A stretch of DNA of 64,000 bases, taken from positions 11,423,891 through 11,487,890 of the forward strand of contig NC_092564.1 of assembly GCF_037975245.1 (NCBI RefSeq). Direction: 5' to 3'. Position numbers and translations under genes: made by a program. The notes beneath the pieces were generated by a model. It was not told where the DNA came from. It did no database searches and saw only the letters and a list, made by a program, of their open reading frames with translations. Each line of letters starts with the position of its first letter. Position 1 is the first letter of the stretch. The DNA comes from Apostichopus japonicus. Its lineage: Eukaryota. This document shows, piece after piece, positions 1-64,000 of this stretch.

Positions 1-155
1 GACTAAGAACTGGGTGAAAACTCAAAGATATTTGTTTTATGATTTGAAGAAAAATTGTCTCAGGCCAAAGCTGTTTACAGCCTAACAAATACAAGTAATT
101 TGTTATATTACTGATTTTGAAATATTGCCTAAATTATTACATAATCTGCTTTCAG

Positions 156-497
156 AACCCTCGTTGTAAGATCTGCAACAGAACTCCAGTAATCAAAAGT
201 TCCGATCATCTTTTCTTGGACCTTCCGAGACTGGAGTCCAGACTTCAGTCATTCCTGGACAAGTCCACAACAGAGGGAGACTGGACCTCCAATGCCAAGA
301 TGATCACATCGTCCTGGATACGAGACGGCCTTAAACCAAGGTGCATCACCAGGGATCTAAAATGGGGAACTCCCGTACCTCTGGAGCCCTACACGGACAA
401 GGTGTTCTATGTATGGTTTGATGCACCCATCGGTTACCCTTCCATTACTGCCAACTACACCCCTGATTGGGAGAAATGGTGGAAGAACCCAGATGAG
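156..497 (+). CDS. MARS1: Methionyl-tRNA synthetase (cytoplasmic), internal exon. Encodes [24 protein letters not shown]...[22 protein letters not shown]...[13 protein letters not shown]...WWKNPDE.
   Basis: Acceptor ctgctttcag|AAC and donor GATGAG|gtaaga. Strong identity to vertebrate MetRS motifs ([21 protein letters not shown]). Phase 0 in, phase 0 out. Confidence 0.9.
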
Positions 498-1068
498 GTA
501 AGAAAATCAGTACCAAAGTAAACCAAACATCAAGCATTAAACTGTGCAGTTTGCAACTGAAAAGGATAATAATTAGAGAAATGAGAGCATCAAGTAATAC
601 ATTGTGGAGTTATTGCAAACAACTTGATAATTATTCTCATGTAAAGAGTCAGCATTTTATAGAATATGAATGGAAAGATCTGGTCAGTTCAACTTTTGAC
701 AATTGAAATAATTCATAATTTTACTTTGACGCACAGTTTAAGGTACACCTATTGCCCCACACAAAGAATAGTAATTTTCCGATCTGACCTTTAATTCAAG
801 TACTTCGTTGTTTTCCTACACTGACTGCTTAGGGTGTACATTGTTTCATCTTCACTGGAAAACTCCAGCTACTTGGCAGTGAGAGTCTGCCATTATGTTC
901 AAAAAGTCTTTAAATATCATTCCTTTCCTTTTCATTGTGTCATGATGTAAAACCATTTTGTACCGACTCAAAACGAGTTTTCTCTGCTTGAAGTGTAAGC
1001 ACGATGAAGTGATAGATTAGTCATTACAATTCTCATTTCCATCTTTGTTTGTGTTATCTCATCATCAG

Positions 1069-1186
1069 GTTCAGCTATACCAGTTTATGGCCAAAGATAA
1101 TGTACCATTCCACAGTGTGGTATTCCCCTGTTCACTTCTAGGCTGCGGAGAGAAGTGGACGTTGGTGAACCATCTGATCGCTACAG
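1069..1186 (+). CDS. MARS1: MetRS exon: [39 protein letters not shown].
   Basis: Acceptor atcatcag|GTT and donor CTACAG|gtaaat. Near-identical to human [23 protein letters not shown]...SHLIAT. Confidence 0.9.
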
Positions 1187-1789
1187 GTAAATTACAATCA
1201 CATAGTGTTACTAAGGAGAGTGGCATTACAAGTTCACCTCTCCTATATCAGTTTCATGCACCCTCATCTGTGGATGGTATTGTAGCAATCTTCCCATGCA
1301 GTCTTTTATAATAGTGGTTCTAGATACTGATTCATCTCAGGTTGTCTGTCTTGACATGTTTGTTTATCAAGACTGACTATAGAAGGTATAAGTAGGGAAA
1401 GATCATATACTCGGTTATGGGCAGATTTTATTAATCTTTTTTTTTTTTTTTTTGTGTCATTGTCACTAATCACTTCTCCTAACAGTAGCCTAGATGTAAA
1501 TATAATACATTATAATAAATATATTACTTAGCCTGATATACAGTACCTACAGTTGTCTTGGCTTATTATTGTCTCGTACTACTGAATTCCCAAACTAGTC
1601 TGGCATGTTATAATGTCTGGAGTTGCTTGCTCCTTGCCTCCTCCAAAGTTGTCTGAAGAACTCATTTTTCTCCAACTAAGCAAATACTAAATAATGAGAT
1701 AAAGATTTATCAGTTGGAAGAGAAGGAGCTTTGCATCATGAACATGATGAACAATGGAAGGCTACATAGAGTGAGTATAAGGCCTACCA

Positions 1790-2600
1790 TTTGTGTGTGA
1801 GGTCAATAAGCCCAAGAGTTCTTAACATTGCAAATATCCTTCTTGTTTCCTTGGCAACAGAGTACCTCAACTATGAGGACTCCCAAGTTTTCACTTTTTG
1901 TGTGTGACGTAGTCAATAAGCCCAAGAGTTCTTAACATTTCAAAAATCCTTCTTGTTTCCTTGGCAACAGAGTACCTCAGCTATGAGGACTCCAAGTTTT
2001 CACTATTTGTGTGTGATGTAGTCAATAAGCCAAAGAGTTCTTAAGATTTCAAATATCCTCTTGTTTCCTTGGCAACAGAGAACCTTAAGTATGAGGATTC
2101 CAAGTGTTCACTATTTGTGTGTGACGTAGTCAAAAAGCCAAAGAGTTCTTGACATTTCAAATATCCTTCTTGTTTCCTTGGCAACAGAGTACCTTAACTA
2201 TGAGGACTCCAAGTTTTCACTATTTGTGTGTGAGGTAGTCAATAAGCCCAAGAGTCCTTAACATTTCAAATATCCTTCTTGTTTCCTTGGTTACAGAGTA
2301 CCTCAGCTATGAGGACTCCAAGTTTTCACCATTTGTGTGTGATGTAGTCAATAAACTAAAGAGTTCTTGACATTTCAAATATCCTACTTGTTTCCTTGGC
2401 AACAGAGTACCTCAACTATGAGGATTCTAAGCTTTCAATAAGCCAAAGAGTTCTTGACATTTCAAATATCTTTCTTGTTCCCTTAGCAACAGAGTACCTT
2501 AACTATATGGACTCCAAGTTTTCACTGTTTGTGTGTGAGGTAGTCAATAAGCCCAAGAGTTCTTAACATTTCAAATATCCTCTTGTTTCCTTGGCAACAG
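1790..2600 (+). repeat. Tandem array, about 109-bp unit, about 7.5 copies. It duplicates the 3' end of MARS1 intron 2 (polypyrimidine tract + AG) plus the first ~35 nt of exon 3. The last copy is the real exon-3 acceptor.
   Basis: ttccttggcaacag AGTACCTCAACTATGAGGACTCCAAGTTTTCAC recurs at 1860, 1970, 2078, 2187, 2296, 2405, 2493 and 2600. In the copies the exon-like part runs into ...TTTGTGTGTGA, an in-frame TGA. Confidence 0.9.
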
Positions 2601-2814
2601 AGTACCTCAACTATGAGGACTCCAAGTTTTCCAAGAGCAGAGGGGTTGGTGTATTTGGCAATCATGCTGAGCAGACAGGAATACCGGCAGACATTTGGCG
2701 GTTCTATCTTCTCTTCATACGACCTGAATCTCAGGATAGCTACTTCAACTGGGATGACTTTGTTCTTAAAAACAACAGTGAACTTCTTAACAACCTCGGA
2801 AACTTTATTAACAG
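2601..2814 (+). CDS. MARS1: MetRS exon: [72 protein letters not shown] (KFSKS-region anticodon-binding part).
   Basis: Acceptor ttggcaacag|AG and donor AACAG|gttaga. Matches human [20 protein letters not shown]...IWRFYLLYIRPEGQDS...[15 protein letters not shown]. Confidence 0.92.
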
Positions 2815-3463
2815 GTTAGAGAGTAAGAGTGCTTTGTTCAGTTGTTAGTAAATATACTCTACTTAAATTAATACAGAAGGAAATATGTTGGTATTAATAC
2901 ACACCAGGATGTTGTGCTTAAACTGTAATAGAGGCTGATAAATATCTCTCTCTGGTTTAGTCCTGAATTTCAGTGATGGATTATCCAATAGAATCAGATG
3001 AAGCAAGTGTATTGGGTTAAGGGCCCGCATGGCCTAGCGGTCTCCATGTGCACTTCCATGCAAGACATAACTTACAGGTTGTGCCTGCATACTGCATTAA
3101 AAGTGCCTTAAGGCTCCAGAAGGTTTCAATTTTGGCACTGCCTGTATCATGTGATCAGCAATGTCACCATGCCTTAAAGAAAGTATTTTTTGTTTGATTT
3201 TACAAAGTTGAGACTCTGTTTTCATTGAAAATTTAATTATGGAAAAGTTAGGTTCTTGGATAGCTTGACAGTCTTTGTATTTTAAAATGCTGCTCTTAAA
3301 GTGATTTTTATGTCTAAAATGAGGAAGTCATTTCACCACCTTTTTTTTTTACCTCAAGGTTTGGCACTTTGCAACAGTTGCATCGTAATTCAAAAATAAT
3401 TGTAAATTGCAGTGTTCAGTCATTTATTGTAAACAGTAATCCTAATTTTTGTTAACTGTTTAG

Positions 3464-3595
3464 GGGTCTCATGTTCTTGGAGAAGAACTTTGGAGGACTT
3501 GTTCAAGAGTTGAAGCTGGAACAGTTGGATTGCCAGCTTTTAGCTGCAGTGAGTCAGGAACTGAAGCAATATGTCAGTCTCCTTGAGAAAGTCAG
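3464..3595 (+). CDS. MARS1: MetRS exon: GLMFLEKNFGGLVQELKLEQLDCQLLAAVSQELKQYVSLLEKV(R).
   Basis: Acceptor ctgtttag|G and donor GTCAG|gtaagc. Frame is continuous with the previous exon (NR|G). Confidence 0.85.
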
Positions 3596-3596
3596 G

Positions 3597-5420
3597 TAAG
3601 CATCACTTTAACATTTGTTTGTATCTATAGTAACCTGTTTATTGTTATATGTGTATGCTATGAAGTACTACTGGGTCTCTCAGTTGCTATGTAACTGTAC
3701 TGAACATAAAGAACTCCTTATGACAACAAAACATGAATGAGCTAATACATAGTAACCTGTTTATTGTTATATGTGTATGCTATGAAGTACTACTGGGTCT
3801 CTCAGTTGGTATGTAACCTTACTGAACATTGACAACTCCTTATGACAACAAAACATGAATGAGCTAATACATAGTAACCTGTTTATTGTTACATGTGTAT
3901 GCTATGAAGTACTACTGGGTCTCTCAGTTGGTATGTAACTGTACTGAACATAAAGAACTCCTTATGACAACAAAACATGAATGTGCTAATACATAGTAAC
4001 CTGTTTATTGTTATATGTGTATGCTATGAAGTACTACTGGGTCTCTCAGTTGGTATGTAACTGTACTGAACATAAAGAACTCCTTATGACAACAAAACAT
4101 GAATGTGCTAATACATAGTAACCTGTTTATTGTTATATGTGTATGCTATGAAGTACTACTGGGTCTCTCAGTTGCTATGTAACTGTACTGAACATAAAGA
4201 ACTCCTTATGACAACAAAACATGAATGTGCTAATACATAGTAACCTGTTTATTGTTATATGTGAATGTTATGAAGTACTACTGGGTCTCTCAGTTGGTAT
4301 GTAACTGTACTGAACATAAAGAACTCCTTATGAAAACAAAACATGAATGTGCTAATACATAGTAACCTGTTTATTGTTATATGTGAATGTTATGAAGTAC
4401 TACTGGGTCTCTCAGTTGGTATGTAACCTAACTGAACATTGACAACTCCTTATGCCAGCATAACATGAATGAGCTAATACATAGTAACCTGTTTATTATT
4501 GTATGTGTATGCTATGAAGTACTACTGGGTCTCTCAGTTGGTATGTAACTGTACTGAACATAAAGAACTCCTTATGACAACAAAACATGAATGTGCTAAT
4601 ACATAGTAACCTGTTTATTGTTATATGTGAATGTTATGAAGTACTACTGGGTCTCTCAGTTGCTATGTAACCTAACTGAACATTGACAACTCCTTATGAC
4701 AGCAAAACATGAATGAGCTAATACATAGTAACCTGTTTATTATTGTATGTGAATGTTATGAAGTACTACTGGGTCTCTCAGTTGGTATGTAACCTAACTG
4801 AACATTGACAACTCCTTATGCCAGCATAACATGAATGAGCTAATACATAGTAACCTGTTTATTATTGTATGTGTATGCTATGAAGTACTACTGGGTCTCT
4901 CAGTTGGTATGTAACTGTACTGAACATAAAGAACTCCTTATGACAACAAAACATGAATGTGCTAATACATAGTAACCTGTTTATTGTTATATGTGAATGT
5001 TATGAAGTACTACTGGGTCTCTCAGTTGCTATGTAACCTAACTGAACATTGACAACTCCTTATGACAGCAAAACATGAATGAGCTAATACATAGTAACCT
5101 GTTTATTATTGTATGTGAATGTTATGAAGTACTACTGGGTCTCTCAGTTGGTATGTAACCTAACTGAACATTGACAACTCCTTATGCCAGCATAACATGA
5201 ATGAGCTAATACATAGTAACCTGTTTATTGTTATATGTGTATGCTATGAAGTACTACTGGGTCTCTCAGTTGGTATGTAACTGTACTGAACATAAAGAAC
5301 TCCTTATGACAACAAAACATGAATGTGCTAATACATAGTAACCTGTTTATTGTTATATGTGAATGTTATGAAGAATTACTGGGTCTCTCAGTTGGTATGT
5401 AACCTTACATTGACAACTCC
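3597..5420 (+). repeat. Minisatellite, about 112-123-bp unit, about 15 copies. A 360-bp higher-order repeat (3 subunit variants) is repeated three times at 4440-5400. It starts right at the exon-4 donor of MARS1.
   Basis: Unit catagtaacctgtttattgttatatgtgtatgctatgaagtactactgggtctctcagttg... Variant subunits (..ccagcataacatg..) recur at 4456, 4816 and 5176. Confidence 0.9.
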
Positions 5421-5579
5421 TTTATGCATACAAACATGAATGAGCATGATGAATGTTTGAGCTCTGCTATGAAGCTAATGCCACAAGCTAAGACATTTCG
5501 TGCTCATGCTTGTTAGTGCAGTTGACAGCTTTAAAACTATCGAATGTAGTCAACAGATATTCTTTGAATTCCTTTTCAG

Positions 5580-5684
5580 GATTAAAGAAGCCTTGAGACA
5601 TGTGCTAAACATCTCACGGCTTGGTAACCAACACATTCAAGTCACACAGCCCTGGGTCCTTGTCAAAGGATCGCCAGAAGAAAA
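5580..5684 (+). CDS. MARS1: MetRS exon: (R)IKEALRHVLNISRLGNQHIQVTQPWVLVKGSPEEK.
   Basis: Acceptor ccttttcag|G and donor GAAAA|gtaaga. Matches human [35 protein letters not shown]. Confidence 0.88.
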
Positions 5685-6112
5685 GTAAGAATGCAAAGTA
5701 TTTGATACAAGTCACATCAAAGACTTGCTAATTGTATATCATGGTGTGAGGAATTTGTTGTTGAAATTGATAATAGTTCACTTTTTCACAAAATGTTAAG
5801 ATTTTTCATAAGATATCTAGGACTAAATATGCTATAAGCATGTAAATTATTAATGTCAGTTATTAGTCCTGCTACCCGCTTTAAATATTTGCTGTTTATG
5901 AAACCGTTGAACAGGTTTAATGATTTGGTGGAAGAAGATGGGGTGTGGAGGGGTGGGGGATGGGGGGTAGTAGGTTAGTGGGGGCAGGGGATTGGGGGGT
6001 AAATGGGGGAAAGGACAGGTAATGAAAGCTCTCCTTATTTTATATTCATCTTCCACTGCACAGTGTATATGGTATGATATGGTGATATTCTAATCTTTTC
6101 TAATCTGCAAAG

Positions 6113-6296
6113 GTCCAGAGCCGGGACGGTTACTTCTCTCTGTGTTAACATCTCCTGCCTCTTGTCCGTCATGCTTCATCCGTACATGCCAGACACGAGT
6201 AAAACCATCCAGGAGCAGCTCAATGCCTCAGCCGATGTTAACGTCCTCACTGGAGACTTTGTTTGTTACCTCGAACCAGGACACAAAATTGGAACG
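6113..6296 (+). CDS. MARS1: MetRS exon: SRAGTVTSLCVNISCLLSVMLHPYMPDTSKTIQEQLNASADVNVLTGDFVCYLEPGHKIGT.
   Basis: Acceptor ctgcaaag|G and donor GGAACG|gtaaag. Matches human [26 protein letters not shown]...LPAGHQIGT. Confidence 0.88.
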
Positions 6297-6839
6297 GTAA
6301 AGAAGAAACCATCATTTTTGCCTTCTGACTTTGTAGTTTATTTCAGGCTCATATTTACAACAAAAAAAGAGCAAATATGACAAGTTTGGGTGTTAGTCTA
6401 GGATGTGTTCAACATGTCAACAGATCTACTATGGTTCCAATGCCAAGTCAGTGGTCAACGCTGTTGCTTGAGTTGTATCAGGGGTTGCTGTTAGTTGACC
6501 ATTTTTGAAAAACACTGACATATCAAGTTACCACTGGGACTTTCAGTGGTTTCAAGTCCTTGTTGTTAATGAGAAGAAAAACTTTATTGTGCCACCTGAA
6601 GATGTTGCAAAATAAAATGTTAGAAACCTTTCTCGTTGGATCTTGGAAAAAAAGCATTTTGACAGAGGTTTATCATTTGGTGTATATAGTATGCCATAAA
6701 GAGGGAGAGGGGTGGGGAGGGAGGGGCCATGTCTACTCTCCTTATCATCATAACTCATCATCTCTAAATCCTCTCTATTTGTTGGTAAGGGCTGGTTCAC
6801 AGCCCGCAATGTTAATTCCTCTTGATGTTTCATTCACAG

Positions 6840-6914
6840 CCAAAACCTCTGTTTGCTAAGATTGAACAAGCTCAGGCAGACCAATTGAGAAACCAATATG
6901 CAGGGAAGAACGAC
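6840..6914 (+). CDS. MARS1: MetRS exon: PKPLFAKIEQAQADQLRNQYAGKND.
   Basis: Acceptor cattcacag|C and donor AACGAC|gtaagt. Matches human [22 protein letters not shown]. Confidence 0.82.
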
Positions 6915-7700
6915 GTAAGTCACGAAGATGAAATAAGATTTATTAAATAATGACATGGAACTCCCTATGAGCCATGTTAATAGCCTAGATGTGCATGTTT
7001 ATATTTATGTGTGCACATATTGGTAGTGGGTGTTCTGCCATACTCCTGTTTATTTTATGCGTGATGATATCTTAGTACCAGGAAATATTAAACTTTTGCA
7101 TGTTACTAGATGTCTGGTAGAAGTAGTGTTTGTTGTTGAAAGTGATATCTTGGCCTTGATATAAAAATAAAATCTGCAGAGGCTTTTTGAATATTTTAAT
7201 TAGTAATTGTTTCTTGATTAATTGTCTCAAGTAATGTGACATCTGAACCAAGGGTTTTGTTGATGAGGTTCGACTAGTTCCACTGAGCCTGTTTCACTGG
7301 GGGCTTGTTTCACTTAGTTTAATTCTGCTACCATTCTCTCCCAAAGGAGACTTGAATGAAATATGTTCAGTCAAAAAATTTCTGTTAATATTGCAATTAT
7401 TTTGGAATGTCAACAGAGCTCAGAAATACTAATTGTATTGATGTAGTCTGTCTTCTTCTTATGTATTTATTATTTTGGTTTCATTTCTATGGACTATTTC
7501 CTCTTACTGTTGGTGAAAGTATTGCTATCCGCTGTTTGACGAAAACAATGATAGCGCAGAGAAAGATCAGTCCATCTTTTCTGGTTAATGAATATTCACG
7601 ATGATTGTAAAATTACGACATGCATGGATTAATTCTGAGATGACCAAGAGTGTTCTTTGTCAGTCTTCATTCTGTGATGCTACCAAATTGTTTTCTGCAG

Positions 7701-7814
7701 AGCACACCAGCTCCTAGTGAGCCTTCAAAGCCAACACCAGAGAAGTCAGCCCCTGCTCCTAAGGATGTTGACCCTGCTGAGGTGGAAAGGCTCACACAGG
7801 AAGTAGCGAAACAG
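7701..7814 (+). CDS. MARS1: MetRS exon, linker: STPAPSEPSKPTPEKSAPAPKDVDPAEVERLTQEVAKQ.
   Basis: Acceptor ttttctgcag|AGC and donor AAACAG|gtaagg. Phase 0 to phase 0. Leads into the WHEP-like exon. Confidence 0.8.
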
Positions 7815-8082
7815 GTAAGGAATTGTTATTTTAGATGTAAGAGGGGAGGGGTGCAGAGGATGCAGTGATTTTGATAAACTCAGTCATTGATTACATTATC
7901 AGAGCTATTCATTTCTTGTACTCATATAACAGTACTTACAAGACAAGCATTTACTTCATTTACTATCCCCTTGGAGGTAAGCATAGTGTTAATTTAAAAA
8001 GTCCATGCCTACAATTCCATTCTCAAGTTGTTTACTTTTTTCCTCGCTATCATCATCTCATTTTGCTTTTTACACGCTACAG

Positions 8083-8247
8083 GGAGATGAAGTTCGTAAG
8101 TTGAAGACGGACAAAGCCGAGAAATCACAGATCGATCTCGAAGTAGCCAAGCTATTGGCTTTGAAGAAAGAGCTGGCTCTGGCCTTGGGGGTCAAACCAG
8201 AGGCGGGAAAGAAGGGAGGAAAGAGTAAGAAAGGAAAGAAAAAGTAA
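8083..8247 (+). CDS. MARS1: MetRS terminal exon: WHEP-like helix-turn-helix plus lysine-rich tail ([54 protein letters not shown]). TAA stop at 8245-8247.
   Basis: Acceptor cgctacag|GGA. In-frame TAA. Matches the human MetRS C-terminus ([45 protein letters not shown]). Confidence 0.88.
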
Positions 8248-8455
8248 AACCGGATCAGGAAGCAAGGACTCGCTGAACTGTAAACGTTGAACTGTTTAAG
8301 ATGGTAAACTGTAACTTTGTGATGCTAAGAGTGCAAATTATCATTTAAAGAAAATATGTTAGTATGAATTTATTTTATTTTCCTGTGTGGCTTAGTTTCT
8401 GTCCTCCAACTGCATGATTTCACTATTTGACCAGATTTTGGGAGAATAAGATCAA

Positions 8456-8461
8456 ATTAAA
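8456..8461 (+). promoter_or_regulatory. Candidate ATTAAA poly(A) signal for MARS1, about 210 nt downstream of the stop.
   Basis: Hexamer seen in sequence. No canonical AATAAA sits closer to the stop. Confidence 0.25.
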
Positions 8462-8859
8462 TTTCTTGAGTCAGAATGCTTGAAGCAAAAGATGAATCTT
8501 ACCTAACATCATGCTAAATCAGGTTAAATTTAACTGTATAATTTCTTGTAATTAATGTGTGGGATAATTCATGAAAGTGCCTCAAACTAGAAAAGTAATG
8601 TTTCTAAATTTCACTCTATCAATTTTAACCATGTTCAATGTGGCTGTGTAGTAGTAATATTGCTTTTGGTTAAGTGGTTTACAATTTTTGACTTTCAAAC
8701 ATTGCAGCTATTGTGTCTATCATTGCAAGCTGTACATCTCTATATAAAGTCAGTATGCAAAGTTATGGAACATGTGTGATGTTACGGTATACTGCCATAC
8801 ATCTCAGGGAATTAATTCTTGTTTGTTGTTCGTTTAAAAAGGACCAATTGTTTGGAGTT

Positions 8860-9095
8860 TCTTAAGCTAAGGGGGCGACCACCCCTTGAGCATATTGTTT
8901 TTATGATATCGCTAGTAATTTCAAATAAAAAATGCTTAGATGCAACTTACAAGGCCTGGGAAGTGCCATTTCCAGCGATCGGTCAAAATGTTCTTGTACG
9001 CTTCGCGCCAACTCATGGTGGCACTACGCTGAGATAGCTTGCCTATAGACTTCGCCCTCCCTTGGCAAATTCCTCGCTACACCCCTGGCTACTGA
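8860..9095. mobile_element. Truncated copy of the hAT-like MITE family, opposite orientation to the 52998 copy. It sits in the MARS1 3' flank.
   Basis: 8993-9030 cgcgccaactcatggtggcactacgctgagatag is the reverse complement of 53066-53100 ctatctaagcggagcgccaccatgagttggcgcg. Terminal cgctacacccctggctactg at 9075-9095. The 8862-8915 end is similar to the window end 63945-64000. Confidence 0.6.
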
Positions 9096-10599
9096 CCAGA
9101 ACAAACATTTTTGGTTATATGCAAAGTAACAGACAGAAAATAAAAATGGAAATTTCAACAATATTCTTGAGGGTACAGAATTTTCTAACAATTTAGCATA
9201 AACCTATTTTGATGGACATAAAACCATTTAAAATTTATTTAGTGACCAAGCTCACAATTAAGGATTAACAGTGGTTTGTGTGTGGTTTGTGGAAATAAGA
9301 TTAAGAATCTGAATTCAGTTCCCACTAAATGGGAAGGCTTGAAGATTCAGCGATTTAAATTCAACTTTGGTATGCATTCTGATTCAATTTAATCATGAAT
9401 GTCGTCTATTCACTTCGTAAAAATTCATCATAGCCATTCAGGGTATTGATAAAATTCTTCCTAGTATTTGTAGAATTTAGTTCCTGAACCTTACCATTCT
9501 GGTTGTTCCTTCTATTATAATTTTTCTTAATAATGTTTTTTTCTTCATCGGCTACAAAAACATGAAGGATGGCATGTTTGTTGATGTGTGTCATAGTTCC
9601 TGTTAATCCTTCAACCTTCAGTGTCATACACGTAACAAGTGTCTTTAATGCATCAATTATTAGTTCGTTCCCTAAATATTTCATTACAGCCGATCACGTT
9701 ACCGGTAACATTTTAGATGTTATACCCTAATTCAGAAATTATCTACAAAACCCCAGAAGGGATCTCTTAATTCTGCTAGGATATTGCTTGCTTGCTCTGC
9801 TTCAAACATATTAATGTAACCATTCTTCTGTGGACTGCTGTATCTTGAATATTACATCACAATGACATCAGGTTTGTGTGGTAATAAATAAGTTAATACA
9901 ATTTAGTACAATGTTTACATTCAGTATGTAATTCTGATATAAGTGCAGATTTTTAATAAATTCCATAAAATATGAAAAAAAAAATGTTTTCTGCATTCCT
10001 TATGTTATAAATTGTCGTGGGGAGAGTTCTAACCGGAAGGAAAGTGGGGGAGGGGGTTGGTGGGTGGCAGTGGGTGCAGGAATGGTGGTAGGGAGTTGAG
10101 GACAGTTTTGTGAGATCCACCTTGTTTGCCCTGCCATATTTGCTGAAATTCCATAAAACTGCTACTTTTTCATGAATTCTTATTCCTGTAAATGTTGTAG
10201 GAAATCTTGAAATATTGTAGATGAGAGTATTAGACACATGTATGAATGTCTTACATGATGTTTCAAAAGTCATATCCTTGAAGAAAACATACTTCATGAA
10301 TGCATCAAGTCAATGAGGAAAAATAAACCAAATTTATTTATAAAGATGGAGGTTACTGACTACAGTGTTAGTGACCTTTGACCTGTCACTATAACCTTCT
10401 TGCCCAAAGTCAGTTACTTATCACCATTATCAGTGATTCACAGAACAAATAAAATGAAAATCAATAAAACAAAACATCAGATTACAGTTTTTACCTTATT
10501 ATTGCAGCTGGAGGTTGAAAGACTAAAGTTGATATCAATGTGAGGCACAAAAAAGGGGGAAAGAAGAACCAATGTCAGGAGTATTTCACCTGTTCAAAC

Positions 10600-11010
10600 A
10601 CTTGTGAGAACAGGCCATAAAATGATTACAGGTGATATTCAGTGACAGTTGTTACTAGCTTCAGTATATGGATCGTTACAAGATGTGAGAACAGGCCATA
10701 AAATTATAACAGGTGATATTCAGTGACAGTTGTTACTAGCTTCAGTATATGGATCGTTACAAGATGTGAGAACAGGCCATAAAATTATAACAGGTGATAT
10801 TCAGCGACCGTTGTAACTAGCTTCAGTATATGGATCGTTACAAGATGTGAGAACAGGCCATAAAATTATTACAGGTGATATTCAGAAACAGTAGTAACTA
10901 GCTTCAGTATATGGATCGATACAAGATGTGAGAACAGGCCATAAAATTATTACAGGTGATATTCAGCAACAGTAGTAACTAGCTTCAGTATATGGATCGT
11001 TACAAGATGC
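10600..11010. repeat. Intergenic tandem repeat, about 90-bp unit x 5 (gtgagaacaggccataaaatt...ggatcgttacaagat).
   Basis: Direct repeats read in sequence. Confidence 0.85.
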
Positions 11011-12112
11011 CAGGGTTTGTCAAACCAATTAAAGTATGATGGTATATTTGTGACATCAGAAATGAAACCATTGAAAGAGTCATTAGTTTGAAAGATAACA
11101 CAAACAACAGCTATATATCAAGAATCTGTTCATTTGTTTACATTCAATATATAAATGGCATACTTCTTAACTTTGTTATTGATAATCTACATACAGTGGA
11201 AAGTGGAAAGAAAATAAGTTTGAATATTTTATTCCTTTAAAACTAGAAAGACTGCTCATGCATAGAGAGGCTGCTTTAACAACAACTAATAAACCAAAGA
11301 GAATACCTATTTTTTGCATAAAATATTTGAAACTAATCAATCTATAAACTCTTTATCTTTGAAACTAATCAATCTATAAACTCTTTATCTTCAGACATAG
11401 TTTAAGAATAACTTTTTTTCAAATTTTTTTCTTCTAATTTTTATCATAAACACAAAACCCGCCAGATATGCACTCCCAAAAATTTGGTCTCCCAAAAAAA
11501 AAGAAGTGATGCTCATAAATTTAAACTCTCTATAGTCGGCTAAAAGCAGTCAATCATATACTTGAACAACTTTGGATACTTTCTCTACTTTGAACACATA
11601 TGTAAGTGAAAGTAGGGACTGTCATAACCATTGAAATACACAATAATACACAATATATGTCAGATTATTCAAGCAATCTTTACTACACTTATTTAATCTC
11701 ACACACCTTCACTTAAAATTGCCATTTGCATCCCTTTATAAGTGTTTGTTTTTACTGTTTTTATTCTTTATTACTGATACCTATGCAAACGTTTTCCTAA
11801 AACAAAATATCATAAGAAAAACAACAATATAAAAACAAGAAAATATGATAAGTTATATCAATTTCAACAGTCTTATCAACTTTGAACAAATGTAATTTTT
11901 TTTATGGTTGGTAGCCATAGTAAAGTTTGCCTTGATATATATAAAATTAACGAATGTTCAGGACTCTTTTCTAGATGTTCTTGAGAAAGAAAACACCGAG
12001 ATGGTGATTCCAGATGCCTGGAAGACGAGACATCATGATACCAGTAGAGTTCTCTCTTACATCTTATTAATGGTCAATAAATGATGTTGATTCATTAACA
12101 TAATTTGGTTAT

Positions 12113-12259
12113 GTGTAAAAGTAAGTTGGCCTGACGATTCGATCCTAGCAGGATCTTCTTCAGAGGCTATTACAAGCAAAACTAAATATTACAAGCAAAA
12201 CTTATTTATTATAACAGATCCTGCTAGGATCGAAACGTCAGGCCAACTTACTTTTACAC
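12113..12259. repeat. Near-perfect inverted repeat / hairpin element. 43-bp arms (1 mismatch) with a 61-bp loop.
   Basis: gtgtaaaagtaagttggcctgacgattcgatcctagcaggatc ... gatcctgctaggatcgaaacgtcaggccaacttacttttacac. Confidence 0.85.
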
Positions 12260-13366
12260 ATTCTATTACACAGGCTCTCTAGTGGATAAGCAGTTTGCTA
12301 ACAGTTTTATTTTATTTTGATTTATTATAATTTGGTAATGAGCAAACTTCAATGTTTAAAAGAATCATAGAATGTTACAATACAACAATGTAAAGAAGAT
12401 AACCAAAAGACTAATAACAAAAGTACATTGTATCCCTTTAAGTTTTTAAGAACAGTTTCGCTTGTAATATTTAACTAATTTACATTATAGTGTTAGTATA
12501 GTCAATTTAAATCTTAATTGTCAAGTTCATGTAGGTTTACTGTTGACCGTTTAAAATAAATCTTAACATCTGTGAAACTCTTACAGCTTTTGTCTTATAA
12601 CCCTGTTTGTTAGTCTGATATATTTTCTGACTAATATTATTAATTATAATTGATAAGTACTACACTGAAACATGGTTACTGTTTACTTTACACTTTTATC
12701 ATGATTGCAAAGAACACTTAATGCATCAAATGAGTTAATAAGATAATATGAGAACATGATAATATGAGAACACTTGAATATGAGTTCATGATGCACACTT
12801 AACTAGAACAGATAAATATGATAGTCTTCTTTATGATTTCTCAAATTTAAGATACAGTATTCATGACCAGAAACAATTTTGACCAAAAATGCTCATAATG
12901 ACAGCAACATCTTATGACATTTGTTGGCTCCATAAATGCCCGCAAAGAATTCTTTCCAAAATGTACTAAATATAAAAACATTCAATGAAATAAAGAAATT
13001 TATGTTCCAAATGACACATAATATATGTAGAATTAGATGGTTGCTGCTATTTTTGAAAGCTAACCAAAACATTTGTATAAACTCCATCACAGTCAATGAT
13101 TATGCTAAACTCAAATATAATAAAATGGATTGCAAAATTTCCAAACGAAAAAGAAGCAGCAAAAATTGACAAAATATTATTGGCATTTTCAAATGATATT
13201 TTCTAAATGATAAACCTAATCTATATGATTTAAATGTTCTATATCTGCTACAAACATGAAGACCTCCCTCCCTGCCCCCCCCCATGTTTTTTTGTATTAA
13301 AAAATTGGCATGCAAAGTATAATATATGTAGCTATGAATTATAATGGATTAAAATCTAGGAAAGAA

Positions 13367-13492
13367 TCAAAACTCGAGGATATAGACTTGCCCTAGGTGA
13401 TCGCCGCAAACCAGTCTTAGCTTCGAGTTGTCACTGTGTAACGATGTCGTATTGAGGGACGTAACAGGAGCTTGACAATTAAACTGTCCCAC
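13367..13492 (-). CDS. TEP1: TEP1 terminal exon: VGQFNCQAPVTSLNTTSLHSDNSKLRLVCGDHLGQVYILEF*. TGA stop at 13367-13369.
   Basis: Acceptor ccttttccatcag|GTGGGA. Matches the human C-terminus ...LQLAVGDVQGNVYFLNWE*. Confidence 0.85.
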   Translation of the reverse strand: MGQFNCQAPVTSLNTTSLHSDNSKLRLVCGDHLGQVYILEF

Positions 13493-13956
13493 CTGATGGA
13501 AAAGGGGAAAACGAAGAAGAAAAACAAATGCAATTTCCAAGATTAATGTCATGATAAATTTACACAACAGAATATGCAGAATATGGCCATATGGGTCCTA
13601 TCTCCCTAAACAACGGTGGTTTTGTGACGGAGTCAATCTTCATTATAATATCAACAGTATCTGAAATGTAAATGGCTTTAAAAAATTAAAATAATGTACT
13701 ATCAGATATTATTCTTTCTGATTGATAAAAACAAAAGTATATGAGATAACACATCTTTTTATTTGTCTATTGATTTTAGTGTTGTTTCAGAGGATAATAA
13801 ATATATCTGTTTCCATAACTTGGAATAATGCTATAAAATATGTGAACAGATAATCAATATTAAGTGCTGCCTGCTTTCTTTGATCATAGAGTTGTGACAA
13901 GAGCCTTGACATTTCTTTATTTGGACTTGTCGCAGCTTCAAACAGATCTCCTTTAC

Positions 13957-14079
13957 CTGCATGAGGTCACTGCCGTCACCTTCTTCTCGTTCCTTCCATA
14001 GTTTTATTTTAGCGTCCTCTGAGGCAGTGATGATGTACCCCTCCACAGTATTCACCGCTGTGACCTTATCACCATGAAC
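13957..14079 (-). CDS. TEP1: TEP1 penultimate exon: VHGDKVTAVNTVEGYIITASEDAKIKLWKEREEGDGSDLMQ.
   Basis: Acceptor ctccggcacag|GTTCAT and donor ATGCAG|gtaaag. Matches human LLVTASKDRDVKLWERPSMQ. Confidence 0.85.
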
Positions 14080-14559
14080 CTGTGCCGGAGAGAATAATAA
14101 TGATCAATTGTATGTTTGACTCACTATTGTTTGTTAGAACAACAGACTAAGTTATTTAGATTAGAGTTCTTCTTATGGGGCCCTCCATGGGGAATTTCAA
14201 TCTCTTCTAATCCTTTTTTCACTTCTGTACTAAGCTAAATTACTAGAGACAATTATTTGTACTATGGAAGACCATTATTACTACCATACATAACTATTAT
14301 TACCACAGGAGACCATAATTATTACTATAAGAAGTACAAGAGTCCATATCACTGCTGCACGGAACCATTATTGTTATTAGAAAAAGAATCCCCATATTTG
14401 TTAGTGTAGGAGACCATTACCATGATTAAAATGAATATTTAGTTAAAAAGGCCGTTGTTAGCATCATTATAACTAGAGCAGACAATAATTACTTAATAGA
14501 AGAAAAGATCATTATTATGATGACCAGCGACGATGTCAAACATTGACAAATAAATGAGC

Positions 14560-15655
14560 AATGCATATAATATATAGAGATAGTGTGACGTCTGACCGAT
14601 GCCTTCAGTCAGACAAAGCAAGGATATTAATATGTAGAGATAGTGTCATCTGAGTGATGCCTTCAGTCAGAAACAGCAAACATTACAATATGCACAGATA
14701 GTGCCATCTGATTGATGCCTTCAGTCACACACAGCAAGAATTACAATATGCAGAGATAGTGCCATCTGATGGGTGCCTTCACTCAGACACAGCAATGATT
14801 ATTATATATAGAGAAAGTGTGACGTCTGACTGATGCCTTCAGTCAGACTTGGCATGAATTCTAATATCTAGAGATAGTGACATATGATGGATGCCTTCAG
14901 TCAGACACAGCAATGATTATAATATATAGAGATAGTGTGACCTCTGACTGATGCCTTCAGTCAGACACAGCAATGATAATAATATATAGAGATAGTGTGA
15001 CCTCTGACTGATGCCTTCAGCCAGACACAGCAATGATTATAGTATATAGAGATAGTGTGATGTATGACTGATGCCTTCAGTCAGACATGGCATGAATTCT
15101 AATATCTAGAGATAGTGACATATGATGGATGCCTTCAGTCAGACACAGCAATGATTATAATATATAGAGATAGTGTGACCTCTGACTGATGCCTTCAGTC
15201 AGACACAGCAATGATAATAATATATAGAGATAGTGTGACCTCTGACTGATGCCTTCAGCCAGACACAGCAATGATTATAGTATATAGAGATAGTGTGATG
15301 TATGACTGATGCCTTCAGTCAGACTTGGCATGAATTCTAATATCTAGAGATAGTGACATATGATGGATGCCTTCAGTCAGACACAGCAATGATTATAATA
15401 TATAGAGATAGTGTGACCTCTGACTGATGCCTTCAGTCAGACACAGCAATGATAATAATATATAGAGATAGTGTGACCTCTGACTGATGCCTTCAGCCAG
15501 ACACAGCAATGATTATAGTATATAGAGATAGTGTGATGTATGACTGATGCCTTCAGTCAGACATGGCATGAACTCTAATATCTAGAGATAGTGACATATG
15601 ATGGATGCCTTCAGTCAAATACATCTACTAAATAAAGCTGATTGCCTTGTAATAC
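14560..15655. repeat. Minisatellite in the TEP1 3' intron, about 60-bp unit with a 240-bp higher-order repeat x about 4. It ends at the donor of exon 15656-15826.
   Basis: Unit atagtgtgacctctgactgatgccttcagtcagacacagcaatgattataatatatagag. The HOR marker (..ggcatgaattctaatatctagagatagtgacatatgatggatgcc) recurs at about 14840, 15080, 15320 and 15560. Confidence 0.88.
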
Positions 15656-15826
15656 CTGTTTGGTTCTCTGCTCCCGTTGGATACGCTGGTCATCAATATA
15701 AATAGATCCGTCTTCCAGTCCGTAGACTATCACAGACTGTCCTATCTTTTGTTCATCACATTTCCACATCGAGAGGCTACAAACCACTGAGGGCAGCTCA
15801 ACGTCAGTTTTAAATTTATGCAGGAC
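15656..15826 (-). CDS. TEP1: TEP1 exon: VLHKFKTDVELPSVVCSLSMWKCDEQKIGQSVIVYGLEDGSIYIDDQRIQREQRTKQ.
   Basis: Acceptor ctgataaaaatag|GTCCTG and donor AAACAG|gtatta. Matches human ...LQLAVGD-region WD repeat. Confidence 0.8.
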
Positions 15827-16152
15827 CTATTTTTATCAGGAGAAGAAATTCACATAGTATTATCGCTCATAATGTTTATATCAGTTGTCATAGTAACTAT
15901 CTTTTGACAAAATAATATTATATAATAATATTAATATATTATTTCATGCTTGACATCAACACTCATACATGTTGTGCCAGAAGTTCCCATTTTTAACCTA
16001 GTTTAAAAACAGAAGGAAATTTTAACTGTACAACTGCATCTAAAGGCAAAACTTGATTTTTTTTTTAATATTTCTCCAAATTTAAACCACTTATGCATCA
16101 TCAAAAAACAAAACAAGAAAATATCCCACAAATTTGTCTTTGTGTCACTCAC

Positions 16153-16255
16153 TCTATCATTTAACTGAACTGACAGGGTCTGTTTCGTATCCACAAGTCC
16201 AACCGCTGCAAACCTCCTTGGCATGTAGCAGATGCAAGAAGTCCATTGGTCTAAC
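16153..16255 (-). CDS. TEP1: TEP1 exon: (K)LDQWTSCICYMPRRFAAVGLVDTKQTLSVQLNDR.
   Basis: Acceptor ttctttgttttag|GTTAGA and donor GATAGA|gtgagt. Confidence 0.8.
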
Positions 16256-16569
16256 CTAAAACAAAGAAAGGCAGTCAGGTACTAGAGATATCCCATCAAT
16301 GAGTTGAATTATTGATAATTGGGTCGTAACATCAACACCTTGGTAGAATCTCATTACTTTGATGTTCAAACCAATCAAACAAATTTCCTTTTAAGGATGT
16401 GCTAATTTCCACAAAAATTTCTCGAATAAATTTAAACAGAGCTCAGAGATTAAATTAAAATGTCAGTCACACTATAATGTGTAGAGGTTATATAAATGAA
16501 AGTCTTACTGAATGTTTGCAAAAATAGTTAAAAATGACTAGCACATGGGTTACAGAAAAATTCCTATCT

Positions 16570-16925
16570 TTAAGGAAAGCTGCTTTACTTGTTTTGATAT
16601 ATTGTAACTGAAAACATGATTTCATATAATGCTATCAAAAGTGGTACAAAACAAAATCCCAACTGAAAACATGATTTCATATACGATATCAAAAGTAATA
16701 CAAAAATGAATATTGACTGAAACAGGAGTGCATATATGATATCAAAAGTGGCACAAAACAAATCTCGACTGAAAACATGATTTCATATTCGATATCAAAA
16801 GTGATACAAAAAAAAATATTGACTGAAACACGATTGCATATATGATATCAAAAGTGGCACAAAACAAATCTCGACTGAAAACATGAATTCATATTCGATA
16901 TCAAAAGGAATTCCAAATAAAAACC
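16570..16925. repeat. Tandem repeat, about 120-bp unit x 3 (gactgaaaacatgatttcatat..gatatcaaaagtg..acaaaa), abutting the donor of TEP1 exon 16939-17112.
   Basis: Direct repeats read in sequence. Confidence 0.8.
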
Positions 16926-16938
16926 TCCAAGTACTTAC

Positions 16939-17112
16939 TTCCTTCTAGATTGCACCCATTTGCCTTTTGCAAGTCCCTCAATAGTCTCAACAAAGTCCCA
17001 AGTAGCTATATATAGAATGTCATCATCTGTATTGTAGGACATAGCAGTAACAGGTCTCAGGGGGCCATCTCTTCCCTGACTCATGGACTTCAGTAACTTC
17101 TCTTGCTTCTTC
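16939..17112 (-). CDS. TEP1: TEP1 exon: KKQEKLLKSMSQGRDGPLRPVTAMSYNTDDDILYIATWDFVETIEGLAKGKWVQSRR.
   Basis: Acceptor tgttactttcag|GAAGAA and donor AGGAA|gtaagt. Confidence 0.82.
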
Positions 17113-17339
17113 CTGAAAGTAACAGTGGAGATGAATGGTAAAGTTGAACCAAAGAGAGAAAGCATAGCTGAGTGTAATATAGCTTAGAGGGTAATAATGT
17201 ATAGCCCCACCAGTAGAGTACTTGTACTTGCATAAAAGATACATCAAAGGGTGTTAATGCAGTAGCCTGGATCTAAGAAGAATATCACAATGAAGATTTA
17301 GATTGAAGTAAATGACAATAGCTTGAAGTTAGAAGGCAG

Positions 17340-17580
17340 TGGAGCTAAGCTGGACATTGAGGATTGCAGTAAGACAAAGAAAAAATAAAGTAGATTGGAA
17401 TAGAGCGTGGTAGATTGAAATAGAGCATAGTAGATTGAAATAGAGCACAGTAGATTGAAATAGAAAATAGTTGATTGAAATTAGAACACAATAGACTGAA
17501 GTAGAAAACAGCAGATGAAAGTAACAAATAGTGGGGTTGAAGTTACAACACAAGGGTTAAAGTAGAGCAGAGTGGATCAA
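17340..17580. repeat. Degenerate 20-bp tandem repeat (tagattgaaatagagcrtrg), about 10 copies, in a TEP1 intron.
   Basis: Read in sequence. Confidence 0.8.
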
Positions 17581-17644
17581 AATAGACCACAGACTTTCAC
17601 AGACTTTAGTGGGGAAAGAACAAAGTTCTTGACAAATGACTTAC

Positions 17645-17772
17645 TTGACACTAATGGCCTTGGAGTTGTGTGGGTTATCAATCTGCCACATAGATAATAC
17701 TCCGCTACTGCTACCAAATATAACTCGTCTCTCGTTGATAAATGCACCGCAATTGGCAGAGCAGTCAAATAA
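17645..17772 (-). CDS. TEP1: TEP1 WD40 exon: LFDCSANCGAFINERRVIFGSSSGVLSMWQIDNPHNSKAISV.
   Basis: Acceptor aatccctcacag|TTATTT and donor GTCAA|gtaagt. Confidence 0.82.
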
Positions 17773-18480
17773 CTGTGAGGGATTGAAAAGTTAGAATTGA
17801 TGTTCATATTAATGTCTGTTGCAAAACTTAAACATTCCCATCCAAAAAGAGCCCAAGATTCTTCTGCAATTATGTATTCAGTTTCATGTTTGATCTAATA
17901 TGAGAAAAAGTCTTGATTTGTTTCAAAAGTTAGCTGGGTATTTCATAAAATGCCTTTGGGTGAATTCATTTGTTTTTTGTCTTAACACCAGTGACGAGAT
18001 CAAACTTTTCTATTTTCAATCCACACCAGAAACTATATACACTTAGGCTTCTGTCAATGCTTGTAAACTGTGGCTTGGAGAAGACCAAGAAAAATCTTTC
18101 CTTAAATAAATCTTACTGTGTCTCTACTAAAGTGTACTGAAAGAGAGCATATATCTTTTTAGACTGAAACAGTTCAATTTTCGGGAAATTACCGCAATCA
18201 AAACTTTGCAATATGTGAAGCTATCAAAGCTCTCCTGTCAGCATTTTGATGTTATTAACTCATTGACGGGCACCAAACAAAGCTCATGTGGGAATTCCAT
18301 AATGTTTACAGGACATCTAAACAACATACAGAAGACAGGTTTCAAGTAGTGTGTTACAGACTACAATAGTTTATTGTCTTTGATAAGAAACTAGTCAACT
18401 AGATAGAGCTGTCCATGTTGAGAGAGCACGTCTTCACATTTCTATCTATCCTTTCAATCTATGGCTTCAAACAAACTCAC

Positions 18481-18559
18481 CTGCCAGGTGTGTACTTTGG
18501 TTAAAGCTGCATGACTTTTATCCATGAGATTCTGATACCAGAGAGAGGCGGTACCATCC
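18481..18559 (-). CDS. TEP1: TEP1 WD40 exon: DGTASLWYQNLMDKSHAALTKVHTWQ.
   Basis: Acceptor tgtttctcctcag|GGATGG and donor TGGCAG|gtgagt. Confidence 0.82.
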
Positions 18560-19017
18560 CTGAGGAGAAACAAAAGATGCAGTGGTCGATACGATTGGAA
18601 TTTAAAACCAGGAAATGAGGTTATGGGAGGATTGAAATCAACAAATAACATTACTGAAATGTGAGTATCATCTAATAAAGCTTGATACGAGAGAGTTTTT
18701 CAAAACAGGAAGAAAATATTTACACATTAGACTTTGCAATGCATTTTAATACCCAGTGTTACTCTTTCTTCCAACTTTAAAAATATAATGCCCTCAAATG
18801 CTAAAACACTACATCAATAAATCTTGTAGCAGGAGGGTTTAAAGATCAAATATTTATCCAACTCTAGCTACATTTGTTGACTGTAAAACTCATAAACATA
18901 GCTTTATCCCTACTCTCAATTTAAGACGAAATCCCACAGACCTATCATTTCATTTTTTTCTTTTCTTTTCTGTCATGAAGCCTGAATATTAATTCTACCA
19001 GTGACCTTTGACATAAA

Positions 19018-19109
19018 GCATATTTACCTGCTGATTGTGACCACAATATTTCCAGAGGGAGATACTACAACAGAAGTAACAGCGTCTTTGTGAACAGCGA
19101 AATCGGTCC
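19018..19109 (-). CDS. TEP1: TEP1 WD40 exon: HHKRTDFAVHKDAVTSVVVSPSGNIVVTIS(R).
   Basis: Acceptor atttcttcccag|CACCAT and donor ATCAGCAG|gtaaat. Confidence 0.82.
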
Positions 19110-19303
19110 GTTTATGGTGCTGGGAAGAAATTGGAAGACACTGACGTTAGATGTTGCTAGGATCCAAAGATTCAGCCCTCTAAATTTTATACATGATTTT
19201 GCAGTGGATAAACAAATTCTTTAAGAGTTTTAGTTGTCAGTAATGAATTTAATAAAGACAACAGATTTAGAGTGCTAGAAAGAACTGTGTTAATGTCACC
19301 TAC

Positions 19304-19423
19304 CACTGGCTTCCAGATTCTAACAGTCTTGTCCAGTGAGGCCGACAACACCTGTCCACTTCCTGCTACTGCTACAGCAACCACTCTGTCTCCATGTCCT
19401 GTCAGGGTACACAGCTCATTACC
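19304..19423 (-). CDS. TEP1: TEP1 WD40 exon: GNELCTLTGHGDRVVAVAVAGSGQVLSASLDKTVRIWKPV.
   Basis: Acceptor tattcttattag|GGTAAT and donor CCAGTG|gtaggt. Confidence 0.85.
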
Positions 19424-19974
19424 CTAATAAGAATAAAACCAAACTTGTCATATTTAATGATTATATTGAAAGAATGTTCAGCTTAAAGGGTGTGAAGACT
19501 CGCGCAAAAAAGAAACGTCTAATGCCGGTAATTTGACCTAGTTTCGAATGAGGTGTAACAGAAGTGTTAAACACCACCATCGATCACAGGAAATACACAC
19601 ACAGCTTGCTACCGTCGGTACTTAGACACTAGTGTACAGTCAGTACATACAGCTGCGGTCAATACCCACAGCACAGTATACAAACAATACAGCGATGGAC
19701 ATCTCAGGTCCAGCCAAAGATAACAAGGTATCACGTTCATTACTGTCTGCATTTTGTAGGGACATGAACAAAACGTCACTTGCAAGCAACAGAAAGTTAA
19801 CTTTTTCAGATTGCCGCATACGGTTTGGGGCGAGTCTTCAATGCCTTTAAAAGTAAGTTTCTATGAAAATATCAAAAAAAAAGAATGAACACTAATGATG
19901 AGATATGAATTAAAATCTTCAGAATAATTAATCAGATCCTAACGATAATTTAGAAACATGACATTAAAAACTAC

Positions 19975-20156
19975 CTGAAGAGGCTTCCAAAGCTGGCAGG
20001 TCCCGTCCTCACTGGAAGATGCAACCGTAACTTCCTCCAGGTTGACCTTTGACCCCTTGTTCATTTTCTTCTTCATATGACCTTCCTTCCATTCATCTTT
20101 AGCCATGATGGTCGCCCAACTCTGGTTCTCTTCCATTTTCTCGATCATATCATCAT
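19975..20156 (-). CDS. TEP1: TEP1 exon: (D)DDMIEKMEENQSWATIMAKDEWKEGHMKKKMNKGSKVNLEEVTVASSSEDGTCQLWKPLQ.
   Basis: Acceptor gcttcctccag|ATGATG and donor CTTCAG|gtagtt. Confidence 0.8.
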
Positions 20157-21290
20157 CTGGAGGAAGCAAATTATGAAAGACGATATAGAGAATTTAATCT
20201 ACAAAATGGTATTAAAATGCCATACTCTTTTGTAAATTTCTGCTAAACATTTCAACAAGCACCTGTGAAACACATGGGGAGTTCACTAAAGCTCATAGCA
20301 AGCATATATATTATATATTAGGGGTTGAACTGAAGCTCACAACAAGCACCTATAAAACACATTGGGTTTAATGAAATGCTAACAAGGTGTATCAAGTTAA
20401 TACTACATATTTAGGCTTGAACTTCACTTCAACAAATATAAATTTTTCAAATGACATCAGAAGGTTAAACAGAGAATGTAAACTGTTTGAATAAATCAAT
20501 GAGCTTGGGGATATTAGTACTATTTTATTCTTTAACATTGAAGAGTCTTGTCTTTTTTTGTTTAAGAAACTGAAGAAAGGATGAAAATAAGATGAAAACA
20601 TGCATGACATTCCAGATCAAGTTTTCTGTGCCTTTATGTAATTCACTTTAACAAGATATTTCTTTAAAATGTTAGAACTAACACTAACTGTGCAAAGAAG
20701 AAAAAACAAGAAAAGAAAAACAGCTGTCCAAATTGATTTCAGATAAATGCTAAGGTCTTTGGTTTATAATATTTCCATTTGATCGATAACATTCTTTGGA
20801 ATAATAACATTCCACATTGCTTAGACTTTGGATATTGGATACAATATAAATTATTTTGAGTGATTGATTAATTGATTGATTAAATACACCCGCTTTATAA
20901 TAATTAATAATATTTGCTTTTTATATAGCGCTTTACACCAGCGATAGGTCTCAAAGCGCTTTACAGACGTTATATTACCCCTGGTCAATGATAACCTGTC
21001 CCAGAGACAATCCCTCCAGTCGGCAGCAGTTATATACTGCGCCCAATGACAAGTTACCTCACAGGTACTCATTTAACCCCTGGGTGGAGAGAGGCAAGTG
21101 AGATAATGCATCTTGCCCACGGACACAACGTAATGAACTAGGCATGAATCGAACCAGCAATCCTTGGATCACGAGTCCAACGCCTTAGCCAATTGCTCTC
21201 TTTGTACAAGTGATACATAAGACAATATATCACATATGAGACAATATGAAATAAAGAATTGTCAAATTACAAGAAAAAGACAAATGATAC

Positions 21291-21438
21291 CTTCATCACC
21301 ATCCTCTTCGCCGACTGGTACCAAAATATCACAACAGTTGACTCCTCTGTCATGGGCATGCAATGTAGTGATTTCAACACCTCTGTGTGACCAGATTTTA
21401 AGTTGTCCATCTGCTGAACTGGATACGATACACCCATG
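21291..21438 (-). CDS. TEP1: TEP1 WD40 exon: HGCIVSSSADGQLKIWSHRGVEITTLHAHDRGVNCCDILVPVGEEDGDE(G).
   Basis: Acceptor ctttgtttttag|CATGGG and donor GATGAAG|gtatca. Confidence 0.82.
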
Positions 21439-21658
21439 CTAAAAACAAAGATATAGAAATTCAAAAGTTAGACATGTTTTTGTTTCATGAGCCATTACTT
21501 TAAAGTGAAGGGAAATATCAGTTTCAGAGATGACTAATATAGGCCCTGTAGAAGAGGTATATACCAGCAGAACTTGAAATAAAGCTTTTCGGTGACCGTA
21601 GAAAAGAGATATCCTGAGCTCTAAAACAAGCTAGAGACCATTAAATGCATTGACTCAC

Positions 21659-21766
21659 ACTGTAGGAAACGGATGTCACAGCCGACAAATGACCCTCAAA
21701 GGTGACTTTAACCTGCTTCTTCTTCAGACTCCATAACTTCAGGCTACAATCATTAGACCCAGTCAC
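21659..21766 (-). CDS. TEP1: TEP1 WD40 exon: VTGSNDCSLKLWSLKKKQVKVTFEGHLSAVTSVSYS.
   Basis: Acceptor ttgtgtcacag|GTGACT and donor TACAGT|gtgagt. Confidence 0.85.
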
Positions 21767-22371
21767 CTGTGACACAATGAAAGATATCATTCATAAAAGG
21801 GAGAGAAAACTTAAACCTCTAGTTTCATGATTCTTAATATAAACTGATTTTAATGCAACAATACTGATCACACAGATCTTGATGAAGTTAAATTTCAGTA
21901 GACTCGTTTATTCACTGTCCTATTCAATGACTTATGAATATTAATTATACAGAACAAGAAAATTTGATAAATGATAGAGACGAAAATGGATGACAAAGTC
22001 AAAGAAACTCGATCACAAAAGGAAACTACTTCACAAATGCATAAATGCACAAATGCATAAAATGGTTACTGCATTTAGTGAGGTTTTGAAAGATGTGGAT
22101 CATCAGGCATTGGTGCAATGGGTAGCTTCCAATATTCAAGGCAAAACACATAAACAACTTAAAAGCTGAGTTCTTCATTGCTATTAATAATATAAAATTG
22201 AGAACTTCTAAATGCTCGGATGGTTCATATATAATAAAAAAATATGGAAAGCTCTATGACTGTTCGCCTTAATGCACAACACAGAATTTTTAAAAATTAT
22301 AACGTTTAATAGACAAAGTAAACAAGTCAAACAACAGCTTATCTACTAAAGAACATCTACATAAACCGTAC

Positions 22372-22500
22372 CAGATAATCGCCATTATCGGACCAAGCCA
22401 CTGACGTTATCCAATCTTTATGACAACCGTGTATCTTGAGCGTTGGTTGCTTTCCCTCTTGTCGGAGACTGCCATCATCTGATGCCCACACGATCAACAT
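22372..22500 (-). CDS. TEP1: TEP1 WD40 exon: MLIVWASDDGSLRQEGKQPTLKIHGCHKDWITSVAWSDNGDYL.
   Basis: Acceptor gctcttatag|ATGTTG and donor TATCTG|gtacgg. Matches human SLLCWDVRTPKTPVLIHSFPACHRDWVTGCAWTKDNLL. Confidence 0.85.
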
Positions 22501-22959
22501 CTATAAGAGCAAAAACAATTAGCTATGTAGTCAAACATTACATCTCCCATTGTGAAATTATGTACTGTGATATTGAAGTGCTGTTATATAAAGATAATGA
22601 AGGGCATTTTTTCCACTTTTTGTTTTAAATCTTTTTTTGATGGAACAGAGATAGAAATGTCAAATGTCATAATTTAAGACACAATGAGCATAAATATTAA
22701 AAATAAATAAAATATAACATTAACATTAAGGCCTTCACTGGAGAACCAATGTCATTGCTGATTTAGCTTTAAAGGAGTATTCCAGAGATATTAACATATT
22801 TTAAAGATGAATATCTTATAAGTCTGGAATAGCTACAGAAATATGTTCCCAGCACTCATAGTTTTTTTCTTGGACTATGAATTATCGAGACTAACATGAA
22901 TCTGTCTAATCCCATCCTTTAAGCCATTAGCTGCATACATAGCTAGTATTAATCTTTAC

Positions 22960-23062
22960 CTTATCCCTGGTTACACAAGCCAATTGGGTACCATCGGGAC
23001 TGAAGGCAATACAGCTGACCGGCGCTGAACTCTCTGCATACAATGTACAGAGTATTGGTAAG
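22960..23062 (-). CDS. TEP1: TEP1 WD40 exon: (S)LPILCTLYAESSAPVSCIAFSPDGTQLACVTRDK.
   Basis: Acceptor gtcgttgcag|CTTACC and donor GGGATAAG|gtaaag. Matches human HEGPVSCCSFSTDGGSLATGGRDR. Confidence 0.85.
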
Positions 23063-23820
23063 CTGCAACGACAGTAAAATAATGTAAACGGTTGCTTTCG
23101 TAATGAAATGTACACTTGATCAGTACTTTTTGTTTCTTTAAAAATCTACAATTACTGTACAAATTACTGTTCAGCTGATTCACTCTTATTTCACAGCTCA
23201 CTTTAAATCTTTCACTTGTTGGCAAATTTGTTCTAACAAATGGTTTAGCATGGTATGGTGGAGCTGTCAATGGATCGTTGGGGGGAAAGTTCTGAGCCTT
23301 GTGAACCCCCTCCCACCCCTGCCTCCTGTGAGCCCACCACAAAAGAAGTGCTCTAGGTGAAATTGGATGTGAAGTATTAAAGACATCTCAGATATTGTAC
23401 CTAGCTAAAATAAATGGAATAACGATAATCTAAACACTGATTTCACTCCTGATGGTGTATGTCCCCCTCCCAACCACTCACCCGGTTGATCTTGGTATTA
23501 AGTTTACAGCCCTGTCAATGAATGTACACTTTTAATATTCTTAAGCACATAGTAAGTCCTGACAACCTCTCAGTCCCCTACCCAATCACCACATCCAAAG
23601 TTACTTCACCATATGATATTATTGTGAAATAGCACCATCCCATCTCAGTTTTATCAATTACAATTTAAAGCAAACATTTTATTTAGATTACCCACAGCCC
23701 TCTCTAGAATTAATAACCCGGTATTCAGAACATATCTGGTAGAAAATTTCCCCGGCAAATGCCCTACAAATGCAACCTACGAAGGTAATACTTTATTGAA
23801 ATAAACAATTTTAAACAAAC

Positions 23821-23984
23821 CTCTTCATTCCTTTTGACAAAGTCATTAGTCTCCAGATCTTGATTGATGCATCTTCAAATGATGCGGCCACCAGCTGGTT
23901 CCTTGAGGCAAAGGTGACAGAGGAGACTGGAGTGTGGTCCGAAGTGAGTGTAGTGATGAGGCGCCCATCTTCACTGGAAAGAAT
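23821..23984 (-). CDS. TEP1: TEP1 WD40 exon: ILSSEDGRLITTLTSDHTPVSSVTFASRNQLVAASFEDASIKIWRLMTLSKGMK.
   Basis: Acceptor catcatccttag|ATTCTT and donor GAAGAG|gtttgt. Matches human ...ATSQELLASASEDFTVQLWP. Confidence 0.8.
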
Positions 23985-25048
23985 CTAAGGATGATGAAAA
24001 ATATTTAAGGTGAAAAAACTGCATGAATAAATTTGAAGGGATATTAGACTCATGAAATGTACACTTTTCAATTAACGATTTTATTGTTTCTCGAACTAAA
24101 TGAGTGGTCGCACTTTGTTGATTAATATTTGTCTTGCAATTATTATTAAGTGGTGTCACAGTAACATACTCTCTATGTGGTGGTCATGTGATGAAATCGA
24201 CCAGTCTAATGAGATGACTGATGAATGGCTAATTTTTATCTTTGTTTAGTATTTCCCCAGGGTAAGGAAGCCAACAGAAACTCTTATCAAACCCCATCCA
24301 TTTGATGATTGTGGATGAACACTGGCTGATACCAAGCCTTCTCTTTTCCATGAGTGTTTAGATAGTTAAGACGCATGCCTGTAATTGTCGCACCCATTCC
24401 CTGCTCCCGGGACCGCCAGATAACATCCCCATCCGACCAGTGAGATTGTACCTTAGCATCTGACCACTTTGGGAAATACAGATGGAGGTGAGGACACCCC
24501 CCCCCCCCGCCCCCTTCATCATCGCTGTAGTGCAGCTATGTTGTTTTGAAGTCATTGAAAGAACAGAACCAAAACTCACTTCCCAATTTGCCAAACCAGA
24601 TATACCAAATCCATGGCAGACTCCCCTCAACAGCACAGCAAATCAGCTATTTTGTATTGAATACATTTTCTTATTACAGTACAGACCATTGGCTTAAATG
24701 TCTAAGCTTATTTTCAAACAATCAAGATAATAAAGCAGTCTTGTCTTTATCAAAATTCGTCAGCATCACATAACAATTTAATGATTAGCTATATTTCTTG
24801 GTCCCCAATATTCTGTTTCATTCAATATAGTAGTCCTGAAAACTCACTCCAAACAAATGTCACATGATATTTTATTCAAGACTCTTGTCCTGCCATTAAT
24901 GTTGTTACTTAGGCTCAAACTATTATTACTACACAGGTATGGATATTTTTCGTGATAATCCTAGACATTTTAGATTTCAGGATGCACACATAAATAAAGA
25001 AACAGCTCATTCTATTAACTTCTGAACAATCAAAATTGAATACCTTAC

Positions 25049-25312
25049 CTCTACTACTCCAGAGTGGTAGCCCACTATAACACCAGGTAATTCTTGGTTG
25101 CTGCTACACCATGCTACACCACTGACTCTTGATTCATGGTGTCTGACCTCTACAATGACCTGGCCAGTCAATACATCTAACAGACACAGATTACCACTGT
25201 GGTACCCTGTTAGAAGGAGGCCACCATCAGGACTGAAGACACACACCGTGCTGGGTGAATTGTCTGGCAGGCTGTGACTGCAAACCTGCTTACCCAAAGT
25301 ACCAGACCAAAC
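25049..25312 (-). CDS. TEP1: TEP1 WD40 exon: VWSGTLGKQVCSHSLPDNSPSTVCVFSPDGGLLLTGYHSGNLCLLDVLTGQVIVEVRHHESRVSGVAWCSSNQELPGVIVGYHSGVVE.
   Basis: Acceptor atatccctcag|GTTTGG and donor GTAGAG|gtaagg. Matches human VQVWSGSLGRPRGHLGSLSLSPALSVALSPDGDRVAVGYRADGIRIY... Confidence 0.85.
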
Positions 25313-25926
25313 CTGAGGGATATAGTAGAACAAAATACAAAATATGTCACCATTCTGCAAATTGTAAATATATGCCGAAGTTTCAAGATAAGAATGTCAA
25401 CATAAGGTGCCATTGCAAGCTAATTTACTTAGAGCAGTGTTTTGAATTTGGTTAACAGTTTTAACAATCTTCCACACAATATTACTCAAAATGATATTGT
25501 GATGCGACTCTACAGCCATGCCCAAGTTGGGGCGCTGTTATGCCGGCCCTACCTAGTTCCGCAAATACTTGACAAGCTGCAGTCTCTGACTGCAGATCAA
25601 TAATGTTACAATGAGTTGATCACTAGCGCTACAAACAAGTTCATTTGTATTTACTGAAGAAGAGATCTTTTGGAATATATTTTTCAAGTCAAACATATTG
25701 TTCAAAGCATGTTAACTGGTGTTATATACTTTGCTTTTTTGTTGTCCAAACTGCACAAGCGGAACACACTGAACTACTCAATCACCCAGCGCATCTGTCA
25801 GAAACTTTTCTGCTTACTTTTGAGCACTTTCACATGATTGTGTGTTACTTTGATTCAGAGAAAATGATCAAACTAAGTAAATATTTTGCTTAAATGAGCA
25901 CCAAAGTAAGTCTTTAAGTATTTTAC

Positions 25927-26025
25927 CTTCAAGCTGTGATCATCACTGACGGTAACCAGCTCCAAACCAGAAGGAGCAAATCTAAGTTGATTAATGGGTT
26001 GAGTATGTCCACTCAGACAACCCAC
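25927..26025 (-). CDS. TEP1: TEP1 WD40 exon: VGCLSGHTQPINQLRFAPSGLELVTVSDDHSLK.
   Basis: Acceptor ttttttctactacag|GTGGGT and donor TTGAAG|gtaaaa. Confidence 0.85.
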
Positions 26026-26445
26026 CTGTAGTAGAAAAAAACAAAAAGTACAATAAATTTTATGTGGAGTATATCTCTCTCTCAAAGCAAACTAACAGTG
26101 CAGTTCATGTCGTATCAACTCTCCAACCCGTCCACCATCATTGATTAATGTACATTTCCCTTGAGTAGCAACTCTAATGGGAAACATTTAAGAATGTATA
26201 AGAAAAGAGAAATTTTTTAGAGGAAATTTTATAAATATGACGCTATTCCTCCATTGCTCAGATTTTAGTCAACGTTCTTTGTAGATTGTCATATGATAGG
26301 AGATGAGAACCACACAAGGCAAGAACCATTGTACCTAGAATGGATATTGTGCAGGGTAGACTGGTAAAGCTTAGGGTGTGTGGGCTGTCTATTGCAAAGT
26401 ACCCTTGGTTTTTACTCTTGTTTGTCTTGAGCAACAATGACTTAC

Positions 26446-26565
26446 CACAACACCATTAGAAGCAGACCACATCATGACTTCACCGTCCATTGCAGCGGAT
26501 GCCAGGTAGACATCGTTAGGGGACCATGCCACGGATCGTACCGCTGACTTGTGACCACGTAACAC
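26446..26565 (-). CDS. TEP1: TEP1 WD40 exon: VLRGHKSAVRSVAWSPNDVYLASAAMDGEVMMWSASNGVV.
   Basis: Acceptor attctcttcag|GTGTTA and donor GTTGTG|gtaagt. Confidence 0.85.
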
Positions 26566-27114
26566 CTGAAGAGAATGTCAACAGTTCGTGTCATGACACA
26601 GTTTTACACCATATGAGCAACTGATGTATACCATCACTAATGTTATACAGTTCTAGTCAAAATCCAACCAGACTCTAGTTCACTTAACTATACAAACCAG
26701 TGAATGGAGGGTGTGATGTAGTATATGTTTCTCCTCTAAGATACAACTGACTAGTTCACTCATCACTTTTACAACAACCTGACAGTTATAGCAACTTATG
26801 TGCTAGTATCAGGGTATCAAATAATACTCACTCTTCACCTACTTGTCTCTGTAATAATGGGTCTTGCAATATTTACAACACATACCCTTTTCACGATTGC
26901 AATTGGCAAAATAAATAAATTCCAACACTTTCTCCACAAGGTTGATCAATGACACTCTCAATTCATCTAGACTTTTTTTGTTGTAAAAGTCAAACCATCA
27001 AGTCGACAGGATGGAGTTTTCTTTTCTGTATTTTTCCGTTTCATATCAAACTTAAATTGTTACATTGTTGAATGTTGAGTAGTATCCTTGTGACTAGATA
27101 TTTGAAAATCTTAC

Positions 27115-27370
27115 CGCAATTTTCTTTTTCTCTACGGTATCCCAAACTTTGAGTGTTGCATCCCAGCTTGCTGTGACTATTTTTCTTCCTCCGCTATGGA
27201 AAGCAACACAATTGATTGGTCGTTTCTCTGTGAGGGTACAGACTGGTTTGCCGGTGCGTCCATCCCACAGCTTCACCATACAGTCCCAGGATGCTGATGC
27301 TACCATGTTGCCCCCCTTATCAGAACAACACCAGTTTACATGACGCCTGTGCCCAGACATCTCTGATATT
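27115..27370 (-). CDS. TEP1: TEP1 WD40 exon: (R)ISEMSGHRRHVNWCCSDKGGNMVASASWDCMVKLWDGRTGKPVCTLTEKRPINCVAFHSGGRKIVTASWDATLKVWDTVEKKKIA.
   Basis: Acceptor gtttgctacag|AATATC and donor ATTGCG|gtaaga. Two WD repeats (SWD...LW/VW). Parallels human ...CLKLWDTVRGQLAFQHTYPKSLNCVAFHPEGQVIATGSWAGSI. Confidence 0.88.
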
Positions 27371-27707
27371 CTGTAGCAAACAAGGAAAACATTTTGTCAG
27401 TGTGAAAGCAGTGTGAACTTTGGAAATCACTATAAGAAACACAAAATATTATGAGCTATAATTGTGTTATGTTTACACTGAGATACTTTGCATTACGTTA
27501 TGTCATGTCACTCTGATGATGCTCATACCCTGTGACATCACATAAAGGATACAAATGGTTTTGTTGCTTTTTAAAGTGAAGTGGAATCAAAATTACACAA
27601 CTGAAACAAGGTGGTCAGGTATGTACGTTAGGTCTAAACTATGCACACATTATATGTTCACATTACACCCCTATAACACCCCCATTATTTCCATTTTATT
27701 CCCTTAC

Positions 27708-27832
27708 CTGTGCCCTTGATGTACATCCCATAGGCTGAGCAGGCCATCTTTGGATGAGGAGACTAAACGGTTACTGCCAACGAAACAAACAGCTGTGATG
27801 GCATCGGCATGGCCGTAGAAACTCCTCTTTTC
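27708..27832 (-). CDS. TEP1: TEP1 WD40 exon: EKRSFYGHADAITAVCFVGSNRLVSSSKDGLLSLWDVHQGH.
   Basis: Acceptor cacaccag|GAAAAG and donor GGGCACAG|gtaagg. Confidence 0.8.
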
Positions 27833-27986
27833 CTGGTGTGTGTAAAGAAGCGGGAGATTGGTTACATCAGCTAATATTAATTTAGTAATTTGATGCTACT
27901 AAAAGAAAAAATCTTGGTTTTATTCTATCTAATGGCTTTGTTTATACAGCTTTAAAATGGAGGCTGGGATAATGAAATTTACTTAC

Positions 27987-28082
27987 CATTCCTGTTGACA
28001 GCTCGTACAACCTGATTGCAGAGTCCTCAGATCCACAAACAAAGAACTGGTTATCTGGAGATATATCCAGACAGGATACAGG
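27987..28082 (-). CDS. TEP1: TEP1 WD40 exon: PVSCLDISPDNQFFVCGSEDSAIRLYELSTGM.
   Basis: Acceptor tctcttgcag|CCTGTA and donor GGAATG|gtaagt. Confidence 0.8.
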
Positions 28083-28860
28083 CTGCAAGAGAAACAAAAG
28101 ACATCTTTAAATAATGAATAAAATTACAAACACAGTAATGAGACGGGAGTGCCGATTATTCAACCTTTGCTGAATATAAGTAATATAAGTAACAGAGTAG
28201 GGTTCAGTCAGAGTGGAGGGGGAAGCGAGAGGGGCACAAAGTATGAGTGACAGTGGGACATGTGACTTTGATTTGAGAGGGCCAACTATAGTATTTCCTC
28301 AAACATTCCGACAAAACCAATGCTCGGTGCATTCCCTAAGGCAAATTCCAGTATTTGAAAGTTTTTCAACAAAGGGAAACTTAACACTTACTATGTTTCT
28401 CTCAACTTACCAAAACCGGGTCACATTTATTTTCTAATTTGATTTAAACCATCTATCAATATAGCCCTTTTAAAATAGAAAAAGGGCAAGTTTTAATTAC
28501 AAAAAGTTAAATCGGTTTTACCAAAGATGAGCACTTCCTATTTGGGTTTTTTCACAGAACAGGGGGGTAGGAATGGGGAGTGGGAGTGGGGTATGTGTCC
28601 CTGTTCACACTCTGCCCCATTTCTGATGCCGTGTCCCCTCAAATCCTTAAGATTGACAGTGACCAAAATTGTACATATTAAAATGTGTACACAAATAGTT
28701 CCTGTGTATTTGATGAATGACTCCGAAAGGGAAATTAAATCTGATATGTAGATGAGTCTGAACATTTAAATATATCCCATTCAGTCTCTACAACATGTGA
28801 CTATATATTAACATAAACCAACCAATAATTAAATAGTAATAACAACACCAAAAGACTAAC

Positions 28861-29354
28861 CTGAGCAAAGCTAGACAAGGTCTGTATACACGGGTGATCT
28901 ATTTCTGCTTTATTCTTCCAATGGACTAGTCTATGTTCACTATCGGATACATCATTCAATTCTTCAAGAGCGTTCTGGCATACCAACGATGCCGACGGCT
29001 GGTTGGCTGCTTCTTGCCAAACTAGTGAAGGGCACTGACCAATCAGATGCAAGCATCTTTGTACGAAATTGTTGTAGCTTTGGACGGTGGGTGACGACAT
29101 AAATTTTTCCAATTCCTTTTGATAGATTCGTGACGGATTGGTAGTTCTGCCGGAGACCTGAAAGCTCTCTGGTAGCAGCGGTGCCACGCCCAACCTGGCA
29201 CAAGCGTGAATGAAGTGAAGGTTACAGAGGACAGTTTGCAACAGCTGAAAGAGTCCAGCGTGAGTGAGATGGTACGGTAGCTCTGTGATGCCACGCAACT
29301 GTGCTCCAGTCAATGATCCATCCCCACGAGGGTCGGCTAATTTGCTAAAGTAAC
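28861..29354 (-). CDS. TEP1: TEP1 large exon (NACHT-associated helical region): YFSKLADPRGDGSLTGAQLRGITELPYHLTHAG...LIGQCPSLVWQEAANQPSASLVCQNALEELNDVSDSEHRLVHWKNKAEIDHPCIQTLSSFAQ.
   Basis: Acceptor attcttacag|GTTACT and donor GCTCAG|gttagt. Collinear with human ...LGDLPYHLLQSG...YPRLLPQQAANQPLDSPLCHQASLLSRRWHLQ... Confidence 0.88.
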
Positions 29355-29926
29355 CTGTAAGAATGCAAATGGAAGATTGAAAGGTTTTAAAAAAAATCTG
29401 CACTTCCCATTGATACAGGCTATAAGAATAGGATCAGAATCATGACCAGCTGTCCCTGGGTTAATCCTAAAACTTAAACTTTAAGGATCAATTTAAAACT
29501 TTAACTAGACTTCTGTAATTAACCAAATTTTCCTCTTATTGTCCCACCCCTCCCCCCCACCCACATCCACCTCCTACTAAATTCATGAACATCTTACAAC
29601 ACTCCTAGCATTGCCTATCTAAGAAAACATTTCACTGTAACTGAGCTTGAATGCTTCAAAAGTACTATTGGAGACATTTATATTGTTCCATAATTCAGTA
29701 TTCCAAAAAGAATGAAGGATTTTAAAAAAAAATTATGGCTCAAATTATGTGAAAAGACTCCAAATCAAAGTTATTTCAACATACACATAAAGCAGCAACC
29801 CAAGTATCTGACTCACCTCGAATAGATTGACTCTTTAACAGTCTAGAGGTAACTAAACAAAATATTACTGTGGTAATAAGACTTAAGGTCAACAGAAATT
29901 AGAATCTGTTGTTAAGAGAAGCTTAC

Positions 29927-30033
29927 CTGCCAATAGTATGTGCATCTGTATCCTCATTTCGACCCCGGTGCCTTTCAAATAGCGATGGTTGACTGCCTTA
30001 GAAATAATGTCACTGTGAATTCTCAACTGGGAG
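29927..30033 (-). CDS. TEP1: TEP1 exon: (S)SQLRIHSDIISKAVNHRYLKGTGVEMRIQMHILLA(G).
   Basis: Acceptor tctttcttcag|CTCCCA and donor TTGGCAG|gtaagc. Confidence 0.78.
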
Positions 30034-30713
30034 CTGAAGAAAGATACAAAAATATATTAAACTGACACAAACTGAAAGAAAGTGAAAAAATGAAATACTT
30101 GTACAAACAAGACACTGATAACAGAATTATGATCTGATAAAATAAAGCCAGGTGAGTTTTAATTTCTGAATACAATTCACCCATTTCTTTACCTAAATGA
30201 TATGATACTTGTTATTATACATCTTTAGATTTCTATTTTATTTAATCAAAAATCAACCTTTGAGTCTCTTATTATCACCAATAATACTATTAATATTACT
30301 GTCCCTGCCTCTGTTATTTAATCTTCTCAGCATGGTCCTCTCTAAATGATAAAGCTCCTTAATTCTCCTAAGTTAGTGTGACGACATATCCAACCAATGA
30401 CCAAGTAAACAGCTCTTGTCATCTATGGTCTCCATCAAGTACTGTCTTTGACAACTATTCAAACCTTCACATTAGGTAATATGATAACATTTTGAAAGAA
30501 AATGACATCTTTAATAATTCCACTTTCTACTTACTTGCATCTCATTGAAACATTAACATTAGGCTAATTACATACTGTTGAGTGCTTGTGATCTTATATC
30601 CTACCATACAAATTAAGTTACTAAATGTAAACTTAGGAAGCTGTGTTTTGATCACTATTAAAGGTTTGTCACAGTAACAAGTGATGTTCCATGACAGCCT
30701 GTGTGAGACTCAC

Positions 30714-30894
30714 CTGTGTTCTACTCCTGGATTTATCAAGCTTTTCACACTTCTTATCAATCTTGCAAACACTGCTGTAGGAATAAACTGAAGCGGAGCT
30801 AAGGATATATTCCTGATGCCATCGTAGGTGAATTTCTGACCTTTGACCTGGTAAGCCAGACTGAGAAGGTGATGGAGCTCCTCCTCTTCCAAAC
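30714..30894 (-). CDS. TEP1: TEP1 exon: GLEEEELHHLLSLAYQVKGQKFTYDGIRNISLAPLQFIPTAVFARLIRSVKSLINPGVEH.
   Basis: Acceptor ttgcttgatcag|GTTTGG and donor AACACAG|gtgagt. Confidence 0.78.
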
Positions 30895-31328
30895 CTGATC
30901 AAGCAAAATATGTGGGCAGTATGAAAGAATATTATAAAACTTAACGAAAACAGTAAAGAATAAATCAATTCAAAAATCCTAAAGACCTCATCATCAGGTC
31001 ATTCATAGAACAATAGTACCTAAATTTATAACAAACATCCTTAGATGTTGGAAGGAAAAGAACCAGAAGAAAACAACCATACAAGAACAAGATGCTAATG
31101 CTAGGTCAATAAAGTGAATGAAGATGGTGACAGTAACCCAAGAGTAGCATCTGGAATGTTATGTGGCCACAGCCCTGGCCGGCTAAATTAATGCATGTTT
31201 CTCATCTAGGAATGATTCATTGAATCCTTCAGGATATATGAACTGGACTTAAGATGTAAAGTTACAGGGGGTCCACTTGTATGGAGTATGATGAACTAGC
31301 TGCATAATTAATACCAGCAGAGACTTAC

Positions 31329-31461
31329 CATCCCTGGCACATGTGAGCAGAACCAAAGTTTGCTGGACCATGTTCTTATCATGTTCTCTCTCCAGTCGCC
31401 CGATAACATCCTGAAGTAAAGCATCCATCGTGTGGGAAAGAGACTTCAATCTAGTCGACAC
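31329..31461 (-). CDS. TEP1: TEP1 exon: VSTRLKSLSHTMDALLQDVIGRLEREHDKNMVQQTLVLLTCARD(G).
   Basis: Acceptor tatttttccag|GTGTCG and donor GGGATG|gtaagt. Matches human VSERLRTLPATVPLLLQHILSTLEKEHG. Confidence 0.85.
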
Positions 31462-32325
31462 CTGGAAAAATACAACATGAGGACACGAATAACAAACACA
31501 ATTAAAGATCGAAACCTGTAAAAAATACAACACAAATAGCAAACACAATTAAAGATTGACAACTGTAAAAATACAACAATAGAAACCAAATCACAAACAC
31601 AATTAAAGAGGATGTTAGTGGTGTTCATGTTTCCTTCATCCTGAATTTCGTAAACTTTGAAAGTTCTCAGTGTCTGGAGAATGGCTAATAGGTAAAGTCT
31701 TCCTGCCAGTGCTTTTGACATTGTAAATTTAATTTACATGCATGTGTGTATGAGTGTGGGAAGGATGTATGCGGGGTGGGTGATTAATGGTTGGGAACAG
31801 GACACAGTTGAGGTTTAAGCAATAAAATTACTCAAGTACTATGTCTATGAAGGTTAAGGTCATAAATCAGAAAATTGAACATTTCTCCATTTTCCAACTA
31901 TTTCCTGTTTCAAAGAGCTCACTTCCCTACCTCCACCCTCGCCCCCCCCCCCCAAAGAGAGAAAAAAAACATATACAGTATCCTGTAAAGCTTGCCATCA
32001 CACACTTTGCTGGTTATCTTATTACATAATAGCCACAACTAAGCAACTTAAATGAGCCTGATGAAGGTAATTGGGAGCCTAGTGTAGCTGCTACACATTC
32101 AAGAAGAGACTGGCAATAATTGTAACTTGCAATCTAATTTCTAATAGTCACAAGGCCAACTAAAGATGCCACCATGAAGAAAATGCATAACATAACTTTG
32201 AAAGTGCTAAACAAATATACCACATGACAAATTCACTGACAATGTAGTTAGGTTCCATCCATATAAGTATGTGCCATGGGACTGAAGAACTACATAATGA
32301 CAAAGTTTATGAAAACATTACTGAC

Positions 32326-32418
32326 CTCCTCAAAAACTCCAAACATTCTGATTTCTTCACAGGCTAGACTGAGGTACATAGCCAAGTTTGCTTGTCTCTT
32401 AGATGCCAGTAGTTTCAT
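32326..32418 (-). CDS. TEP1: TEP1 exon: MKLLASKRQANLAMYLSLACEEIRMFGVFEE.
   Basis: Acceptor ttctatttgcag|ATGAAA and donor GAGGAG|gtcagt. Matches human MRLLLVKRESGRPLYLRLVTDHLRLFTLYEQ. Confidence 0.88.
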
Positions 32419-32726
32419 CTGCAAATAGAAATAAACAAGAAAGCCACATGTTTATTTCCTGTAGATGTCAAAAGGTCATTAGAGTCTAATACCAGTTGAT
32501 ATTGTTGCCACTACATCTGACAACAGGCTATAGTGTTTGATTGGAATTGACAGAACCTCTCTCTATCGATCCTTTCCGGCCACTGATTTACATCTGCTTT
32601 ACATCTGCTGAAAATTCAAAAACTAAAAGTTCAAATGCATTATTTAAGTATTCTGCAAACAAGTCCACTTATGTTGTGGATGCTGAATACAGAAGCAAAC
32701 AAGACAACAACAAAAAACGTCATTAC

Positions 32727-32906
32727 CTGATTGTTGAATGGGGACTCATCCAGAGTTTTACGATAGATTCCAAGGGTTTTACGAATCATCTCTGATTTGT
32801 CCAGAATATCCAGAGGCCCGAGATTGAAAAATGAGATATCAGTGCGCCTCTGCAGTGACTTGTGACACTCTTTGCTTTCAAGGCACGACAACAGGAAGAT
32901 TACATT
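32727..32906 (-). CDS. TEP1: TEP1 exon, NACHT: NVIFLLSCLESKECHKSLQRRTDISFFNLGPLDILDKSEMIRKTLGIYRKTLDESPFNNQ.
   Basis: Acceptor ttttttccag|AATGTA and donor AATCAG|gtaatg. Matches human ...LALGPLEASARARLVREELALYGKRLEESPFNNQ. Confidence 0.9.
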
Positions 32907-33280
32907 CTGGAAAAAAGGTGCAAGATGATCAATTCAGTGGAGAAATGCTGCAAAGTATTTAATATAAGTCTGTAGCCCTACAAAGGTCAAAGTTTCAAAC
33001 TCATTGACAGCTCTGTATTACACCCATGTTTGTGGTCAGATCATTGGTGGACACAGTTCTCTCTTGTTAATACCATTATGGACATTAATGTTGCATACAA
33101 TATACATTAAAGGTGCTGTATTAGCTGCAATGTTAGACATTGGTAACACCTCATCTACAAAGCAAATTTACCGTCCTATGTATATTTTTTCATGAAACTG
33201 CTCCAAATTCTTCCTTGAATCTAGGCATTAATAAACGTCTCCAGATATCATTAACAATGAATTTGTCATGTGTTACTTAC

Positions 33281-33431
33281 ATCTGGGATAGACTGCGGCA
33301 GCCATTCCATATTCCATGCTACATTATGTGGAGTAAGTTGGTCCAGACCATCTACAATGATAACAAATTTGCTGTACCCGACTCTTTCACTGGCTTGCTC
33401 AAGAAATTTAGGCAACTTCGTTACAAGATTT
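33281..33431 (-). CDS. TEP1: TEP1 exon, NACHT Walker B: (Q)NLVTKLPKFLEQASERVGYSKFVIIVDGLDQLTPHNVAWNMEWLPQSIPD.
   Basis: Acceptor ttttttttccacag|AAATCT and donor CCAGAT|gtaagt. Matches human QVLIIDGADRL. Confidence 0.88.
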
Positions 33432-33872
33432 CTGTGGAAAAAAAAATTACGAAAGCAAATGAAGAGGTAACTTTCCCATTTAAAAAAAAAAAAGTTTTTC
33501 ACCACTAGTAGTCATTTTCATGTTAATTGCAGTAATCAACACCAACGATATCACACAGGATTTGAAATTTTGATACTAGCGTGAACTTTTGCAGAGGCAG
33601 ACATAATTAAACAAAACAGAAAACATGCTTAAATACACAGATGGGACACAAAAGTTAATTGACACATTGACTTATGTTTGTAAAACTTTTCGATTGGTCA
33701 ACAGTGAGTATAGGTTTTCTTCTGCTATAATTTATAACAAACTTGAAAACAGGGAGCAGTCCAACCAATGAAAAATTGGACTTTTTCTTGATTTATTGAA
33801 TTTTTCACCCTCTAATTTATTTGTCACCACTTAATTTCATTATATGACCATTGTTTACAAGCAAGAACTTAC

Positions 33873-34039
33873 TGGTAGTCATCTGGTACACCCATGATGA
33901 GGTTAAAGGTCAATTTAATTGTCCAGCAGATCCTTTGAAGAAGATTATAGAGCTGACCGGAACCAGGAGATGCTCCAACAAAATGGATCAGGTTCTCATG
34001 AGAGGGATTATCACTAGAAGCCTCTTGATTAACAGCAGC
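33873..34039 (-). CDS. TEP1: TEP1 exon, NACHT: AAVNQEASSDNPSHENLIHFVGASPGSGQLYNLLQRICWTIKLTFNLIMGVPDDY.
   Basis: Acceptor ttaccgacag|GCTGCT and donor TACCA|gtaagt. Confidence 0.8.
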
Positions 34040-34674
34040 CTGTCGGTAACAATGGATATAAACTACAATGAAGAACTTCATAACATGAAAAGAAATCATG
34101 AAATATCAGAGCATTATCAAAGATTAATGCATTTTATGACATATAAAGGAGAGAGAAGTAGTCGTACTTACTAACATCACAAAATCATATTCCACTTCTT
34201 ACAGATTCACCATGAAGTATATCTCTTCCCCAACTGCCCCTATCTGCAACCCCCCACCCCCCCCTCACTCTCAATCTCTATCCTCAAAGTGGTACCACTT
34301 ATTTCAAATTTGTTTTGGCATTTATTGAAAATAGCAGCTTCAGTTTCAATTGCAGTCTTGTACCTGCCTTGAGTTTCCTGTAGTTCTATATTAGTCTTTA
34401 TATGTCTTCCAAACTCAAAGACCTTGTGATATGGTCTCACTGCTTTTTCTTAACACTCATGCAAACAAGCCATTAATATTTTAAAGATGGTTTTCTTTCT
34501 GGACATTGTAAGTGTTTTGGCACATTTGATGTTTTTCTCGTAATGATCACCAAAACTCAAAAGAAAGCTGTCACATCTCCACCACCTATCTCAAAAAAAC
34601 ACAATTTCTATTGTAATCTCACTGCTTTTCTAAAGTGGTGCTTTTAATCTCCCAAATACATTGTATGCACTTAC

Positions 34675-34857
34675 CATGAAAGCTGACTTTCCACATCCTT
34701 GTTGTCCAGTTATAACAAAGACTGCATTCTTCTCTTTCCTGATCAGCTCCATTGTTTTAATAAGCTGTGGTCTGCGACCAACAAAGGCAGCATTATATGA
34801 GTCCATGAGAGCTGTGTGGTGTCTCTCCTCCTCCTCGATGGCTTGACTCTGAGAGAT
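34675..34857 (-). CDS. TEP1: TEP1 exon, NACHT P-loop: ISQSQAIEEEERHHTALMDSYNAAFVGRRPQLIKTMELIRKEKNAVFVITGQQGCGKSAFM.
   Basis: Acceptor tgactccag|ATCTCT and donor TTCATG|gtaagt. Walker A GQQGCGKS matches human GQSGQGKT. Confidence 0.88.
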
Positions 34858-35188
34858 CTGGAGTCAGTAAACAAATCCAGTATCATTTCATTACCTGATT
34901 GGTTCAACAATATTGCTCTAGACAAATGATTTACTTTCTAGCTGTTGCATATTCATAACTGATACATATTCATGTTCAGAATAAATTGAAAATCTACCAG
35001 AATGTATACATCATTCTTACTGAGCATTTGGCAAGTTTGGATCAAGCATTGGTCAAACTGCTCTGAAAGATCAGAGAGCAGTAATATCTTAAGGGTGTGC
35101 AGGGGGAAAGTTTCTCACAAAACAGGGGACACAATACATTTTATAGTGCCCATCTTTACGTATATAAAGTACCTTGATGTTGACAAAC

Positions 35189-35309
35189 CTGATTATCAAA
35201 GCTTTTTGAGAGGCTGTTCCATAGATTGTTGAGAACTCGCTCCCCAAATTCTTCCAGGCCACTGGTGATGGGTTTGTCATCAACCAGTCCTCCCCAATAA
35301 CAAGGATAG
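35189..35309 (-). CDS. TEP1: TEP1 exon: (D)YPCYWGGLVDDKPITSGLEEFGERVLNNLWNSLSKSFDNQ.
   Basis: Acceptor catttgcag|CTATCC and donor AATCAG|gtttgt. Matches human [38 protein letters not shown]. Confidence 0.9.
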
Positions 35310-35735
35310 CTGCAAATGGTTAAAAGATTCCAGTATGTAAGGAATATTAGAACTGAATGTCTACTTAACTTTCAAATAGAACTGTGCGTTTGATGGATTG
35401 TCTTATTATATGTTTAATTTTCACATTCTTATCACTTGTTGACACTCTTTCAAGGAACACTTTAATATGCTCATGCACCAGTACAGAACAATAAAAGACT
35501 GGTCCCAAGCAGTCATTTACTTACAAGCCAGGGATGAACACTCTGTAGGTAATACACACATCCCTATCAATAAGGAAGCCAGACGACATTGAAAAATTTC
35601 TGTTAACGAACTCTAAAGATTTGCACACAAAACAAAGCAACTATTTGCCTTCTTTGAGCAATCAATTAAACTACTCAAATTCAGTGTATAGTTTCTCATT
35701 CATTTAATTCTGTTCTTGTTCCAATGATTACTCAC

Positions 35736-35849
35736 TCTACAAAGGTTTCACATCCACTGTTTAATATCCTTCCCTTCAAGTCCTGCAACCTGAAGCTGCT
35801 CAAGTCCGAATCGGCTCCGAACATTTTCTTCCATTTGCGTGGAACGTCA
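35736..35849 (-). CDS. TEP1: TEP1 exon: (D)DVPRKWKKMFGADSDLSSFRLQDLKGRILNSGCETFV.
   Basis: Acceptor acattcag|TGACGT and donor TTTGTAGA|gtgagt. Matches human [29 protein letters not shown]... Confidence 0.8.
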
Positions 35850-36634
35850 CTGAATGTACCAAAGAGAGAAAAGAAAAGAAAATATGAAATTTACAATAAA
35901 ACATTCATTCCAGGATTAATAAACTCATATGATGCCACTAGTCCAATAGATAAGAAAGTGACCAATCAGGAATAAACAAGTAAACAGGAGTAGCAAGCCG
36001 ATACTGTAGACACACATATTCCCAAAACTTGGAATGGCTTGAATAAACCTGTGAGTTGTTTCTTCAAACAGTGACTCAAGACAACAAAAGAAGAACTACA
36101 TTAAGTATTTGAAAATGACTTCTTTGACCAAGAGATCAAATGAATTGGAATGAAATTCTGCAACCTACAATGATTAGAGATTAAACTATGATTACCTATT
36201 GGTTTATATTCTGCAATTTCTGCTTTAAGAGCAAGTTATGTAATTGAAAGACATCAATAATAATGTAATGAGGGATAAACAGCAATGATCAATGGGAGAC
36301 GGACAGGAACGTCAGGACAAGTAATTGCAGTTTCTGACAATAAATTTCATTTGTTTGTGTAGGGTAAAAAAAAATGATCAGATTTCTATTCTTTTTCTCT
36401 AAACACTGCATTTTAGATTAATTAATAAACAGAAATGTTGTTCCTTGTTTACCAAAAAAAACAGTAAACTTTGACAAATTGTCTTGTTTGGAGGGTATTT
36501 TTCTGGGCTATCAGCTGCCTGCTAAATATATAACAACATGGAAGCAGACACTGTGGCTCAAGAGAAACATTTCATGCAGGCTACTCAAAAGTTCACATTA
36601 CGGTGGATGGTGTCCGAAAAGAAACAATTCTTAC

Positions 36635-47689: not shown

Positions 47690-48433
47690 CTGAATTTTCT
47701 CTTCAAGATCTGTATCAGAATACATACATTCTACTACATAGTTTAAACTCACCTTCTTCCTTTGAAATACCAGCTTTGATTCAAACTCTAATTTCTCTTC
47801 CTCCTCTTGAAAACGGAGCTTGCCAAAACTATCAATATCTGCTGATTCAATTTCTTCCTCGGTCTCCATGGTGAAGTCATACTCTGGAAAGGCAAAGTCT
47901 GAGGATATAGTTCTCTCCCAGACTGGCATCTCCTCAATAACATCTTGTTTCTGGAGGTTACTGCCAAGATAGCTGGACGAATAACTCCCCCCGGAGACTG
48001 CTAGCTTGTGCTGCTGTTGGTGAGGGTCAACAAGACCATGTTGAAATTTCTTAGTATCATTCGATATAAGTCTCTTCTTGGCCGAACTTGTCTTCTGACT
48101 CAAAAGGTTACTACTCAACTGCAATGTGTACCCACTGAGGCTTTCTACCGAACTTGAAGGAGAAAACTTTTGGGTTGGTTTTCGTTTTAATGAAGTTAAT
48201 GACGGACCAAGAAGAAGAGACTTTGAACCTTTGCCACTATCAGAAGTCTTTCTTATGGAGGATTTCTGACCTGTTGAATTTGTTTTCTTTTCACACAAAA
48301 GAGTTGGTTGATATTCCTTGAGTAACTTGTTTTCTGTAGTGGTCTTCTCTTTCCCATGTATCATACTAGATGGTGATGACAGCAAGGATGACCTCAGAAG
48401 TGGGTTGGAGAGGTCTCTGCTCCTCAAATCCAT
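47690..48433 (-). CDS. TEP1: TEP1 first coding exon found (MDLRSRDLSNPLL...DTDLEEKIQ). Ser-rich, diverged N-terminus.
   Basis: 256-aa ORF beginning with ATG at 48433. Donor AAAATTCAG|gtagaa. More 5' coding or UTR exons cannot be excluded. Confidence 0.55.
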
Positions 48434-49004
48434 TTTGGATGTATCTCAAGATTTTCCCTGAATATGGAAAATTACAAATAGAATGTACAATATTAGTGTT
48501 CAAACGATTATGCATAACAGAAAATACCGATTACTGATTATTTTTTTCATAATCGAGTCCGATTCTGATTATTTGAAAATGAGAAAATATCCCGTTTATA
48601 CGAAATTGGCAATAAAGTTTGACAGAAACAGTTATTGTTGTGATTTTCCCCTGTTTCCTTTTGCTTTGTTGTAATACAAGGCTCTAAGGTATCCTTTTGT
48701 ATGTACCAAATTACCTCTGTTTTTCCTGTCTAGACTCTTAAACTCGTCCATCAAGCTTATGGATTTGAATTATGGGTGTTTTAATAAAAAAGATAACTTG
48801 GCCAAAAAAAGTGTAGGCCCGGGCCTACAGTGCTACATACTGGCTACGCCCCTGATAGTTCTAAATTAGGATTAGATCTCTTACTGAAATATCGCTGACC
48901 TAATAAGGTGATCAAGAGTACAAGTTTTATGTAGAAAAAGGGCACATTTTTATCCTGAGGAAAAGTGGGGGGGCACTTGCCCCCTGTGCCCCCCGGTTCC
49001 GCCG

Positions 49005-51864
49005 CCCTTGAAGGTACATGTACAGAGTAGTCTTACTTTTCAACTTCTGATACTTGTAGATACAAAGATAGTCCAGAAATGTCTTTGATACAACTGTAGC
49101 TAGTAAATGTTTAAGTTAGCCTAATAAGAGAAGGCGAGAGCTATCAGACGATTGCCATCTGATGCAAATTTCTCAAGTGTTTTCTCAACTGAAATATTAT
49201 CTGCGTAAACGGGTTCTTAACTACATGTTAAAAAACTGACAAGATCTGATCCTATAGTCTTTTTCGGGGGGTAGAGTGTTGAATGAAACTATCGTGCTAC
49301 ATACTGGCTACGCCCTGATCATATGATATCAGTATCAGCAGATTTTGTTTCCTGTTTAAATTCTTTTACATGTTCTTTTACATAATATATCAGAAAGACA
49401 AACATAGTGCTCTTTTACAAGTTTTCCAGTAGGATGATTCTTGTTTATTGTCCAATGTCTGGACTTTAATACATTTGACGAACTTAACTGATGGACTATA
49501 TAAACTTGAATATTTTGTAATACAGCCAGATATGCAGTGGCCTAAAAACAAATATCGTTATCGCAGTGTATTAGCAGTGTAATAATTATTTATAGGAAGT
49601 GCGTGTCACGTACGATTGCTAGCTTAGCTTCATAACATGCTGTTCGTGCAACAACTTAGGACGACTCATTGCACGAACGTTGTCGACGTTGTTGTGCATA
49701 CAGTTCGTGACATTCCATAGAGTGCGGTTAGGTAGGCAATATGTATTTTATAACGCAGTGGCCAACTGTAGGCTTGTAATTGGCTATATTTAAGCTAAAT
49801 TTAGCTAATTGCATCTGCCAAACTAAGTAAGTAGTTGAATCAGTAGGCGTGAATGTTACTACGATTACAATCGAGTTAACGGAGCTGACGAGTATTCAAG
49901 ATCAAAAGAGCACTGACAAAATACCATGCTAAAAAAAGACAGTTTAAAAAAAAAAAAAATATCGACACTGAAAGGGGGGGAGCGGTCGCTCCCCCTGCTC
50001 CCCCCTGGCTACGTCCCTGATGTGGTCGGAGATTTGTGGGGATTTTAGGTTTTTTTCGCTGGTACTGAAATTGCTTTGTGGAGGCCGTAATTTGCCACGG
50101 GACTTCCCGGTGATTGTGTGGGATTTGATGATTTGATGCGGGATGTGAGAACTGTTTGCGCTATTCGCGCTGCAACTGCAATTCCTAGCTAAAGCAAACA
50201 CATGTCACAATTAATTTTACACAGACACCTGATATAACGAGGGCGATTTTCTTTTATTTCTTTTTTTCTTTTTCGCACTCGTAATTGTGCTTTAGGAGGG
50301 CTTTTTTGCACTTGCGAGGGCGAATCGCCCGTCGTCTCCGCTTATTTCCAACCCTGTCCAGCACATTCATTAATTCGCGGGATTGGTATTGCTGCCATGC
50401 TTACTGTGCTTAATATGAAGTCACTAACCACTAACCACCCTTGAAGGTACATGTACAGAGTAGTCTTACTTTTCAACTTCTGATACTTGTAGATACAAAG
50501 ATAGTCCAGAAATGTCTTTGATACAACTGTAGCTAGTAAATGTTTAAGTTAGCCTAATAAGAGAAGGCGAGAGCTATCAGACGATTGCCATCTGATGCAA
50601 ATTTCTCAAGTGTTTTCTCAACTGAAATATTATCTGCGTAAACGGGTTCTTAACTACATGTTAAAAAACTGACAAGATCTGATCCTATAGTCTTTTTCGG
50701 GGGGTAGAGTGTTGAATGAAACTATCGTGCTACATACTGGCTACGCCCTGATCATATGATATCAGTATCAGCAGATTTTGTTTCCTGTTTAAATTCTTTT
50801 ACATGTTCTTTTACATAATATATCAGAAAGACAAACATAGTGCTCTTTTACAAGTTTTCCAGTAGGATGATTCTTGTTTATTGTCCAATGTCTGGACTTT
50901 AATACATTTGACGAACTTAACTGATGGACTATATAAACTTGAATATTTTGTAATACAGCCAGATATGCAGTGGCCTAAAAACAAATATCGTTATCGCAGT
51001 GTATTAGCAGTGTAATAATTATTTATAGGAAGTGCGTGTCACGTACGATTGCTAGCTTAGCTTCATAACATGCTGTTCGTGCAACAACTTAGGACGACTC
51101 ATTGCACGAACGTTGTCGACGTTGTTGTGCATACAGTTCGTGACATTCCATAGAGTGCGGTTAGGTAGGCAATATGTATTTTATAACGCAGTGGCCAACT
51201 GTAGGCTTGTAATTGGCTATATTTAAGCTAAATTTAGCTAATTGCATCTGCCAAACTAAGTAAGTAGTTGAATCAGTAGGCGTGAATGTTACTACGATTA
51301 CAATCGAGTTAACGGAGCTGACGAGTATTCAAGATCAAAAGAGCACTGACAAAATACCATGCTAAAAAAAGACAGTTTAAAAAAAAAAAAAATATCGACA
51401 CTGAAAGGGGGGGAGCGGTCGCTCCCCCTGCTCCCCCCTGGCTACGTCCCTGATGTGGTCGGAGATTTGTGGGGATTTTAGGTTTTTTTCGCTGGTACTG
51501 AAATTGCTTTGTGGAGGCCGTAATTTGCCACGGGACTTCCCGGTGATTGTGTGGGATTTGATGATTTGATGCGGGATGTGAGAACTGTTTGCGCTATTCG
51601 CGCTGCAACTGCAATTCCTAGCTAAAGCAAACACATGTCACAATTAATTTTACACAGACACCTGATATAACGAGGGCGATTTTCTTTTATTTCTTTTTTT
51701 CTTTTTCGCACTCGTAATTGTGCTTTAGGAGGGCTTTTTTGCACTTGCGAGGGCGAATCGCCCGTCGTCTCCGCTTATTTCCAACCCTGTCCAGCACATT
51801 CATTAATTCGCGGGATTGGTATTGCTGCCATGCTTACTGTGCTTAATATGAAGTCACTAACCAC
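49005..51864. repeat. Tandem segmental duplication of 1433 bp x 2 (49005-50437 and 50438-51864), nearly identical copies. The junction lies in a 7-bp direct microhomology (ctaacca ctaacca).
   Basis: Identical 85-aa ORFs at 49944-50201 and 51377-51634. cccttgaaggtacatgtacagag restarts at 50438. Each unit holds G-run/ggctacgcc MITE-end-like motifs, an A14 run and a CpG-rich segment. Confidence 0.9.
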
Positions 51865-52997
51865 GAGGGAAGCAAAATCGGCGACCCTGGCAGCCTAATT
51901 TGATAAAATAACATTGTGAAAGACGTATAGAGGGTGTCTTTATTATAATATTTCGTAGTTAAAGAACAAACCTTATACATCAGTTGATATTTTCAACTTC
52001 CACATGTTTTTGAATGATGATATTTTCACCTTCCATATGTTTTTGAATAATCGGTATGACATAACTGGTATTCCACGTAATTTTTACCGATTCTGATTAT
52101 GTTCCGATTATGCAATAATCTTACCGATTCCGATTAGGTTAATCGTTTGAACACTATACAATATATACATAGAATTAGGTGAACATTATATATATTAGAG
52201 CCTTTGAAAATAAAATGAAAATGACATAAAATGAACTAGGCAGAATTTACTCATATCAAAACTAGTAGTTAGTTAATTAACAACTAGCACAAGGTTAGGC
52301 TAGACCTACTTGCAGCATACCTCTGCAATGACATCTTGTTTTTCAGAATGCTGATAGGCCTACTGAAATTTTACACACCTACCTGTACAATGTTACAGAA
52401 TGACTCCAGAATATTTTGTAGGTAGCCTATTAAATCAAATAGGCCTACATGTTTTCAAACACAATTATTTAATGACATCCCTCGTTATGTAGATGAATCC
52501 CCTCACCATGGGTAGCTTGGAATGGAAATTAGCTTGTTGATCTGTAGTACACTGTATAAGTATACAGCTTGCCTTGGTGGATTCGGGTGTACAGTGTAGC
52601 TTAAATACACAATTACACGTACAGTACATAAGATTAGGCCTAGGCTGGGTAAACATGCACGAACTCACATATCAGTCACCATGTTTAAAGTAATGATTAA
52701 TCTATTATCTGAATTAAATATATTCGATTGCAATACCTGTCGAATTATGTTAGTTAACAGCTTCAGTTTGCATCAGTAGCTTTGTAAAGGCGTCTTACAA
52801 TGAATTCGCCCACAACGTTCCGTTCCGGGGCCCAAACACACACTGCACAGGTATGCGGTTGCCATGATAATGTGCAATACCATGGTGTCTGAAAAGAAGT
52901 ACGATTGCGACATTCCCTGCAATCATCAGGGAGGATATCCGATCACGGATCAGTCTCTGGTTTAGTAGGGAGGGGTACTTCCCTGGTATTCATTACC

Positions 52998-54192
52998 CAG
53001 TGGCGTAGCCAGGAACTTTTCAGTGGGGAGGGGGCGCTGGGGGCTTGACCATTTCTGGGAGGGCGTCTTGTTACTATCTAAGCGGAGCGCCACCATGAGT
53101 TGGCGCGCAGGCCTCTTACGGATCGTCGGAAATGACACTTCCCGGGCCTTGCAGGCAGGGGCGTCAATCCGATTTGAAACTTGGGGGGACGTAATCGATT
53201 CGAGTATTCCGGCCGCAAGTACTATCTAAGCGGAGCGCCACCATCAGTTGGCGCGCAGCGTATCAATAAAATTTCAGATTTCAATACCTGCCAGATCGCT
53301 GGAGATGGCACTTGCCAGGCTGGATAGCGGCCATCTAGTTGCGTGATTTCGGGAGAAAATTACAAATTCGTCACTCAGGAGTCAGGAAATCTGCAATAAA
53401 GTTCATGCGGCCTTAATTTTTACGGAATATGCTCCCTATTTCATTTCCCCAATATTAGGGGACGGGCACCGTTTTTGCCATCATCTACAACTAAACAACA
53501 AATATATACGGCTTTGGCTCTAGCTATGAAGTGCCATGACTTCTTGAACTAGTTTTTGGCTCCGGCCGCACCATTATCCGCACACAACTTGTGGTTTCAA
53601 TCTCAAATTTCGCTCGTCGCGACGCACAGACAAAGTTGCAGGTCATACCGATGTGAAAACTCTCGGTCACTTTTCATAGAACTGACTAACCAAGTAGAGC
53701 GACGACACTGAAATGTGTGTGTGTGTGTGTGTGTTGGGGGGGGGGGGGGGACATTTGATAGTGTGTCCCATCCATCGAAATATGTGGGACGTGTCCCCCC
53801 GCCCCCCCCCCCCCCAGGATTGACGCCCATGCTTGTAAGCTGCTCTAAAGTTTCCTCAACATCCCTCTGAAACATTATTAGGGTGATAGACTGATTCTCA
53901 GCGATAGTGTTGTCTCCTTTCTTGAAAATTTGACTGTTTTAAGAGCATCGGGGTACGTCCCAGAAGTGAAAACCCGGCCTATGCGCTATGTCACGTCCGG
54001 TTTTTCAGCAACTATAGCCTACTGCCTGTCTGCGGTCGCAGGGTCGTTCATGCAATTGGAGTGATCATCATGGAGATTCGAGACCATTCAGACCAATGAT
54101 ATATTTTTCACCCAAAATCCCAGTGGGGCGACTGGGGGCGACAAGCTTTCATGGGGGCTGTCACCCCCACGCCCCCCTTGGCTACGCCACTG
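52998..54192. mobile_element. Non-autonomous hAT-like element (MITE), 1195 bp, with 13-15-bp TIRs CAGTGGCGTAGCC / GGCTACGCCACTG and a perfect 8-bp TSD TCATTACC.
   Basis: TSD copies at 52990-52997 and 54193-54200. TIRs start with CAG. Subterminal G-runs. An internal direct repeat (ctatctaagcggagcgccaccatSagttggcgcgcag at 53066 and 53224). No transposase ORF. Confidence 0.8.
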
Positions 54193-55832
54193 TCATTACC
54201 TTGTCAATTTCAAATGTTCCAGAATAGGAGATAGCTACGGTTATACTATAATAACACGTTTGGAGTAAATTATGTACACCGTACCCCGCATGCTGCAGCT
54301 GGGCAAGCACCACAGATTCACTGCATATGTTGTGGCAGCGCTAACAAAAATTGTTCACGACAGTAACACTAATTTAATATATAATAAGTAGCCTGATTAC
54401 TACTGAATGTACATTTGGGAACGCAAGTTATCCAAGTAGGCCTATAAGCCTGAGTTTAAAATTTTTTGCGAAGTCTGTTTTAAATATGTCTCCCCCCAGA
54501 ATGCAACATATTTGATGTCTAATTTTTTATACTCCCACTGAGACCCCGACACAGGAAATCGCTTCCCCGCCTCATTTTAAAAATCCTGGTCTCTCCCTTA
54601 ATTTGATCAAACTGCACAAAACGTCAATTAAGAACGGCCTGACTTATGAAGTTATTACACAATATTTCTTTCCTGTATCGCCTAATGTAAATTGCTGTTA
54701 CATGGTGACTTCAGGCAGGATCGCAAAAAAACCTAATTATTATACTTATAGGCGTAGGAGCCCAATTTGATTTTTTTGGGGGGGGGGGGCTGTAACGACG
54801 TCTCTGAAAAATATAACCAACATTTTTCGCGCACTCAGCGCGCGTTCAACATGTTAATGTACATATCATATAGGCATGCATTGGTTACTACATCGCAAGC
54901 CATCGTGTACCGTATAGTCCATGAAAGTTGCGCAGTATCATGCCAATGTAAACAACGAACTGTCTTATGCAGATGAAGAAAAAGCATGGAGGGCCAATTA
55001 TGTCAAAACTCTCTTTTACATTGTAGCAATGGCGAATCAGTCGGGCAAGTTTAGAACTTTATTTTAATAACCAAGATTTTTTTAAACTATTGATTTCCTT
55101 TAGCTACATCAATGCAATTTATTTTTCTTCCAGTAGGTGCCCGAATAATTCTCAGCATATTGCCCGAAATTTCACCAGCCCCCACCCCTACGCCGCCTAC
55201 CACCGCCTCCTACGCCTGTGATTATACTGAAGGTACGCATGTTTTACGCATTAAAAGAAACCTATGCATTTAAAAGAATCCTTAAGTCATATGTTGCCAG
55301 CAATGATTCGTTAAGTAACAATGATACAATATTTATTCAAACCGGTAAGCCCTCCAAATTTCGCTATAAATTGTATAATGCGCCGTTAAAGTTACCAGTA
55401 TCTAATTAACGTTAATGTTTTACTGTTCTCCTTTTCTTTTCTAGATTGTTTGACATTCTTTTTGTAAACGTGCAAATAGTTATACTCCTTTTGAATATAG
55501 CGAAATGTAATGAAATAAGTTACACAATATAGATTAGCCTACTGTAAAGAGTTTCCTTCCCTCACCTGCTGGGACCCAGTTTTTTTTACAATTGTATAGT
55601 AGCCCACGTATACATTTGTTCCCATGTAGGCTTCTGTCAGGAAGAGACATGAGATACAGCCCCGGTGCCGGAGTCAATACTAGGGGCGGTAAAATACGCA
55701 GTGGCGCGAGAAAAAATATTGGGCCTGAAGAATATTGCATTCTTACTTTCGTAATAAACGAAAAACAAAAAATGAAGAGTGCAGACATCGGTTACTGTGA
55801 TATAACTGTGTGTTCGGATCTCGTTCTGAGCC

Positions 55833-56194
55833 CAGGGGCGTAGCGAGCGGGGGGGGGGGTGTGGGGGTGTCACACCCCCCCCCAATAATTTGGTCGCTGT
55901 CGGCAAATTTTGGGTCTGTCGGCAAAAGGAGAAAAGGTGAAGAGAGCGGAAGGGGAAGAAAGAAGGAAAGCTGAATAGAGAAAAGGAGAACGGGAGCTTC
56001 TTCCGTGCCAAATTTGACTTAAAATATGCACCAGATTGCATCTAAGGACGTTTCAAAACTAAAAATTTTCCAAAGGGGAGGGGTAGACCCCCTACCCTTA
56101 GACCCCTCCCCCATTTCAGTCACCACTTCCCGATCCGTCGGCAAATCAAATTCTCCACACCCCCCCCCACAAAAACCCCTTCGCTACGCCCCTG
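55833..56194. mobile_element. Second hAT-like MITE of the same family, 362 bp, with TIRs CAGGGGCGTAGCG / CGCTACGCCCCTG and a perfect 8-bp TSD TCTGAGCC.
   Basis: TSD copies at 55825-55832 and 56195-56202. Subterminal palindromic G/C runs (gggggtgtcacaccccc). Confidence 0.8.
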
Positions 56195-56679
56195 TCTGAG
56201 CCTGTCTGCTCTGCTCGTTTCACTCATGTCATGTGCATCACATGAATCAAAATGACGATATTGGGTTGATTGGTTTGGCCAGAGAGGGGAGGGGGGGGGG
56301 TTGGTTGGTTAGGTGAGGTGGAAATTTATCAGAGTTTAGCTACCGTGTTTTCCCTCTAGCGACTGGATTGTTTCAGACAGCCTAATAGTAGTTTCAAATG
56401 ATGTGCCGTATAGCATAAGGAAATATTCCATGTCGTAATGAGAAAAGGATAGAATTCAATACATAGGCTGACGTATTCATCCTGACATTTGTATTTTGTA
56501 AAACCAAATGAATGACTAAGAATGATATTTCATTCTATAGGATGCACAATTCTCATCTGACAAATGTGTCATGTATTTTGCACACATGTCGGTTAATTAG
56601 TCTTGTCTGTACCGTTTGTGCATGCGTTGTCGTAATACTCGGTATAGGCCGATAATAATAATATTTATAAATGTTTATA

Positions 56680-56691
<12 letters not shown>

Positions 56692-56749
<58 letters not shown>

Positions 56750-56750
56750 C
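56692..56750. repeat. (TA)n microsatellite, about 29 units.
   Basis: Read in sequence. Confidence 0.95.
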
Positions 56751-59700
56751 TTTCCGCCTCTGCTTGCACATACAATTAATCGCAAAATCTCACCATAAAC
56801 TATATAGCTGAAAGCATTATAACACTGCAGTTATTCGATTGACGAAAATTGTCAGTGCATATATATTATCATGGCCTAATACCTGTGTCTAGCTCATCAT
56901 TTCACAAGTACATAAAATTCACCGTCCCTATATGTAGGCTACCCTCCTTTTCATGGTCCCTTGTAAATCATTTCCACCAAGATCGATTCGCCCGCACCCG
57001 TTTCTTTCCAATGCGGCATGGATGTATTGTTGTAATCAATATTTAGCACCTACTACAGCCATTCAAAGGCCATAGCTATTCCGGGCATACATAGTTACAT
57101 TCTACAGGTGTTTAGAACTTCACAGCAGTCCAAATATTCACATCTAACGATTTTAGTGACAGTGCAGCATTGGTACAGTAAATCCAGTAGTAACTAACAA
57201 CTTGCTATGTATATATGACTGCAGTCTATATGACATCATGGAAATTGGAAGTGCAGCCCTGTTGATTTCGTTTCTAGTTATAAATATTGTCTATATTGTT
57301 GAATCTTTGCCAGCTTATCTCTCCTTCTCAGAGAGATTTCATTTGGTAAGTAATTGAGCACCAATCAAAATTGTATCGGTTTTGAAATTAAAAATACGTA
57401 TATAGTTAGCCTAATTGTATCTTAACTCCGTAGAATGTATGTACCCACAATATATGAGTATATGCAAACTGTGTACTACAGGCCAAACACACAGTTCCAA
57501 CCTTTTATTTAATACTATATTTCATTTAAAGCGTATAAGTGTTTACTTATTATTAATTTGTTATATATACCTTTATAAACTCCCCAATCACCCATCCCAT
57601 TTCGCCCCTGTAAGAGTATCATATACAAACACATGATGAATTTATCTTGCCACATAATACGATTTTTCGTGATGCTTTTCTGCCTCTGATATTAATATAT
57701 AGGGCTTTACATATAAATTATTATGGCCATTCAGCAACATATATATATACTCACCAATATTAACTGGATGAGGATACCAGTATTAAACGTATTTTAATTG
57801 ATACATTAGATTCTCGAATCAGTATGCAAAAGCTGTATCCTAATTAAATTCATGTCAGCCGAATCGTAAACGAGAAGAAGGGTATAGACTCTAGTCCTCA
57901 TATTTCATTTTAAATAGTAACACTGTAATATAATAAAGACAAGTTCTAAGCAGATATAGCCTGGATCTAGTCGATTAAAGTAGATGGACCGTCTGGAAGC
58001 CATCGTTACGAACATGTCTCAGTACTTTATTTCAGTAAAAGCTGCATTATTTTGGGTTACTCTTTGTTCTATGATGCTATGGATTTGTACTTTGCCTACA
58101 TCACTTCTTCTTCTTTTCCAGCTGTTCATAAATCAGTCTATAAGCCGCCATAAAAGTATCAAGATCCTTGTAGTTTCTTATTCTCCAGTATAATATATTT
58201 ATATTATCAGAGGCTGTGAAGTCATCACATGCAAAAAGCGTACACTGACAAGAGAAATTTACTCATGAACATATCAATTAATATGATCATTTCGTATAGC
58301 AGTCCACGTACTTGTTTGCTATTATAATTACAAGAATAGTAAGCGATATGCATGATAAGCGTTTTATAATTTAGGGGAACATTAAAAATTAAACCAAAAT
58401 CAATGAAGACAATAGAAAATGAACATTGTTCATCGTTTCGGCAAAATGTTGTCAAATAAAGATGGCAGTATTGTTGAATCAGATTGCAGGTATTTTCCCA
58501 TTTTGATATTTAAGTGGACACAAGCCCAACCATCGGCGTTTAGTTTATATGGCAGAGATCTTTGCTATAAGAACAAATCCCCAAACACTTAAAGGAAACT
58601 CTTGCTCTGCTTGGAGATACCCTATAGCTTAAAAGTCGTGTCTGGGAGCTGTTATATTGTAAATAAGTGATATAATTGTGACACTAGGATCTGAGACCTT
58701 TTACTTTCTTCTTTGTTTTAATTTAATTCCATATTTTAAAGCTGAAATGTTAACAGTGTTGACCCCGAAATCAATGCCATCAGTAAGTTATCAGCTTAAG
58801 AGCTTTATTGTTTTAGATTCAACAATTGCAAAATTCATCTCCATTATAGAAAATAAACATTGCCAAGAAAAAAAGAAAAACAAAATTGATCCACACGTGG
58901 GTCGATGATGTCATCTTTAGACTTGATCAAGTCTCCAACATTTTACATGTGAAGAAACATTAAATTCGTGATATCTCGCAAATGGAATAAGATGTTTGGG
59001 GAAGTTGTTTGTGCAGACAGGTATATCTCATATATCAATTACGATATAAGACGTTTTGCTTTGAGTCTCCTTAATATACATCTATATACTTTTATAACTA
59101 TAGATTCCACAGCCAAAGATTATGACAAAATTTCACGCCAAACGAACTTGCAGGATCGGATTATCCATTAGACAAACATTTAAGATAAGTGCCTAATTCA
59201 CCCCTCCCCCCCCCCCCCATTCCATATCAATGGGTAACATGTAATTATTAGGTTCTTTGGTATCACGAAGTTTTAGAAGGTTTCTCATCATTTTCATTTA
59301 TTCTATAATCCAGGAGAACAGGGACTTAACTGTGATGAGTGCTACCACTAAAGACTATCGTAAAAATGAAAATGGACCAACCAATACAGGTACTGGGCTT
59401 TACGGTATGCTATGATCAACGCCAACTGCTCACATCACACGAAATGCCATGACTGAATGCATGTTATAAATGTTACAACATTCACCATATAAGCTATACA
59501 AGGTTAATATTGTAGAACTAGATGTTAATGGTGTGTATACGGGTATAAGTGCATGGCTTACATGTTAAACGAGATTTGTTATTATGGTTGTTATACTCAT
59601 GTTGTTGTTAGATGTTGTTATTGCTTTTAAATTCATATGTTAATCAGACATGGTTGATATATGATTATTGTAAGAATAAGGAGTCTATCATCGTCATAAA

Positions 59701-62700
59701 AATGCCTGCTTGTGAAAAGGATTATGGTAGTATTAACAATTCTTTTAAAATTGTGTGCACGTCCATTGTATTAACACATTCTTTCTCCAATTATGCAAAT
59801 TAAACTGTGAAAACATTCCATGATTGGATAATGAGTCACCAATTAGCGAACAAGGGAAAGGTTTTATTGCTGCCTTTTTTTAAATTGTTTTTAAATTCTG
59901 GGTTAAGTTTTTAAGTAACTGCGTTGGGCACTATTTACCCTTTTATGATATGGATAATGGAACCAGCGTTGAGTGAAAAGTAATACCCAGTTTGGGTAAA
60001 GTCTTACCCAACAGTTTTGAGAGTGTACATACCCATACGGGGATGCATAAGGACGGTGGGGAGGTATTTACGTGTGCAACGCCAAACCAAAATCGGTAAA
60101 AAGTTTTAAACTGAGTCATTCTAAAGTAAACCTGTTTAGTTTCAGTAAGTGTAAGTCTTTTCTGTGTACAAACCTCTGATAACCTTTCTTTACTTTTCAA
60201 CCAGGATCTAACGAGAATGTTGACAATATAATCACGTCCATGAAGGAAAAACTGTCAGAAATAGAAGAGGATCGTAAGTACCCACCCCCTTACCTCTGCA
60301 CCAAGGGGCAAGACCACACTTTGTGCTCAACTTCGAAGTTTATTTTCGAGGTGGAATCTTATACTTACCAACACAGCCAAGCTTATATATATGTAGTGTG
60401 CACATCAGTAGCTTGCTGACTTTAAGGAATGTTGTTTTGTAATCCTACTGCAATGTCATTAGAATGTATCTTGGTGGTTGAATTTACATTTTCGATATAA
60501 AATCAATGCTTTTGATGAAACATTTCAACTTCTGTTATCGCGGCATATAAGGAATGCGGAGGGAAGAGGAGGGAGGGGGGGGGGGGGGGCTAGCGGAGTG
60601 TGAAGGAGGGTGAAGATGGGGAACTAATATAGTGATTCAATTGTTTCGAACTTATCTATTCTTTTGCTTACAAGGGCATCCTTTAAAATATCTTTACATT
60701 CTATACTTTGTTTAGATAATATATAAGTATACATATTTCTATGAATACTTTCAGAATTATTTTTTCTATATTATTTACTTGACAGAGAAGGAAATTATGC
60801 GATACGTAGGCCAGATTGAGGTCCTCATGGATTACCATAGACTAGTTCATCAACCTCATGAGTACGTCAATGATATTCGTCTGACGTCCCTGTTATCACA
60901 ACGACTAAATAAACTACTGGAATTACCTACTACATCAGACAATGAACACGTATAGACGGAAAGACCGCAATCTCCCAGAAATCTGACAAAAAACAGACGG
61001 GTATACTATACCGGATGATCGAGAAGAAAGGAGAAACGTGGCTTCGCTTCAATTCCTGACTTTTACCTTACACTCTCAAGCCGATAATTCATAGACTTGT
61101 ATTTGTATGACTATGCTCAGCAGGATATTAAATATATTAAATATATGCATAACTTACACAAAAAGTGCAGTATTTGTTAAGCATTGAAACATTAGAATAA
61201 ATTTTGTACCCCAAATTATCTTCCAATTTTCCCGAAACAATCACATAAATTAGAGTAGGAGTCTTCGAGTCGGTCAGTGACAACACCCAACTCCCTGGGC
61301 CTCCATTCTTCTGTTCCTTGGTGTGTAGATAATCCCGCGGATGGGTAAGTCGATTTTCGATAAGGACATTTTCCATACTGCACTTGATGTCTCGCTTCAA
61401 AGCACTGGTACTGACAGTATGAGCGTGTACGAGTATCGTGTTTAACATAATGAAGGTTGTGGGAACTGTTGACGCTGACGAGTGCTTTAAAGCATGAGAG
61501 AACAGTATAGAGTGGGTATATACTAGCACTGGAAAATTATCCCAAACCGGCTGAATTTAATGACAATGACGGACAATTTATTTCCAGCAATTCTGTACAA
61601 TACATGAATGTTTAACAAAGCATAAACGAATATTTTTGATATAACAATACAAAAACTAGAGAGACAGCTATACAAAGATAAGAAAAACATTCATCATGAT
61701 CATTTATATACAATATTTAAGCTATAAAAATGCATGGAAAAGGGGAAAAAAAGAAACGCTATGCTTATATAATGTTTTCCCCATTTGAATATAATAAATA
61801 TATACATATACTGGAGAGAAATTGGTGAAAACATTATAACACAAACTCCATAACAAAAATTAATTTTAAAAAATTGACATGAAATTTAATTTTATGTTAC
61901 ATTATATCAAGTCGGTTCCGCTGTATGCCTTCATCCTATGAAACCACAAAGAAAAAAGAAAAAAAAAACGATTTATACTGGGTTTAGGCATTGGTGCTCT
62001 ATCGTTTTATATCAAGTTAATAAATATACAGGGAAGTGCTTTACGATAAAATTGCAAATATTCAATTAAACTTAATACTTAGTGACATCATTGCCATAAA
62101 TTCGATTCTTGATGTATATAAATAACAACAACTTGAAACTGTTTTTTTTTTATTTAGTAGGTCATCTGCCATTAAAAAGTCTTCCATTCACATAGAATAT
62201 CAAATATCATTATATATATACCATATGGTTCGGCTTAAATTAAAAGTTCAAATAGTATGGCAGTTTATACCTGCATCTATTGAAGTGTGATATTGTTGCC
62301 CTCGCTTTCATTTCAAATTGTCTTATTGAGGAATAACAAAATTGAGCAAAGACACCTACATGTGTAACTGCTTGACCATGTAGGATATTTGGGTTCGCAA
62401 AGCAAAGCCTTACACAGTCTTTTTTTTCCAAAAATATTTTTGTAAGCTTTTCTTTTTAATTAGATGAAATCGACAGCTTTCATAACATTGAATGTTGTTC
62501 TAACTTTGTTAAATAATATATGATTTAGCAACAGTTAATTAAATGGGGGAACGAATCGTAATAATATTTTCGAGGCTCTCTTGGTGGAAAGCATTTGGCA
62601 AATGCACAATCATTATACACGAGGGCGTTTAATTTGTAGAATAGTTTCTAGTTTGCTTACAACCAAAACTTCAAGTTATCGTTGATTTGTGGGGACACAG

Positions 62701-62751
62701 TGTGGGGATACAGCGCCGAGGCTTACACAACGAAGGGCGATGTTTGGTACA

Positions 62752-62805
62752 GTGGCACACCGTGGCACACCGTGGCACACCGTGGCACACCGTGGCACAC
62801 CGTGA
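62752..62805. repeat. 10-bp tandem repeat (CACCGTGGCA) x 5.
   Basis: Read in sequence. Confidence 0.9.
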
Positions 62806-63494
62806 CATATATATGCATTCAATATCGTCTATGTAATTATATTTATATTTTGTGTTGTTGTTATTTTTATTATGTGTGTTTTGTAAAGATGCTGTTATTT
62901 CTATGATTTACTTCATGATGTGTTTTGCCCTTGACCGTGATTTTCGAAGCACAATGAAATTGAATAATTTTCCTTTTACTCGCATTGTATAGGCTAAGTT
63001 TCGAAATGTTTTGTTAAAATTGATTAAATTTAGTAGTTATTACTAGTAATTAAATTATGAACTTAATAAATGTATACAAAACCGAACGAACGTTTTCATA
63101 TGCGAATGTGAATGGTTGAGATTTAAATCTCAAATAAATCATCAAGATAAAAAATATATAAGAAAAGTTCTAGTTTCTATATGATATCATGCATGTTATA
63201 GGCTACACCTCTGGGAAAGCAATACTTTCAAAACAAGCTAAGTAGCATATTGATTTAATTGCGTCCTGCAGGACAGAATAATGTCCTTATAGAAGGATTG
63301 AGATTGCGCTATTTTTACTTACACGTTCATTCATCTCGTTGTCGATAACATTAACCGCAGGCGACCCTCGGCGAAGTGTTTGACGATGATAAAGGAAATA
63401 TATGCATACTGTGGATGTGTGTATTCACGCCTAAGCTCTGCAATTGTGATAACAGGTGCGTATCCAGGGGGGCGTTGGGGGCGCGCGCCCCCCG

Positions 63495-63650
63495 GGTAAG
63501 GAAAAGAGGAGAGAAAAAGAGAAGAAAAAGGGAAAAGGAGGGGAAAAAGAGGAGGAGGAGAGGAAGGAAGGGAAAAGAAGAAGAAGAAAAAAGAGAGAAA
63601 AAGGAGAAAAGGAGGGAGTAGAAGATAGCCAAGACTTCGGGAAGAGAAAG
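63495..63650 (+). repeat. About 150-bp polypurine (GA-rich) tract on the + strand, a mirror-repeat-rich potential H-DNA/triplex former.
   Basis: Almost exclusively A/G from ggtaaggaaaagaggagag... to ...ggagggagtagaag. Confidence 0.85.
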
Positions 63651-64000
63651 AGGAACAGTCATAGTTAAAGCGCTGATCCCTATTATATACACAGGGTAGC
63701 CAGTGACAAATCAAGGATTACGGGGGGAGGGGTGTGCGCCTCACCCTACCCCTTACACCGACAACTCCATTTTTGACGTTTCCATGTTCCTCTCTTACTA
63801 ATGTATCTATATAAATACTATATATGGTCTATCATAACGCGTGTGTGTGTATGGATGCCTAAAACAATTGTACAATTGTGCTATATGGAACCAACTGTGG
63901 CTGGTCTTGAACTCGACGGGGTCGTCGGGAGCATGACGCATTTCGGGAAGGGGGCGACCGCCCCCCCCCGAGCAAATTTTCTTTATGACATCGCTAGTAA

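Follow-up and report, generated by a model that had tools for sequence, protein, structure and literature searches.

A mirage-type tandem array repeats the 3' splice junction of a MARS1 intron and places seven pseudo-acceptors upstream of the authentic site

The window, the 64-kb stretch of DNA analysed here, contains part of a MARS1 gene in which the 3' end of one intron, together with the start of the following exon, is present eight times in tandem, so that seven pseudo-acceptors precede the authentic acceptor. We consider it probable (about 0.8) that this array is a lineage-specific minisatellite of the "mirage" type that is selectively neutral or almost so. It most likely reflects an accident that the gene tolerates and not a regulatory device, and is mainly a new example of a class that has already been described.

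The repeated junction and its host gene

The initial annotation assigned the host gene to MARS1, and this assignment was confirmed: after splicing, the MARS1 exons of the window align colinearly with human MetRS 5gl7 (E = 3e-174), and the alignment runs unbroken through the junction HLIAT/EYLNYED (slashes mark splice boundaries); each MARS1 exon present here is intact and keeps its frame. The encoded MetRS contains WHEP, and the intron that carries the array belongs to a cytoplasmic-type MetRS gene. The features of this region are as follows.

156 to 497, plus strand: MARS1 exon A (NPRCKICN...WWKNPDE), first of the MetRS exons in the window, from the sequence, an ORF scan and colinearity with 5gl7
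1069 to 1186, plus strand: MARS1 exon B (...NHLIAT + G), from colinearity with 5gl7 and Pfam tRNA-synt_1g
1187 to 2600, plus strand: intron between exons B and C, 1414 nt, phase 1, from the sequence
1789 to 2631, plus strand: 109-bp tandem array of about 7.7 units, from Tandem Repeats Finder (TRF), anchored copies and alignments
2601 to 2814, plus strand: authentic MARS1 exon C, 214 nt (...NLGNFIN + AG), from an ORF scan, colinearity with 5gl7 and Pfam
3464 to 3595, plus strand: MARS1 exon D (GLMFLEKNFGG...LLEKVR), with donor CAG/GTAAGC, from colinearity with 5gl7

Exon A is bounded by the acceptor tttcag/AAC and the donor GAG/GTAAGA. The exon B donor, CAG/GTAAAT at 1187, matches eight of the nine U1 consensus positions and is the required 5' splice-site partner of the acceptor at 2600/2601, and the exon C donor is CAG/GTTAGA, with its GT at 2815-2816. 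Exon C had been called exon 3, a number that reflects merely its place as third among the MARS1 exons that the window shows; the exon codes for the KFSKS (KMSKS-type) loop, midway along the protein.

TRF reported positions 1789-2437 as a tandem repeat with a period of 109, 6.0 copies, 90% matches and a score of 1044, and overlapping TRF rows carry the 109-bp array on to 2631, which is far beyond what chance could produce. Each 109-bp unit consists of 78 nt of the intron 3' end and 31 nt of the start of exon C (AGTACCTCAACTATGAGGACTCCAAGTTTTC); the initial annotation had given the unit length correctly at about 109 bp but had put the exon part at about 35 nt. Its central claim, a tandem duplication of the 3' splice site together with the exon start, was borne out both by TRF and by the anchored copies. 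The array occupies the last 812 nt of the 1414-nt intron (57%), and its final unit is the authentic intron-exon junction, the sole unit that is continuous with the remainder of exon C. Because this final unit is joined to the rest of the exon and the extra units are all intronic, the tandem duplication of the 3' junction has left the coding sequence untouched. The alignments revealed private substitutions, a 1-nt insertion, a 3-nt indel and a 22-nt deletion among the units, the deletion shortening the unit that starts at 2406 to 87 bp. When two units were compared with the whole window by blastn, only chance-level matches were obtained outside 1700-2700, and an origin of the unit from a dispersed repeat or transposon was rejected. 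Two exon-B-like strings in the intron ("IFPCSLL" at about 1290 and "WKAT" at about 1775) do not resemble exon B at the DNA level and are chance matches.

The array would have begun as a tandem duplication that happened to fall across the intron-exon junction, and slippage or unequal exchange would have amplified it to eight units; arrays of this sort would be a frequent product of the genome. That mis-assembly of repeats produced the array or its copy number instead is highly improbable. Assemblies are well known to collapse or expand at minisatellites, the mirage in the lancelet globin gene BflGb6 was aberrantly assembled in the draft genome according to Ebner et al. (PMC3087553), and an identical 1433-bp duplication in the window indicates that very recent or assembly duplications do occur. 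However, the MARS1 units differ from one another by 2-15% and bear private changes, whereas artificial expansion would give near-identical copies, and a junction-spanning array is also present in the independent assembly of another species (locus L004). The existence of the array is thus robust; its exact copy number is less sure and may vary between haplotypes.

The seven pseudo-acceptors

Acceptor copies were located by anchoring on ACAG/AG(T/A)ACCT, and this search returned eight of them, seven intronic and the authentic one at 2601. The first exon-like bases of the intronic copies lie at 1861, 1971, 2079, 2188 and 2406, all of which the initial annotation had listed, at 2297, which it had missed, and at 2493, which it had given as 2494.

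1822 to 1891, plus strand: pseudo-acceptor module 1, exon-like start 1861, 23-mer identical to the authentic one, running from the branch-like motif TTAAC to the end of the exon-derived segment (anchor, 23-mer, frame)
1932 to 2001, plus strand: pseudo-acceptor module 2, exon-like start 1971, 23-mer identical, stop TAA 2042 (anchor, alignment)
2040 to 2109, plus strand: pseudo-acceptor module 3, exon-like start 2079, one 23-mer mismatch, stop TGA 2150 (anchor)
2149 to 2218, plus strand: pseudo-acceptor module 4, exon-like start 2188, 23-mer identical, stop TAA 2259 (anchor)
2258 to 2327, plus strand: pseudo-acceptor module 5, exon-like start 2297, two 23-mer mismatches (ggTTacag), stop TGA 2368 (anchor)
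2367 to 2436, plus strand: pseudo-acceptor module 6, exon-like start 2406, one 23-mer mismatch (TRF, anchor, alignment)
2454 to 2523, plus strand: pseudo-acceptor module 7, exon-like start 2493, two 23-mer mismatches, stop TAA 2564 (anchor)

The acceptors were scored by direct comparison of the 23-mer spanning -20 to +3, with the authentic site as reference. Three of the seven decoys (1861, 1971 and 2188) were identical to it over these positions, so that any scoring method confined to -20 to +3 must rank them equal to the authentic acceptor; the other four differ at one or two positions. All seven intronic copies keep the CAG and all eight acceptor copies have their own pyrimidine tract; module 7 carries an additional AG at -8. 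A TTRAC branch-like motif with its A at -36 is kept in six of the seven decoys, the exception being module 3, where the motif has become TTAAG. Two decoys, modules 3 and 7, thereby show early decay, and five of the seven keep every recognisable splice signal (branch-like motif, pyrimidine tract and AG). Module 2, taken as a whole, is 98% identical to the authentic copy.

The reading frames supported the initial proposal that use of any decoy leads to a premature stop, which is reached from all seven within 15-53 codons, although by a different route from the one proposed for most of them. The in-frame TGA in TTTGTGTGTGA applies to copy 1 only, where a 1-nt insertion brings the TGA at 1905 into frame, and copies 2-7 stop elsewhere. 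In copies 2-5 and 7 the stop lies 72 nt in, as a TAA or TGA inside TCTTAA/TCTTGA; in module 6, which has the 22-nt deletion downstream (87-bp unit), the frame continues to the TAA at 2564.

Neighbouring acceptors are 87-110 nt apart, each with its own pyrimidine tract and, except in copy 3, its own branch-like motif, which sets the array apart from the NAGNAG or short-range tandem acceptor type, where two AGs 3 nt or a few nt apart depend on a common branch point and tract. Downstream of the decoys, no GT within the array reaches at least six of the nine U1 consensus positions. Use of the decoys as mini-exons was considered and rejected: the candidate donors GAG/GTAGTC and TGT/GTGAGG match only about five of the nine consensus positions by eye, and the resulting mini-exons of 42 or 47 nt would either close with a stop (T+AG) or change the frame. 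Recursive splicing by way of the decoys was likewise rejected, as joining exon B to a decoy gives CAG/AGTACC and regenerates no GT donor.

These observations also bear on whether the array is raw material for gene structure, that is, an intermediate from which a novel exon, a novel intron or a different exon start could arise, along the lines of the intron-gain model built on mirages. Ebner et al. propose such a route for lancelet globin introns (PMC3087553), and the decoy acceptors look functional. Yet the early stop behind every decoy, the candidate pseudo-exons that are out of frame or stop-ended and the lack of any donor at six of nine positions argue against it, and the duplicated peptide adjoins the catalytic KFSKS loop, a place at which an essential enzyme would probably not tolerate insertions. 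We therefore regard this outcome as extremely improbable.

As for the choice of the authentic site among its competitors, each unit would act as an independent module with its own branch-like motif, pyrimidine tract and AG, and the acceptor would accordingly be fixed at the point where U2AF and U2 settle on a given module. Behind the last module alone come the complete exon of 214 nt and a genuine 5' splice site, whereas the other seven modules are followed by 31 nt of exon sequence and then by intron without an acceptable donor; exon definition would, for this reason, favour the authentic acceptor. Leakage to an upstream copy would lengthen the exon to 322-954 nt and bring in a premature stop, the lower figure being that obtained when module 7 is spliced and the authentic exon C donor is used. 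As the stop would precede at least six later exon junctions by a wide margin, nonsense-mediated decay (NMD) should clear such transcripts.

When acceptors were duplicated artificially in globin minigenes, one group saw the proximal copy used and another the opposite, as summarized in PMC1557585, and these conflicting experiments make exon definition plausible but not proven for MARS1. As in MARS1, a single donor in those constructs is faced with rival acceptors of identical sequence in cis; they had two copies, whereas MARS1 has eight natural ones, of which only the distal one can give a functional mRNA. Judging from its length, the 322-nt exon of the nearest decoy comes close to the tolerance of exon definition, and substantial leakage may be possible.

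Divergence of the copies and comparison with related loci

The authentic copy is 91-98% identical to each of the other copies, whereas decoys are 85-95% identical to one another, a star-like pattern. On the favoured reading, the decoys drifted apart independently after the amplification, and the authentic copy, held by selection, stayed nearest to the ancestral sequence. Differences per site-copy amounted to 3.3% in the 3' splice-site region versus 6.5% elsewhere (Fisher p = 0.14), and the decoy splice signals therefore show no significant excess of conservation over the remainder of the unit. The copies give no indication that the decoys are under selection. All seven decoy AGs persist at a mean divergence of about 6%. 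Their persistence is compatible with chance (estimated at about 0.45 for 14 site-copies), and it would also fit weak selection or homogenisation.

A second copy of the junction was found in none of 65 related MetRS loci, none of them closely related (exon identity no higher than 86% for amino acids and about 74% for nucleotides). A phase-1 intron occupies the same position in at least 13 of the 39 MetRS loci in which the junction was read. An exact 26-mer of the junction had no match in metagenome contigs. The scan of related loci covered 80 loci, at best 86% identical; the protein search with exon C also reached 86% at best, in short fragments only, and the best matches in the search with 390 aa of MetRS were 63-67% identical. 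Branchiostoma MetRS is 62-64% identical to the protein of the window and no closer than those of fish, lizard, lamprey and annelid. In another animal (locus L004), an array is found on the donor side of this MARS1 intron, at 2919-5261, with 13.1 units of 135 bp.

Repeats are also common around the MARS1 array. Seven arrays or duplications with a period of at least 50 nt make up about 7.7% of the 64-kb window, including 14.6 copies of a 122-bp unit at 3627-5403, in the intron after exon D, the next but one from the mirage intron. The latter array was rejected as a junction-spanning candidate: it starts 31 nt past the exon D donor, which lies outside it. The MARS1 part of the window has roughly one exon boundary per 480 bp, and a randomly placed 109-bp unit would by our estimate span a boundary about once in every four to five placements.

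The initial annotation suggested that the array may serve as a splicing sink or regulator. Under such a scheme, the seven pseudo-acceptors would bind U2AF and U2 unproductively and cause intron retention or tunable NMD, and MARS1 output would track splicing-factor levels or repeat copy number. The identity of three decoys to the authentic site over -20 to +3, the five decoys that retain motif, tract and AG and the premature stop that follows each of the seven are what it would lead one to expect; U2AF-binding decoy exons promote intron retention in human SF3B1 and other genes (PMC6097662), and the lower difference rate in the 3' splice-site region points in the same direction, although it is not significant. 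We nevertheless judge it decidedly unlikely, since the array recurs in none of the 65 related loci, the conservation difference has a p value of 0.14, nearby similar arrays that contain no splice site show that an ordinary mutational origin suffices, and the published mirages were reported without any disturbance of splicing.

Like the MARS1 modules, the decoy exons of SF3B1 intron 4 (PMC6097662) are intronic splice-site elements that rarely appear in stable mRNA, lead to NMD if included and could engage U2AF. Published decoy exons, however, are highly conserved cassettes with both 3' and 5' splice sites, whereas the MARS1 units are copies of a junction without a credible 5' site, no donor of at least six of nine positions following any of the MARS1 decoys.

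It is also very unlikely that the array is a copy-number-dependent brake, with modules that capture U2AF/U2, slow or misroute the splicing of the intron and send a varying part of the MARS1 transcripts to nuclear retention or NMD, with repeat length or splicing-factor supply setting MetRS dosage, and with arrays in the same intron of two unrelated animals reflecting recurrent selection. Should the array set MARS1 dosage after all, repeat length would govern a housekeeping enzyme in a new way; nothing points there.

Relation to known junction-spanning minisatellites

Its structure places the array beside repeats that are already known. "Mirage" minisatellites span exon-intron boundaries in lancelet genes, including the globin gene BflGb6, where the repeat is on the acceptor side (PMC3087553). 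BflGb6 has units of 150-160 bp that comprise an intron's 3' end together with the 5' portion of an exon, with six and three copies on two haplotypes; its repeats are 81-100% identical, and RT-PCR found splicing to be regular (PMC3087553). The globin gene BflGb9 carries another lancelet mirage (PMC3087553), further ones lie in PGBD5, Adh and TnC, that in PGBD5 being a 108-bp repeat over a splice site (PMC3902484), and a mirage in lancelet Adh3 was described by Canestro et al. 2002, as cited in PMC3087553 and PMC3902484.

The MARS1 array shares with these the head-to-tail unit across an exon-intron boundary, the repeated splice signal, the intronic position of the extra copies and the intact authentic exon, and its topology, intron 3' end plus exon 5' part, is the same as that of BflGb6. 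Its tandem unit is of minisatellite size (about 10-160 bp), combines intron, exon and splice signal and is contiguous with the authentic junction. In contrast to the lancelet cases, the host is no lancelet and the gene encodes an essential aminoacyl-tRNA synthetase; neither this host nor that of L004 falls within the cephalochordate range from which mirages have been described, which is a matter of range and not a structural criterion. Splicing outcome and copy-number instability were measured in the lancelet genes, whereas the MARS1 array is known from the sequence of one haplotype. With the window and L004 as two other animals, mirages are not confined to lancelets.

In human, donor-side minisatellites occur in F7, IFI6 (6-16), CBS IVS13, LMNB2 and PDGF, mostly with use of the authentic site only, and in F7, LMNB2 and PDGF the authentic site alone is used (PMC1557585). 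The terminal monomer of these arrays spans the boundary and is accompanied by 4-25 pseudo-sites of identical sequence; the F7 intron 7 VNTR has a unit of 37 bp, LMNB2 one of 100 bp and PDGF one of 81 bp (PMC1557585). The MARS1 array resembles this group in its boundary-spanning terminal monomer, in the pseudo-sites beside the authentic one and in offering a natural model of splice choice, and the LMNB2 and PDGF units are of similar length. However, the human arrays are on the donor side, where it is the first monomer that is authentic, with the pseudo-sites downstream of it, so that MARS1 is their acceptor-side mirror image. In F7, a rule of 5'-to-3' scanning was found, in which the most upstream donor wins (PMC1557585). 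Applied to MARS1, a most-upstream rule would choose the wrong copy and would be lethal, and a different rule must therefore operate.

The initial view of the array as a singular natural test case was overstated, as junction-spanning minisatellites are already known (PMC3087553, PMC3902484 and PMC1557585). What the MARS1 array contributes is an example on the acceptor side, with seven decoys, in a gene for which mis-splicing would be too costly, whereas the mechanistic work on F7 covers donors only; it is thereby suited to a direct test of 3' splice-site choice among identical competitors. It is also relevant to annotators, because gene predictors and RNA-seq aligners tend to misplace junctions in such arrays.

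The donor-side arrangement, with the first monomer at the boundary, is found in L004 and, within the window, in TEP1, where the initial annotation was right to see the same theme at a donor.

47166 to 47452, minus strand: two-copy duplication of a TEP1 (TROVE-domain) exon end and donor, 146-161-bp spacing (Pfam TROVE, E = 1.6e-17)

The duplicated TEP1 junction reads ...PEFLLK/GTATGG, with the real donor at about 47436 and the pseudo-donor at about 47290, inside the intron. Elsewhere in the window there is a perfectly identical tandem duplication of 1433 bp.

MARS1 exons and the repeated acceptor

The exons of MARS1, which encodes the cytoplasmic-type methionyl-tRNA synthetase (MetRS), were delimited from open stretches, and the first four in the window are termed exons A to D:

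156-497, + strand, MetRS exon A
1069-1186, + strand, MetRS exon B
2601-2814, + strand, MetRS exon C
3464-3595, + strand, MetRS exon D
five more MetRS exons, + strand, with a WHEP domain at the end and the stop near 8244

When the first seven exons were spliced conceptually, the resulting 390 aa matched human cytoplasmic MetRS (PDB 5gl7) with E = 3e-174, and Pfam identified tRNA-synt_1g and WHEP-TRS domains. Because the ...NHLIAT| exon junction is gap-free in the alignment to PDB 5gl7, the authentic acceptor was placed at 2600/2601, at the end of a phase-1 intron of 1414 nt (1187-2600). The initial annotation had called the exon at 2601 "exon 3"; it is indeed the third within the window, but it lies mid-protein and encodes a KMSKS-type loop.

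Tandem Repeats Finder detected a 109-bp period at 1789-2437 of the window (6.0 copies, 90% matches, score 1044), and its overlapping rows put the array end at 2631. Anchoring on the acceptor motif ...cttgtttccttggcaacag|AGTACCT... resolved eight copies, whose first exon-like bases are as follows:

1861, + strand, copy 1
1971, + strand, copy 2
2079, + strand, copy 3
2188, + strand, copy 4
2297, + strand, copy 5
2406, + strand, copy 6
2493, + strand, copy 7
2601, + strand, authentic copy

The repeat unit comprises the last 78 nt of the intron and 31 nt of the exon (AGTACCTCAACTATGAGGACTCCAAGTTTTC). Only from the copy at 2601 does the sequence continue into ...CAAGAGCAGAGGGGTTGGT (SKSRGVG), whereas the seven upstream copies re-enter the intronic part of the following unit; the array makes up 57% of the intron. 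Within the unit at 2406, 22 nt are deleted, and copy 1 carries an insertion of 1 nt as well as a 3-nt indel. At the sequence level, this organization demonstrates a tandem duplication over the 3' junction in which the partial copies are all intronic and one complete exon is left. The duplication of a 3' splice site and exon start proposed for MARS1 is thus borne out, with seven intronic copies besides the authentic one; the acceptors first listed were correct at 1861, 1971, 2079, 2188 and 2406, while 2297 had been overlooked and 2494 corresponds to 2493. The 109-bp unit was absent from the rest of the window, and a dispersed element was therefore ruled out as the source of the array.

Decoy signals and reading frames

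All seven intronic pseudo-acceptors (decoys) retain the CAG. Their 23-mer from -20 to +3 is the same as that of the real site in the copies at 1861, 1971 and 2188, and the remaining four have 1-2 mismatches. A TTRAC branch-like motif, with its A at -35 or -36, occurs in the real copy and in six of the seven decoys, copy 3 being the one without it; in the motif-keeping copies, no AG lies between this motif and the acceptor except in copy 7, which has an additional AG at -8. The authentic acceptor (window 2597-2604) reads CAG|AG, with a second AG 2 nt downstream that is the same in every decoy and whose use would cause a 2-nt frame shift.

When the decoys were translated in the MetRS phase, with the first G supplied by exon B, a premature stop followed in 7/7, in agreement with the earlier suggestion that any decoy would give an NMD substrate. 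The in-frame TGA noted within TTTGTGTGTGA terminates copy 1 (TGA at 1905), but the other six copies stop elsewhere: copies 2-5 and 7 after 72 nt, at TAA or TGA, and copy 6 at 2564. Decoy use would produce exons of 322-954 nt whose premature stop lies well ahead of the later junctions, presumably a classic NMD configuration.

The exon B donor matches the U1 consensus at 8/9 positions, and after the decoy acceptors no GT in the array reaches the threshold of ≥6/9. Recursive splicing was excluded, since splicing exon B onto a decoy would yield CAG|AGTACC and so restore no GT. Since every unit brings a branch-like motif, a tract and a first AG, acceptor choice may amount to which module commits early, and the whole 214-nt exon with its donor follows the last module only. 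As the decoys lack a ≥6/9 donor and exon C is complete with its own donor, exon definition would favour 2601. It is very improbable that the array represents a nascent exon or intron.

Divergence among copies and related loci

Among the eight copies, the authentic one is the most central, with 91-98% identity to each decoy, compared with 85-95% between decoys. This pattern fits a single amplification burst followed by independent decay, the real copy presumably being kept by purifying selection. An assembly problem, chiefly one of copy number, appears quite improbable. Differences per site-copy amounted to 3.3% from -20 to +3, 7.6% in the exon-derived sequence and 5.7% in the intronic sequence upstream; comparison of the splice-site region with the rest of the unit (Fisher p = 0.14) gave no significant sign of either preservation or purging of the decoy acceptors. 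The proposed splicing sink or regulator is unsupported. Decoy exons that promote intron retention are the nearest precedent for a sink, but the published ones are conserved cassettes bearing a 3' and a 5' splice site (PMC6097662), unlike the MARS1 units, and a regulatory decoy array is unlikely. We favour a neutral minisatellite of the mirage type, the known junction-spanning class, with a probability of about 0.8.

The junction segment was not duplicated in any of the 65 related MetRS loci whose upstream sequence was long enough, none of them from a close relative; this suggests that the array is lineage-specific and not a conserved MARS1 feature. The exact 26-mer of the junction had no match in metagenome contigs. 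The closest protein fragments, covering the highly conserved exon C, showed 86% identity and the closest long MetRS proteins 63-67%, with fish, lizard, annelid, lamprey and Branchiostoma about equally far, so that the source is not a lancelet; the C-terminal WHEP domain of its MetRS marks it as a metazoan. Of the 39 loci in which the junction was read, at least 13 have the intron at the same phase-1 position. One locus from another animal (L004), with 73% nucleotide identity in exon C, carries an array in the same MARS1 intron:

2919-5261 of ENA ERZ25070167, contig ctg361040, donor-side array

Here, ~13 further 135-bp units (96% match) come after the authentic exon B with its donor (...HLVAT G|GTAATT). 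Each consists of ~89 nt of exon end and 46 nt of intron start, and in-frame stops occur in several of them. A ~400-bp insert with terminal inverted repeats (~3110-3510), probably a small transposon, interrupts the second unit.

Known arrays and other repeats in the window

The case is not singular: the class has already been described in lancelets and in human donor-side genes. In the lancelet mirage of Ebner et al., the 150-160-bp units share 81-100% identity, with 6 copies on one haplotype and 3 on the other, and RT-PCR indicated undisturbed regular splicing (PMC3087553); the term is credited there to Canestro et al. 2002 (Adh3), whose observations also included somatic length instability. 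In lancelet PGBD5, repeats of 60 and 108 bp lie over splice sites (Pavelitz et al. 2013, PMC3902484, where TnC is cited as a further case). Human donor-side arrays comprise F7 (37 bp x 5-9), IFI6 (6-16; 25 pseudo-donors, two used), CBS (15-20 repeats), LMNB2 (100 bp x 10-15) and PDGF (81 bp x 16-18); in F7 the most upstream donor wins by 5'-to-3' scanning, and artificial acceptor duplications gave conflicting outcomes (Borensztajn et al. 2006, PMC1557585). The MARS1 array adds an example in an essential gene of a non-lancelet animal and, because published mechanistic work is limited to donors, is a good natural substrate for 3' splice-site choice among identical competitors.

The window is minisatellite-rich, seven arrays or duplications covering ~7.7% of its 64 kb:

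1789-2631, 109 bp x ~7.7, over the exon C acceptor
3627-5403, 122 bp x 14.6, 93% match, MARS1 intron after exon D
10603-11009, 81 bp x 5
14557-15617, 60 or 238 bp
16607-16923, 53 or 106 bp
40374-40597, 114 bp x 2
47166-47452, minus strand, TEP1 donor duplication, 2 copies, 146-161-bp spacing

The array at 3627-5403 occupies most of its intron and starts 31 nt past the exon D donor, which it excludes, indicating that large arrays arise in MARS1 without splice-site involvement. The donor duplication reported for TEP1, a TROVE-domain gene (Pfam E = 1.6e-17), was confirmed: the exon ends ...VQFDPEFLLK|GTATGG, and its end and donor are repeated 146 nt deeper in the intron, creating one intronic pseudo-donor in the same donor-side arrangement as in F7. 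With ~1 MARS1 exon boundary per 480 bp, we estimate that a random 109-bp unit would span one ~1 in 4 or 5 times, so that two junction-spanning cases in seven are about what an unselective process would yield.

On the + strand, the 40374-40597 unit carries TTG|GTAAGT. A direct tandem duplication of 1433 bp at 49002-51867, immediately upstream of the 5' end of TEP1, contains stretches of ≥300 nt with 100% identity as well as identical ORF pairs (49390-49551 / 50823-50984 and 49944-50201 / 51377-51634), and is either very recent or an assembly duplication. The GC content of the window is ~36-37%.

Follow-up and report, generated by a model that had tools for sequence, protein, structure and literature searches.

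Elements in the window

The window, by which we mean the whole 64-kb stretch of DNA analysed, contains three intact transposon-like elements and about eight more ends or fragments. The intact elements make up about 63% of a 3.2-kb interval upstream of a TEP1-like gene, and each is flanked by a perfect 8-bp direct repeat (TSD):

52990–52997, unstranded: left copy of the element 1 TSD, TCATTACC (sequence read and scripted scan)
52998–54192, minus strand: element 1 (copy 1), 1195 bp, non-coding
54193–54200, unstranded: right copy of the element 1 TSD, TCATTACC (sequence read and scripted scan)
54739–54746, unstranded: left copy of the element 3 TSD, ATTATACT (sequence read and scan)
54747–55220, unstranded: element 3, 474 bp, intact, between elements 1 and 2
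55221–55228, unstranded: right copy of the element 3 TSD, ATTATACT (sequence read and scan)
55825–55832, unstranded: left copy of the element 2 TSD, TCTGAGCC (sequence read and scripted scan)
55833–56194, plus strand: element 2 (copy 2), 362 bp, non-coding
56195–56202, unstranded: right copy of the element 2 TSD, TCTGAGCC (sequence read and scripted scan)

A first-pass annotation of this DNA had described the copies at 52998–54192 and 55833–56194 as hAT-like MITEs with CAG...CTG TIRs and perfect 8-bp TSDs, and direct reading, a scripted scan and shuffled sequences all confirm that description; both copies are intact, but the count of two missed element 3. The scan, which required a mismatch-free 8-bp direct repeat on either side of a 12-nt inverted repeat with one mismatch or none, returned three structures in the window versus none in each of 20 shuffles, which reach about one structure each only when three mismatches are allowed. 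The end motif is enriched 7–10 fold in the window: CAGKGGCGTAGC, with up to two mismatches, occurs 15 times versus 2.0 expected, and GGCGTAG occurs 10 times versus 1.05 expected.

Element 1 terminates in CAGTGGCGTAGCC / GGCTACGCCACTG, which by direct reading and script form a perfect TIR over 13–14 nt. Its terminus at 52998 is of the type we call end A (CAGTGGCGTAGCCAGGAAC...), and that at 54192 is of the end-B type (CAGTGGCGTAGCCAAGGGGGG plus a hairpin); the minus strand was assigned by analogy with transposase-bearing relatives, in which end B is the 5' end. Within the element lie a 148-bp tandem duplication (53072/53220), a (TG)n run and a G16...C15 palindrome (53712–53817). Its 1195 bp are much for a MITE, and "non-autonomous element with an internal duplication" is the better description. 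In element 2, CAGGGGCGTAGCGA forms the terminus at both ends (14-bp TIR); end B, at 55833, reads CAGGGGCGTAGCGAGC and runs into the hairpin G11TGTGGGGGTGTCACAC9, and a purine-rich interior leads to the second end at 56194. The termini of element 3, TATAGGCGTAGGAG / CACAGGCGTAGGAG, match at 12 of 14 positions and have the same GGCGTAG core as elements 1 and 2; it is a related subfamily, and its CATAGGCGTAGCC ends also occur among the metagenome copies described below. With 362 and 474 bp, no coding capacity, TIRs and a TSD, elements 2 and 3 fit the description of a MITE.

Across the elements the TIR measures about 12–16 bp, and the termini, CAGTG... and CAGGG..., fit the YARNG rule of hAT transposons. 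Subterminal G/C palindromes had been attributed to the copies and are indeed present, but at one end only of each element, end B. There, a G-run...C-run hairpin follows directly after the TIR; end A continues instead with GGAATTT/GGATTT. The hairpin is conserved across subfamilies, in that pairing is kept while its sequence varies between dozens of subfamilies and hosts.

The elements encode no transposase of their own. A Pfam scan of the window's 197 ORFs of at least 65 aa found MetRS and TEP1-like domains only and no transposase domain, and tblastn of Tip100-like proteins against the window gave no match. The MetRS exon reaches 76–80% identity at best in the protein database, where the 256-aa ORF has no exact match. 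Since no window ORF encodes a transposase, the elements are non-autonomous, and the earlier proposal that they need a transposase from elsewhere holds; it agrees with the linkage of these ends to hAT sequence in other contigs (below). Neither an Rfam nor a tRNA scan gave a match in the window, so a SINE or tRNA origin of the elements is rejected. Two further resemblances were also rejected: a RAG/Transib link, raised by ACAAAAACC within element 2 and the CACAG start of element 3, because the TSD is 8 bp rather than 5 bp and the ends are hAT-linked; and the likeness of GGGGCGTAGCTCAG to a tRNA 5' end, because the motif lies in inverted copies at both ends, with TSDs. Searches with the joined flanks of each element found no paralogous empty site within the window. 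The perfect TSDs are no proof of recent mobility; they only bound post-insertion divergence to roughly less than 6%.

Decayed copies and solo ends

The remaining members of the group in the window are as follows:

8845–9087, plus strand: decayed copy, with end-A terminus CAGGGGTGTAGCGAGGAATTT on the minus strand from 9087; left boundary approximate
48843–48854, minus strand: solo end GCTACGCCCCTG, a perfect 12-mer, terminus at 48854
49306–49317, minus strand: solo end GGCTACGCCCTG, with a 1-nt deletion, end type as at 48854
50007–50019, minus strand: solo terminus of the end-B type, CAGGGACGTAGCCAGGGGGGAGCAGGGGGAGCGACCGCTCCCCCCC in minus-strand reading
63453–63692, plus strand: truncated element-2-type copy, CAGGTGCGTATCCAGGGGGGCGTTGGGGGCGCGCGCCCCCC followed by a purine-rich stretch
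63940–64000, unstranded: fragment with palindrome GGGGGCGACCGCCCCCCCCC, cut by the window edge

The interior of the decayed copy is ~75% identical to the duplicated segment (left part) of element 1, and an end-B palindrome, GGGGGCGACCACCCC, lies at about 8872–8886 beside a degenerate TIR; this copy has no TSD. Related ends or fragments had been placed earlier at 8860–9095, 48843–48855, 49303–49314, 49997–50009 and 63900–64000. The first is real, with its terminus at 9087, and the second is a perfect end terminating at 48854; the third and fourth are likewise real but lie at 49306–49317 and 50007–50019. The last is 81% identical to 8869–8918 but has no recognisable TIR. Several ends had been overlooked: one at 63453 resembles copy 2, and those at 50739–50750 and 51440–51452 are second copies of the solo ends at 49306–49317 and 50007–50019, respectively, generated by tandem duplication. 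A perfect 1427-bp tandem duplication lies in the neighbourhood. No partner was found for the solo end at 48843–48854 and no right end for the truncated copy at 63453–63692; another degenerate end-like sequence begins near 63693.

The same ends in other contigs

Public metagenome contigs were scanned with the inferred consensus end CAGKGGCGTAGCCAGGGGG / CCCCCTGGCTACGCCMCTG. This end is present in at least 120 unrelated contigs with differing flanks, with 16–19 nt of the end recurring. The matched contigs are eukaryote-like (28–57% GC), and long ORFs in those listed match animal-type families such as SIX1, homeobox, plectin, HSF and 7tm_1; the ORFs of the 120 contigs listed contain no transposase domain. 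In nearly all contigs listed the flank switches exactly at CAG. Among the matches listed we found 47 candidate inverted-end pairs, with 15 complete elements bearing perfect 8-bp TSDs, and looser pairing gave about 10 further pairs in which the TSD has one mismatch. Partner ends lying outside the selection of the search pattern read CAGGGGCGTAGCCAGGA(A/T)TT. More than 100 independent ends together give the family consensus CAGKGGCGTAGCCAGG, which favours the TIRs first proposed. The TSDs have no clear target consensus (T at position 2 in 9/18, A at position 7 in 8/18), and a subfamily found elsewhere, in contigs L013, L026, L058 and L094, combines this TIR with TSDs of 5 bp.

Only the termini match: none of the sampled contigs has a counterpart of the window elements' interiors, and a conserved internal motif of element 1 (GCCACCATSAGTTGGCGCG...GGARATGRCACTT) has zero matches in the metagenome data. 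Judged from these comparisons, the element interiors are apparently lineage-specific. Searches of full-text literature with the TIR strings returned chance primer matches only, and the related contigs L001 and L002 lack the motif.

Linkage of the ends to hAT transposase sequence

In four contigs the same ends adjoin the C-terminal coding sequence of a hAT transposase, in consistent orientation. Contig L025 contains a complete 545-bp element with a degenerate hATC remnant pointing to end A, and in L090 an intact C-terminal exon follows on from end B (Pfam Dimer_Tnp_hAT, 29.5 bits versus a cut-off of 21.4); the remnants in both were found with the Tip100 C-terminal sequence as query. L123 carries a DUF4371 ORF and a hATC ORF, with end A lying 394 bp past the stop codon; in L131, end A lies 294 bp past the stop codon of a hATC ORF. 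No left end was found in the transposase-bearing contigs L123 (where the sequence searched stops 4 kb short of the contig end) and L128. The window contains no autonomous copy, and none of the contigs searched yielded a full element in which both ends, an intact ORF and a TSD occur together. The transposases linked to the ends in these animal contigs match DUF4371 and FAM200-ZBED5 RNase-like models; the L128 transposase has only 27–34% identity, in short local blocks, to plant Tip100-like proteins, and a sequence comparison with the PDB yielded no relative. Linkage to a THAP/P-type transposase was not seen: the ends adjoin hAT domains, and the listed contigs contain no P-type domain.

Comparison with Tip100 and other hAT groups

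Tip100 is a transposon of Ipomoea purpurea that belongs to the Tip family of the hAT superfamily (Habu et al. 1998, as cited in PMC12511174 and PMC3942097), with the TIR CAGGGGCGGAG and an 8-bp TSD (PMC12511174). Its 3' end, CAGGGGCGGAGCCAGGATTA, was read again in Ipomoea nil genomic DNA, where the two Tip100 copies examined are both 5'-truncated. The TIR CAGGGGCGGAG agrees with CAGGGGCGTAG in the window elements at 10/11 positions, the window elements having T rather than G at position 9. Over the 3' terminal 20 nt, CAGGGGCGGAGCCAGGATTA compares with CAGGGGCGTAGCCAGGATT(T/A) here, followed by a G-run; set against the animal end A, CAGGGGCGTAGCCAGGATTT, the match is 19/20 if the 20th position is left open as A/T and 18/20 against the exact string. 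The TSD length of 8 bp is common to both, and in Tip100 as in the contigs with linked transposases the transposase C-terminus with its hAT dimerisation motif lies at most a few hundred bp from that end (117 bp in Tip100, 294 bp in L131 and 394 bp in L123). Tip100 differs in being a 3.8-kb autonomous plant element that encodes an 808-aa transposase, whereas the window elements are animal, non-coding and 362–1195 bp long.

Tip-family hAT transposons and their MITEs are also described from animals, including BuT2 and the BuT2-MITEs of Drosophila, AeTip100-2 and hAT-12_HM (PMC3942097). These represent the third (Tip) hAT group in animals and resemble the window elements in having 12-bp TIRs, 8-bp TSDs and short non-autonomous copies that are deletion-derived or TIR-only, a likeness by description and not by sequence (PMC3942097). 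In contrast, the MITEs here have only their termini in common with transposase-bearing relatives, and the window shows no series of internal deletions. The MITEs and Ds-like elements of the Ac/Ds, hobo and Hermes groups similarly have short YARNG TIRs and 8-bp TSDs, and they need cis subterminal sequences with a transposase supplied in trans; however, their TIR sequence differs, the ends described here being closest to Tip100, and here a conserved hairpin directly abuts one TIR.

We conclude that the window very probably contains three separate non-autonomous hAT insertions (MITEs), most likely of the Tip100 (Tip) group, together with decayed copies and solo ends of that group. The Tip placement follows from the DNA ends, that is, the TIR match of 10/11 and the 3'-end match of 19/20 with the 20th position open, and not from a protein tree. 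By the same matches, the family that had been considered possibly unclassified would be classifiable as a Tip100-like hAT MITE group.

It is rather improbable that these are hAT MITEs from outside the Tip100 group, whose end likeness is convergent or hAT-wide and which have a Buster- or Ac-type transposase as their true partner. Buster-derived proteins are also covered by the DUF4371 and FAM200-ZBED5 RNase-like models that the linked animal transposases match; the identity of these transposases to plant Tip100-like proteins is low, and the frequent T at position 2 and A at position 7 of the TSDs represent a weak Ac-like tendency. On the other hand, the 19/20 contiguous terminal bases that match Tip100, G-run included (20th open; 18/20 versus CAGGGGCGTAGCCAGGATTT), far exceed the 5-nt YARNG motif common across hAT, just 1/18 TSDs has the central TA that is the signature of Buster, and the Tip100 C-terminal query found the L025 and L090 remnants.

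Still less likely, to the point of being very doubtful, is mobilisation of the elements by the transposase of another superfamily with TSDs of ~8 bp (P, Merlin, Mutator-like, Zisupton or Novosib) instead of hAT. TSDs of 8 bp also occur outside hAT, the window has no autonomous partner, and the 5-bp TSDs of one related subfamily imply that TSD length is not rigid. Yet the termini fit YARNG and match the Tip100 TIR at 10/11 positions, the ends adjoin Dimer_Tnp_hAT/DUF4371 coding sequence in four independent contigs in consistent orientation, and no P, Merlin or MULE domain occurs in the 386 kb of listed contigs that carry the ends. That the repeats are chance matches or local duplication artefacts can be dismissed almost entirely: there is one intact copy per subfamily in the window, and the 1427-bp tandem duplication nearby implies that local duplication or assembly error occurs here, but 20 shuffles gave no comparable structure (about one per shuffle only at three mismatches) and at least 120 unrelated contigs, differently flanked and with 8-bp TSDs, share the 16–19-nt end.

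Mechanism and implications

In hAT transposition, a transposase with an RNase-H-like catalytic domain and a C-terminal dimerisation domain binds the element's ends and cuts the element out through a hairpin on the flanking DNA, which leaves typical footprints. Insertion follows at a staggered cut of 8 bp, the repair of which gives the TSD. We infer that the window elements were moved in this way by a Tip100-like hAT transposase and that the hairpin matters for recognition. The elements themselves carry cis sequences only, namely the TIR and the asymmetric subterminal regions. A Tip100-like transposase encoded elsewhere in the genome would bind both and move the element to a new site, where repair of the staggered cut would leave the 8-bp TSD.

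More tentatively, the end-B hairpin may serve animal Tip100-like hAT transposons as a structural feature for recognition, for instance as a cruciform or as a single-strand hairpin that acts in synapsis or in telling the ends apart, and not be a mere quirk of sequence. Use of the same ends with a 5-bp rather than an 8-bp staggered cut in one subfamily would point to a transposase variant with altered target spacing or to cross-mobilisation by a second enzyme. Tip100 is under development as a transgenesis vector (PMC12511174), and the asymmetric ends and covarying hairpin offer a concrete, testable hypothesis in that setting.

The finding is otherwise an ordinary one, a normal repeat family that leaves the basic picture unchanged; for annotation, the elements should be masked and labelled DNA/hAT (Tip100-like), not unclassified. 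The terminal 16–20 nt are near-identical in a morning-glory transposon and in the MITEs of many animal-derived contigs, which suggests that end recognition by the transposase is strongly constrained. Owing to this near-identity, the consensus end can also serve as an inexpensive, specific probe for the transposon group.

Three Intact Elements and Their Decayed Relatives

Direct reading of 52900-56300 returned exactly the coordinates and TSDs that the first-pass annotation had assigned to two hAT-like MITE copies (elements 1 and 2). The number of intact copies is three, since element 3, recovered by a relaxed scan, had been overlooked.

Intact elements in the window
52998-54192, element 1: starts CAGTGGCGTAGCC, ends GGCTACGCCACTG; TSD TCATTACC at 52990-52997 and 54193-54200, abutting both termini
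55833-56194, element 2: starts CAGGGGCGTAGCGA, ends TCGCTACGCCCCTG; TSD TCTGAGCC at 55825-55832 and 56195-56202
54747-55220, element 3, 474 bp: termini TATAGGCGTAGGAG / CACAGGCGTAGGAG, with two transitions among the terminal four bases; perfect TSD ATTATACT

These elements cover 2031 of the 3213 bases of the interval first annotated. A strict whole-window scan, requiring an exact 8-bp direct repeat directly flanking a 12-nt inverted repeat with no more than one mismatch, found three structures, compared with none in 20 shuffles. The relaxed scan (14 nt, up to three mismatches) found eight, against about one per shuffle; the four with zero to two mismatches, which stand out, are elements 1, 2 and 3 and an unrelated 3663-bp element. 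The motif CAGKGGCGTAGC with up to two mismatches occurs 15 times in the window (2.0 expected) and the GGCGTAG core 10 times (1.05 expected). Element 1 carries a 148-bp tandem duplication, with copies at 53072 and 53220.

Decayed copies, solo ends and fragments
8860-9095, decayed copy: terminus CAGGGGTGTAGCGAGGAATTT read on the minus strand from 9087
48843-48854, solo end
49306-49317, solo end, duplicated at 50739-50750
50007-50019, solo end, duplicated at 51440-51452
63453, further end: CAGGTGCGTATCCAGGGGGG, then a palindrome, then a purine-rich stretch resembling element 2
63940-64000, fragment: 81% match to 8869-8918

The related ends and fragments noted earlier are thus real pieces, but the solo-end intervals had been off by 0-10 nt and 63940-64000 has no TIR. 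The interior of 8860-9095 is ~75% identical to the duplicated 148-bp segment of element 1, and no right end was found for the copy at 63453. Two of the solo ends occur twice because 49005-50431 recurs at 50438-51864; this 1427-bp tandem repeat (period 1433, 100% identity, TAACCA at the junction) either arose by very recent duplication or is an artefact of the assembly. Purine-rich, (GGAGAAAAG)-like stretches lie at 55930-55990 within element 2 and at 63490-63650 within the truncated copy at 63453; they weakly resemble 44968-45130 and the interiors of three other contigs (L043, L067 and L108).

Spread and Asymmetry of the Ends

The interiors of the window elements were not found in the metagenome contigs. 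Scanning these contigs with the consensus CAGKGGCGTAGCCAGGGGG, inferred from the window ends, gave matches in at least 120 contigs, drawn from over 40 samples. Among the matches listed, GC spans 28-57%, and the long ORFs match animal-type families (SIX1, homeobox, plectin, HSF and rhodopsin-type receptors). In almost all of these listed contigs the flank changes right at the CAG cytosine, which identifies CAG as the true terminus. The exception is one subfamily (L006, L011, L062, L069, L071, L081, L085, L097, L099 and L113-L115) in which at least 40 nt are conserved upstream of the CAGTGGCGTAGCC end (...gcataacttgaagcaaactt...tctgtcttgaaga), so that the MITE end sits within a larger repeat, which has itself been amplified.

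When inverted ends were paired within 6 kb, 47 candidate pairs emerged among the matches listed: 15 have perfect 8-bp TSDs, with ~10 more carrying one mismatch under looser pairing, and other TSD lengths were 5 bp in five pairs and 4, 6 and 7 bp in one each. The partner ends in this set, unselected by the probe, read CAGGGGCGTAGCCAGGA(A/T)TT, which sets the TIR at ~16 nt and shows that the two ends diverge beyond it: end B continues into a G-run...C-run palindrome and the opposite end A into GGAATTT or GGATTT. Element 1 follows exactly this asymmetric layout: its end A is at 52998 and its end B at 54192. Variants reading CATAGGCGTAGCC are also present among the listed partner ends and tie element 3 to the group.

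For end B, we folded the 50 nt beyond the TIR in 110 sequences among the matches listed and computed z-scores against shuffles. The median z is -2.0, and half of the values lie below -2. The stem nearly always begins with the G-run directly after CCA, and its inner part varies by subfamily yet stays complementary (GGGGGACATG/CATGTCCCCC, GGGGGGTTCCAG/CTGGAACCCCCC, GGGTGGGCG/CGCCCACCC). In the window, z is -3.6 at the right end of element 1 and -3.4 at the left end of element 2, with no excess over shuffles at their other ends or at either end of element 3; the subterminal G/C palindromes ascribed to both copies are therefore present in both, but at one end of each. An end-B-like palindrome, without an adjacent TIR, also lies in the interior of element 1 (53712-53817: a (TG)n run, then G16 ACATTTGATAGTGTGTCCC...GGGACGTGTCCCCCCGC15); element 1 may be a composite or rearranged copy.

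The 18 perfect TSDs from window and contigs show a weak nTnnnnAn tendency at best and no preference for a central TA. The three in the window amount to 48 unmutated bases, implying post-insertion divergence of roughly <6% (0.94^48 ~0.05); they had been read as suggesting fairly recent mobility, but they set this bound and do not show recent activity. One subfamily, with an end B of the form GGGGGGTCCTGGGGTGCCCGTGA, comprises ~140-180 bp copies with the same TIR and perfect 5-bp TSDs (L013:1286-1456, L026:244-421, L058:684-857, L094:1606-1767; also L082:189-327), and a 248-bp copy of this subfamily (L014:446-693) has an 8-bp TSD. The Repbase 'hAT5' group may be a precedent. The family is an ordinary repeat family; the 5-bp-TSD subfamily and the covarying hairpin beside one TIR, both from related contigs and not from the window, are mildly unusual.

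Probable Tip100 Affinity and Link to hAT Transposases

Tip100, a plant hAT transposon of Ipomoea purpurea, has an 11-bp TIR, CAGGGGCGGAG, and 8-bp TSDs (PMC12511174, the medaka Tip100 paper), and its 3' end is ...GGTTAATCCTGGCTCCGCCCCTG (PMC12511174, supplementary figure). Re-read in Ipomoea nil genomic DNA, this end is CAGGGGCGGAGCCAGGATTAACCAATGCGGGGCC. The TIR is identical to the animal TIR at 10 of 11 positions, and the 3' end matches animal end A, CAGGGGCGTAGCCAGGATT(T/A), at 19 of 20, the 20th being open as T/A. These DNA ends support placing the family, earlier thought possibly unclassified, as a probable Tip100-like hAT.

Searching the contigs and the window by tblastn with the C-terminal 250 aa of Tip100 (PMC12511174, figure) and plant relatives gave two meaningful matches, L025 and L090. 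The former holds a complete 545-bp element with a frameshifted remnant (LPVAVATAERSF...MKRIKTTLRNS...) directed toward end A; the latter has end B and its hairpin and, ~370 bp on, an intact last exon (GTLPVTTCESERVFSKL...) that scores above the curated cut-off for Pfam Dimer_Tnp_hAT. Eleven relatives of this exon were found in the protein database, and their contigs were examined. In L123, which carries DUF4371 and Dimer_Tnp_hAT ORFs, end A (...AGATTCCTGGCTACGCCGCTG) lies 394 bp past the stop codon; in L131, end A (...AAAATCCTGCCTACGCCACTG) lies 294 bp past that of a Dimer_Tnp_hAT ORF. L128 has a 475-aa DUF4371 ORF followed directly by a 109-aa hATC ORF and stops short of both element ends. 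The two hAT ORFs of L123 are 7.4 kb apart, and the chromodomain ORF between them (L123:5818-6171) suggests a retroelement insertion within this copy of the transposon.

The family ends are thus linked directly, though incompletely, to a hAT transposase, and the transposase is read from end B to end A, as in Tip100; neither the window nor the contigs examined yielded a complete autonomous copy bounded by both ends and a TSD. Membership in a hAT group other than Tip is possible: the animal transposases share only 27-34% identity with plant Tip100-like proteins, in short blocks, so the Tip-group assignment depends mainly on the DNA ends. Another superfamily with 8-bp TSDs is unlikely, given ends that are linked to hAT domains and are Tip100-like. 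The shuffle results, together with ends that recur in unrelated contigs, exclude chance or a duplication artefact.

The hAT MITE observation is accordingly confirmed and its original interpretation supported, with a third intact copy, asymmetric ends and the Tip100-like classification added; the cis structure of the elements and how far it has spread were observed directly. hAT elements move when their transposase binds the ends, cuts the element out and inserts it at a target cleaved with an 8-bp stagger. By analogy, a transposase dimer or oligomer would bind the TIRs and subterminal sites of the present elements, excise them and insert them at such a target, generating the TSD.

A Second Element and the Neighboring Genes

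The unrelated element noted in the relaxed scan lies to the left of element 1.

48494-52156, 3663-bp element: TSD TACAATAT at 48486-48493 and 52157-52164

Its perfect 17-bp TIR (TAGTGTTCAAACGATTA), perfect 8-bp TSD and subterminal CCGATT/AATCGG repeats resemble those of hAT elements, and it looks like a hAT element of another family. Solo GGCGTAGC-type ends sit inside it, and its interior contains no transposase ORF.

By Pfam search, none of the 197 stop-to-stop ORFs in the window with a length of 65 aa or more has a transposase domain, and tblastn with Tip100-like proteins likewise gave nothing there, in agreement with the earlier statement that the copies encode no transposase. Rfam and tRNA scans of the window were empty, and Pfam matches were limited to two genes.

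Genes and ORFs beside the elements
99-8000, plus strand, left edge: methionyl-tRNA synthetase gene (Pfam; WHEP-TRS domain)
~22000-44100, minus strand: recognizable exons of a TEP1-like gene (telomerase-associated protein 1; Pfam), with TROVE, DUF4062, DUF5920, a NACHT-type ATPase, an APAF1_C-like helical domain and WD40 exons
47663-48433, minus strand: 256-aa ORF with no Pfam match

The window is from an animal genome; in the protein database the best identity is 76-80%, for the methionyl-tRNA synthetase exon. Relative to the TEP1-like gene, the MITE cluster is on the upstream side. Two simple repeats are also present: ~85 bp of (AT)n microsatellite at 56661-56747 and a (ACCGTGGCAC)n 10-bp tandem repeat of ~7 units at 62739-62817.
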